A stretch of DNA of 63,044 bases from positions 5,259,069-5,322,112 of the forward strand of contig NC_057751.1 in NCBI RefSeq assembly GCF_004010195.1, read 5' to 3'. Source of the stretch: Chiloscyllium plagiosum. Its lineage: Eukaryota. The position numbers and the translations under genes are program-made. Below the pieces are notes generated by a model. The model saw only the letters and a program-made list of their open reading frames with translations, had not been told where the DNA came from and ran no database searches. Positions 1 through 63,044 of the stretch are shown here, piece after piece (positions within the stretch are counted from its first letter, which is position 1; each line of letters begins with the position of its first letter).

Positions 1-442
1 TACTGACTCAGTAGACAAACCTTCCTCAACAACCTTTGTTTCTGTAGCTGTGATGCACTCTCTGATTTGCAATGCTACACCCCCTCCTCTTTTTCCACCC
101 TCCCTGTTCTTTCTAAACGTTCTAAATCCTGGAACATCAAGCAGCCATTCCTGCCCCTGTGAAACCCACATCTCTGTTATGGCCACAACATTGTCGCCCC
201 AAGTACTGATCCATGCTCTAAGTTTGTCACTCTTATTTCAGACACTCCTTGCATTAAAGCAGACACACTTTAACCGGTCACTTTGTTTCATCCCATGAAA
301 AACCTTCCCAATAGATTCACTATGTCCTGTTACTGCCCCATCTACAACTACACCCTTCTCAGATATTTAGCTCTGGTTCCCACCCCTGCCAAACTAGCTT
401 AAACCCTCCCGAACCACACGAGCAAATCTCCCACCGAGGACA
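1..442 (-). mobile_element. CR1-clade LINE fragment: end of ORF1 and N-terminus of ORF2 endonuclease (decayed)
   Basis: Minus-strand translation gives VLGGRFARVVREGLS* (ORF1 end), then CVCFNARS...VAITEMW...PGFRTFRKNREGGKRGGGVAL, typical of the CR1 APE endonuclease start; it contains a stop/frameshift. Confidence 0.85.
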
Positions 443-685
443 GGGTTGGAACATCAGCTGGGATCATCAAACTGGTCTCCATTGTGCTTTGTCTGAGGAG
501 TCACTGATCCCCCCCCCCCCCCCATGTGATCAGACTCCCTATCCCGCATTCAATCCCATTTTGGAGCAATTTCTCCTCATCAGACAGTGTCAATGAAAGA
601 GAAGATATGGCTCTACCCTGCTGAGGAGGAATGACATTGAGCTAGGAACACTAACTCTTTCTCTCTTGAGATAGATGCTGTCAGA

Positions 686-760
686 TGTCACAGGTTATGG
701 TCCAACAGGTTTATTTATAATCACAAGCTTTCAGAGCGCTGCTCTTTCATCAGGTAAAGT
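686..760 (-). mobile_element. Penelope-like terminal repeat fragment (family B) with minimal hammerhead fold at 721-757
   Basis: Minus strand reads TTAC-CTGATGA-A-AGAGC-AGC-GCTCT-GAAA-G-CTT-GTGA...AAATAAACCTGTTGGACCATAACCTG; homologous to the palindromic copy at 40.4-40.7 kb. Confidence 0.6.
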
Positions 761-1211
761 CTCGGGTTTACAGATGCTGCTGGACTTGCTGAATTTCTCA
801 AATACTTTCTGTTTTGATTTCAGATTTGCAGCATCTGCAGTATCTCACTTTTAATAGAGATCCCAGCAGAATCAGGTGCTCACTACGGGAACAACTCTGG
901 AAGCAATGCCAGGACAGTACAGGACAACAAGCAGCCCCCCCCAGCTGCTTTCTGCCTGGTGACTGGGCGAGGGTTGGGGAGAGGGAGGCTGCTGTTCATA
1001 CATTCCCTAGGGTGACTTCCCTTTTCACTTCCTCAGCGTTCCACATCCTCACAAGAAGGTGGAATTGGAACGGGAATCGAGAGAGGTGGGAACAGGCTCA
1101 GGGGAGGGTGGAGTTGATGAGCCAGGTCATTGGTGACCACATTGAAGGATCCCCACTCGAGCTCACTCACCCGATCCCTGCTGGGAAATCTCCTATCATG
1201 CAAAGGATTGG

Positions 1212-2093
1212 CATGACAATGCTGTCACTTTTAAAAGCTTATTTTGCCTTGGTTCTGTTTTGGAGAGAGGTTGGAAGGCAGAAGTGACAAGCTGCCTGGT
1301 TAAAACCAGTTGAGTTAGCAGCTCAGGAGGCCTGGGCATTCTTTAACAGCCTGGTTTGGTGGGGTCAGCTCTCACAGATCAGGATTTCTGGGTTTTAGCC
1401 TTGCAGTAACATTGGAAGTTATCAGGGTCTCAACAGAGTTGGAAGCTTCAGTGAATGTCTCCGAGCTGCAACTTCCTCTGAATTCTCTCTTGCTGTATTT
1501 TCCTGCTGGATGGGAGAACTGCATGTGAGAAGCTGTTTTGAATTTTCCCTTATTGCCAAGGGGTATGTGTATGTGTTGTTACTATATTGGGACAGTTAAT
1601 TGGGCGGCACGGTGGCACAGTGGTTAGCACTGCTGCCTCACAGCGCTAGAGACCCGGGTTCGATTCCCGCCTCAGGCAACTGTCTGTGTGGAGTTTTCAT
1701 ATTCTCCCCGTGTCTGCGTGGATTTCCTCCGGGAAATTGCCCGTAGTGTGAGGTGAAGGGGTAAATGTAGGGGAATGGGTCTGGGTGGGTTGTGCTTCGG
1801 CGGGTCAGTGTGGACTTGTTGGGCCGAAGGGCCTGTTTCCACGCTGTAACTAATCTAATCTAATAGTTATTGTATCTGGTTAAGTTTCCAGTTGAGGTAA
1901 GTTATTTAAAATTCCTCTTTCTTTCTTTCTTTGTACTTTAGCTCATCAGTTTTCAATAAATGATGCTTTGCTTAACATCGAGTAGTTTGAGTCAGGAACA
2001 CTGCACTTTGCATCTACATTTAAAATAAGGAACCGTTCAAGTCTAGGCGACCTTCTTAAGATATATTGAGGCGGTCTTGCTTGGTCTGTAACA
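1212..2093 (+). mobile_element. Solo-LTR-like element, interrupted by a SINE at 1602-1865
   Basis: Shares its start (..tgacaatgctgt..tttaa), AATAAA and end (ggtctgtaaca) with copies at 14068, 16486, 51001 and 58435. Confidence 0.65.
1602..1865 (+). mobile_element. HE1-like (V-SINE) tRNA-derived SINE, internally deleted
   Basis: tRNA-like head with A box (tggcacagtgg) and B box (ggttcgattcc), conserved core tgtgtggagttt..cattctccccgtgtctgcgtgg, and (taatc)n tail. Confidence 0.85.
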
Positions 2094-2814
2094 TCAGTCA
2101 GAGTGGAGTCATAGTCAGCATTTGGATATGTCATTGACTAAGGCTGACATCTTACTACTGCTTCCCATTACACAGAGGAGCTGCAATAGGCCATTTGGCC
2201 CATCGAGTTTGCTCTGCTACTCACTGAGATCCTGGTTAATCTCATCATCCTCGAGTCCACTTTGCTGCCTTTTCCCCAATCTCTCTCATCCTCAACAGCC
2301 TTCTGCAGTAAAGAATCTCTCCTCTCCAGCTTCAAGGTTGGACCCCTTACTCTGAGCTGAAGCCCTTTCTGTCCTGGTTCAATGTGTGCCTTCTAAGTGC
2401 TCAGACAGACAGTGCACAGATTGGGCGATGCTGGACGGACTTGTCACATGGACTTTTGGTAGGTCCTTGCTTCCTGTCCAGTGTAAACATTGCTGCCTGT
2501 TGCTATTTGTGGACTGGTCACTCACCCCAGCAGCGCTGGGTGTCTGACCCGAGATAAGACAATCAGTGTCACTGACAGACAGAGTTGCCAAGAAACAGAC
2601 AGTAACACACTGAGACAAGCTGCTGCCTACAGTTTGGAGAAAACAGCATGTTTTTCTGCAGTGACAGCCCCTCTCTGCTGAATTGAGATAATCCAGCAGC
2701 GTCTGACTTCACTTTGAGTCCCATGTAAAACTGCACTCACTGGTGCCCGCACCAACACTGATGGTGTTAAAAATCAAAACCGGACAGAAAATGCTGCAGC
2801 CTCTCAGCAAGGCA

Positions 2815-3800
2815 GGGTTCAGGTACATCATTCTTTGAAGTTTGCGTCACATAGAGATAGGGTGGTGAAGCAGGCATTTAGCACGCTTTCCTTCATTGCT
2901 CATACCTTTGAGCACAGGAGTTGGGACATCACATTGAGGTGGTACAGGACCTTGGTGAGGCATCTTCTGGAATACTGTCTCCAGTTCTGGTCACCCTGTT
3001 ACAGGAAGGACGTTATGAACCGGTGAGGGTTCAGAAGAGATTTACCAGGGTCTTACCAGAAATGGAGGGTTTGAGCTATCATGAGAGGCTGGGACATTTT
3101 TAATGGGCGGCACGGTGGCACAGTGGTTAGCACTGCTGCCTCACAGCGTCAGAGACCCGGGTTCAATTCCCGCCTCAGGCGACTGACTGTGTGGAGTTTG
3201 CACATTCTCCCCGTGTCTGCGTGGGTTTCCTCCGGGTGCTCCGTTTTCCTCCCACAGTCCAAAGATGTGCAGGTTAGGTGAATTGGCCATGCTAAATTGC
3301 CCGTAGTGTTAGGTAAGGGGTAAATGTAAGAGTATGGGTGGGTTGCGCTTCGGCGGGTCGGTGTGGACTTGTTGGGCCGAAGGGCCTGTTTCCACACTGT
3401 AAGTAATCTAATCTAAGTAATCTAATCTAATCTAACTGGAGTGTAGGAGGTTGAGAGGTGACCTTTCCGAGAGTTATGAAATCATGAAGAGAACTGATAA
3501 GGTGAATGTCAGGTGTCTTTTCCCTAGGGTGGGGGATTTCAAGATGAGGTGAGAGGAGAAAGATTTAAGAAAGGCATGAAGAACAAATGTTTCCACAGTG
3601 AGTGGTGCTTGTGTGGAATGAACTACCAGAGGAAGTGGTGGACGTGGGCGCAGTTACAACGTTTCAAAGACATTTGGTGAAGTTCATGAATAAGAAAAGT
3701 CTGGAGGGATATGGGTCAGGAGCAGGCAGGCTGGATTAGTTTAGATTGGGATTCTGGTCAGCACTGACCCGTTGGACCGAAGGGTCTTATTCTGTGCTGT
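2815..3800 (+). mobile_element. CR1 LINE 3' fragment split by a SINE
   Basis: Encodes YRTLVRHLLEYCLQFWSP..VQKRFTRVLP (CR1 RT C-terminus) and resumes after the SINE at about 3437. Confidence 0.85.
3104..3436 (+). mobile_element. HE1-like SINE, full length
   Basis: Complete tRNA head, V-core and ggacttgttgggccgaagggcctgtttccacactgt tail followed by (taatc)n. Confidence 0.9.
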
Positions 3801-4054
3801 GTGTGGGGAGGGTGAAAGAATGTTTCGGGTCGAATCATTTCTCATGAACATCAGCATCCAGTGTGTGCTTCGGCCCTGCCCTGTGTCCGGAATGTTCACT
3901 GAACATTGAATTCAGTCAAGTTGTCTTACATGGCCAGGGGTCCAGAAAGGGGGGGGGGGGAGAGGCAGAGATACAGAGGTAGAAAGTTAGAAAGAGAGAG
4001 ATGGACATAGATAGACAGACAGATACAAATGAAAAGAGAGACTCAAACTAAATT

Positions 4055-5625
4055 GTCTGTGGCTCAGCCTACACAACATAACGTCCTGTAAAGTGAAGCA
4101 GAACAGATTAGTGGGCAAAAAGATATCCCTCCCAATGAGCTTAATGCACTTCCCACTCAGTTGGAACAGCAGGTCAGTGAGACAGTATTGTTACCTGCCC
4201 TCACAACCCCAGATATCACTGTAGCCAGACTCACTGCTGCTGATGTCAGATAGAGCTTTGTGAGAGTGAACCCATGACCAGTGACTGGCCTGGATGGAGT
4301 CCCTGGCTGTGCACTCAGATCCTGTGCTGGGAGTACTCATTGACATCTTTAACCTCACCTGCTTTAAGAAGACCACCATCATCCAGGTACCAACGAAAGT
4401 ACAGGCAATATGCTCTAATGACTCTGCCCTCCATAATCATCAAGTGCTTTGGGAGGCTGGTCATGACTGATATCCACTCCAGCATCCCAGTCTATCCCGA
4501 TCTCTTACAATTCACTTACTGGTGAAACTGGCCCACAGCAACCACCTTTTCCCTGTGCTCATCCCCGGAACATCTGGATAATAAGGACACCTACCTCAAG
4601 CTCCTATTTATTGACAACAGCTCCACCTTCAACATCATAATCCCAACCAAATTTATCTCCAAACTCCCAGACCTAGGTCTCTGCTCTGTACTCTGGAACT
4701 GGATCCTCCCCTTCCTGACCCACAGACTGTGAAGATAGACAACAGCACCTCCTCCACAATAACCCACAACACTGGAACCCCACAAGGCTGTGTACTCAGT
4801 CCCTTAGTGTACTCCCTGTACACTCAGGATTGTGTGGTCGATTTTCACCTGAGCACCATTGACAAGTTTGCTGACAACACCCCCATTGTAGGCCAGATAT
4901 GAAGTAAGGAGGAGATAGAAAAGAGGAAAGAGGTCGAATGCCTGGTGGTGTGGTCTAATGATAACAATCTCTCCCTTAATGTCAGCAAACCTAAAGGACT
5001 GACCATTGACTTCAGGAACCAAGGCGGAGGATACACCCCAACCTACATCAATGGGAGCTGAGGCAGAGAGGGTCAAGAGCATCAAGTTCCTCAGAGTAAA
5101 GATAACCAAGAATCAGTCCTGGCTTATCCACGTTGATATGACAGTCAGGAAGGTCAGGAAATTCAGCATCTTCAGAAGGACCACCTTTTACAGATACACC
5201 ACTGACAGCATGCTATCTGGGTGCTCTGTGTGGGACCGTAACAAGTTACAGGGAGTCGTGTACACAGCTCAGTCCATCACACAAGCCAACCTTCTATCCA
5301 TTGGCTCCATCTACACTCCCCGCTGCCACCATCAACAAATACCCCTCCCACCCCGGTTATCATCTCTTCCATTTTCTTCCGCCAGGCATAAGATACAAAA
5401 GCTTAAACACACGTACCAACAGGTTCAAGAACAGCTTCTTCCCCGCTGTTATTTCAATTCGGAGCGAATCTCTCAAATTTTAAGTTTAATGTCGATCTCT
5501 CTCTTTGTGCCCCTTCTCTGCAGTTGGAACATTGTATTTCTCACTCCGTTCAATCACCCTGTGATCTTTGTGTGGTATGACCTGTCTGTACTGCGCACAA
5601 AACAAAACTTCCCATTGACAGTGTC
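4055..5625 (+). mobile_element. Rex1/Babar-like LINE, decayed RT and 3' end
   Basis: Fragments such as [52 protein letters not shown] and GIRYKSLNTRTNRFKNSFFPAVI; many frameshifts. Confidence 0.8.
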
Positions 5626-5829
5626 ATGATGCTCTTCCAAGTGTGTGTTATAGCGATACCAAGGAACGGGTGACAAACTAAGATCTGCTGCTGCTGCCCC
5701 TGGATTGATCTTGTAACTGGGTCACTTTCTGGGCCATTGCAGTCTTGTCCTCCCTCCCTCCCTCCCTCCGCAGTGACAGCCAGATTCCTGGCTAAACAAA
5801 CATGACAGAGATTAAACAAGCCCAACAGA

Positions 5830-6108
5830 GCAGATAGAGGGCGTTTGGCCCATCGTGTCTGAAGAACAGCCCATCCACCACTCATATCCTGCCTTTCCTG
5901 TGGCTTACCCTCCTGGTCTGCACATCCCAGGACACTGTGGGGAATTTCCCATGGCTAATCCACCCTAACCTGCGCATCTTTGGACTGTGGGAGGAAACCC
6001 ACACAGATACGGGAGAGGATGCAAACTCCACACAGACAGTGGCTCAAGGATGGAATCGAACCCGGGTTCCTGGTGCTGAGAGACAGATGTGCTGACCATT
6101 GAGCTACT
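5830..6108 (-). mobile_element. HE1-like SINE, diverged
   Basis: Reverse-complement V-core (catctttggactgtgggaggaaacc...gcaaactccacacagacag) and B box. Confidence 0.8.
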
Positions 6109-6164
6109 GTCCAGCCTTTGACAGATGTTGATGTACTCCAGGACAAAGATGCATTGCATTGCCA

Positions 6165-6550
6165 TCAGAATAATATTACTAACAAAGAATAACATCCTAA
6201 TGGGACTGGACTGGGTCAATGTGTTCCCAATGGCAGGGGAGTTCAGAACCAGTGGGGGGAGGGAACAGTCTGAGGATAATGGGCAAGGCCATTTAGGATT
6301 GGGATGGGGAGAAGTGTCTTCATCCAGAGAGTGGGAAGCCGAGGGGAAAGTAGCTTATGGCAAAACATGGAATGCTTTCTAAGGAGGAGGTAGATGCCAT
6401 GATTTATGATCCAGTCCTTGGGACTAAAAGGGATGACAGGGTACTGGGGAGAAAGCGTGTACAGAGGATTGAGTTGGATGATCAGCCATGACCATACTGA
6501 ATGGTGGAGCAGGCTCGAAGGGCCGAATGGCCTACTCCTGTTTTCCATGC
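6165..6550 (+). mobile_element. CR1 LINE 3' tail, decayed
   Basis: Ends with gatcagccatga..tgaatggtggagcaggctcgaagggccgaatggcctactcctg, a CR1-type tail repeated elsewhere in the window. Confidence 0.7.
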
Positions 6551-8233
6551 TTTTTTGACAACAGCAGAATTGACAAAGTAAATGACTCCTAATGCCACAG
6601 AGACTGACTGGAGAATTGGAGGGGTCAGTGGTGGATGTCAGCAAACGTTTAGACCAGCCAGGACCAGTGGGAACTTAGGAGAAACCTGTCCACCCAGAGA
6701 GTGGTGAGAATATGGGGGAGGGAGGCCTGGAAGGGGGTGCCTTTGGGAGTGGGGTGGGGTGGAGGGGGAGACCTAGATAAAGCAGAAGGAAGAAAGCAGT
6801 GTGGAGATCAGGTGGAGGTAGGGTGTGGAAGGGGAGGCTGTGTGTCAGCACTGGGAGGGTTGCTGTTGGTTGCAGTGGTCTCTAAGTGTCTGGTGAAAAA
6901 GCAGATCTTCATTGGCAGCAGGGAAACATCAGATGTCAGCACTTGGCCCCACCCACCGACACACACATACACACTCTCTGTCTCGGTCCAGAATAGGAAA
7001 TTGGAACGGAATCACTCTCTCCCAGCCATTGGGTGGTGCTCTCACCAAAGAAAACAAAGCCAGCCGTGGTAATGGACTTCAAAAGGGAACTGAGTCAAGG
7101 CAGGGTGCTAACTCACACTGTCTCTCATAGACACACACACATCTCCCATCATTTCTCTGTTTGCTTCTGTCCACTTCAGGTCTGAGAATTCACAGCTTGG
7201 CACACGTTCATTGTGGGCATCGTCCCCCTGGGTGGTGATTTCCTGCACCTGCCCACAGCCAGCAGGCTGACCGACCGTATCAGACAGGTGCAGAGGTCCC
7301 ATGTAAACACAGTCCCTCACCCAGATCACCACAAACTGGTGGGAAACCTCAGGGCGAGGCAGGGCAGTGAATCACTGTCAAAGCAGTGAGGTTCCCAAAA
7401 ACATGCCTGGCTGTCAGATTCTTGATACACAGCCTGAGTGTGTGTGTGTCCATTGATGCTTTCCACAGTGGAGCAGGAGAACAGAGCATTTAACAGCTGG
7501 AGCTTTATTTTGGAGATATTTGTCCACCAAAAGACAGGAAGGTTACACAAAGCTGTCTCCTGCTTAGAAAATAGCCAATGGCGTCATTGCTAGCTCACGT
7601 GATTGGACTGTCATGCAACAGTCCGCCATGCAATACAAACACAACATCCACATGGTGTGCCCTCCACATGAAGACAGTGACAACAGCCAGGCTTATTCAC
7701 CTGCACTTACAGAGCTCCATCACTGGGTGGCACTATCACACAATCTCATCAACTCCAAGCTCATATCTCCAAGAGGGTCATTGCTCACACTCTACAAACC
7801 CCCCCCCCAGTTTTCCACGGATCTCACACTGGATCCCACCCACTTACAGGAGGATGGCGATCCCACACTTTTCCACATGGATGTGGGATGGGACAATCAG
7901 ATCACACCCACCCTGAGGATGTTCTGAGGCTGCAGAACGTCAGTCATTGGGGTGAGGATTGGCAGAGATTGGCCGATCAGAAGCAACTACCCAGCGAGGG
8001 CCACAGTGTTGTCGATGAGCGTGGGAGAACTGAGCCAAGCGTTCGCCATTTACCCCCTCCCCGCTCCCCCCCCCACCACCACCATAAATGAAGCTGATCA
8101 GAAGACTCAGAGAAAACAATAACGTTTAATCCCCTTCCCCTTTCAACAATTCGGGTGCCATGGAGGGCAACGATAGCAGATGCATGGGACCGCCATCACA
8201 ACCTGAGATTCCCTTTACCAATGTCACTGTCAA

Positions 8234-8547
8234 CGGCACGGTGGTTAGCACTGCTGCCTCGCAGCACCAGAGACCCGGGTTCAATTCCCGCCTCAGGCAA
8301 CTGTCTGTGTGGAGTTTGCACATTCTCCCTGTGTCTGCGTGGGTTTCCTCCGGGTGCTCCGGTTTCCTCCCACAGACCAAAAATGTGTAGGTTAGGTGAG
8401 TTGGCCATGCTAAATTGCCCGTAGTGTTAGGTAAGGGGTAAATAGAGGGGAATGGGTCTGGGTGGGTTGCGTTTCAGCGGGTCAGTGTGGACTTGTTGGG
8501 CCGATGTGCCTGTTTCCACACTGTAACGAATCTAAATCTAAACTAAA
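8234..8547 (+). mobile_element. HE1-like SINE
   Basis: Near-identical to 3104-3436; aatgtcac occurs on both flanks (possible TSD). Confidence 0.9.
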
Positions 8548-9737
8548 TGTCACACTGACCTAGAACAACAGGGCAGTCAAAATCCCCACATCTTCCTGAC
8601 TCCACTTGGGGTGTGTGTGTGTGTGACAGAGACTGTGTGTGTCTGTCAGAGAGTGTGTGAATGTGCCTGTGTATCTGTTCCCCCAACAGCCATCAGCCAG
8701 TCCAGAGGGCAGCTCCTTATGCAGCAGCCCCAGTTACACCAGCCTGGCCAATGATCCTCCCAGACCATCAGTGAATCCAAGGACAGCAGGCCAGCTCAGA
8801 GCCACACCAGCGGCCAGGAACCATGATCACTCGCCGGAGAGTGCGACCTGTGGAACACCGAGGTGCCCAGTAGGAGCGTCGTCTGTCTGCCCCTACCCTC
8901 AGAAGGACAGCTAACATCATCTTACAGCACCCACCTTTGAGTAATGAACCCAGCCCTGGATAGCCTGCTCAGGTTTCTGCTCTTTTCCAACACCCCTGGG
9001 ACCTTGTGGTATCACCAAACTTCACGGTACACCAGAGGCCCTTCGGCCCACCTGGTCTGTCCTGTACCAGTCCCACCTTCCTGGCCTGGATTATTACCCA
9101 GCTCCTCCCAGTCTGTGGTACAGGGGTGTCCCTAATGTCCAAACCTCTGACTTATGAACACTTGCATTTCCAGGTGTGATCACATAAAGACCCAATGTTT
9201 TACAAAGGGGCTGCTTGATCTTGTCCCAAACTGAGTCCCCACTTCCATCCAGACCCTGTTCCAAAATGTGGGGTCTGCCTGGACTCACCTGGATGGACAG
9301 TTTCTCAGCCTCCTGTGTCTCGTGACGAGTGGGAGAGGATAACTCCCTACACTGTTAACTCCCTACAGAACAGATAACACAAAGAGGGTCACTGCATGAC
9401 TGCAGGAAACACAACTGGCTTTGTTCAGGCATCATCCATACCACTTCCTGGAGCTGCTACAGACTTGCCTGCTCCCTCTGAAAGCTGGGGAACAACTTCT
9501 CATCTCTCTGCACGGACTGCAGGGTGCTATCTGGAGAATGGGTGGGGCCGATGGGAAACAAACATTAACCCCATCACAACTGTGTGCAAGATCATTATCA
9601 CCAGCCACCTGCTCCCCCCACCATCTCAGATACCTTTCACCACACTCTCTGTATGTTATTAAAGCCTTTCGCCTGTACTCACTCACAGTGATGTGGGAGG
9701 CACTGGCTGGGTCTGGGTTTATTGCCAATTCCCAATT

Positions 9738-10075
9738 CATAGAATCCCAACAGCGTGGAAGCAAGCCATTTGGCCTTTCAAGTCCACACCGACCCTGCCG
9801 ACCAGACACACGCCCCTACCTAATCCATGTAACCCTGCCTTTCCAATGGCTAACCCCCCTAGCCTGCACATCCCCAGACTCTATGGGAAATTTCCCATGG
9901 CCAATCCACCCTAACCTGAGCATCTTTGGACTGTGGGAGGAAACCGGAGCACCCGGAGGAGACCCACGCAAACACGGGGAGAATGTGCAAACTCCCACAC
10001 AGACATTGGCCAGAGGGTGGAATCGAACCTGTATCCCTGGTGCTGTGAGGCAGCAGGGCTAACCACTGAGCCTCT
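9738..10075 (-). mobile_element. HE1-like SINE
   Basis: Reverse-complement V-core and tRNA head. Confidence 0.85.
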
Positions 10076-10699
10076 GTACAGAGAGGGGCAGTGATATCCT
10101 TCCATGAACCATTGCATACGGTATCGGTCGACCCATCATGCTGTTACAGAGAGAGCTCCAAGGTCTCGAGCTGATGAGAAGGAAGGAAGGAAGGAAGGAA
10201 GGAAGGAGGGAAACTGGATTGGATTCTTCTCCCTACTCCAGAACCTTGAACGTTCTTCACAGGTCGGGAATTGTTTTGAGGTGTGACATTCACTGCTCCT
10301 TCCAGTCAGAACCTGAAACTTACAGACACCCACCCAAAGAGCCTGGCCATAATTCTGTCCCAGTTAACTATCTCCTCAGTTCCCATACTGCCTTTCAGGA
10401 ACACTGCTGTAACCTTTAACATCCACTAGATGCCAGACAGAGCAATTGAAAATGGATGGGAGAGAAGCTGCTAAAGGGGATTGGGAAAAGGGGACTTGGA
10501 ATGGATGTTTCCTCTTGGGAGAGCAATCTAGAACCAGAGGCCATTAGTTGCAGCGTCCGTGTGTGGCAAAGCTGAGAAGGAATTACTTCCCTGGAATTCA
10601 CTGCCCGAGAGTGTGATTGATGCTGGGATATTGGAAAAGCAGCAGGCTGTGTGTATACCTGTGAAGCTGTTTTGATTTATCCTGGAGATGGGAGTTTCA

Positions 10700-11020
10700 C
10701 TGACTTGGCCATCCCTAATTTCCCAGAGAGTAGTTTAAAGTCAACCACCTTGCTGTGGGTCTGGAGTCACATGTAGGCCAGACCAGAGAAGGTTGGCAGT
10801 TTCCTTCCCTAAAGGACATTAGTGAGTGAGATAAGATTTTCCAACAATTAACAATGGTTAACATTCAATCAATTCATGGTCATCATGAGAATACTCACTC
10901 CAGATTATTACTGAATTCAACTTGCAGCATCTGCCGTGATGGGATTGGAAGGGAGGTCCCTAAAACATCACCTGCCTCTCTGGATTAATAGTCTCGAGAT
11001 GATACCACAAAGCTCTTGCC
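10700..11020 (-). mobile_element. Second tRNA-derived SINE family (core cttacctggtctggcctacatgtgactccagaccc)
   Basis: Homologous to 37500-37850 and 55750-56052; the 3' tail resembles the LINE tail at 59180-59548. Confidence 0.7.
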
Positions 11021-13239
11021 TGTCCAGCTGAACTGAGTGAGCCATTCCTTCATTTGAAATATTTCTTTTTCCCACTCTGTCACACTTGAACACAATCAGT
11101 CTCTCCATATTCGATCCACTTATTATTACAGATGCTATCTCAGCCTGCAGCTTTACCTTCTACTGGATATCAAGTGGTCTCCTGGCTAATGGATTCCCAG
11201 ATTGGTCTATACACCTTCTCTCAGCCCATCTCATTGCTCCCCTGATTACCCAGCTCCCATTCCCCTTTGTCCCCATGCCATGAAACCCCTCTCTTTCTTC
11301 AGTGCTGGTCTGGAACTTGTCCCCCTTCTCTCTCTCTCTCTCTCCCCCCCCCCCACCATGATCCTCCTCACCCAGTGACTGCACTCACTTCTCGTCCATG
11401 CCTCCCCCAGCTTCAGCCAGTTGCGTTGGAAAGTCATCAATGAGGATTTCTACCTATGCAGATAATGTCAGCCTCTGCACATCCATTCCACAAATTGTAA
11501 CTTCAAACTGGCAAGCTCCGCACACATAAGGGCACCAGCAATAAACAAACAAGTCTGTTTTCAAAGTGCCCAACCTTGCAGAGCGCTCCTTGATCAATGA
11601 ACATACTGAGATGTAGTCCCACTGTCTCTGTGTAGCTGGACACCTCTTCTTCCCAATCTCTTTGGCATCCAATCGAATGGGAAAATGGATATGACAGGCA
11701 GCAGGAGGGAAAAACAAGGGGTAGGCTTTCTGTAATCACAAAGTACCTCCTAACAGCTTGAGACATGAAGATGTAATGATATGTTTCAGCAGTAAAAATG
11801 TGATGAGATGATACGTACACTGAACTAGGATGCAGATTGTGTGAAACCGATTGGGTACAGAGATGTGTGAATCAATGTGTAAGCTTGGGATTGTAAATTA
11901 TCTAGAGCTGATTGGAGGCTTGTTGTCTATAAAAATAGGAAATAAAATCTTTGTTCTTGTAATACAACTTTGAGTTGTATACCATTTTTGGATGTATCCA
12001 TCTCCCATTCAATCACCAAGAAACCCGAGTCTGGTGTGGTCTAAGGGGAAGTAGGGGATTCAGTCTCCCATACCTTCCATGTTGTTGTAGTGTCCTTAAT
12101 CGGCTCTGCACAGAGATTGAACGCTGGAACCATGGGCCACTCACCCATGGGGGTAGTTTCCAGGTGAAAATCATGCTGGGAAAAGCCATATGGAAAACAG
12201 AAGGGTTAAACTCACCCTTTCACAATGAGATGACCAGGAGTATCATACAGACACATAGAAAAATCACTGAAGTTCAAAATCACACTCATCTGGGCTATTT
12301 CCATTGTTGCAACTTAAAAGAAAACCCTGAGGTTTCACAAGCTGCTTAGTTTACTGGCTTTCCAAATGGGCAGTTCATCATCTATACTTTTTTTTTAAAA
12401 AGAAAAGAGTTTTTGGGATTTTTTTTGACGAAATTACAAAGCTAATACAAAATAGTGTAACCACTTTACAATGTAATAGCAACAACATTTACTCTGTGTC
12501 TTGACATCTCCTCTATCTGAAACAAAAACCCTCTTCAAGGACAGCGTGGTCACAAAATGGTGGGTGTGGGTACAGTTGCCATCTAAGTCCATGAATAGGA
12601 AAGGGTAGGAAGGATATGGACCAAACACAGGCAGGTGGTCTGAGTTTAGTTTGGGAACTTGGTAAGCATGGACTACTCGGTTTCTGTACTGGATGACTCT
12701 ATGATCGGCTGAAAAGGAAGCCTCAAATCCCTTTCCAAAAATAAATATATCCAACCAGAAACTCCTTGAGGAGTCTTGCTTCGCTGAAGGGCTGCAGTAT
12801 AGATGTCGGAGAGCTGAAGCGGTTTCTGAGATAAAGTAGGGTCAGTGAGTGATACATTTACAATGCACCGCATCTGACACACACCGTTCTGTTTCACTCC
12901 CATTCACACTGAGAACCAGCCCAGGGGCAGGCTGATGGTGTAGGGAGCGTGCCCAGGACTGTCATCCCAATCTGAGATGGCAGGAAAGTTTTTCTCACTG
13001 TCACCTCGGACAATACCTAAGTTTGGGCTGACAAGTGGCAAATAATAATCCTGAACCCTGGAGTTTGCCAAGGCTGCATACTCAGTCTCTCCCCTTTCCA
13101 CTGCTGAGTCTGCTGCGATGAATTGTCCCCACGTTTCTCCTGAAGGAACTGGGAGTGGCTCTGTAACCAGCATTCACTGACCATTCAAAGTGGAAGGGAA
13201 GGTCTCTCACTCTTACCTCTCCAATATCTTCTCTCTTGC

Positions 13240-13720
13240 CACCCTGCAATGCTGTACTGGTCACCCTGCTATACCAAGGATATTATTAAATTGGACTGGA
13301 TGCAGGAAAGATTCACATGGATGTTACCAGGACTGCAGGGTTTGGGATGTAAGGAGAGACTGGCACTTTTTTCACTGGAGCATAAGGGGTTGAGGGGTAA
13401 CCTTATAGACGTCTATAAGATCAAGAGGCCGAATACCAGGGTAGGGGAGGTCAAAACTAGAGGGCATTATTTTAAGATGAGAGGAGAAAGATTTTAAAGG
13501 GATGAGGGATAACTTTTTCACACAGAAAGGTGGCTCATGTGTGGAATGAACTGCCAGAGCAGGTACAGTTCAAAAATTGGAAAGACATTTGGATGGGTAA
13601 ACGTAGAAGAAAGGTTGAGGGGGATATGGGCTGAATGCAGGTAAATGGGACTAGTTTAGTTTAGGAAACCTGTTTGGCATGGACAAGTTGGACCAAAAGG
13701 GTCTTTCTGTGACTCTTTTA
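13240..13720 (+). mobile_element. CR1 LINE 3' fragment
   Basis: WSPCYTKDIIKLDWMQERFTWMLPGL..LFSLEHKGLRGNLIDVYKI plus CR1 tail. Confidence 0.8.
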
Positions 13721-13724
13721 TTAC

Positions 13725-15450
13725 TGGAATGTTGTTAGGGCCCATAGCCTTTGCAGTATCCACTGCCTTCAGCTCTTTCTGAATTTTACATGGAGTTTTG
13801 TGAATTGGCCGAAGACTGGTATCTGTGATGCTGGGGACCACTGGGGGAGGTCGAGATGGATCATCCGTTTGGCACCTTTGGCTGAAGAATCCTGCAAAAG
13901 CTCAGCCTTACCTTCTCTGCTGATATGCTGCGCTCTCCCATCATTGAGGATGGGGATATTTCCTCCTCCAGGTGTGTTGTTTAATTTTCCACCATCAATC
14001 ATGACGGGATATGGCAGGACTGCAGAGTCTATGTCTGATCTGTTGGTTGTGGGATCGCTGAGCTGTGTGTGAAGATGCTGGCCCTTTAACAAGGATATGT
14101 TTCTCTAATTGTTTCCCAAGAGGGTTCGTAAAGGCAGAGGTGTCGATATGTCTGGACACGGCCAATCGAAAACAATGGAAGGGGAGTGGCCAGTCCTTCC
14201 ATTTCAGGAAGTTCTTTCCAGTTTGATTCAGTTTTAGCAAGGAGTCGGAAAACTGCTGGGGACTGAGAGAGAGAAAACTCTCTTTCCTGCCTGTGAGAAC
14301 CTGTGTTTGAATTTGCCGTTTTTCAAGGGGTGTATTTATGGGATGTTGCAGGGATTGGAACAACTCCTTAATTCAATTGCAGTACAGAGTCAGTTGGATT
14401 ATCAAATAAGTTGTTATTCTAAATTCTGTTTTCTTTTGTTCCTGTTTCATTGGTAGTGTATGAATGAATTCTGTTTTGTGTAAAGGTGGGTGGTTTGACC
14501 AGCTGCACCACACCTGGAATATCCACTTTATACCCACCAAAAAGAAATTATAAAGTTAGGGTCCGGCCTACCTCTTTAAAATGTTTTGAGGAGGGTTCTG
14601 GCCTGGTTACATAACATTTGTCTCTCATTTGCTGTTTATGCGATTTGGCACAAAAATAGTCCTATTTGGTTGTTTCACCAGGTTGTGACCTCATCTTCAG
14701 TTATGCCTGGTCCTGCTCTTCACAGGTCCTCCTGTACTCTTCACTGAGCCAGGGTTTATCCTCTGGCTTGATGGGGGTCATGGTTGAGTGGGGGATATGC
14801 CAGGCCATGAGGTTGCAGATTGAACGGCTATGGATGGCCCACAGTACCTCATGAATGCCCAAGTCTTCAGTTGCAAATCTGTTTGAAGTCTATCCCATTT
14901 CGCACTGTGATTGTGCCACACAACACGATGGACGGGATTCTCATTGTGAAGATGGGACTTTGTCTCCATAAGGAATGTGTGGTGGCCATTGTTATCGATA
15001 CCGTCATGCAGCCGGCAGATTGGTAAGGATGAGTTTGGGTATGTTTTCCCCTCTTGTTGTTTCCCTCGCCAGCTGCTGTAGACCCAGTCTAGCAGCTCAG
15101 TCAGTATTACTGCTGCTGAGCCACTCTCGGTGATGGATGTGGAAATCCATCATTCTGTATCTGTGCCATCCTTACTGCTTCCTCCAAGTGTTGTTCATTA
15201 GCTGAGGGAGGGACTGGGACAGGACATATCCAGGGATGGTGATGGTGGGGTCTGGGACATGGTCTGTAAGGTATGGCCAAGTCAGGTCTGTAAGACAGCT
15301 CTCCCAACTTTAGCACAAGACCCCAGATGTTGGTGAGGGGGACCGTGCAGGGTCAACAGGGATGTTTCTGCCATTGTCTTTCCTGGTGCCTTGGTCGTTG
15401 CTGGATGGTCTGGTGGCTTTCTTTCTTTGTTGGGACTTGGTAGCGATTAG
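13725..15450 (-). mobile_element. Decayed CR1/L2-like LINE ORF2 fragment, interrupted by an LTR-like element at 14068-14616
   Basis: Minus-strand remnants LKAVDTAKAMGPNNIP and NIPILNDGRAQHISREGKAE; the sequence is continuous across the insertion. Confidence 0.6.
14068..14616 (+). mobile_element. Solo-LTR-like element (TGT...ACA)
   Basis: Starts tgtgaagatgctggccctttaa and ends ggcctggttacataaca; flanks tgtg/tttg (degenerate 4-bp TSD); strongly similar to 58435-58874. Confidence 0.7.
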
Positions 15451-15625
15451 TTCAACTGAATGGTTCAGAGGGCAGGTGATAGTAACCCACATTGCTATGG
15501 GTCTGGAGTCACATGTAGGCCAGAATGGGTAAGGGCAGATGATTTCCTTCCCGAAAGGACATCAGTGAAGGTCTAGGATGAACACAAGGAGGATCCTGAA
15601 TGTACCTTTGTGTGTTCAGTATTAC

Positions 15626-15724
15626 AGCTGAAAATGTGTTGCTGGAACAGTGCAGCAGGTCAGGCAGCATCCTGGGAACAGGAGAATCGACGTTTCGGGC
15701 ATAAGCCCTTCTTCCGGATTCTCC
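15626..15724 (-). mobile_element. Penelope-like terminal repeat fragment (family A)
   Basis: Homologous to 56110-56234, 43443-43562 and 34414-34541; hammerhead-like motif with core CGGAAGA. Confidence 0.65.
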
Positions 15725-16485
15725 GCTCACAAATCCGAAGCCCCTGTTCAGTATTACATCCAAGAATTACTTGGAGTTCAGTCCATGGAATGCACCGTGA
15801 TGCTGAACACATGCATCATTTCCCAATGATCCAGGATGGACTGGTTTGTAATGCCTGACTGGTAACTCCCTGCCCATCCTCCAGAGGATTTACCAATGAC
15901 ACTGAGGCATTGCCAGGTGTAGAGATAGAGCACTCAGGGTTGTTTGGTGGTGAGGGATTTCTAACCACCTTAGGTTGCAGTTCACGAAAGGTCTCAGTAA
16001 CAAGAATGAGTTCTTGATAGACCGATTTGGACATAGTCCTTCTCACATACAAAGGTTAGTGTCACCTCACTGTGGTCTATTGTTGCTGAAGATGGATTCA
16101 GGTTAAAAAGCAGACTCCCCCCCCCCATGTGGAGTGAGTGTGTGTGACAGCCCCACAGGAAGATCCACAGATTGCTGATGGGGTGTCCCAGGTGTTGCAA
16201 CATCACTGGCCATATGACGTGACGCAAGTTCTCCCTCTGACCAATGGAGAGGCAGGACAAGTGACTCAGACATCAGCTGAAGGAAAATCTCAATGCTGTG
16301 CTGCTCCACCAAACTTTCCTCAGGACCATCCCCCTGTCAGAATGAGATGGAAAACCCAACATCCTCCAACGCTGAGTAACACAGGCACATCATAGAACTG
16401 GTACTGTGCTCAAGGAGCCTTTTCAGCCTATCATTCTGACGCCTGGTGGAAATCTGTACCCCATTTCCCTGCACACCATTTCTAT

Positions 16486-17110
16486 CGGGACAATAGGATG
16501 GCTTTAAGAGCTAAATTTTGTCCTTTTTTCAATGTGAAGAAAGGTTAAGACAGCGGTGATGAGCAGTCGACCCCAAAGCCAATTATGCAAACAGCTTGTG
16601 AGACTTTGGGGTTTTATTTTGATAAAGTTGGTACAATAGAAGCAGCTGGAACAGGTGGGATCAAGCTCCCACAGAACCAGGATTTCTGCAGTTGCTGGTG
16701 TCTTGAAGCCGGATGTGGAAGTTTTTAATCCTCTCACTGTTACAGCTAAAAGCTGGGGTTCCCCTTCCTGCTGCGAGAATTGCATGTGAGACACAGTCTG
16801 TTTTACTGAATTTGTCTTGGCCAAGAGTGTGTTTCTGGGATGCTACCATATTGGAACAGTTAATTTGGAATAGTGAATATGTTATTTTGTTAAGCATTTT
16901 AATAGAGTTCCAGTTAAGTATTCTTTTCTTCTATTTTTAATTTGGTCTATATTTTCACTGTGGATTAAAACATAAAGTGTTTTCAGCTTAAAGTCAGGTA
17001 GTTTGATGAATTGATTTATACCTGGAAAGCAAACCTTTAAAATAAGCAAAGGCCAGGGTCTTAGCTATTTTCTTCATCTATTTTGAGGGGGTTTGGTCTG
17101 GTCTGTAACA
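16486..17110 (+). mobile_element. Solo-LTR-like element with perfect 4-bp TSD (CTAT)
   Basis: ctat at 16482-16485 and 17111-17114; ends ggtctggtctgtaaca; the flanks join into a continuous reverse CR1-like tail. Confidence 0.75.
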
Positions 17111-18659
17111 CTATCCAAAATATCATCCAATGCCCCTCATGAATGCCTCGATTGCAGCTGCACTGAGCACATTTCCAGGTAGTGTGTTCCAGATCTGAAC
17201 TACTCACTGAGTGAAGATATTTTTTCTCTCACACCAGTCCTGCACATCACTTTGATAGTGGGGCAACTGAAAGAGTGTTTCCCTGAAGGCATACTAATCC
17301 TGGAGTGTGCAGAACTAACGATGCATACACAGCACGTTGACATTGGCAGCACTGGGCTACCCATTTTGACCAGAGACTGTTGGAGACAAACATTGCACCT
17401 TCCCATTCTGGACCATGGTGACCTTCAGCAGCTGGTGATATGGCCCCTGCCATCCTGCTTCTAACCCAAACAGACAGATGTGCCCATACCACACCCTCCT
17501 CACCCAAACCCTGGCTATGTTCTGGATCCCCTGGCTCAGGGAGTGCCATCAGTCAGTAAGTCAGGAATTAGCTCCAGATTGAAAACCTAACCCCAAATGC
17601 TGGATTGGGACTTTCCCAAACCATCCATGAACACAGAGAAATCACATTAAAGACTTTGAGGGGGAATGGGGGGCTGGGGGGGAAGGAGGGGAAGACAACA
17701 AGTCCATGCCAGATGAAGTCCTCTGGGTTCAGTATGTCATTTGAGATTGTTCATATTGGTGGTGGGGCAGGCGGGTGTGGGGAGGGTGGTTTAAGGTGTA
17801 GCCATGAGGGCCTCCAGGCACCAGATCCTATCAGAGGGGTCACGCACCTTATTGGGGAACGGGTGAGAATGTTTGTGGGAATGAAGTGGTCGTGGCTCCT
17901 CCCCCCAAAACCCTGGTCACTGTGGGTGAGCAGTGAATGTGGAGTTAATGCCAGGGAGCCAAGCATTCAGGCCTGCAGCTCACCGGATGACTTGATGGTG
18001 TGTGGTTGGGCCCCTAGCTGGGAGAGGGAGAGGAGAGGAGAGGGGGAAGGGAGGGAGGATTGAGGATGTCGAAGGGAGGCAGTGTGTGTGAGGCAGGGAC
18101 AGGAGTCCTGAAGTGAGGTGAAGCCTCTGGAGGGTGGACAGAGAGAGAGAGAGAGAGAGAAAGGGAAATAGGCAGGATTGGTATCTCCTGTTGAAAGCCC
18201 TGGCCCTTTTCTCAGCCACTTGGTGGCGATGGGAAGGAGGAGCGGAGGAATTAAACTTTGTTGAAGTTTGCTGGGAATCAGTGCGGTTTCTCTCTGGCTC
18301 CAGTCGGAGTGACTAAGGCATCAGGAGATTTCATTTCTCTCTGTGTTGTGTGGTACCTCCCTCCCCCCCTCCTCCCCCCTGTCCCCTCCACCCCCTTCCT
18401 TTGTCTGTGTCTGTCTGTGTGTGTGGTGGGGGGCTTTGTACAGGGACAGGAGCTGGCTTTGGATTGGAATTCGGGAAAAAGGAACCTGGAAAGACTCGGT
18501 GCTGGGATCACTCAGGAGATAGTGGAGGAGAGAGAGAGAGAGACAGAGAGGAGGGGGGTTGCTGCTGGCAGGTTTGGGGGTTTGCTGACTGTGTGTGAGT
18601 GGGGCTATCTCTCTCTCTCCCTGTGTGTACCCCAGTACCTCCCTCCTTCCTTCCCCCAC

Positions 18660-18880
18660 CCCTACCCCCGGGCTGTGAGCGGCGATGGGACATCACCAAC
18701 AGCGGGCGATGCTCCTGCGGTACCTGGCCGCCCTGACCTTCCTCTCTCTGGGAGCCCGGAGCAGTGAGCCGGCCGGGGACAGCCCTGCGTGCTACGGCGG
18801 CTTCGACCTCTACTTCGTCTTGGACAAGTGAGTAGCAGAGCCCCCCCGGGGCTGGGAGTTGGTGGGGGGGGTGCTACAGG
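18660..18880. promoter_or_regulatory. GC/CpG-rich first-exon region; the promoter/5'UTR probably lies just upstream among GA/CT microsatellites
   Basis: Local CpG enrichment compared with the CpG-depleted background; strong Kozak context ggcgATGG. The TSS cannot be placed from sequence. Confidence 0.45.
18685..18827 (+). CDS. ANTXR1: ANTXR1-like coding exon 1 (signal peptide and start of VWA domain)
   Basis: MGHHQQRAMLLRYLAALTFLSLGARSSEPAGDSPACYGGFDLYFVLD(K), matching ANTXR1 PACYGGFDLYFILDK; donor AA|gtgagt, phase 2. Confidence 0.93.
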
Positions 18881-18954
18881 GACCGACCCTCTGGGACACT
18901 GTCTGAACATAGCAGCAACTTGTGCACGGTTGGAATAGCAGATTGACATTAGCT

Positions 18955-19285
18955 TTCTAACTCTCTCTCTCTCTCACACATTGTCTCTCACTCTCTCTAT
19001 CTCTTGCCCTCTGTCTGTCTCTCTCATTCTCTCGCTCTCTGTCTCTGTCTCTCATTCCCTCTCTATGTCAGTCTATGTCTCTGTGTTTCTCTCTCTCTCT
19101 CTCTCTCTCGCTGTCTCTCATTTGGTCTCTGTCTCTGTCTGTGTGTGTCTCTCTCTCTCTTTTCAGTGATCTTGGTTGAGGGACTTTGAGCCAATTCACT
19201 TTGGCAGGCATTAACTCCATGCCCAAAAGACTCCAGATGTGGATACTCTCTCCTCTCTCTCTTTTTCTTTCTCTCTCTCTCTTTG
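18955..19285. repeat. Degenerate (CT)n/(CTGT)n microsatellite tracts at the start of intron 1
   Basis: Seen directly. Confidence 0.85.
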
Positions 19286-22087
19286 TATTCAGCTAACAAA
19301 AACAAAATACTCTCAGCCTAACCCTCTGCTTGTTACATGAGTCCTCTCCTCCTCCTGTTCCACGGCCCCCTTCCTATCCATGCGAACAGATGAAAGAGAC
19401 CCCCCCAAACCATCGGTCTCCAGGCAGCTAAAGCTCAAACTAAAATCCAACTGAGTGAGAGCAAGAGACAGCAGCCCTACTCTGTCCCCATTTCCCACTT
19501 CCCCAGCCCATATCAGATACCCACTGACAGATTTATAGTGGGGGATGTGGGGTGATCAACACAACTTTCGGTCACCTCAAACCTTTCAGTGGAAAATGGC
19601 CAGTTTCCCCAGGATCGTCTCTCCATTAGGTGTGGATTGTTGATCGGAATTTAGAATTTTGCATCCTTAACTATTTTTTTAACCCTGTGTAGAGTGAGCT
19701 TTTCTCTCAGTCTGTGTGTTTGAAGACCATGTGTTATCTCTGAGGCAACATCCATCTCGTAATTCATATGTTTTTTAAAAAAAACATCGCTTCTTCAAGT
19801 TCTCTCCTTTGGACATCTGTTCACCACATTAGATCAGTTCTGTTGTGCTCTGTGTCTGAAACAAAAGTGTTGTCAGTTCATGTTTTCAGCTGTTGAAAAC
19901 TGTCCAAAAGTTATGATCTTTCACCTCCTTGTCCTAGTTTTAACTCTAACCGTGCTCCCCAGAGAAACAAAGTCTTGGAAGAGCCAAAAAAGAACAAAAC
20001 TTGGGATTAAAAAGCACTCCAGATTGGGAGCCAGTCCGAACTGCATTGTTGGTGAGGACAGGGAGTTTAATTCTGGTTTAACATCCCCAGCTGGAGCAAG
20101 AGGGAAAGGGACCATGTTTCCACTGAGAGACACAGAGTGAGGGCAATAACAAGAGGACTGGTTGTTGGATTTAACCTAAGGGTCACCCAAGCTGAAGATA
20201 ACTTAACCCAAAGTGGGAATTGAACTCACACCATTAACACCAAACCTGTGTAATAAATCAGCCATCCAACCAGCTGAGCTAAACAACTTGACACCAATCA
20301 ACTCAGAGCGGAATGTTTGATCTGGCATCTCATACCCTTGAATCTCTCTGGTTTTAACCCTGCGTTGACCCACAGTGTGAACTCAAGAATGATTATAGAT
20401 TCAAAGGCACGGCAGGAGGCCTTTCGGGCCCACAATGTCCATGCTGGTTTGCTGAAAGAGCTGTCCAGTTATACAATCCCTACAGTGTGGAAGCAGGCCA
20501 TTCGGCCCATTAAGTCTACACTGATCCTCCCTGTACCTATGGTGCAACGGTAGTGCCCCTGCCTGGATGCTGGGTGGCCCTAGCACCTGCTACACAGGTG
20601 TACTATGACATATCGGACCAGGTTGATCAGAAAGGACATGGAGGGAAGAGGGCCCCTTTCCCTTTAAAAAATGCCTCCTCAGCTCAAACAGCTATTTCAC
20701 TGTTTGCCAAGTGAGAGGAGGCTGCTGGCTGCAATAGGCACCAGTTGGGATTTCTGAAAAGAGAGAGAGAGAGAGAGACAGCAAGTTTGAAATGTTGGTG
20801 GCTCTCAAAGTTACACTTAACAAGGGAACTGGTCCTCATGTCCCCATCTCTAGCTATGCCTGTGTCTTCAGTGGTTCTCATGGGACAGGTCAAACCCACC
20901 CTGAGAGACCACAAAACCTACTCTCAATGCCACTTACTTCAGTGCACTCCCTGATCCCTTCTCACTCCCCACACCTTTGTGTCTCATCAGGAATTCTGGG
21001 CTCCACCACGCTCAGCTACAAAACCTTTCCCAGATTTTGGCATTGCGGTGCTACCCTGTCCTCAGTGCTTGGGCAAGGTGGGGTGGACAGCACAATGGTG
21101 ACATTGCTGGCAAGTTCCTGATTTCACCACATGCCACTGGTACCATAACACAACGCAGTCTGTGTAACACACTGGGCACCACCAGTCAAAGTGCAGAATT
21201 TCCTTTGAACGGAATGAGCTTGTACACAAATGAATACAGTGAAAAGAGTTGTGCATTCACCACTTCTGGCACTTCCTTAGATACAAAGGGACCTCGGTAC
21301 CAATTCTTAAGAACAAATTCTTTGGGAAGAAACATAAAAGCTAAAGAAGTATGAAGTCCAGCTTTGCAGATGAGTTGAGGAATAGGTTGGAATTCTTGTC
21401 CTGTGGGGTTGAATTTGGGTCTGTGTTACAAACTGTGATAATAAGAGTGTCTGAATCCAATCAGTTGCACTGACTTTGCTCTCCTCTTGTTTGGATACTT
21501 TGTGGTCTCATTTTATTGGCTTGGTAAATTGGTTTTATTGGCATGGGTTTATACATGACAGATGTTCACTGGTCTGCGATGGTCTCTGCTTGCAACAGTG
21601 CACAGTCTAACTGAGGTCAAGGAAGAGGTTGTACCAAAACTGATCTTACATCCCTCAAACCTTCCTTTTCAAACCCAGCCATGACCCTGGCCAATCCTAC
21701 CCCACTTTGTGATCTCTTCATGACAAATGTTACCACATCATTGATCGCTTCCTCCGACATGGCTTTCACATTCACCAACCCTGTTCTGTCCTTTACAATA
21801 TGCTATCCTGAAACTGTCCAGCTCATCAACTCTTATCTGTGCTTTTAAAAACATGGTCAGAATCTCTTGCCCACACCTTCTTCTCCTTTACTTTACAATG
21901 GTGCCTTTCATCCCAGTTACAAATGCTTAATGACCAAGTAACACTCACTGAAACACAAAATACTATCAATTTGTTTGTACAATTTCTTCGGTGGACAGGA
22001 AATAAAATTGGCATTAATTCAAAGTGCTGAGAGATTTCTAGGTGTTGGCTGAGTGCTCAGACAGATTCAGAAAACATCCAAAGAGAA

Positions 22088-22645
22088 ACCCACATTGGTT
22101 AGGCCACTGTTGGAATATTGTGTGCAATTCTGGTCTCCTTCCTATCGGAAAGATGTTGTGAAACTTGAAAGTGTTCAGAAAAGATTTACAAGGATGTTGC
22201 TAGGGTTGGAGGATTTGAGCTACAGGGAGAGGCTGAACAGGCTGGGGCTGTTTTCCCTGGAGCGTCGGAGGCTGAAGGGTGACCTTATAGAGGTTTACAA
22301 AATTATGAGGGGCATGGATAGAATAAATAGAGGAGGTCTTTTCCCTGGGGTGGGGGAGTCCAGAACTAGGGTGAGGGGCGAAAGATATAAAAGAGACCTA
22401 AGGGGCAACTTTTTCACTCAGAGGGTGGTATGTGTATGGAATGAGCTGCCAGAGGAAGTGGTGGACACTAGTACAATTGCAACATTTAAAAGGCATTTGG
22501 ATGGGTATATGAATAGGAAGGGTTTGGAGGGATATGGGCCAGGTGCTGGCAGGTGGGACTAGATTGGGTTGGGATATCTGGTTGGCATGGATGGATTGGA
22601 CCGAAGGGTCTGCTTCCATGCTGTACATCTCTATGACTCTATGAC
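22088..22645 (+). mobile_element. CR1 (HER1-like) LINE 3' end, young
   Basis: Largely open ORF2 C-terminus TLVRPLLEYCVQFWSPSYRKDVVKLESVQKRFTRML...FKRHLDGYM and (ctctatga)n tail. Confidence 0.92.
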
Positions 22646-23349
22646 ACCAGGTTAGAGACCAGAGGCAGCAAGCGATTAGGAAAGGGGATTGGAGCCCAGG
22701 ATTTAGGCACACGTGCTCCACCTGTGTGCGGGGGTCCTTGTCGGAGAGAAGCTGAAACAAGATGAACTGTTCTCACCTTATCTCAGCAAGGAGGCAGTGA
22801 CTTTGGAGACAGTGTCACAAAAGGTGCGCCAGATTCATTCCCGGAGCCAGACAATTCACCCACTACACAGGATGTGGGGGGGGGTGGGGGTGGGGGGGTG
22901 TTGTACAGAGTAGGGCGAGACTGTCCACAGCTTTGGAAGTAGGAATTTGTTTCAGTGAAAACTGAGGATGCTGGACAGGATAGAATGCAAGCGATTTGTT
23001 TCCCCTGATTGGCCAGCCTGGAACAAGGGGTGCCTTGTCTCAGTTTCAGGGGTTCGTCATTTAACACTGAGATGAGGAGACCTCTCTTTACTCTTCCAAT
23101 CTCTCCCCAACGAAACTGTGACAGCTCTGTCATTGTGTATACCCAGGACTGAAGTGGACTCATCTTTGAATGTTCCAGAAATGAAAGGATATTTGAGTGG
23201 GGGCATCGATGGGACACACACAGTTGAGATCAAAGGTCAGCCAAGACCTTGAAGAGATGGAGAAAACGCAGGAGCTCATGAGGTTGACAACTGTCCCTCT
23301 GACATGCATTGCTTCACAACTTGGGGGGCTCCTTCTCAGTTCGGAGACA

Positions 23350-23730
23350 GAGTCAGACAACATGGAAACAGACCCTTCAGCCCAACTAGTCCGTGCTGAC
23401 CATCATCCCAAACTAAACTGGTCCCACCAGCCTGCTCCTGGCCCATATCCCTCTGATGCTTTCCTATTCATCGACTTATCCAAATATCTTTTTGACAATT
23501 GTACCCACATCCACCACCTCCTCAGGAAATTCATTCCACGCATAAACCACGCTGTGTATAAAACATTTGCCATCATGCCTTTTTAATCTCGCTCCTCTCA
23601 CCGTAAACATGTGCCCCCAATCTTGAAATTCCCCTTCCTAGGGGAAAGATAACTGCCATTAACTATCTACATCCCTCATTATTTTATAAACCCTCTCAAC
23701 CGATGTTCTAATAAAAAGTGTCCCAGGCTT
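23350..23730 (-). mobile_element. CR1 LINE 3' tail
   Basis: Reverse-complement homology to the 22088-22645 tail. Confidence 0.75.
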
Positions 23731-25539
23731 CCTTTTTCACTGACATCTCCCATATTTGGCATCATTTTCACTTTCACTGTGTATACCTGTATAGGTTCAT
23801 CCATTTTCTGCTCAGGGCAAATCTCAAGGTGTTTCTAAGTCATGTCATGACAGTAACTGTGCACCTCTGCCTTCAGCAGCGTGAATTCTGACCCTCCAGC
23901 ACACAGTCTGTCTCTTTCACACATTCCCTGAGGTCACTGTTCCATTGTAGCATATTTCAGAAAAACCATAAAACTCTTTCTTTGCACTAACAGCTTTAGT
24001 TTTTCTGGTGAACTCAGATGGGTTAAAACGTCAGCCTTTGGCCATGTTCCCTTTCCAAAATGACTAGTTTTCAACTCTCAACCTGTCTGCACTTGACCAC
24101 ACAAGAACAGAGTCACTGGCTGGGCCTGAGATAGTTATGACTGTGAAACCACTCAGAGAGGAGCCATTTCTGCTAATTACTGCTGTGGGTTGTGGCTATC
24201 AGATAGCTACCACTTTATGAAGTGAAGCTTTGCAATCACAGTATTTTCACTGATGGAAAGGTGGAGCCCTGAGGATCCTGATTCTAGATTTAAGAACCAA
24301 GCTTTGACCACAACAACAGTTAGTCCTCACTTCATGGGAGTTTGAAGCTCATGGGAGTCTCTACCCTAACTCTCCCCTTCCTATCTAAAAGGTTACTTTG
24401 CAAACACTTCTTCACAAATCCAAAGTTCTGTTTGTCCCACTCTCTTCCGAGATTCCTCCAGCTCCCCTATGCTTTTTGCAAACGTTTCTGACAACCTCTC
24501 TCTGCAGCCAGACCTTTGCTGATTTGCCTGTAGGTTCTTGTGTCTGTGGGTCACCTCACATCTCCCTGTTCAGGTCCATTGGCGACACACCTCGCACAGT
24601 TTTCTGAAGGTGGGACATCACCAATATTTGGTCAGAAATACTGCACACCACCTTTCCACCTAGATTTCGGTCACTTTGGTTTCTCCCACCCGCCAGTGGT
24701 GCAATTCCCTTTCTCAGTGTGGTTGTAAAAAGCAGGCACTTATAAAATGAAAAAGGAAGGAAGGTGAGAAAGTTGCTGTTCTTTTCTTCCCCTGGTCTGA
24801 TGTTCATGTGTGGAATTACAACACTGCAATCTCATTATTTCAACTGAGGGATCAGTGCAAAATCTGATACTGCTGGGAAAGTGACTAAGAGCTTTAACAG
24901 CCTGCACTGCTCAGGTCTTTAATGGCATGTGCTTTCTGGTGAAAGTGCACTGGTGTGCTGCATTAGTCAGGCTGTGTATAATGTTCACGGTGCTTCATCT
25001 GATTTTACTGGAGGGAGGTGAAAGGCTGTGATACAGTCTCCGCTCCCTCTGCTGGGTAAGGTGGCTGGGCTCAAAGGTAGACTCCCCACCCCTCCATCCC
25101 CTTCCCCGTGGAGGCCACTGTTTGAAGGACGGATGGAGGGGCAGTGAAATGTCCCTCCTTGTGACAGAAGCTAATGGTCAGAGTGCGTCATCTGGACTGT
25201 CGGGGTCACACAGGACTGGGACCCAAGGGAGGAAGGTTCAAATGGAGTCTCTGTCAGGAGTTAGTCACTTGGCATGATTGTGGGTTTCAGTTCCCATCTG
25301 GTAAATACTCCCACCACCTGGTTACTATATTAATCTAGCCTTCCCGAACTGGCATTGTGAACTGACTTTGACTTTGTGCTCCCATTCTCAACACTGTGGA
25401 TTCAGTTCTGCTTGGTGGGATGAGATGATGTACAAATGTTGGAAGATGGTGAAATGTTCTGCTCTGGTGAAAACTGATTGACGTTGGTCTGAGGAATTGT
25501 TGAACACCTTGCTTTGAGATTGCAATTCCAAGCCCTACA

Positions 25540-26345
25540 AATACACAGTCCACAAAGTAAAATGTGGGTAAGTGTGAGGTGATGCACCTTGGCAATACAA
25601 AACCAGGCAGGCAGATTATTCCCTGAATGGTGAAACATTGGGAAAGGGCTGGTGCACAGAAACTTGGATGTCTCTATGCACCAGTTACTGAAGGTAACCG
25701 TGCAGCAGCCAGTGAAGAAGCTAAATGATAAGGTGACCTTCATAGTGAGAGGATTCAAGTTCAGGAGCATGGAAGCCTTGCTGCAATTGGACAGGACATG
25801 GGTGAGACCACAGCAGGAGTGTTGTGTGCAGTTTTGGTCTCCTTACCTGAGGGAGCATGTATGGTAATGTCAGTGAAGGTTTACCAGACTGAGTCCTGGA
25901 TCAGTTAGGACCATACTCACTGGTGTTGAGGAGAATGGGGGGGGATGTCTCATACACAACAACCGATAAAATACTAACATCCTGTTACAGCATAAACATA
26001 GAATGGATGTCCCTGCTGAGCGGGGTGGGGGTGTGGGGGCTGGGGGCGGGAGGTGTCCAGACCCAGGGCTCACAGTCTGAGGACACAGGGTAGGACTGAG
26101 CTGTGGAGAAATGTCTTAACCCAGAGAGTGGGGAGCCTGTGGGATTCACTGTCACTGAAAGAGTTTGAGGCTGAAACATTGAATGTTATCAAGAAGGAGT
26201 TAGACCAAGTTCTTGGAGCTAAAGGAGTTGAAGGGTATGGGGAGAAAGTGGGAACGGGAGCCTGAGTTGGATGTATTAGCCACATTCACAGAGAATAGCA
26301 GAGCAAGTTCAGATGGCCAAATGGTCAACTCCTGCTCCTATTTTC
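25540..26345 (+). mobile_element. CR1 LINE 3' fragment, decayed
   Basis: KCEVMHLG..LLQLDRTWVRPQQECCVQFWSPYLR..RNVLTQRVGSLWDSL. Confidence 0.75.
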
Positions 26346-26359
26346 AGTATTTCTGAATT

Positions 26360-27110
26360 GAATTGGAGTTGAATTTATTGTCACATGTACTGAGGCACAG
26401 TGAAAAGCTTTGTCTTGCGAGCAATACAGGCAGATCACAGAGTTAAGTAGCATAGGTAAGTTAATATTAGGTAAACAGCAGCAAACACAAAAACACAGGT
26501 ACAGGTGAGTGTTGAGAGTTTGTGAGTCCATTCAGCATTCTAACAACAGTATGGTAGAAACGGTTACAAAACCAGCTGGTGCTTCTGTACCTTCTCCCCG
26601 ATGGTAGAGGTTGGAGAAAAACATTGCCAAGGTGGGATGGATCTTTGAGAATGCTGGCGGCCTTTCCTTGACAGCGAGCCTGGTAGATGGATTCTATAGA
26701 TGGGAGGTTGGCCTTTGTGATTGTCCGGGCTGAGTTCACCACTCTCTGCAATGTTCTCTGATCTTAAATTGTACAGTTGCCATACCAGATAGTAATACAT
26801 TCAGACAGAATGCTCTATATGGCGCACCTATAAAAGTTGGCAAGGGTATTCGCCATCATGCCAAATTTCCCCAGCTGCCTGAGGAAGAAGAGACATTGTT
26901 GGGCCTTTGTAACCAGTGCGTCCATATGAAGAGTCCAAGAAAGCTTGTTATGGATGCTCCCAGGAGTTTGACACTCTCCAGTCTTTCCACCTCTGTGCTG
27001 TTAATGTGTAGTGGGGGGATGAGTAACATCCCGCTGAAAGTCAATAATGCGTTCCTTGGTTTTGTTGGCATTGAGAGTTAGGTTGTTCTCAGTGCACCAC
27101 TTTTCCAGGT
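26360..27110 (-). mobile_element. Rex1/Babar-like LINE 3' fragment
   Basis: LQRVVNSARTITKANLPSIESIYQARCQGKAASILKDPSHLGNVFLQPLPSGRRYRS. Confidence 0.85.
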
Positions 27111-28684
27111 CTTCCGTGCCCGAATGGCGAATTTAGGTCCTTATTTAGCCATCAACTGTGACTCCAGCCGTCAGAGAACTGCACGGTTCTGAGTTTCAAA
27201 GTTCTCATCCAGGACTTGAGCCCCATTAATCCATGCAGTACGGAGGCAGTGCTATGAAACAGTTTGGGATGTTGCAAAATGAAGCTCACTGTTTAACAAA
27301 GGAAAGACAGGAGTTGAAAATGACAACAATGTACCTGTGGGCCTGATGTGAGTGGCAGGGAAAGCCCCAGAATCTGTTATAAATGGGGCACCTAATGGGC
27401 ATGGGGAAAAGAGATGTCCGCTTTTGGACAGAGTTAACGTGAATGAATGAAGGGGAAATCATGTTTGACAGAGTGGACAAGGAGGGTCCAGTCGTGTATT
27501 TGTATTTTCAGAATGCTTTTGACAGCAATTAACACAGGCAGGCAGCAGCAAAGTTTAAGTGTGTGGGATTTTGGAAGAATATACCCCCTGTTGGAGTATG
27601 GTGGACAGGCCCCTGGTAGGATATGCTAGCCTTGGAGGGAGTCCAAGCTGTACTTCAGGGAATAAGATTCTACAAACTAGCCCTGTTTCCTCCGGAATTG
27701 AGAAAGTTAAGGGCGATCTGAACAAGCTGTACAAGATATTAACAGGACAAGACAGGGGAGAGGAAGATCAACCGTTCCCGCTGGTCGGAGATTCTAGAAC
27801 CAGAGGGTATGTTCCTCGGGAGAGAAAGAATCCAATTTCTCAGCAGCCTCGAGACCCTAGTGGCGAGCAGCTGCCATCTCGTCAGCTCTTCTCGTTGACT
27901 GGTGGGACAGGCTGGAGGGGCTGAATGGTCTCCTCCTGTTCCTGTGTTCCTCAGTGGACCATGTCTCCACAAGGAGTGTTGGTGTGTGAGTGTGCGACAG
28001 TGTGTGTTGACAGGAATGTCCACTTCATGGGAGTTACCTGTGTGGAGACACCTACAAGATGCATTGCGCAGGGAAATGACTTCATGATGATTTTTGGTAT
28101 TTACTGTGGGAGTTGACAGTGTGGATGGTTGGGTGGGGGGGGGGGGAGCCTGAATGGCTCCTTCTTATTTCCCGGTCATGGGGGTCCTGTTGTGAATAAA
28201 ACATTACTGGCAGTCACGGGGGGTGGTGGTGGGGTGAAGTTTTAACGTCCCTTTTAGGGAAGGAAGTCTGGCCTACATGTGACTCCAGACCACCCCAATG
28301 TGGTGGACTCCCACTGCCCTTTGGGACAGAAGGGATGGATCATAAACGCTGACCCAGCCAGTGGGAACAAATTAAAACGAAGGAGAGCAGTCTCCAGTCC
28401 CAGGCCAGAGGTTTGTTACTGCAGCTGCATCACCGAGGGAGTCCTGCCCCTCTCCGGTTCAGGACGGGTGAGGAAGATCCCACAGCACAATCCGACAAGG
28501 AGCAGTGGTCAATATTGATCCCCTGGTCACTGGTCCATATGTGGGTTGTGGGATGGTGCTGTGTAACTCAGTGACACTGGCTGGCTGCCATTTCTGTGAT
28601 TTTGGCTGGTTTGGAACACAGAGTGATACCAACAACATGGGTTCCAGTCCCATACTGGCCACGGTTAGCTTCCGTGAGCTCAGT

Positions 28685-28955
28685 GCGGCGCGGTGACTCA
28701 GTGGTTAGCACTGCTGACTCCCAGCGCCAGGGACCCAGCTTTGATTCCAGCCTCGGGTAACTGACTGTGTGGAGTTTGCACATTCTCCCCGTGTCTGCGT
28801 GGGCTTCCTCCCACAGTCCAAGGATGTGCATGTTCGGTGAATTGGCCATGATAAATTACCCACAGTGTTCAGGGATGTGTATGTTAGGTGCATTATTCTG
28901 GGGTAAATGTAGAGTAGTAGGGGAATGGGTCTGGGTGGGATTCTCTTCACAGCGT
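28685..28955 (+). mobile_element. HE1-like SINE nested in an older SINE
   Basis: tRNA head and V-core. Confidence 0.8.
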
Positions 28956-28967
28956 TAATGGGGACTT

Positions 28968-29455
28968 ACAGTCATAGAGATGTACAGCATAGAAACAGAC
29001 CCTTCGGTCCAACCCGTCCATGCCAACCAGATATCCCAACCCAATCTAGTCCCACCTGCCAGCACCTGGCCCATATCCCTCCAAACCCTTCCTATTCATA
29101 TCCCCATCCAAATGCCTCTTAAATGGTGCAATTGTACTAGTGTCCACCACTTCCTCTGGCAGCTCATTCCATACACCCTCTGTGTGAAAAAGTTGCTCCT
29201 TAGGTCTGTTTTATATCTTTTCCCTCTCACCCTAAATCTATGCCCTCTAGTTCTGGACTCCCCGGCCCCAGGGAAAAGACTTTGTCTATTTATCCTATCC
29301 ATGCCCCTCATGATTTTGTAAACCTCTATAAGGCCACCCCTCAGCCTCCGACACTCCAGGGAAAACAGCCCCAGCCTGTTCAGCCTCTCCCTATAGCTCA
29401 AATCCAATGTCCTGTACAGCTGCAACATGACCTCCCAATTTCTGTACTCAATAAG
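28968..29455 (-). mobile_element. CR1 LINE 3' end
   Basis: Reverse complement nearly identical to 22088-22645 (LSYRERLNRLGLFSLECRRLRGGLIEVYKIMRGMDR). Confidence 0.9.
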
Positions 29456-29894
29456 ACTTGTTGGGCCAAAGGGCCTGATTCTCTCCTCTTGCTGGAGTTA
29501 GAGTGACCCTCAAGTTAAATTCCCCACCACCATCCTCTCTCTCGCTCTCTCTCTCTCTGAGTATGTGATGAGAGGGTATCCCCATGGCCTAGTCAGATTA
29601 AAGCGACTGTATAGGCTCTCAGCTTTAAGATGTAGTCTGTCAGGCGGTCTCCTGTCTAACACAGGATGACGATTAGTGGATGTGGACTTGCAAAATTAAA
29701 GGGAAAACTTGATGGATGAACTAAGAGAGAAGCACACTGTGGAATGACATCAAAGAGGCAGGAGAAAATCTGGCAAGCATTCCCGAGTGAAAGCTGAGCT
29801 GGCTGAAAATACGGGTCTTCTTTTCCAATCTAGGAAGGGCTGCAACCGGGAGGGGGAATGGACTCTTTCCATTTTACGTGAAGAAAATCTCCTG

Positions 29895-30256
29895 ACACAC
29901 ACACACACACTCTCACACACCGCCCGCTCACACACCGCCCGCTCACACACACACACACACACACTCACACACACACACACACTCACTCACACACACACAC
30001 TCANNNNNNNNNNNNNNNNNNNNNNNNNNNNNNNNNNNNNNNNNNNNNNNNNNNNNNNNNNNNNNNNNNNNNNNNNNNNNNNNNNNNNNNNNNNNNNNNN
30101 NNNNNNNNNNNNNNNNNNNNNNNNNNNNNNNNNNNNNNNNNNNNNNNNNNNNNNNNNNNNNNNNNNNNNNNNNNNNNNNNNNCACACACACACACACACA
30201 CACACACCGCCCGCTCACACACACACCGCCCGCTCACACACACACACACACACACT
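29895..30256. repeat. (CA)n microsatellite with ccgcccgct interruptions spanning an assembly gap
   Basis: Seen directly on both sides of the N run. Confidence 0.9.
30004..30182. other. Assembly gap (179 N)
   Basis: Run of N. Confidence 1.
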
Positions 30257-30419
30257 TTGGAGAATGGGGAGGACACCTGATATTTATCTTTGGAAATTTC
30301 ATCTCATTAGCTCAATGCACCGGTTCACTGTGGCTTTCTGTGTACCATGAGTGACATACCCCCCTGGAGAAGCCAGTATCACATCTGCAAGGTCCCCTTT
30401 ATTTACACTTGGGGAGTCT

Positions 30420-31242
30420 TTGACATAGACAGGATGCAGAGCTGGCCTGAGAAATGGCAGATGAAGTTCAACCTGGATAAATGCAAAGTGATGCATTTCG
30501 GAAGGTCAAACTCGAATGCTGAATATAGGATTAAAGACAGGATTCTTGGCAGTGTGGAGGAATAGAGGGATCTGGCTGTGCAAGTACATAGATCCCTCAA
30601 AGTTGCCACCCAAGTGGATAGGGTTGTTAAGAAGGCATATGGTGTTTTTGGCTTTCAGCAATAGGGGGATCAAGTTTAAGAGCCGCAAGGTTTTGCTGCA
30701 GCTCTACAAGACCCTGGTGAGACCAGACTTGGAATATTGTGTCCAGTTCTGGTCACCTTACTACAGGAAAGATACAAAGGCTTTGGAGAGGGTGCAAAGA
30801 AGGTTTACCAGGATGCTGCCTTACGAAGAAAGGTTGAATAAGCTCGGATTTTTCTCTCTGGAGAGAATGAGGAAGAGAGGAGACCTGATCGAGGTGTACA
30901 AAATAATGAGAGTCAATAGCCAGAGACTTTTCCCCAGGGCAGGATTGACTGGTACAAGGAGTCATAGTTTGAAGATATTAGGAGGAAGGTATAAAGGAGA
31001 CGTCAGAGGTAGGTTTTTTACACAGAGAGTTGTGAATGTATGGAATGCGTTGCCAGCTGTGGTGGTGGAAGCAGAGTCATTGGGGACATTTAAGCGACTG
31101 CTGAACATGCACGTAGACAGCAATGAATTGAGGGGTGCGTAGGTTAAATTCCTATATTTTACATTAGGATTAAACCTCAGCACAACATTGTGGGCCAAAG
31201 GGCCTGTCCTGTGCTGTACTTTTCTATGTTCTATGTTCTATG
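30420..31242 (+). mobile_element. CR1 LINE 3' end (second subfamily)
   Basis: WQMKFNLDKCKVMHFG..LQLYKTLVRPDLEYCVQFWSPYYRKD..RFFTQRVVNVWNALP; (ttctatg)3 tail. Confidence 0.92.
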
Positions 31243-32514
31243 ACCTAACTCCCTCAGAGCCAGCTCTCAGAGTGAGCAGAACCCCCCGACCCTCTGTTCA
31301 TATCTGTCAGCCAGGGCTCCCTGATTGGACCAGGTTAACAGCCCCATGTTGGGGAACTCCGATTCTCTGTGGTCTCACTGGCTGACCCCATGATAATCCT
31401 TACCAGGAACAGGAACTGGTGCGGTTAAACACTTTCACAAGGCTTGACACGTCAGTAACCCATGGAGTTACAATGAATTGTAGATGGGAACAGCGTAAGA
31501 AATGCTCTCTGTTCACCCAAGAGAACACTAGAGAGGCCTAACAGGAGGAAGGGGGTGTCTGTCAAACAGGAAACGGTGTTTCCTGTCGCTGGAACCAGGA
31601 GACGTCATGAACTAGAGCAGGTAGCATAGAAAGCAGCTGCAGAGAGGAAAGACAAACTGGGGACAGAGGAACTAAAGGACAACAGCTATGATGAAGCACA
31701 GGGGAAGGGACATAAAGAGGCAACAAAACAAAATGGTCCAAGGGAAATGGGAGATGTTCACAGAACAGACTGCAGTCAGAGGAAAGGCCCTTCGACCCAT
31801 CGAGTCTGTGCCAACCAGAAACCATCAGCTCAGTATTCGAATCCCATTTTCCAGCACTTGGCCCATCAATGTCTGAGAAATGGAAAGGTGCAGCCAGAAG
31901 ATACGGCAAGACCGGTTCAGAGAGCTGGGCCATCCGGAAAATGGGAGTGGCGTTCCTGGTCTGAAATTGGGTAAAACCGTGTGGTTCCCGAAGGGTTTAT
32001 TAGAGCACCGTGGGACAGAGGGGAAGCCCAAACGAAGGTAGCTATCACTGAGGCTGTGGATCTGTCAGAATGGTGCAGGCTGTGTGCTCCATCGGTCGGT
32101 CAGTCCCTGTGGAGATGGACAGACAGACAGATACTGAGTTCATGGAGGGAGCCTAGGGGAGAACGCTCATTCACCCATCCAGTGGGTGAGAGTGAGGGTG
32201 AGGACAGGCAGGAACAGGCCCTCGCTGGGAACCCACTGCCCCGGGTATTTGTTCAAAAACAACTGAAGGAAGCAAGATGTTTGCAGTCCCTCACATCTCT
32301 GCGGCTCTGAACTGACCACAATCCACTTCACAGAGCGTCTGTGCCTTCAAAGCGTGAGTGAAGCTAATTTTCATGTGTGTTCTCAGTGGTCATGTAGAGG
32401 ACTGAATGCATGCTGTGCAGTGACACAAGAGGAACAGCTTTAGGCCATTGCGCTCTTGGTGTCTGCTTTATGATTCACTGATCTGATCGAGGCTTAGAGA
32501 TGGTACAGGGTAAC

Positions 32515-32800
32515 GACCTTAACTATTTATCCTGTCCATGCCTCTCATGATTTTGTAAACCTCTATAAGGTCACCCCTCAGCCTCCGACACTCCAGGGAA
32601 AACAGCCCCATTCTCCAACCCTGCCAACATCCTTGTAAATCTTTTCTGAGCCCTTTCAAGTTTCACAACATCTTTCTGATAGGAAGGAGACCAGAATTGC
32701 ACACAATATTCCAAAAGTGGCCTAACCAACGTCCTGCACAGCCGCAACATGACCTCCCAACTCCTGTACTCAATACTCTGACCAATAAAGGAAAGCATCC
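32515..32800 (-). mobile_element. CR1 LINE fragment
   Basis: MLSFIGQSIEYRSWEVMLRLCRTLVRPLLEYCVQFWSPSY. Confidence 0.85.
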
Positions 32801-33117
32801 TATCTCTCTACCTCAACTTCATTTTCCTGCTTTTCCCCCATAACTCTTGATTCTGTCTTGGATTGAAAGATTCCGCAGACTCATTCCCTTATGAGAGTAG
32901 AAATTCCTCCTTGTCTCGGTCTTCAGAGGGAGACCCCTGAATGTGAGATTCCACGCTCTGACCCCAGACTGTCACAAAAAGGGAAGCAACAATTCCACAT
33001 TGAGCCTGCCAAGTCCCATCAGTATCTTGTATGTTGTAGCTGGCTTGTGTCTGCTTCCTCTGAAATTCCCTCTGAAAGCAGTGCACTCCATTTCTGTTTG
33101 GAATTGGGCAACAGCAG

Positions 33118-33266
33118 GTGTGTGTGTGTCTGTGTGTGTGTACGTGTGTACATGTGTGTGTGTGTACGTGTGTGTGTGTACGTGTGTGTACATATGTGTG
33201 TGTGTGTACGTGTGTGTGTGTACGTGTGTGTGTGTACGTGTGTGTGTGTGTGTGTGTGTACGTGTG
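33118..33266. repeat. (TG)n microsatellite with TACG interruptions
   Basis: Seen directly. Confidence 0.95.
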
Positions 33267-34216
33267 GTCACCATCCATCAATAGAGGTAATGGGAATCGG
33301 GCACTCGATCAGGGCAGCAGCAATGTCACTCCTTCCTAGATTGGTCATCTATCCAACCATCCATCCATCCTTGGGATCTTCCTATTCCACATGTCTGGTT
33401 CAGGTCCAGGGATGTGTCTGGCTGACACAGCAATCCTTTACCACTCCTCTTTACCCCGCACACGCGAATGGTGAACTGCCTTTTTGAACCACCGTTCCCC
33501 ACGTGGTGTATGGATACCCAGGGCCGGCCTGGCACATGGGCTCAAGCTGATGTTTAAATCATGGGGATCAGTGTGTCATTTCCTGTGGACACAGCGGCCT
33601 CCTCCTGCTATTTGCACTGTCAGAAACACACTTGGCTTTTGACTCAATCCAACCAATTTGTCTTTCTCTCTGATCCAAGTCCCACCTTCTCTCCTTCTTC
33701 CCTGGCACCACCTCATACTTGTGTTCTCTGCAGAATAAGCTGGGGCCTTTGAAATAGGAACAGGAGTAGACCATACAGCCCATTAGTTTTACCCTGCCAT
33801 TCAAGTGGGTTAAAAAAAAGGAAGTGTTTAGATAATGCCACGCTATAACAGGTATAGCGAGGTGGCTGTTTTTGGCTGGCACAGATTGGATGGGCTGAAA
33901 GGCCCGATTCAGTGTTGCAGACCTCAATGGCTGGTCAGCTTCAATGTCAGAAGGTTCCAGAAACCCTGTCAAGTTCTGGCCTTGAACCCACTCAGTGACT
34001 GAGCTTCCATAGCACCTTCTGAGATTGAAAAGCCTCAAGATTTGTAAGCCTGTGAATAGAAAAATTCCTTCTCCCCCCAATCCCAAAAGACTTTGCATCT
34101 GATCTTGGTTTTACATTCACTTCCCCAGTCAGGGGAAGGGTCTTGTTGGAGACAGAATTCTGAGTGGATGTTACACATTGGAATTTGAATGAGATCATGC
34201 TTCAATACGGTGTGTA

Positions 34217-34367
34217 ACACACACACACACACGCGCACACACACGCGCACACCCACACACGCACACACGCGCACACACACGCGCACACCCACACACGCAC
34301 ACACGCGCACACACGCGCACACACACGCGCACACCCACACACACACACACACACGCGCGCACACACA
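34217..34367. repeat. (CA)/(CG) compound microsatellite with a 36-bp higher-order unit
   Basis: acacgcgcacacacacgcgcacacccacacacgcac repeated. Confidence 0.9.
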
Positions 34368-34413
34368 GCAGCTCCATCAATCTCACGTCATCAGACAGTT
34401 CCAGGGATAATCT

Positions 34414-34830
34414 AGGAGAAGGTGAGGACTGCAGATGCTGGAGATCTGAGCTGAAAAATGTGTTGCTGGAAAAGCGCAGCAGGTCCGGCAGCATCCAAGG
34501 AGCAGGAGAATCGACGTTTCGGGCATGAGCCCTTTCAGGAATGGGGAAAGTGTGCCAAGCGGGCTAAGATAAAAGGTAGGGAGGAGGGACTTGGGGGAGG
34601 GGTGTTGGAAATGCAATAGGTGGAAGGAGGTTAAGGTGAGGGTGATTTGGGCAGAGGAGATGACCTGGGGTGTGTAGTGAGAGAGGGACTCACTGAAATC
34701 ATTGTAGAGGGAGGAAGGCATCCTTGCAAGAGGATTCGCAGTAGGTTAAGATTCATGCCCGAAACATCGATTCTCCTGCTCCTTGGATGCTGCCTGACCT
34801 GCTGCGCTTTTCCAGCAACACATTTTCAGT
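34414..34830. mobile_element. Penelope-like element remnant with inverted terminal arms (family A)
   Basis: 34451-34527 and 34753-34829 are reverse complements of each other; the outer left part matches 56110-56234. Confidence 0.7.
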
Positions 34831-34997
34831 TCCAGGGATTAGCCTAGTGAACATTTACTACTCTCCCTCTATGTCAGCTAAATCCTTCAGGACAGACACC
34901 ATACATTCTGCACATGGACTACATGACTGCATCTTCAGTCTTCCATCTGATTCCTGATGCAAGGAAGGCAGACATTTGAATTTGCTTGTTGTCTAAA

Positions 34998-35285
34998 ATC
35001 ATACAATCCCTACAGTGTGGAAACAGGCCATTTGGCCCAACACCGACCCTCCGAAGAGGTATCCCATCCAGACCATCCTCCTATTACTCTGCATTTCCCC
35101 TGACCAATTCACCTAACCTGCACACCTTTGGACTGTGGGAGGAAACTAGAGCACCCGGAGGAAACCCATGCAGACAGGGGGAGGATGTGCAAACTCCACA
35201 CAGACAGTTACCGGAGACTGGAATCAAACCCAGGTCCCTGGCGCTGTGAGGCAGCAGTGCTAACCAATCAGCCACCGTGCCATCC
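34998..35285 (-). mobile_element. HE1-like SINE
   Basis: Reverse-complement V-core and head. Confidence 0.85.
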
Positions 35286-36029
35286 CCTTTGGGAAAACTG
35301 CACATTCGAAGCTGAGGGGCTGCTTCCTCCTCCTTCCAGGTCCAGGTCCCTGCACCAATGGGACTGAGCGGAGGTAACATCTCTCAGCTCAGAGGAGAGT
35401 GAGCTGTCAGAATCCTCTGTCCAGAGGGACTGTGGATGTTCCCGAATGAGAGTCCTATTCAACACTACAGCTTGACAGATGGTTGGACGAGGGGGTTGGT
35501 TGGGGACGGTGATGTGCAGAAAAACAGAGTGAAGACATGTGCTAACAGCTCAGGGTCTGCTGGGTTTTGCCCTGCCTTTCATCACTGTGTTGTTATTTGA
35601 CACACGGAGGTGTGTGTGTGTGCACATGTGTGTATGTGGCTTGATCTTCCTCTGTCAGTTCTGAAGGTGAAGCACTCTGTCAGACTGTGAGAAGGTTAGA
35701 CACAGGCCAGTGGCTTTTTGGAACCATTGAGGAAGTGGACATGTTGAGTCAATAACCTTGACAACATAGCTAAGGGAGCAAGCCACCAGCATCCTACCTG
35801 AAGAGACACTTTATAACTTGTGGAAAATGGTGCCAGCTATCTCATTTATACTGGGGCATGGGACAGAACACAGACTGGAGAGCCATCATTATATTGGCAC
35901 AGAGAGAAAAGCAAGGAGAGGAAGTGGTCATGTTCGCAAAGCGCACCACTTTGACCAAGTCTGAGAGCTACCGTTCATTCAACAAGAAGTAGAGACACAA
36001 CATTCCTGATAGAAGCAATCTCTGCTAAC

Positions 36030-36292
36030 TAGGGAGGACAAGGGGAGCAGATACATGGGAACACCAGCCCCTGCAAGTTCCCCTCCCAGCCCCTCACCAT
36101 CCTGACTTGGGAATATATCTCCGTTCCTTCACTGAAGGGAAATCCTGGAACTCTCTCCTGAAGGACACTGAGGGTGTACCAACAGCACATGGACTGCAGA
36201 GGTTCAAGAAGGGAGCTCAGCCCCACCTACTCAAGGGGCAATGAAGGATGGGTCATAAATGCTGGGCATCCACCTCCCATGGAAGAATAAGG
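36030..36292 (+). mobile_element. LINE 3' end (CR1-clade partner of SINE family 2)
   Basis: Homologous to 50200-50310 and 59270-59548. Confidence 0.7.
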
Positions 36293-37499
36293 AGAGAAGG
36301 ATATCGAAAGCAAACTGCTCAGTTGCTTCAGTCGTGGCACACAGGGAATTGTGGATTAGTCAGATGATCAATCACCTCGACAGCTTTTCACAACACTGCA
36401 ATGATGCGACACACTTTCACCTCTCTGGTGCCTGGTGTTTCTCAACAAAGCCAACCCATGGAGGTTCAGAACCCCCCCCATGGATCCACAGGGGGCAAAC
36501 TGTCCCTCTTCTCTTGTGCTTTTTATGGACTCTAAAAATGACAGCAGCCTCCAAATCTTCAGCAGCAGTCAACAGTGGTGCGTGGAAGGCCTCTTCAGAA
36601 ATACAAATGGAGAGTGTTTACACTCAGGACACCACTATATGATTGTATTGTCTTTGAACAAGGCTCCCATTAACAACACCATGTCCAGCTGCTGTCATGG
36701 CAACTGCCAGAAATATAACCTGCAGTTTCAAGTCCCAAACAACAGCCCCCTTTCTCATCCTGGGTCAAGAAAGAAAGGCCAGATTGTTCCTGAGAGGGGA
36801 TGTATTGAAGTGGAGCAGAAGATGGTTTCTTTCAGCAGTGCAAAGACAAGTGAAGAATTGATGCCTTGAAACAGAGAGAGAAGTAACACTCTGAATCAAT
36901 GCTTCATTATTGACTGGCAGAATAGAGTGTGGAAAACAAGACCCATAACCATAATCATCCTCACAAACTTTGCAGTAGTTAGTGATCGCCTCAGGTCCGG
37001 GAGGTGCTTTTGCATGATAGGGCTTACATCCGGATGGAACAAATGAAAGGAAACACTCTTGATGGAAGCCTTTAGGTAGAAGTGGTCACCACAGGGTCAG
37101 GTGAGATGTCTTATTTCCCCCTCTGACCTGCCCTCCATCTCTCCATACCTTTTGGTATCATTGCACTGCCTGGGATAGGCAGTGTTACTGAATGAGGGGT
37201 GGAGGTTAAAAGGAGGAGTGGAACACAGGTAGCTTCGTGGTGGCAAAATAAATTCAGTGGCGCGTAAAAACATTTCTTTCAAAAGGTCAAAAGGAGAGAG
37301 AAAAGGAGAGAACATTCGAGTACCTGTGCAGTAATGTGAGACCTACCTCTGGATATCTGACTTGGAGCCCTGTACATCCTGTCCCAAGTTTATTCATTGT
37401 TCCTGCAGGAAGGGTACAATTCCCCGAGCTCTCCTACACTGCCTGCATGCTGATGTTGTGGTGGGACTTGTTCCTGGGTACATAGCAGATCAGGCAGCT

Positions 37500-37850
37500 A
37501 AGGGAAGGGGAGGCAATGGCTAGACTATTCCTGGGGAACCTCAGTTCACACTCTGCAGACCTGTGCTTGAAACCCACCGGAGCAGATGGTAGAACTTAAA
37601 TGCAATTTTTTTTAAAAAAATTGGCTTCAAGAATCTATTGTTGATTGTCAGGAGGAATAAAAAAAACCCCATCTGGCTCAGTCATGTCCTTCAGGGATGG
37701 AAATCTGCCATCCTCACCTGGTCTGGCTGACATGTGACTCCAGACCCACATCCATACTTCCCTCTGAAAGTGCTCAGCAAGCCACTCAATTCAAGGGCAA
37801 TAAATGATGGCTATCCAGTAATGTCCACATCTCAGAAGTGAAGAAAAGCA
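37500..37850 (+). mobile_element. SINE family 2 copy
   Basis: Core ggaaatctgccatcctcacctggtctggctgacatgtgactccagaccc; tail tcaagggcaa. Confidence 0.7.
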
Positions 37851-38489
37851 GTTGGTTGAGTCAGAGGGGGAATAATTTTGAAAATGAGACCTCTTGGCTT
37901 ATTCCCTAACTCCAATGGCATTGGGAATGTTGTTGATAGGCTCTCTACGTTCAGAATGTCAACTCCTACTAAAGGCAGTTGAAGCAATGTTGCTGAGCAT
38001 TGGAACATATTGCTTGCTCAAATGCTCATTACCAATTAAAGGATTACATTCCAAAGGTGTCATTCCACCTTTTAATGAAGATGATGATGGTTGGCTGGTC
38101 ATTGAGAGATTTCGAACAAGAGAGCTTTGGTGTGGGAAAACCGTGTTGTCACATGAACACAGCATTTCATGTGTTTTTAGTGCTGTAGACTGCATTTATT
38201 ATTCGTCCCAGTGGAGATGTCACGAAGATGAATTCAATAAGGATCAAATGTCAGCTAAAATGCTTCCCAGTAAAATACAAACTGCATGATGGGAAGTTTT
38301 CCCTTTGTCCTCTTGAGAAACCAGGGCAGCATGTCAGAGTGAGGTCAAGGGGCATATTAAACAGCCACAGAGGCAAAGTGAGGTCATACCGTAAGCTGTT
38401 TGCATGAAAGATTTTGTAAACTCAACACGCAAATCCATCCACTTAAAACTCAGAATCCAGTGAGGTCTAAATTGCACCAGAGGTGACCT

Positions 38490-39425
38490 TTATAGAATCA
38501 TACAACATGGAAACACTCTTTGGTCCAACTAGTCCATGTTGACCACATTCCCAAATGATTCCCACCTGCCTGCTCCTGGCCCATATCCCTCCAAACCTTT
38601 CCTATTCATGTCCTTATCCAAACATGTTTTAAATGTTGTAATTGTACCCACATCCAACACTTCCTTAGGAAGCTCATTCCACACACAAACCACTGGATAA
38701 AAATAAAACATTACCCCTCATGTTGTTTTTAAAAAAGTCTCTTTCTCCTTAAAAATATCCTCCCTCGCCTTGAAATTCCCCACCTTAGGCAAAGATCGTC
38801 GCTCTTCAGCTTATCTATCCCTCTCATGATTTTATAAACATCTTTGAGGTCACCCCTCAGCCTCTGATGCTCCACTGAAGAAAGTTGCAGCCTATCCCAC
38901 CTCTCTTTCTATCTCCAACCCTCCATTCCCAGCAACATCACAGAACTGTCTCCAATGTAATACTAGCCCTCATGTAGCAGAGCAAACCAGAACTACATAC
39001 AGTACTCCAGAACAGGCCTCACCAACATGGCATGGTGGCTCAGTGGGTAGCACTGCTGCCTCACAGCTTCAAGAACCTGGGTTCAATCCCAGCCTTGGGC
39101 GACCGTCTGTGTGGAGTTTGCACATTCTCCCTATGTCTGCATGGTTTTCCTCTGGGTGCCCCAGTTCCCTCCCACAATTCAAAGATGTGCAGGTTAGGGT
39201 GGATTGACCATACTAAATTGCCCATAGTGTTAGGTGCATTAGTCAGGGGTAAATATAGGGAATGGGTCTTTGCAAGATCGGTGTGGACTTGTTGGGCCAA
39301 ACGGCCTGTTTCCATACTGAACAGAATCTAATCATCCTCTCCAAGCGCAACGTAAAATCCCAACTCCTATAGTCCAAGTTCTGCGCAATGAAGGCAAGCG
39401 CGCCAGACACCTTCATAACCACCCT
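38490..39425 (-). mobile_element. CR1 LINE 3' fragment with nested SINE
   Basis: CR1 tail and RT C-terminus on the minus strand; continues across 39029-39335. Confidence 0.75.
39029..39335 (+). mobile_element. HE1-like SINE
   Basis: tRNA head, V-core and tail. Confidence 0.85.
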
Positions 39426-40119
39426 CCAGGTTCAGCTCCCAAAAATCTTTCCGTAGTGACCTTCCTGACAACTTCTCAGCCTCATTGTGAGGTGGTGATT
39501 CAACTAAAGTGAGCAAACGGGTATTTCACCAACCCCTGTCCCACATAAACTCACTTGGGACAAAGTTAACAGACCTACACTGGAGCAACAATGAGCAGGA
39601 AGGCCATATTGAAGGTGAGATGTCAGGTCTATGCTGGTGGGTTATGCCAGTACAAACAGATCAGGCTGTCTCTGAGCTTGGAGCTATTCAAATGGGACTC
39701 CCTCGACAAATTAGCACCAAATTCCTCTTTTCAGATGCACTTTTCTGGAAATGTTTCATTATGTTGACACCCACTACAGATCCTGTCTTCTGAAGGCCAA
39801 AACTCAGTTTTCATCTTTCATCAATTGCACACGTCATGGCCTAGAGCAACAGTAAGTTAGCTCTTCACAATCAATATACAATTGCTTCAAAAATATTCCA
39901 AATGCACCACATTCCATTCCGAAGTTTGCTTGTTTATTGCTTAATTTTAGTTGTACACAGTGACTTTCTGCTACCCACATTACTGTACTTGCCCTTGGAA
40001 TAGGATACAACTTCTGCTTTGGTCTAGGTTAATGCTAATCTTCAATGTCAAACTCCTCTTGCATTAGCTTTGCTCACTCAGCAAAAACAACCATTCCCAT
40101 CTCCTTTCCCCTCTCCCCA

Positions 40120-40171
40120 GTCACATTCAGAGTAACCCGCAACACGTCACATTCAGAGTAACCCGCAACAC
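40120..40171. repeat. Perfect 26-bp tandem duplication
   Basis: gtcacattcagagtaacccgcaacac x2. Confidence 0.95.
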
Positions 40172-40437
40172 AACCCATTCACTGGACCAGCTGTTATAAG
40201 TTCCCTTGAGTTCAATTCAATTCAAATCAGACCACATCCTGCTTCCCCTCCCCAACTCCCAAACATTGCACAGTTACCCAAAGTTACCCAATCATCTTTC
40301 TTTGTCGTAAATACTCTTTAACAAGCCAATCAGTAATGAGAGCAGCAGTTGGCTTTGCTCAGATTGCATTGCATTCCTGGGTGAAGGTGCTGGTTCTGAA
40401 AGTAGTTATCAGTGTAACCCTCAATTTTACTGAAATG

Positions 40438-40676
40438 ATGTGGAGGAGCCGGTGTCGGACTGGGGTGGTTATAGTCGGACAGGTTTCTTTGGAAGCACTA
40501 GCTTTCAGAGCACTGCTTCTTCATCAGGTAGCTGGTCAGGCAGGATCTTTTACTATAAATTCTGTGTCCTATGATCCTGCCCAACTAGCTACCTCATGAA
40601 GAAGCAGCACTCTGAAAGCTAGTGTTCCAAAGAAACCTGTGGGATTGTGACCTGGTGTTGTGTGATTTTTCAACTT
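40438..40676. mobile_element. Palindromic Penelope-like remnant (family B)
   Basis: Arms of about 80 bp (40467-40547 and 40573-40655) are imperfect reverse complements; each carries a hammerhead-like motif. Confidence 0.7.
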
Positions 40677-41872
40677 TCTTACTAAAATCTCACAGCTCTT
40701 TAACTGTAGTAGGCATGTTACAAAACTTTGGATACCCTGGCACTGAAAAACCTGCCTCAGTGAACTTCCATCAATATACTTGTCGAACGTTGTTCTGAAA
40801 TAAGATTAGAATATGAGTGGTGCAGAAAGACACCACGACCCAGCCCATCAGAAACACCCCAGCTCTCTCAGGAGTATCTCACTCAGTGCTGTCTGCTACC
40901 ATCCTGCAGATTTTTAAAGAAAAACCACATTCCGTGGAACTTGCTGAGGAAATAAAGCCACAAGGTTCTGCAGTTTTAAACAAACAGGAAAACATACCCT
41001 CACAGCGTTGGACCAGAAATGCAATCCCGAATACATAATCGGAACACTTACTTTAACACCCAGAATCTGGTCAGTCTGAGTAACAGACCTGACATCAATC
41101 ACTGCATCGTACACAGTTAATGACAACCTCAATGATAATGTGGCTCATCATCATTTATTCAACGTCACCACGGATTACAATTCTTCACTTTGCTGATGTC
41201 ACCCTGAAGCCCCCTTCTCAAGAATCATTCTATCCCAGACTGCCTCAAAGCCTGTCCCTGTTCAAGGCAATCACACTCGTGTCCTGGATTAATATTCCTC
41301 TGGACTCTGAAACTGTATTCCAGTAGTCATTAACAAGCATAACTGACAGTGAGTTTCATCAAACCAGTGTGTCCCTGAGTTTACCCAGAGATTTAATCTT
41401 GCTCAGTTGCATTAATTAAATATTGTTCATAGATATTTCAAATCCCACTCTCAACCACACTGATGCATAATCCTCACAGTTTCCTTCTGAGTATGTTATG
41501 ACTTCCCCTAACACAGAATCAATAACCTTCCCTTTTTTGTGAGTTCCCCACAACTTCTTCAGACTCCTGACTCCCAATCCCAGCTGCTTCCTAATTCCGA
41601 GACCTTCTTCCTGAGTTTGTTCGAACAGTACTACCCTGCTCTTGCCTCATTCTTTCCTACAGGACTATAAGAAACCAGCACACTCTCTCTCTCTCTCTCT
41701 CTCTCTCCAGCTGTCTGTGACCTGGGAACTGATTTTTGCTGACCCTGACCTGTCCCCATTGACCTCCTGAAACCCTTGCAGCCTCTGACCTCGTGTGGGG
41801 CTGAATCAAATGTTACCCTTTTGACGTTTTCACAGAATGCTGACTTTTAGCACATGGGAGGTTTTACATACA

Positions 41873-41975
41873 CAGTTCTGGGGAAGGGTCACTGGACCTG
41901 AAACGTTAACGCTGCCAAAACTGCTAGGGTTTTCCAACAGTTTCTGCTTTTGCATCTGGTTTTCAGCATCCTTGG
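41873..41975 (+). mobile_element. Penelope-like terminal repeat fragment (family D)
   Basis: gtt-CTGGGGA-A-GGGTC-ACTG-GACCT-GAAA-C-GTT-aac; homologous to 53181-53280. Confidence 0.6.
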
Positions 41976-43104
41976 CTCTCTGGGGTTTTGTTTTTAACCA
42001 TACAATTTCCTGCCTTCTCCCCACAGCTGTGAACATAGTTCCTACGTAATGAATCATTGAAAGCCCCCCCTTGCGAATGCCACAATTGTCCCTGAGTCCA
42101 CCACTACTTGGAGGTAGTGTATTCCAAACCCTGACCACTCACGGTCTCAAAATGTTGCTTCTCACCTTGTAAATGGTTTCAAATCCATGTGCTGTGCTTC
42201 TCCATCCATTTCGGAAGAGGAGCAGGGTACAGCCATCTGCTGTGTCCTCACCTCTTGTGTTCTTGTGAAGTTTGATCAGATTTCCTCTCTGCCTTCTGCT
42301 CCCCATGGGGAACAGTACCAACCTTTCTGATCTAGCCCCATAACCGAAGCTTCTTGTCAGGAACAGTGGATATGGGAAATCTGTGACCAAAAGTGAACAT
42401 GCTGGAGAAACACAGCAGTCTGGCAGCATCTGTGCAGAGACGAGGTGATTTCTCCAGGAATTGCTGTGTTTGGAGCAGTACCTGAGCCCTGTGCTCTCCC
42501 CGGTGTGTTCACACCCTTCCTACTGTGGTGCCCAGAAGTGTGCACAGTTTTCCAGCTGAGGTCTCATCGTGTCCCATCTCTGAAGATTCCTCCCCATCTC
42601 TTGCTGCCTCTCTGTCTCTGAGGTGACCCTTCCAACATATCTCTCTGTCTGAATTCCTGGTCACTGTGCTGACACCTCTCTCGATGTGGCTGGTGTTTGA
42701 TCAGACAAGCAAAGAATGCTTTGGGATGTTTGATTACATCGATGCCACGAGATTGTCAATGTATGTTGTTACTGTGTGTTGTAACATCACTCCAGATAGT
42801 TGGCAGCATGTGGGATAAAACAGTTGACGGAGTTGTCATGGATACTGAAGACCCTGTGGCTGCACTCTATACCATTGACTGGACCAGTCAGTCATTAAAG
42901 TTACCAATAAAAGCTAATTGGCCATTTGGCTCAAGGCAAAGGGGTTGATTGCATTGAAGCATGGGGACGTGTGATAAGGTCGAGAATTCACATCACATGT
43001 TCCTGCATGCAGCCATAATGTGGTGAACTCCCCCTCTCAGTGACATGCAAACACTATAAGTGGCAAAAATCTCTTTGTGTTTCAGTTTTCCGAAGCCTTT
43101 TACC

Positions 43105-43411
43105 ATTTAGATTACTTACAGTGTGGAAACAGGCCCTTCGGCCCAACAAGTCCACACCAACCCGCCGAAGCACAACCCACCCATACCCCTACATTTACCC
43201 CTTTACCTAACACTACGGGCAATTTAGCATGGCCAATTCACCTGACCTGCACATCTTTGGACTGTGGGAGGAAACCAGAGCACCCGGAGGAAACCCACGC
43301 AGACATGGGGAGAATGTGCAAACTCCACACAGTCGCCTGAGTCGGGAATTGAACCCGGGTCTCTGGTGCTGTGAGGCAGCAGTACTAACCACTGTGCCAC
43401 TGTGCCGCCCA
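43105..43411 (-). mobile_element. HE1-like SINE, young
   Basis: Reverse complement nearly identical to 3104-3436. Confidence 0.9.
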
Positions 43412-43442
43412 GTGGTTTGCACTGACGTTTAGGAAATACTCT

Positions 43443-43562
43443 AAGGGCTCATGCCCGAAACGTCGATTCTCCTGTTCCTTGGATGCTGCCTGACCTGCTG
43501 CGCTTTTTCAGCAACACATTTTCAACTCTGATCTCCAGCATCTGCAGTCCTCACTTTCTCCT
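43443..43562 (+). mobile_element. Penelope-like terminal repeat fragment (family A)
   Basis: Near-identical to 56116-56234. Confidence 0.7.
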
Positions 43563-43574
43563 CGAAGATTTACA

Positions 43575-44110
43575 CCTCTATGCTTTCTACCTCACACTTT
43601 CCCACATTGTATATCATCTACCACGTCTTTGTGCACTCTCCCAGCCTGTCCAAGTCCTTCCACAGCCTCCCTGTTTCCTTGACACTACCTGTCCCTCTAC
43701 CTGTCTTTGTGTCACCTGCAAACTCAGCGTCAATGTTTTCAGCTCCTTTTCCCAGATCGTTGATGTATAACGTGAATAGCTGTGGTCCCAACACTGAACC
43801 CCCGTGGAACTCCACTAGTCACCGGCTGCCATTCCTGAGAAAGACCCCTTTCTCCCCACTATCGGCCTTCTGCCAGTCAGCCGATCCTCTACCCATGCCA
43901 GTACCTTGCCCCTAACACCACGGGCTCTTACCTTACTCAGCAGCCTCCTGTGCAGCATCTTATCAAAGGCCCTCTGGAAATCCAAGTCGATCACACCCAC
44001 TGGCTCTCCTTTGTCTAACTTACTCCCTCTCTCCTCACAGAATTCAAACAAATCTGTCAGGCATGACCTCCCATGATGAGGCTGTGTTGACTCAGTCCGA
44101 TTTTACTGTG
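43575..44110 (-). mobile_element. CR1 LINE RT fragment
   Basis: LDFQRAFDKMLHRRLLSKV..GSVLGPQLFTLYINDL..FAGDTK. Confidence 0.88.
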
Positions 44111-44339
44111 CATCAGTACACCACTGTTAGCCTTGCTTCTTACCCATAACTGTGTTTCACCTCTCACCACCACCACCACTGCAGAAGCTAAAGTGATCAG
44201 GTTTCATGTGGGACTTGACCAAATGTTTCTTGGTAGGTATATTCCTGGAACAGGCCAGGGAAGGGTTAAATCAGGCAGGAGAGTGATGTTCCAATGGATT
44301 GGTGATTCTACAACCAAAGGTCCCTGGACTTCAGAAGGA

Positions 44340-44690
44340 TGGTGGGGGTGTCTGATGGAAACCTGTCAAATTCCAACAGGATCAGAGAGGGTAAACACAG
44401 AGAGATGTACCTGATGAGCAGGGATTTCAGAACCAGGGGTCGCAGTCTTAGGATACGGGGTAGGCCGCTTTGGACTGAGCTGAGGAGAAATGTCTTCACC
44501 AAGAGAGTGGGGAGCCTGTGGAATTCTCTGCCACTGAGAATGTTTCCAATGGGGAATGAGTAGGGGTCTTAGGGCTAAAGGATTAAATCAGGAACAGGGG
44601 AGTGAGGGTGGAGGATCAGACCACATTGAATGGCAGAGCACACCGCAAGGGGCCGAGTGGCCTGCTCCTGTTCCTGCTTTCTGTGTTTCC
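44340..44690 (+). mobile_element. CR1 LINE 3' tail
   Basis: RTRGRSLRIRGRPLWTELRRNVFTKRVGSLWNSLP. Confidence 0.75.
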
Positions 44691-44905
44691 AGATGACATT
44701 CAGTCTTCCCCTCGATAATTAATCCCATCACTTGACATTGAATGGAAAGAAGATTAATGGATGACAGACGAAGCTTGACGTGACAAATGTTAATTTTGCG
44801 CAGACCAGTTTCAAATGTCCTTGAAAGAGAAAAGACGATACAGAATGAAATAGTTTAAGAATGTGCCTGGAAGACTAATGGGTGTATCTGAATCTGTCCT
44901 TACAG

Positions 44906-44977
44906 GTCGGGGAGTGTTCAACATCACTGGAATGAAATTTTCTTCTTTGTCGATCATTTAGCTCACAAGTTCATCAG
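44906..44977 (+). CDS. ANTXR1: ANTXR1-like exon 2 (72 nt; completes MIDAS DxSxS)
   Basis: tacag|G TCG GGG AGT...: (K)SGSVQHHWNEIFFFVDHLAHKFI(S); donor AG|gtaaga. Confidence 0.96.
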
Positions 44978-44995
44978 GTAAGACATGCTCACCTT

Positions 44996-45067
44996 CACAC
45001 ACACACACACACACGCACACGCACACACACACAGACACAGACACACAGACATACACACACACACACA
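44996..45067. repeat. (CA)n microsatellite in 149-bp intron 2
   Basis: Seen directly. Confidence 0.95.
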
Positions 45068-45103
45068 TTGCCTCAGAGTGAGACAGCAGAGACAGAGAGA
45101 TGA

Positions 45104-45199
<96 letters not shown>

Positions 45200-46149
45200 T
45201 GAGTAAAAAGCTTCCAGTGACCCCCCGCAGGAATGTGGCAACTCCCAAAGGACGCCATTTAGCCTGCTGTTTCTGTGCTGTCCCTTCAGAAACCTACCCA
45301 ATTTTATCTTCCCCAGCTCCTCCTCCCCAGCCCACTCCTAGCACTGCAATTTATTGTTGAGAGCTTTCTTGAATCCAGCTTCCTTGGGTGACATTACCCA
45401 ATTTCCCTTGGAGAGTCTGAGGATGTTTGGTGATTTTCTGCACAGCATCCTGCAGCTAGTCCACCCTGTTGCTGCTCCAGGACATTAATGCTGAAGGGAG
45501 GGAGTGGATAATGGAAGTCGGCGTTTATGCTTGATTTGAGCCTCCAACCATGTCTTCTCATGGAAGTCTGCTGTCTGAACCCCTCAGTTCCTACTCCCTC
45601 ACGCATTTGTTGAGCTTGCTGATAGCTCCCACGTGCTCCATTCACTTGGAACACTGCCCCATGATCAGAGGTTGCACATTCTCACCATCCTGTAGCTGAA
45701 GAGTTTGCATTGAATTTCTGGGTGACTGCCTTATTTGCACGGCTTCAACTTCCACTCTTGTCCACAACTGTTTGCATTCTCTCTGGGTCTATTTGATCGG
45801 GGCTTAGATTTTCATTTATTATTGTCCCATGTACTGAGATACAGTGGAAAGTATTGTTTCTTTCATGCTAACCTGACAAATCATATCTTAAATAAAGACA
45901 TCAGGGTAACAGAAGACAATGCAGAATGCAGTGTTCCAGCGACAGAGAAGGTGCAGGGAAAGATCGATGTTAATGTACAAGAGGTTCATTTATAAGTCTG
46001 ACAGGAATGTGGAAGAAGCTGCTCTTCAATCTGTTAGCTTGTGTTTTCAGACTTTTAGATCTTCTGCCTGACTTTTGAGTTCTTACACTCAACACCTTTT
46101 AACTGCGAGAGCAGGACTGCGTAAGCTCAAATTTAATATTTTTCAAGTT

Positions 46150-46430
46150 AAATCATTGGATCCCTGAAGTGTGGAGGCAGGCCATTTGGCTCATCGGGTC
46201 CACATTGCTCCGAAGAGCATCCCACCCAGACCAACCCTTGGGCACTACGGGGCAATGTGGCATGGCCAATCCACTCTGACCTGCTTGTGTTTGGACTTTG
46301 GGAGGAAACTGGAGCACACCCACACATACACGGGGTGGGGGGCGAATGTGCAAACTCCACACAGACAGTGGTGGAATCAAACCCGGGGTCCCTGGTGCAG
46401 TGCTAGCCACTGAGCCACCGTGCCACCCCA
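46150..46430 (-). mobile_element. HE1-like SINE, diverged
   Basis: Reverse-complement V-core and head. Confidence 0.75.
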
Positions 46431-46773
46431 GAGCTTGACCTGGTGTTACTTCATGAATGCACCCTCAGTGTGGTTTGAGAGCACTGCACCAAATTCCATG
46501 CTTTGGGAATGTTTATCGTTTAGCTGTCCTTCAAACATATTCCCTTCAAACGTCGGAGAAATAAATTTCAGGCATATCTGAGGTTAGGCTGTGGCCAGAT
46601 CATTGCAGCAAGGACATGGGTAACCTCCTGGGAGTCCAGGTTAAAAATCTCCAAAGAAAGACTCTTTGGAAATCCATCCCTCAAGGCCAACATTCCTCTC
46701 GAGGTGATGAGAATGGTGCCAAACCCTGAACCTCTTTTCAATCCCTGTGTTTGTTTCTGTTTTGTTTCACCAG

Positions 46774-46855
46774 GGAACAAATTCGCAAAGGACTAGAGGA
46801 GCTGCAGATGGTGCAGCCTGGTGGGGACACCTACATGCATGAGGGCTTCGAGAGG
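46774..46855 (+). CDS. ANTXR1: ANTXR1-like exon 4 (82 nt; MIDAS Thr in GDT)
   Basis: caccag|G GAA CAA...: [27 protein letters not shown]; donor AGG|gtacgt. Confidence 0.97.
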
Positions 46856-47994
46856 GTACGTTGTTGGGAAAGTACATTGTTGGGCATTGCGGGAGAGCGA
46901 GTGAGCGAGCCAATTTCCCAGTCAGTCATTCAGGCTGGTTTTGGAAAGGGGGAACGTGGGACTAGTGTGGGGGAATGAGTAAAATCAGGGGAATACAGAG
47001 CAACGCTGACACCTTCCCCCACCCCGGTCACTGCTGCACATCAGTACAGATCAGCGTAGTCTCTGCACGGATATGTATCCAATGTAAGAGCTTGGGTTTG
47101 TGAAGAGCAAGGTTGCAAACACCTCGTCTTATGGTCCCATATGGACTGTGGTCCATCTGATCCAGCTTTGAGGGCAAGCCTCTGCTCTCTGGTCCCATCC
47201 TGGAGAACAGCAGCATTAGGTCATTCAGACCAGAGGAACTCAGAACATGCACAGGCCACTCCTGTCTACACTGCCATTAATGAGATTGTGGCTGACCTGA
47301 TCAACCTCAACTCCCCTTTCCTCCCTTTTCCCCATAACCCTTCATTCCCCCTTCCTGATGAAAACTCTCTCTGTCTCAGCCTCGAATACACATATGCATG
47401 GGTCTGATCTGACAGTCACCATGGAGACATGGTTTACAGGGGGCTGGGAATGAAATATTCAGGACGACGTGACCTCTTGAGAGGACCGGGAGGGAGTCAG
47501 GGGTGGTGATGGTTTGAAATGGAGTTAGTAGGAGTGCCAGAGCTGAATTTGAACTGCAAGGTGTAGCGTCTATCCAGGTGGATGTGAGAAATAACAGGGA
47601 AATAAGGAGGGGTTGGAATTGTCCGTTCTCTAACAGGAGCTGTTTGGGGGGACAGGATACACAGTTATTTCTCACTGTGTCTGCAAGGGTTCTGTTCCTG
47701 AGTATCCCCCAGGAATGATGCGGAGCTCAGTAAGAGTGGGTTAAAATGGTTAAAAATATCACTGATATGTGAGCTTTGCCCATGGATGTGTATTTTTGTT
47801 GCTTTCATGATTTGTGGTTTTGTGGAAACAGAGGATTTACAGTAAATCAGGAGTTAATGGCGATAATGGAACAAAGGTAGGGCAGTTTAGTCTTCATGTC
47901 GATTAGGGTTCAGTGTTACGCAGCATGCAGAACAACATCTGATTTTGACTGAGTGTGGGAGTCCCAGCTTTTAACTGCTTCTCATTTTTTGCAG

Positions 47995-48028
47995 GCCAGT
48001 GAACAGATTTACTACTCAAGTGCTGAAG
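47995..48028 (+). CDS. ANTXR1: ANTXR1-like exon 5 (34 nt)
   Basis: ttttgcag|GCC AGT GAA...: ASEQIYYSSAE(G); donor G|gtgagt; frame-consistent with its neighbours. Confidence 0.94.
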
Positions 48029-48762
48029 GTGAGTCAGATCGCTGTTGCAGGCACCATCACTGCACTGCATCTGAATGATCCAAACACTGTCGTCCACTGG
48101 AGTGCCAGTTTGCAGCTCCTTAACCACCAATAATCACACCACACAACAACAACCTGCACTGATATGGCACCTCCAACATTGCAAACTGTGCCAAAGCACT
48201 GCACAGCAACAGTGACCTCAGAACCGAGCGACAGAAGGAGATGTCTGCAGCCTACTCCTGAAATTGAAGTGGAGATGTTAAGGAGCCTTTTCTCAAGGAC
48301 AAAGATAAATAGCAGCAGGAGTAGGCCATTCTGCCCTTCGAACTTGCTCCGCCATCATCCATCTGCTTTCTCCCCATGCTCAGACAGATCAATCATGCAG
48401 AGCATACTGGAGGGGCCTGTTATTGGTTTGTTTGTGAACAGAGAGGATCTTTGAACAGCACTGCTGACCGTCATATTGCCTGACTATTTCAAGTCAGGGA
48501 GAGCAAGTTAACTGCTGGATGCTGAGCACTTGCTGCAAATTTGCACATCTTTTCTCCAGTGTTCAGAGAGAACAGAGATGTCATTTCTTCCTATCAAAGT
48601 GCATGACCTCTCGCATTCCAATATGAAACAGCATGGGCCATTGTCTTTTTCGCCACTCACTGGTGGCAGGGAAAGACCATATTGTCGCTGTAACAGCGTT
48701 GTTTGCTTTGAGAGGAGTGAGGAAGGTCTCCTGAAGTAATCGAGTCCTGTTTCATATTGCAG

Positions 48763-48842
48763 GTTACCGGACTGCCAGTGTCATCATTGCCCTGACAGAC
48801 GGTGAGCTCATGGAGAATCTCTTCTACTACGCAGAGAGAGAG
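48763..48842 (+). CDS. ANTXR1: ANTXR1-like exon 6 (80 nt; MIDAS Asp in TDG)
   Basis: attgcag|GT TAC CGG...: [26 protein letters not shown]; donor GAG|gtaaga. Confidence 0.97.
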
Positions 48843-49784
48843 GTAAGACCCCACTGTCAAATCCTACTGACTGGCAAAACTGTGATGCAATGTGGCCTCC
48901 CCTCTGCATCACAGGATCCTGTAAATGCAGAAACGTTTGCTTCAAATGTGTGTGACAATGAATGCACTGTAAAGCCACCCTAAACCTGTGGGAAACAATT
49001 CCACTCAACACGGTTGCACTTTGCTTCTCAAATCTTCATTTTTGGCCCAGGATCCTCTGCTGTAGTTGACTACAAGTGGTGTGGCTCATGACCTGAGCTT
49101 CAATTCATTCTTTCCGTGAGGATCTGCAACCCTTGTTTCATTAGAATCACGACAGTGTGCACAGAGGCCATTCAGCCCATACCAATCCTCCAAGGAGGAT
49201 CCCACTTTGTCCAGGTGACAGAAACAGAAGCCAGCCCCAGTTCCTGGGGAGTCTGCCTTAGGTGAGCCTTGGCACATTCCAGCATTGGGCTGTGGATTAG
49301 ACCAGTCCAGAGAAGAAGCTGCCTGGCAGAATATCACAATCAAGTCATTCACTCAAAGGGCTCTCATCCTGCTGTGACTCATTGCAGCTCAGCTGTCATT
49401 TCCGAAGAAATATTGTTTGATTCCTTTCTGAATACAGTGACTGCGTTCTGCATGGTAACCAGTTTCCCCTTGTGATGGCCCGGGAGCTTGCAACTGCTTC
49501 ATGGTGGGTCAGCTCCAAGGTTTACAAGATCCACAGGCATACTCGGCATACTCTGCTGTCTCGGTATGCTCCGTACATTGAAGAGTGAGCCTAATTGTAC
49601 GTGCACAAACACAAGCAGCTTCATGACTGGGGTCATGAGTGGGCTCACTTTCCGTCAGCCCTCCGGCTTTCTCTTTCTCTCTCTCTCCAATTCTCTGTCA
49701 ATTTCATGCAATCTTGAAACTGAAGTGGACGAGTCAGAAGACCAGTGGGTTTTCAGCAGCAACTACCCAGAGAGGAGGAATCCT

Positions 49785-50312
49785 GCAGCAAGTAACTCCC
49801 CTCCTGACGCCCCAAAGCCTGTCCACCATCTACAAGGCACAACTCAGGAGTGGGATGGAATACTTCCTACTTGCCTGGATGGGGGCAGCTCCAAAACAGG
49901 TCAAGAAGCTGTAAATAAATTCTGTTTTGTTTTACACTAAGTGGTTGGGCCAGCTGTATCCCTCCTGGAATATCCACTATACACCTGCTTAAAACAACTA
50001 GCAAGGTTAGAGTCCGGGCTACTTTCTTGCACCTCCTGATGCTACCATCCAGGACAAATCAGCCCATTTGATTGGCCCCACATCCATCACCATCCACTCC
50101 CTCCACCACCGACCCTCAGCAGTAGCAGCGTGTACCATCTACAAGATGCACTGCAGCAATTCACCAAAGTACCTCAGACAGCACCTTCCAAACCCACGCC
50201 CACTTCCATATAGAAGGGAAAGAGCAGCAGATACATGGGAACACCACCCTCTGCAAGTTCCTCTCCAAGCCACTCACCATCCTGACTTGGAAATATAATG
50301 CCATTCCTTCAG
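49785..50312 (+). mobile_element. CR1-clade LINE 3' fragment interrupted by a 138-bp templated insertion
   Basis: LTPQSLSTIYKAQLRSGMEYFLLAWMGAAP..KKL before the insertion; TIQDKSAHLIG..HSLHHRPSAVAACTIYKMHCSNSP after it. Confidence 0.75.
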
Positions 50313-51121
50313 TTCTTTAATAACACTATGGATCTCGTGGACTCTCCCAGATTAAGAAACCTCACCTGCACAAGGGAAAATAGGGATGTCCACTAAATGC
50401 ATGAATAAGTAAGAATACGTCTTTCATCTTGCTGTCTAATGCCTCGTTCACTGGGACATTACCTGGAGGTTATTGATGCTGCTTTGGATTGTGAAAGTAG
50501 CACTCTCTGATCACCTGATAACCATGGTGTCAGACCCAAAGCACAACATCTCTCCTGTCCTGCTGATCCAACTGGAGATTGTCCTGCGACACTTCAATTA
50601 ACAAATCTTCGGAAACGGCTGGTCAGGGGAAATGAAAGAGCAGCTGCTCGGAGAGCCTTTGCTAATGTGTGAGTGAGAGGAAAGGCTGCAATGTGAAGAG
50701 ATCCTGGTTTAGGGACACTTATATAGAAAACAATTCCAACAGGAGAAGGATGCATTGACAAGGAATACACAGCAAGAGGCATCATTCCAAGGTGTTTTGA
50801 AAGCTTACCAACTCATGGGCTTGACATCAAGCTGCCCAAGATACGCAGAAAATTCCCAGATAAAATCTGTCTTCTCATCCATACTGTCCTGTTGACTTTC
50901 TGCTTCATCTGAAAATGGACAATATTTGTGAGGCTAGGCTGGTGAAGTAGACAGGCAGGAGGCTGGAAGAACACAGCAAGCCAGGTAGCATCAGGAGGTG
51001 CAAGAAAGTAGCCCGGACTCTAACCTTGCTAGTTGTTTTAAGCAGGTGTATAGTGGATATTCCAGGAGGGATACAGCTGGCCCAACCACTTAGTGTAAAA
51101 CAAAACAGAATTTATTTACAG
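49909..51121. repeat. Perfect 138-bp inverted repeat (49909-50046 and 50984-51121), 937-bp spacer
   Basis: Base-by-base reverse-complement comparison shows no mismatch. Confidence 0.95.
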
Positions 51122-51581
51122 GCTACAGAATACTGAATAACTTAACCTATCTGAAAACACAACAGATAATCCCAACTTAATGATGCTGTTCCAAATACCT
51201 GCAACAATCCCCATTAATTTGGTACAAAAGGAAACATCAAACCCAAGGTCTTACAGGAGAGATAGAGAGAGAGAGAGAGAGAGGTGGCGGAGAGATACAG
51301 CATGGAACACCTTCTTCCATGGAGCTGTTCCTTCTAGATTTCCAACTAACAACTGACCCAGCAGCTCCAAACATCCAGAATGTTAAAACCCAAACCAAAC
51401 CAGAGAAAAGCTGAGCTGAGAGAACTGGCCACTCCCCTTTCATTGTACAAGTGTTTCTTTAAAAATTTGAAAGTTTCTTCAAGTCTATACACCCAGATGT
51501 TTTGGAATCTATGCATTTACAACCTCTCTGAAAAAAAACCCAAGGACAACCTGACCTTGTTAAAGGAACAGCATCGTCACA
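51001..51581 (-). mobile_element. Solo-LTR-like element, 3'-truncated
   Basis: Minus strand starts tgtgacgatgctgttcctttaa; contains aataaattctgttttg..cctggaatatccact as in the 14068 and 58435 copies. Confidence 0.7.
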
Positions 51582-51639
51582 TGATAGCAACTCATTCAGG
51601 TTGTACCCAGCACCTGTATTCACTGATCACTACCTCACC

Positions 51640-51838
51640 ATTCCACCCCTCTTTCCACCCAAAACCCTCCCCCCTCCTTTATCTGCAGCTCCCCCTCCAC
51701 CCAGCCCCAGTCCTGAAGAAGGGTTCCACCCTGAAACATTGACTTCTCCCCCTCCTGCTGCTGCCAGGCTTGCTGAGTTCTTCCAGCCTCCTGCTTGTCT
51801 ACCTTGGATTCCAGCATCTGCAGTCCTTTTTGTCTCTG
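51640..51838 (+). mobile_element. Penelope-like terminal repeat (family C); inverted partner at 50945-51000
   Basis: AGTC-CTGAAGA-AGGGT-TCC-ACCCT-GAAA-C-ATT-GACT; 51750-51802 is the reverse complement of about 50947-50998. Confidence 0.65.
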
Positions 51839-52614
51839 ACTGTGTCCATGAAGCAGCCAAGGCTGATCCTATTTCTAGAAGTTTCTAAACCCCCTCACAT
51901 TGGATTGATATTCGAGCTGAAGCTGAGAGAAATGATGTGTCCTCTGCTTCCAACTCCTTCTGGACAAAGGAAACCACTGAGCCATTCTGTTCAAATGGAC
52001 CAGGTCACCCTGCATTGGAAACTTAAATAGGGGAGTGAAAGCTGCAGGAACTTGCATCAACAATATTAAACAAAGAACAGCAGAGGCTGGGAGATCTGAA
52101 TCTCAGCCCTTCCTGATGGAGAGTAACCAGACTGGAAATGTTAACTCTTGTTTCCTTCTTACGGATGTTGCCAAACCTACTGACTTCTGTTTGGTAATTT
52201 TAGTCATCCTGGTCAGAGATGTTGTGATTCTCCTCTGGAACAGATAGGACGTGAACCAAGGCATCCTGCTTCAGAGGTAGGGACACTACCACTGCGCCAC
52301 TGTGACGGGGAGCAGTACCTGAAAAGCCTGATGTTGTCAAATGGCTGAAAGCGAGGTGGATTGGTGTTCAGCAAAAGCATGACTCCAAGTGAGCTGGCAG
52401 TCGACCTCAGGCTCCCTATTTCTGTCTCCAACCAGCCCATATTCTGCCTGAAAGGAAGGAAAATGATTGGGTTGGGCTGACTCAGGAGGCTGGGAGAGGA
52501 CATTGACCTTTGGAAGTTGCAACTCATTTCTGATACCTCTGGATTGACGGCAGCTCATCATTTCTCACCAGACTGCTCTCCTTCCCCATTTTCCTGTCTG
52601 TGGACTAACCAAGC

Positions 52615-52940
52615 ACAGATTCCCTAAAGTGTGGACACAGGCCCTTTAGCCCAAGTCCACAACGACCCTCCAAAGAGTAACCCACGCAGACCCTAATTTA
52701 CCCTTGACTAATGCACCTAACCGACACATCGCTGAACATGATGGACAATTTAGCGTGGCTAATTCACCCGAGCCTGCACATCTTTGGATTGTGGGAGGAA
52801 ACCGGAGCACCCGGAGGAAACCCACGCAGACACTGGGAGAAAGTGCAAACTCCACACAGTCAGTCGCCCGAGGCTGGAATTGAACCCAGATCCCTAGCGC
52901 TGTGAGGCAGCAGGACTAGCCACCAAGCCACCCTGCCCCA
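52615..52940 (-). mobile_element. HE1-like SINE
   Basis: Reverse-complement V-core and head. Confidence 0.85.
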
Positions 52941-53084
52941 ACTTTTGTTTAATCAACTGTATTATTCACCTAACCCACCCCAAGGATTCTGCTGCGCATT
53001 TATTTCCAAATTCGGAATCAGAAAACCTAGGGTTTGAGGAACATGAGATTAAAAACTGGAGGAAATGATGGTGGAAATCAGAAA

Positions 53085-53280
53085 CAAAGACAGAAAGGGC
53101 TGGAAAAGCTCAGCAAGTCTGGCAGCATCTATGGAGAGAATTCAGAGTTAACCTTTCAGGTCCAGTGACTGGGCTGGAGGCAGTTCCGAGGAAGGATAAC
53201 TGGACCTGAAACGTTAACTGTGATTTCTCTCCACAGATGCTGCCAGACTTGCTGAGCTTTTCCAGCCCTTTCTGTCTTTG
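53085..53280. mobile_element. Palindromic Penelope-like remnant (family D), 82-bp arms
   Basis: 53085-53166 vs 53199-53280 reverse complement, 4 mismatches. Confidence 0.75.
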
Positions 53281-53501
53281 CTTGGGGAACACTGTTTGCC
53301 CTACCTCAGCGAAGGGTGGTGGTGAATACAGACAGGGGTTAATTGAATGATGCCTGACTGTCCTGGCCTTAAGCTGGGGAGAGCAATCATGTTATAAATT
53401 CAGCTTGATTGCTCCTGGCTCCATGTCAAACTGGTCACCCGCTGATGTACCAGTTCCATTTCAGACATCCCTATGATCTGCCCCCTTTCTTTCTTCCTCA
53501 G

Positions 53502-53570
53502 GCAGACCGTTCACGAAGTCTGGGAGCGACGGTCTATTGCGTCGGTGTCAAAGACTTCAATGAAACCCAG
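53502..53570 (+). CDS. ANTXR1: ANTXR1-like exon 7 (69 nt)
   Basis: ttcctcag|GCA GAC...: ADRSRSLGATVYCVGVKDFNETQ; donor CAG|gtgggt. Confidence 0.97.
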
Positions 53571-53703
53571 GTGGGTGAGCAATGTTTCCATGCGAGCGAT
53601 ATGGACTGTTGCATGTGGACAGCAAGCACAGAGAAAAACACAGAGGCTTGGTGGGGGCTGCAGGGGTTCCTCAGCTCACTCAGTTGGCTGGCTGGTCATT
53701 GAC

Positions 53704-53803
53704 AACAGCGTGGGTCCTATTCTGAACAACGTGGGTCCAATTCTGAACAAAGTGGGTCCAATTCTGAACAGTGTGGGTCCAATTCTGAACAGTGTGGGTC
53801 CAA
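53704..53803. repeat. 21-bp minisatellite, about 5 copies (aacagtgtgggtccaattctg)
   Basis: Seen directly. Confidence 0.92.
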
Positions 53804-53921
53804 CTGAGGTGAGGTGACCATGTCAGAATTTCCCCCCTGCACCTCTCCACTCACCCGAGGCGATGGTAACCCTCAAATCCTACTAGTAGCAGTCATTGCC
53901 CGTCCCCACTCTCTCTTTCTT

Positions 53922-53957
<36 letters not shown>

Positions 53958-53999
53958 TCATGAGACAGTAACCCTATGGTGTGGTAAGACTGTGATAAG

Positions 54000-54275
54000 A
54001 TTTATTATTCTTACATGTACCTGAGTACAGTGAAAAGTTTTGTTTTGTGTGCAGTACAGACAGTGCTTGAGGTAATAGAACAGAGTGAGGAACACAGTGT
54101 TACAGTTGCAGTGTAAGTGTACAGAGAGCGAGGTCAACATGACATTGAAAATTTGGGAGATCCATTCAGTGTCCTAACAGCAGCAGGGAAGAGCTGTTCT
54201 GGAACTTGTTAGTATGTGTGTTTAAGCTTTTGTATCTTCTCCCTGATGGAAGGGGTTGGAAGAGATTATACCTGG
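54000..54275 (-). mobile_element. Rex1-like LINE 3' tail
   Basis: Homologous to 26360-26640 and 45800-46070. Confidence 0.6.
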
Positions 54276-55244
54276 GCTGGCTTTACCTTTCACCAGAGGG
54301 TAAGAAGACCCTAGATTGTAGCTTCTGTGTGGCTCGGACACTGTCACAATGGTTGAAGATCTTTGGTTTGTAATCCTGGCCCTTCTTTCCCTTCACGGTA
54401 TCAGGTTTGGCACTTTGATGGAGAGACATTCCATCCATAACCACCTGATAATTTGTTCCATTCAGCACTGGCTTGGAGTATGCTCTTTCACTTGAATTGG
54501 AAACAAACTCTTCAGTGAGACCGTCCCTCTCAGATGCACCAAGTGGTTTTACAGGTGGGCAGATGGGCAGATGGGAGGGCAGTGTTGTCCTATTGAGGTG
54601 GCTGGTGTTACTGAGTGCTGTGCACACACAGACTGAGACACTGGCCATTCCCTGCCTTGTGTTCGAACAAAAACCCAGTCCAACATTAGACCCGCGCTCA
54701 ACTTTGTTCACCCTTTCCAGAGTTCCACATTCCTGTGTGGTATCTGCTGCGAACCCAGTGTTTCAAGCCAACCAATGATCCCAGGTATTGATGGGAATGC
54801 AGATTGGCAGCTCAGCCGCTGACCTGCACTTCTGCTTCAAAAAAACAAAAGGCCTAATTCACAAAGCAGATGGGAAATCGAAGCAGGCATTCCGATGATT
54901 CCTTGAATTCAAGGAATTGAAACTTGGCCAGCTTTCAAACGTGGGGCTCCAGTGAAAGCTCCCCGACTGAACAAACACAGATTCGGGATCTTTGGAGAAA
55001 TGGTTCCACGTGGCCCTGGCGAGTGGATGGGGGAGGGGGTACCTGTCACTCAGTCTGTTCACACCCCTCCTCCTCTCCCCCACTCTCCTGCTCTGTGCAT
55101 CTTTCCCTGGCTTTTCACCCACTGCCCTTTCACGGGAGGTTGTGTCCCAACGGTACGTTCCGACGCTTTCCAGGATAACCTATAAGTCAGACGTGCTCCC
55201 TGTCACCAGTCGTGTGGATTAAAAGCTCACCGTGCTTCCAGTTT

Positions 55245-55655
55245 GAGCTGGCTGTTTTCCCTAGAGCGTCGGAGGCTTATCGAGGTTTATAAAACCATGA
55301 GGGGCATGGATAGGGTAAATAGACCAAGTCTTTTCCCGGGGGTGGGGGAGTCCAGAACTAGAGGGCACAGGTTTAGGGTGAGAGGGGAAAGATATAAAAG
55401 AAACCAAAGGGGCAACTTTTTCACGCAGAGGGTGGTACGTGTATGGAATGAGCTGCCAGAGGATGTGGTGGAGGCTGGTACAATTGCAACATTTAAAAGG
55501 CATTTGGATGGATAGAATGAATAGGAAGGGTTTGGAGGGATATGGGCCGGGTGCTGGCAGGTGGGACTACATTAGGTTTGGATATCTGGTCAGCATGGAC
55601 GGGTTGGACCAAAGGGTCTGTTTCTGTGCTGTCCAGTTCTATGACTCCATGACTC
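55245..55655 (+). mobile_element. CR1 LINE 3' end, young
   Basis: LFSLERRRLIEVYKTMRGMDRVNR..GNFFTQRVVRVWNELP; ctatgactccatgact tail. Confidence 0.9.
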
Positions 55656-55749
55656 AGCATTGCTTCACTCAGTGTGCATTGACAGAGACACTGCTGTCTG
55701 CTCAATGTGAGAACATACAGGGGAGGTGAAGGCTTCATGGTTTTGTCAC

Positions 55750-56052
55750 AGGACTGTTAATCCAGGGACACGGGCCATGTTCTGGGGAGCCAGGCTTGAG
55801 TCCTGCTATGGCAGATGGTGGATTTTCAATTCAATAAACAATCTGGAATGAAGGGTCTAATAATGACCATTGTTGACAGTTGGAAAACCCATCTGGTTCA
55901 ATCATGTCCTGTCGGGAAGGAAACTGCCATCCTTACCTGGTCTGGCCTACATGTGACTCCAGACCCACAGCAAGGTGGTTGCCTCTTAACTGCCCTCTGG
56001 GCCATTAGGGATGGGCAATATGTGTTGGCCCTCATCCCGTGAGTGAATAAAA
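55750..56052 (+). mobile_element. SINE family 2 copy
   Basis: Core ccttacctggtctggcctacatgtgactccagacccacagcaa; tail attagggatgggcaata..catcccgtgagtgaataaaa. Confidence 0.75.
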
Positions 56053-56106
56053 ACATGTCATATTTGGTGTATTGGAGAAGATTGTTTAGGATGGGCTCCC
56101 CTTACT

Positions 56107-56140
56107 ATCCTGAAGAAGGGCTTATGCCCGAAACGTCGAT
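56107..56140 (+). ncRNA. Putative minimal type-I hammerhead ribozyme (Penelope-associated)
   Basis: ATC-CTGAAGA-A-GGGC-TTAT-GCCC-GAAA-C-GTC-GAT: core CUGANGA/GAAA, GUC triplet, stems I and II paired, palindromic ACGT stem III. Activity is untested. Confidence 0.55.
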
Positions 56141-56234
56141 TCTCCTGTTCCCTGGATGCTGCCTGACCTGCTGCGCTTTTCCAGCAACACATTTTCAGCT
56201 CTGATCTCCAGCATCTGCAGACCTCACTTTCTCC
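56110..56234 (+). mobile_element. Young Penelope-like insertion (family A) with a 15-bp flanking direct repeat
   Basis: ctccccttactatcc at 56096-56110 and 56231-56245. Confidence 0.75.
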
Positions 56235-56724
56235 CCTTACTATCCCATTGACTAGTAAAGTCCCACCTTCCAACATGGGAATTAATAGGAGCAGGCCATT
56301 CAGCCCATCATACCTGCGCTGCCAGACCTTCAAGCTCAGCCCTTTCCCCTTCCTGACCCCTGACCTTTGGTGCCTGTAACGTTCGGAAAGAGCCGCTGCT
56401 GATTCTAGCCCGTCAGAGTTTCCCCTGACCTTGGCTGAGGAGAGGGTCTGTTAGCCTGGGAGGGGTCTGCGGTAAGGTTGGGTGCTTCAATCCAGTCACT
56501 AAGGAGTAGCATGAGTCCTAATGTTCCACGGCTTGACGGCCAAGGTCGGTGCTTTTGAGAAGCTGCAGCCTTCATTCTTCGGCCAAACCGAAGAGGAGGA
56601 CTATTTGCTGCTCCATAGTGCAGAGTTACACCCTCAGATAGCTCAGCACTTCCATGCTCTCCATTGGCTCCTTCTGCCTGGAGGACAGGAACTCTTCTCA
56701 TTCTGAGCAGCTGACTGGATCACG

Positions 56725-57195
56725 GGATTGTAACACTGCAGAATGAGGCCATTCGGCCCAATGTGCCTGCACCAGTTCTATTCCCTAGCACCAATGTCCT
56801 CCTTTCACCCCATCTCCCTGCACACCATTTCTACCTCAAATACCCACCCTGTGCCCCTCTTGATTGCCTGCACTGAAGCTGCCTCCAGCCCATTACCAGA
56901 CAGTGCCCTCCACACCCGAACTACTCACTGGGTGGGAAAGGGTCTATCCCCCATCACCCTCACTTCGGTTCCACCTCACTTTAAATCCATTCCCCTCCCG
57001 TTCTTGTTCCTTTCCCAAGTGGGAACGGTCTCTCCCTGTTTACTCTGTCCAGCCCGCTCCTGACTGTGAAAACCACAACCAGATCTCTGTCTCAGCCTTC
57101 CCCTCTCCCGGGAGAACATTCCCAACCTCTTCAGTCTATCCTCGTCGCTGGAGTTTCTCATCCCTGGGACGGTCCGTGTGAGTTGCTTCCACACT
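56725..57195 (-). mobile_element. CR1 LINE 3' fragment, decayed
   Basis: LTRTVPGMRNSSDEDRLKRLGMFSRERGRLR. Confidence 0.7.
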
Positions 57196-57339
57196 GATTA
57201 GCTCAACGTCAAACCTGCAAAAACATGACAACCTGACTCTCCTTTGGACAATGTAACTTTTCACTTCATAACATTAAATTTTCCTTTCAATCAGGGGGCA
57301 GGTATACCAATCACAAGATAAGACGAGAGGATACTCGAT

Positions 57340-58430
57340 GAATCACAGGATGAAACGAAGGCTGCTGTATCTGAATAAACATGGCATTTGAGGTGGTTGG
57401 TGTTGGACTGGGGTGGATAAGGTCAGAAGTCACACCACACCAAGGTTGATATGAAATTACAAAACTTTGGAGCATGGCAGCGCTCAGAAAGTATATGATT
57501 TCAAATCCATCAGTTGGTTGAAAACCTGGTGGCGTGTGATTTGTGACATTTGCAACAGTTTAGATGAGCCGCAAGTTGAAATCTAAGGAATAAGAATGAT
57601 CCAGGAGCAAAGACAGAGACATGCATGCAGGGTGACAGGGATGAGGAACTGCATATTTGGGACATTTTGGAAGGAGAGGGAAATGGTGGAGGGGTAGCTC
57701 TGTTCATTAATGCCAGCCCCAGAAAGAAGAATGACCTAAGTTCAGGAAACCAGCCTGTGGAAACAGTTCAATCGTGGCACAGAGTCACGTGAACAGTAAC
57801 TGTTCAGTAGGGTGGAGTCAAAATAATTGTAGTTTGGTTCAGAAATAATCATGGCAGGCTTCCAACAGTACATAGGCAAGAAAGATCAGATGCGGACAGA
57901 TGAACAGATGATAAGGAGGAGTTTCTGGAATGTTTTGTGACAGTTTTCAATAAGAGCATGTTCTGGAGCTGAGTGGATAGATCTGGGATGAGATGGGATT
58001 AATTCATGACCTCACAGTGAAAACATCCTGAGGTAGCAGCAATCACAAGATGATTGAATTTTACCTTGGGTTTGAGGGACAGAGGAGTGGGTCCCAGACT
58101 TTTCTTTAAAACTTGTGAAAAGGCAGTCGTGTGGGCATGGAAACAGGGCTGGCTGCAGTGAATTGGCCAATGAGGTTAAAAGATAGAATCCACAGAACAG
58201 ATCAGTTCTCTGTTGAAGGTGTCATTCAGAGAAGCTCTATCAGCTTGGGATGACAGTGTGGTTTCTGAGGAGAAATCAGACAGGCTGGTATCCATTGGAG
58301 TTTAAAAGAGTAAGGGGCGACTTGGTTGAAACAGATAAGATTTTGAGGGGTCTTAAGAGATTGCTGTTGGGAGAATGTTTCCTTCTGTGGGAGAATGTGG
58401 AACGAGGAATCACTGATTAAAAATGAGGGA
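57340..58430 (+). mobile_element. Highly decayed, internally deleted CR1 LINE with a nested family-B Penelope-like remnant (about 57390-57550)
   Basis: Endonuclease-like GNGGGVALFI and SSNHKMIEF remnants, followed by a CR1 RT C-terminal remnant. Confidence 0.55.
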
Positions 58431-58434
58431 GCAT

Positions 58435-58874
58435 CCTTCCTTTAAAAATCCAGTTTGGTTCAGTTTTAGCAAGCAGTCAGACACCTGCTGGGGACCGAGA
58501 GAAGCAGCTCCAGTGAAACAGGTTCCATGCTTCAGCAGATGTTTCTTGCCTGAGTTTTCTCTCTGAAATCTCTCCGGCCTGTAAGAACCTGTGTTTAAAT
58601 TTACCGTTTCCCAAGTGATGTTGCGGGGATTGGAAGACCTTTGTTAAGTTGTGATAGAATCGGTTGGGATTTCAAAGAAGTTAAGTTAGTCTGAATTCAG
58701 TTTTCTTTTGTTCATGTTTGAACTGTAGTGTGAAAATAAATTCTGGGTTGTTTAAGGCTGGGTGTTTGGGGCAACTGCATCCCTCCTGTGAATATCCACT
58801 GTACACCTGCCGAAAAGAAAATACCAAATTAGGGTTTTATAATGTTTTGAGGGGGTCTGGCCTGGTCCATGACA
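58435..58874 (+). mobile_element. Solo-LTR-like element, 5'-deleted
   Basis: Colinear with 14220-14616; ends ggcctggtccatgaca. Confidence 0.7.
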
Positions 58875-59179
58875 AACCAAACTGAATAGGAGCAGAAACC
58901 AAACCCCTGGAACCTCATGGGCTGTTCAATTAAACCCGGCCTAGTCTGTTTGGGTTTTGAATTCCAGATTCCTATCTAATTTGCTCTGACTCCCTGCCTC
59001 ATCAGATACTTTCGAATTCTGTCTTAAAACTATACAATGGCCCTGCCTGCACTCCCTTTGGAGGCAGAGAGTCCCAGAGTTGCAGAAGGAGAAAAAGGAA
59101 AACTCCTCATCTCTGTCCTGTCAGGGCAATCCCAAATTTATAAAACCATGCCTCCTCATTCTCGACTGACCCACAGATA

Positions 59180-59548
59180 CCAGCAGTGTGTACCATCTCC
59201 AAGATGCACTGCAGAAATTCACCCAAGATACTGAGACAACACCTTCCAAACCCTGACCACTTCCATCTAGAAGGACAAGTACAGCAGATACATGGGAACA
59301 CCACCCCCTACTAATTCCCCTCCCAGCCACTCACCATCCTGACTTGGAAACATATCACCGTTCCTTCACTGTCACTGGGTCCGAATCCTGGAATTCTCTC
59401 CCTAAGGGCATTGTGGGTCAGCCCACAGCACATAGACTGCAGCGGTTCTCGAAGGCAGCTCACCCCCACCTTCTCAAGGGGCAACTAGGGACAGGGTAAT
59501 AAATGCTGGACCCAGCCAGTGTGCTCCATGACCCATGAATGAATGAAG
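59180..59548 (+). mobile_element. CR1-clade LINE 3' end
   Basis: Homologous to 50120-50310 and 36030-36292; ends ataaatgctgg...cccatgaatgaatgaa. Confidence 0.75.
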
Positions 59549-59994
59549 ACACACAGTGTAGATTTCCTGTGTGCGTAGACATCTCAGGATCGCACGCACT
59601 CTGATCAGGTCACCTGCTACTCTGCGGAATCCCCCGTGGGAACAAGTTCAGCCCAATCCCAGTCCAAACTATTCTCACAGGACAACACGGATGATATTCC
59701 CGAGACTCGGTGTGCGGTGTTGGAAACACCGTTTTGCCATCCTCGCTGCTCGCCTGAGCTTGTCAGATCGAAAGCAAAACACAAAACATTTGTGAAGGCC
59801 AAAGGACTCAGGCAAGAGGGAGAGGCATGGAACTGGGAATCCGTTTGTGGAGTTGCTGAGCTATCCTGTGAACCAGGTTGAGAAATAGCAAGTATGGGAT
59901 TGAACTGGGATGACTTTCACAGTTGCCACACCCTAGCACCTCAGATCAAGGACTTGGTGATACAGAAGAGACTGCCGCTCTTTGTGAAATATTT

Positions 59995-60297
59995 CATCGA
60001 ATCCCTACAGGGTGGAGGGAAGCCATTCGACCCATCACCCACCCTCTCCCTGTCACCCTGCATTTCCCGTGGCTAACCCAGCACACCCCTGGACGCTATG
60101 GGTAATTTCCCATGGCCAATCCACCCCAACCTGCACACCTTTGGATTGTGGGAGGAAACCGGAGCACCCGGAGGAAACCCACACAGACACGGGAGAATGG
60201 GCAAATTCCACACAGACAGTTGCCCGAGGCTGGGATCGAACCTGGGACCCTGGTGTTGTGAGGCAGCAGTGCTAACCACTGAGCCACCATACCACCC
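59995..60297 (-). mobile_element. HE1-like SINE
   Basis: Reverse-complement V-core and head. Confidence 0.85.
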
Positions 60298-60494
60298 TTA
60301 CTTTTCATCTTTATTGATTGATAAACGTAATACAATGATTAGGAGATATTTAATATTGATGTTTTGATATGTATTTAATAACTGGGAAATAATGATGACA
60401 ATCATTTGTTTGTCTCCCCTTCTCTGACCTCCTACTCCAACCCTAATTGCCCCCACTGTCCCTTTGACCTTCCTGCCCCCTTCCCTGGATGTAG

Positions 60495-60575
60495 CTGGCT
60501 CGAATTGCAGATAGTAAAGACCACGTCTTCCCAGTAAATGACGGCTTTGAGGCTCTGCAAGGCATCATCGACTCG
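60495..60575 (+). CDS. ANTXR1: ANTXR1-like exon 8 (81 nt; end of VWA domain)
   Basis: gatgtag|CTG GCT CGA...: [27 protein letters not shown]; donor TCG|gtgagt. Confidence 0.97.
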
Positions 60576-61699
60576 GTGAGTGGTGTACGTGGCTATCCAG
60601 TGCAGGAACTTACAGACAGCTGCTTCCCATTAAATATGAGCTGCTCACTCCCCCCCCCCCCAGCTCAGAAAAAGGAAAGCTGCCTGGGGAAAGTTAGAAG
60701 CAGAGGAGAAGGCTTTGGGATCTGAGGGTTTGAAGCTGATTGTGGGAGAGTGGGTAGGGTGGGGGGAAACAGGGTCATCGCAGGACAACAAGGAAGCTGA
60801 CACTTATTTTGCAGCATCTGTACCGAATCAGAAAACACTCCTGCTCTCAATTCCTCAGCCATGCTCCGGCTTTCTACCCAGATTGGATTCCGCAGTCTTT
60901 TTCCTGATTGGTCTGCTGACAGCGATTATGCAACAGCAATTTGGGGGACTTGGCAGCGTCCCAGCCTCTGTTGCCCGGAGAGAAAGTGAGTGCTGCTCTC
61001 GCACACTGCACACTGTCAGACTTGTTGGTGGTACTGTACGCGGGTTGTGAGGGGACACAGAAATGGCTTTGCAATGACTGGAGCACCAGTTAGACAATTC
61101 AGTCAGCAGCACATAGTGAGCAGGCTGACCAGGAGTGAGCCAGGCACTGTTCACACAGATGTGTGTGTGCCTGGCCATGGAGGACCACAGGACAGAGGGA
61201 CACTGGTAGGCCATTAAGCTCAGCGTGGCAGTTCCACCAGACAGTGAATTCATGGCTGATCTCATCGGCCCATACTCTCCTCTGCCACCTTGCTCCCCCC
61301 ATGATTTAATGGCACTGCAGTTTGATCGGGGTGAGGAACAGAGTCTGTTCCTCGCACGTGGAGACCTGGGGTCTCTCTCCATTGGGAGCTGGAGTCTGAC
61401 TGGGAGGTGGAGAGAGTTTCCAAACGGATAGTGAACTGAGGGGAAAACAGTGAGCTGTTTACAGGACTGTCACCCCCACTGTGGAGGTGGCTCAATAAGG
61501 TTGCTGCTTTCCAACTCAGCATGACAAGAAAGTGGAGTTTCATATTCCCGAAGGAACACTGTGTGCTCAGGCAAGGCAACTTAAAACAGTGAGAAATTCC
61601 ACATCGTTTTCACCAGAAACTGAGAGAGCAGACAGATCCTGTTGCACGCTCATTCTGCACAAGACTACTTATTGTGGTCTGTCATGATCATCTCGAACA

Positions 61700-63044
61700 G
61701 TCATTCTATATCACAGGGTGTGGGTGACCCTCTGGTCATTCTATATCACAGGGTGTGGGTGACCCCCAGGTCATTCTGTGTCACAGGGAGTGTGTGACCC
61801 TCTGGTCATTCTGTGTCACAGGGTGTGAGTGACCCCCAGGTCATTCTGTGTCACAGGGAGTGGGTGACCCCCAGGTCATTCTGTGTCACAGGGAGTGGGT
61901 GACCCTCTGGTCATTCTGTGTCACAGGGAGTGGGTGACCCTCTGGTCATTCTATATCACAGGGTTCATTCTATATCACAGGGAGTGAGTGACCCTCTGGT
62001 CATTCTGTGTCACAGGGAGTGAGTGAACCTCTGGTCATTCTATATCACAGGGAGTGAGTGACCCTCTGGTCATTCTATATCACAGGGTGTGGGTGACCCT
62101 CTGGTCATTCTGTATCACAGAGAGTGAGTGACCCTCTGGTCATTCTGCGTCACAGGGAGTGGGTGACCCTCTGGTCATTCTATATCACAGGGTGTGGGTG
62201 ACCCCCAGGTCACTCTGTGTCACAGGGTGTGGGTGACCCTCTGGTCATTCTATATCACAGGGTGTGGGTGACCCTCTGGTCATTCTATATCACAGGGTGT
62301 GGGTGACCCCCAGGTCATTCTGTGTCACAGGGTGTGGGTGACCGTCTGGTCATTCTATATCACAGGGTGTGGGTGACCCCCAGGTCATTCTGTGTCACAG
62401 GGAGTGGGTGACCCTCTGGTCATTCTATATCACAGGGTGTGGGTGACCCCCAGGTCATTCTATATCACAGGGTGTGGGTGACCCCCAGGTCATTCTGTGT
62501 CACAGGGAGTGGGTGACCCTCTGGTCATTCTATATCACAGGGTGTGGGTGACCCTCTGGTCATTCTATATCACAGGGTGTGGGTGACCCTCTGGTCATTC
62601 TATATCACAGGGTGTGGGTGACCCTCTGGTCATTCTATATCACAGGGTGTGGGTGACCCCCAGGTCATTCTATATCACAGGGTGTGGGTGACCCCCAGGT
62701 CATTCTATATCACAGGGTGTGGGTGACCCCCAGGTCATTCTATATCACAGGGTGTGGGTGACCCCCAGGTCATTCTATATCACAGGGTGTGGGTGACCCC
62801 CAGGTCATTCTATATCACAGGGTGTGGGTGACCCCCAGGTCATTCTATATCACAGGGTGTGGGTGACCCCCAGGTCATTCTATATCACAGGGTGTGGGTG
62901 ACCCCCAGGTCATTCTATATCACAGGGTGTGGGTGACCCCCAGGTCATTCTATATCACAGGGTGTGGGTGACCCCCAGGTCATTCTATATCACAGGGTGT
63001 GGGTGACCCCCAGGTCATTCTGTGTCACAGGGAGTGTGTGACCC
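61700..63044. repeat. 35-bp minisatellite, about 38 copies, running off the window end (intron 8)
   Basis: Unit ggtcattctatatcacagggtgtgggtgacc(ctct/ccca) with variant positions. Confidence 0.97.

Follow-up and report, generated by a model that had tools for sequence, protein, structure and literature searches.

The 127-nt unit at 56108-56234 (plus strand) very likely derives from an endonuclease-bearing Penelope-like element (PLE), as a dead-on-arrival copy of its terminal repeat (pLTR) that was truncated at the 5′ end. It is an end module of a PLE-like group of sequences, family A. The unit shares 92-96% identity with four other copies in the window (the whole 63,044-nt stretch of DNA that was analysed) and coincides with a depth plateau.

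The boundaries of the insertion are marked by a 15-nt direct repeat on the plus strand, one copy at 56096-56110 and the other at 56231-56245. Among flanking repeats of at least 6 nt around both insertion ends, this was the only one found. As the original prediction held, the repeat overlaps both ends of the element, sharing TCC (56108-56110) with the 5′ end and CTCC (56231-56234) with the 3′ end. Because these overlaps amount to 3 nt and 4 nt, the true target-site duplication is 8-15 nt, with 15 nt as its upper limit. The insertion is a solo unit and not a tandem array with two or more complete hammerheads. Inspection of its sequence revealed no tRNA-like head or poly(A) tail, and comparison of the window copies found no adjacent inverted 5′-truncated partner at 56108 itself.

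In agreement with the predicted location, two consecutive ANTXR1-like exons flank the unit, which is in the sense orientation. The upstream exon is 69 nt long (53502-53570, plus; PDB match E 5.8e-07) and the downstream exon is 81 nt long (60495-60575, plus; PDB match E 1.6e-11). The intron is presumably number 7, if human exon sizes of 80/69/81 nt, which match those observed here, are taken as the guide.

The insertion is recent. Contigs ran across both junctions in both samples of organism A. In organism B, a relative about 4% apart, one contig aligned to 56231-56450 starting at letter 60, and the 204 letters compared contained 8 substitutions and a single 16-nt gap. The 59 letters ahead of this match were unlike the element and would extend back to 56037, which is the end of a repeat lying upstream. 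The depth of the contig, 15.3, equalled that of the left-flank bin 56070-56085. Judged by this contig and its depth, organism B appears to have an empty site with one element-free copy of the 15-mer; the joint itself does not appear among the joints listed. The claim of a young insertion is thus supported by the junction contigs in A and the inferred empty site in B. At 56152, C accounted for about 38% in organism A and 3.5% in B; at 56221, A accounted for 36-41% and 10%, respectively. These commoner alleles in A fit a subfamily that expanded after the split. Outside the unit, organism B lacks 16 nt of the window sequence at 56403-56418, and three substitutions at 56381-56395 separate the two organism-A samples.

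Family A forms four insertion units in the window. Besides 56108-56234, the unit at 15613-15758 (minus) contains a copy without the tail described below (15626-15719, core CGGAAGA), a 25-nt filler at the 5′ junction and a 14-nt duplication. Comparison of arms showed that the unit at 34396-34839 is a composite with a 13-nt duplication. Its minus arm (34411-34752) has the tail and about 210 nt of further upstream sequence, and faces, head to head, a truncated arm in inverted orientation that has no tail (34753-34832). The fourth copy (43443-43565, plus) is truncated within the core, and no duplication was found around it. Duplications of 15, 14 and 13 nt are therefore present at three of the four units. 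The 3′ ends take two positions that are 34 nt apart, equivalent to 56200 (15626 and 34832) or to 56234 (34411, 43561 and the 56108 copy). The interval 56201-56234 (plus) is an optional 34-nt 3′ extension, or tail, and read-contig joints depart from both positions.

Two features of these units deserve separate mention. At its junction end, the filler at 15720-15744 is complementary to the 8 nt that directly follow the predicted cut, so that stem I reaches 8 bp; no source of the filler was found in the window beyond a 10-nt match. In the composite, the upstream part (34640-34752, minus) contains a short frame that opens with ATG, for which no protein match was found. This part could represent the beginning of the parent's internal region, which a deletion would have joined to its 3′ region.

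Three more groups were confirmed in the window. In group B, the unit at 693-851 has a motif with its core at 753 (minus) that passed the strict descriptor and faces an A/D-like downstream piece in head-to-head arrangement, so that it looks like a chimeric insertion of two families. The second group-B unit (40467-40644) is a decayed head-to-head palindrome with cores at 40527 (minus) and 40593 (plus). The group-C copy (51705-51827, plus) has an intact core and has lost the stem III palindrome. Group D consists of a copy with a broken core (41873-41973, plus) and a head-to-head palindrome in which the core is broken (53186) or truncated (53082-53283). Inverted, 5′-truncated partners in head-to-head arrangement thus occur at 34411-34832, 40467-40644 and 53082-53283. 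Sequence downstream of the motif is common to groups A, C and D at 69-90% identity; comparison within the window revealed no such match for the sequence that follows the group-B motif.

The core was described originally as kept in all four families. CUGANGA is intact in 4 of the 10 cited copies (56110, 753, 40527 and 51713), while the rest are changed or deleted and no group-D copy is intact. A single core change was found at 15716, 40593, 41878 and 53186, a 2-nt deletion at 34538, and the 43443 copy starts inside the core. Two of the ten passed the full descriptor.

Several other repeats were noted in the window. A 35-nt tandem repeat of more than 30 units (61596-63044) reaches the window end. 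A dispersed SINE-like family with a tRNA-like part, putatively shark HE1, is found at 5886-6110, 9832-10077, 35034-35281, 43163-43403, 52690-52937 and 60047-60293, and a weak tRNA-like Rfam match lies at 52236-52306. The two arms of a perfect 138-nt inverted repeat (49909-50046 and 50984-51121) are 937 nt apart, and the second of them leads into a C-like downstream piece (50947-50998).

Three DNA runs and one RNA run were aligned to 55990-56450. Between 64,449 and 77,867 contigs per DNA run were placed on this interval, and the depth summed across the unit exceeded that of the flanks by a factor of about 1.4-1.6 million, a figure that is not a copy number. From the five arms in 63 kb, family A would have at least tens of thousands of copies, probably about 10^5, in line with the high copy number claimed for it. 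Among the positions listed, the family varies at N7 (15-26%), in loop II (up to 19%) and at CpG sites, and A15.1 varies at 0.2-0.4%. Loose contig ends before 56108 continue into the same upstream sequence as the 34411-34752 copy. The family therefore extends upstream of 56108, and the 56108 unit is 5′-truncated. The original prediction has the element begin exactly at the motif, but the family reaches about 210 nt further in the 34411-34752 copy. Its picture of discrete short retroelements or retrozymes gives way to a longer family with two 3′ ends, a tail and inversions.

This architecture resembles that of endonuclease-bearing PLEs. In rotifers, a 31-bp tail, target-site duplications of 8-10 bp and an adjacent inverted truncated copy have been described (Arkhipova et al. 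2013, PMC3846280, available text), and an optional tail of 30-40 bp is given for the group (Craig et al. 2021, PMC8557442, available text). Here, likewise, a 34-nt tail is present on one arm, with a head-to-head inverted arm, a duplication and microhomology at the 5′ junction. Compared with the rotifer elements, the duplications are 13-15 nt as upper bounds, overlaps included, instead of 8-10 nt, and no ORF was seen in the copies. The two 3′ ends match Anolis Poseidon PAc, in which two reverse transcription start sites downstream of the hammerhead define the tail (Frangieh et al. 2024, PMC11167929, available text). In PAc, uncut RNA serves as template and no RNA-seq ends lie at the cut site, as is the case here. 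PAc differs in that its ORF begins at stem II, whereas the ATG found in loop II/stem II of the 56108 copy opens a short frame only.

By analogy with Anolis Poseidon (PMC11167929), the parent RT/GIY-YIG protein would nick the intron. Reverse transcription would begin inside the RNA at the outer of the two start sites, giving the end at 56234 with the 34-nt tail. About 125 nt would be copied, through the uncut hammerhead, and the 5′ end would be joined to the target via 3 nt of microhomology. Staggered nicks would leave the duplication of 8-15 nt. The hammerhead is the ordinary minimal motif of the family, and activity in the parent transcript is expected only from a dimer or with the help of protein. 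What was read directly comprises the boundaries, the duplication, the pair of 3′ ends, the inverted partners, the motif with its covariation and the absence of a cut-site step.

DNA depth showed no step at the cut site (11.0M at 56137 and 10.9M at 56138 in data set X1). Family RNA reads crossed 56137 (465 + 700), and in 2,497 RNA reads from a fragmented polyA single-cell library neither beginnings nor ends piled up there on either strand. Libraries of this kind are weak for mapping RNA ends. The RNA reads are family-wide (2% of the run sampled, 0 on the unique flanks) and are uninformative for this intron. Because the copy spans the site, depth has no step and RNA ends do not pile up, the template appears to have been uncut at the hammerhead. 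PLE insertion has likewise been reported to use unprocessed RNA (PMC11167929, available text). Joints with inserted letters near 56137-56140 were considered as cut-site ligation and set aside, as their orientation was not given and they cannot be read in that way.

The RNA reads also differed from DNA in sequence. Across 56108-56234, A>G differences occurred at 14 places in RNA and at 2-3 in DNA. At A15.1 (56133), 75/673 RNA reads on one strand had A>G compared with 0.2-0.4% in DNA. The excess could reflect A-to-I editing of fold-back repeat RNA, or alternatively a few expressed loci, since C>A (56190) and T>G (56192) were raised in RNA as well.

A link between the terminal repeats and RT plus GIY-YIG ORFs had been proposed as a check, and none emerged in the window. 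We searched 298 window ORFs (stop-free, at least 70 aa, low-complexity filtered) with Pfam, and 0/298 matched GIY-YIG. Matches were Exo_endo_phos at 1-237 (minus) and RVT_1 at 4615-4899 (plus) and 43818-44102 (minus). The RVT_1 matches are not in line with any copy, and that at 43818-44102 opposes the strand of the nearby family-A copy. All three are probably old LINE fragments. A truncated copy is not expected to carry an RT or GIY-YIG ORF. Homologue searches with the upstream sequence of the composite accepted 0 of 136 candidates (34386-34745, minus) and 0 of 22 candidates (34626-34745, minus), and a protein atlas search with the upstream piece gave no usable match. The sole match among 1.84 billion representatives, a repetitive HYR-like secreted protein at 28% identity, was rejected. 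DNA pattern searches returned 0 matches in viral contigs, 0 in metagenome contigs and 0 in plasmids; a 21-nt match in a 66%-GC bacterial contig had no flanking similarity and was rejected as chance. The Penelope-like call of the original prediction agrees with architecture and motif consensus, although no RT/GIY-YIG ORF was found linked to family A. On this architecture, membership of the family among PLEs is supported.

Apart from the ORF search, which linked no RT or GIY-YIG frame to the family, two findings count against the main explanation. First, the family-A 5′ ends correspond to 56108, ~56107, 56116 and 56122, with one about 210 nt upstream. Four of the five arms thus begin within 15 nt (56108-56122 equivalents) and none begins between there and the 3′ end, which random truncation does not predict. 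Counts of loose ends are uninformative on this clustering because the common upstream sequence collapses into few contigs. Second, two of the three duplicated family-A targets, with an AT content of 46-47%, are not AT-rich.

The clustering near the core suits a self-propagating non-autonomous element (a SINE-like 'mini-PLE' or a retrozyme), for which a short RNA from the front edge of the hammerhead would be the template, mobilised in trans by PLE protein. The very high contig numbers are in keeping with this, as are a few head-to-tail joints from 56234 to 56109 (2 contigs each in X1 and X5, among the joints listed), and retrozymes are reported in one chondrichthyan (bioRxiv 10.64898/2026.07.22.740005, available text). 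We nevertheless consider it unlikely. The 5′ ends differ from one another and miss the cut site, the tandem joints are low-depth rarities, and no discrete ends were seen in the 2,497 RNA reads. The unit has neither a tRNA-like head nor a poly(A) tail, and helix I has 3 bp instead of the canonical 6 bp with tertiary loop contacts. In the available parts of PMC7229834 and bioRxiv 10.64898/2026.07.22.740005, non-LTR retrozymes are likewise short, non-coding and pLTR-related with a type I hammerhead; however, they are tandem arrays with at least 2 motifs, whereas here a solo truncated unit has ends that ignore the cut site. Metazoan retrozymes have canonical motifs and circular RNA (PMC7229834, available text).

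We also regard as doubtful a further reading of the pile-up of 5′ ends at the front edge of the hammerhead. The short unit would not be debris of random truncation. A defined short RNA, delimited by a promoter, by a splice site or where RT stops at the protein-bound ribozyme, would be the preferred template and give a SINE-like pLTR derivative at ~10^5 copies. Its sense-strand intronic load, pairing via ACGU palindromes or acting with PLE protein, would then select flank-masked or mutated cores as at 56110. If this were true, the function of PLE hammerheads would be testable by population statistics.

The truncated pLTR copy carries a minimal type I hammerhead at 56107-56140 (plus), which reads AUC-CUGAAGA-A-GGGC-uuau-GCCC-GAAA-C-GU-C^GAU and conforms to the consensus given by PMC4209133 (supplement file 2, available part). 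Stem I is 56107-56109/56138-56140 and C3-A9 are 56110-56116. Stem II is 56118-56121/56126-56129 (GGGC/GCCC), followed by GAAA (56130-56133), which overlaps the palindromic ACGU (56133-56136). The predicted cut is after C17 at 56137, and both the sequence and the strict descriptor agree with the original call of an intact motif cleaved there. Features of PLE hammerheads are present, namely an extra A (56117) after A9, G10.1-C11.1 (G56118-C56129) and 15.2-16.2 (C56134-G56135). In the 5′ strand of stem I, UC is common to the family's own upstream sequence and A56107 alone comes from the target only. The claim that target bases complete stem I is thus right for one of three bases, whereas the family supplies the other two. 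At the position where A56107 gives a third contiguous pair, the common family form is a U.U mismatch; a variant at 56140 that would pair this position was present at 7-8% in organism A and 0.2% in B.

The strict descriptor matched twice in the window (56110 plus and 753 minus), whereas none of 300 dinucleotide shuffles gave a match. With the three looser settings, 4, 7 and 4 sites were found, and in each the count was reached by 0/300 shuffles; with one core mismatch and relaxed stem II, the 7 matches compare with a shuffle mean of 0.023. A candidate at 54515 matched a loose setting only, failed the stricter descriptor and was discarded. The extra nucleotide after A9 was A in 8/8 copies found by the descriptor, which leaves this position unconstrained. 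To compare the stems, pairs were counted from anchors in 9 copies of the four groups; the 43443 copy, without a 5′ core, was omitted. Own stem I strands paired at 31/36 positions, compared with 108/232 when strands were crossed between families. Pair 15.2-16.2 was kept in 8/9 within copies and in 17/58 across families. The predicted palindromic mini stem III therefore holds broadly and is lost in the C copy, and the claim that stems change yet still pair is borne out, as is that of several hammerhead families with covarying stems. These compensatory changes back a genuine hammerhead motif, as support and not as a formal test, since the four lineages are related and the counts are uncorrected for phylogeny.

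According to folding predictions, the core is sequestered in the pre-mRNA. A flank-to-core hairpin (56085-56116, plus) pairs 56085-56095 with 56105-56116 at a probability of at least 0.97 (0.97-1.0), masking the 5′ strand of stem I and C3-A6. In this context the predicted stem-I pair probability fell to 0.00, compared with 0.17-0.20 once the flank was removed, and the hammerhead fold could be kept only at a cost of 8.0-9.8 kcal/mol. Fold z-scores were near zero, and a descriptor search found no second hammerhead motif in the same intron. Since the core is predicted to be sequestered and no second motif is available, cleavage of the pre-mRNA by this copy is unlikely. The suggestion that a sense-strand intronic copy could cleave pre-mRNA finds little room here, with a flank hairpin of 8-10 kcal/mol and no partner motif, and the hammerhead at this locus is probably an inactive passenger. 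The accompanying expectation that monomers are weak agrees with published work, in which no cleavage of a PLE minimal hammerhead (min-HHR) monomer was seen (PMC4209133, available text).

Cleavage of ANTXR1-like pre-mRNA in vivo with an effect on processing would be compatible with the pLTR explanation, and we hold it to be very improbable. The intact core, the sense orientation and the third contiguous stem-I pair added by the target A speak for it, and the Anolis PLE hammerhead cleaves when PLE protein is present (PMC11167929, available text). Against these stand the competing hairpin, the lack of a second motif in the intron, the inert monomer and the 8/9 Xenopus dimers that did not cleave (bioRxiv 10.64898/2026.07.22.740005, available text), together with the family RNA reads that cross the site. 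Chance resemblance to a hammerhead in the tail of another repeat, such as a LINE 3′ end, is largely refuted by the shuffles, by the compensatory changes across four groups and by the pattern of tail, inversion and duplication, even though the z-scores are near zero, no ORF is linked and an Rfam scan of the window (17 matches at E<=10) contained no hammerhead family.

The arrangement as a whole is already described in fishes and other animals, and this copy is another instance of it. In fishes, coelacanth (~4,000) and Xenopus (~9,000), each genome is reported to have several consensus families of min-HHRs, most of them solo motifs that belong to truncated PLEs (Cervera & De la Pena 2014, PMC4209133, available text), a pattern that is the same here. 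The idea of an under-described system is therefore not sustained. The min-HHRs of metazoan PLE pLTRs in that paper (fish Xena/Poseidon/Neptune, Latimeria, Xenopus and turtle) have the same core, CUGANGA-H-stem II-GAAA-N-N'-U-H, with a helix I of 3-4 bp. They also have the same extra base after A9 and a palindromic 15.2-16.2, and C G U C and G C U U are both in the available part of the alignment. Helix II, with 4-5 bp here, is at the short end of their range. Abundance here looks higher than 4,000-9,000, a comparison made with figures that are not a true copy number. In supplement file 2 of PMC4209133, 'shark' and 'Callorhinchus' have 0 mentions, and the available part of the alignment has no shark row. 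Penelope elements are already listed for whale shark (PMC8455134, available text), and a literature search on hammerhead plus Penelope in shark or cartilaginous fish gave nothing on the subject, judged by title or abstract start.

The insertion at 56108-56234 offers a clean and dated instance of an element class that is known, in a thinly documented lineage. Repeat annotation could make use of it, and its presence or absence can serve as a marker to tell two close organisms apart; it also adds small genomic support to PLE copies being made from uncut RNA. Its import would be larger only if the clustering of 5′ ends and a bias against unmasked sense intronic copies hold genome-wide. Such a pattern would bear on the role of the PLE hammerhead (PMC8557442, PMC11167929, available text).
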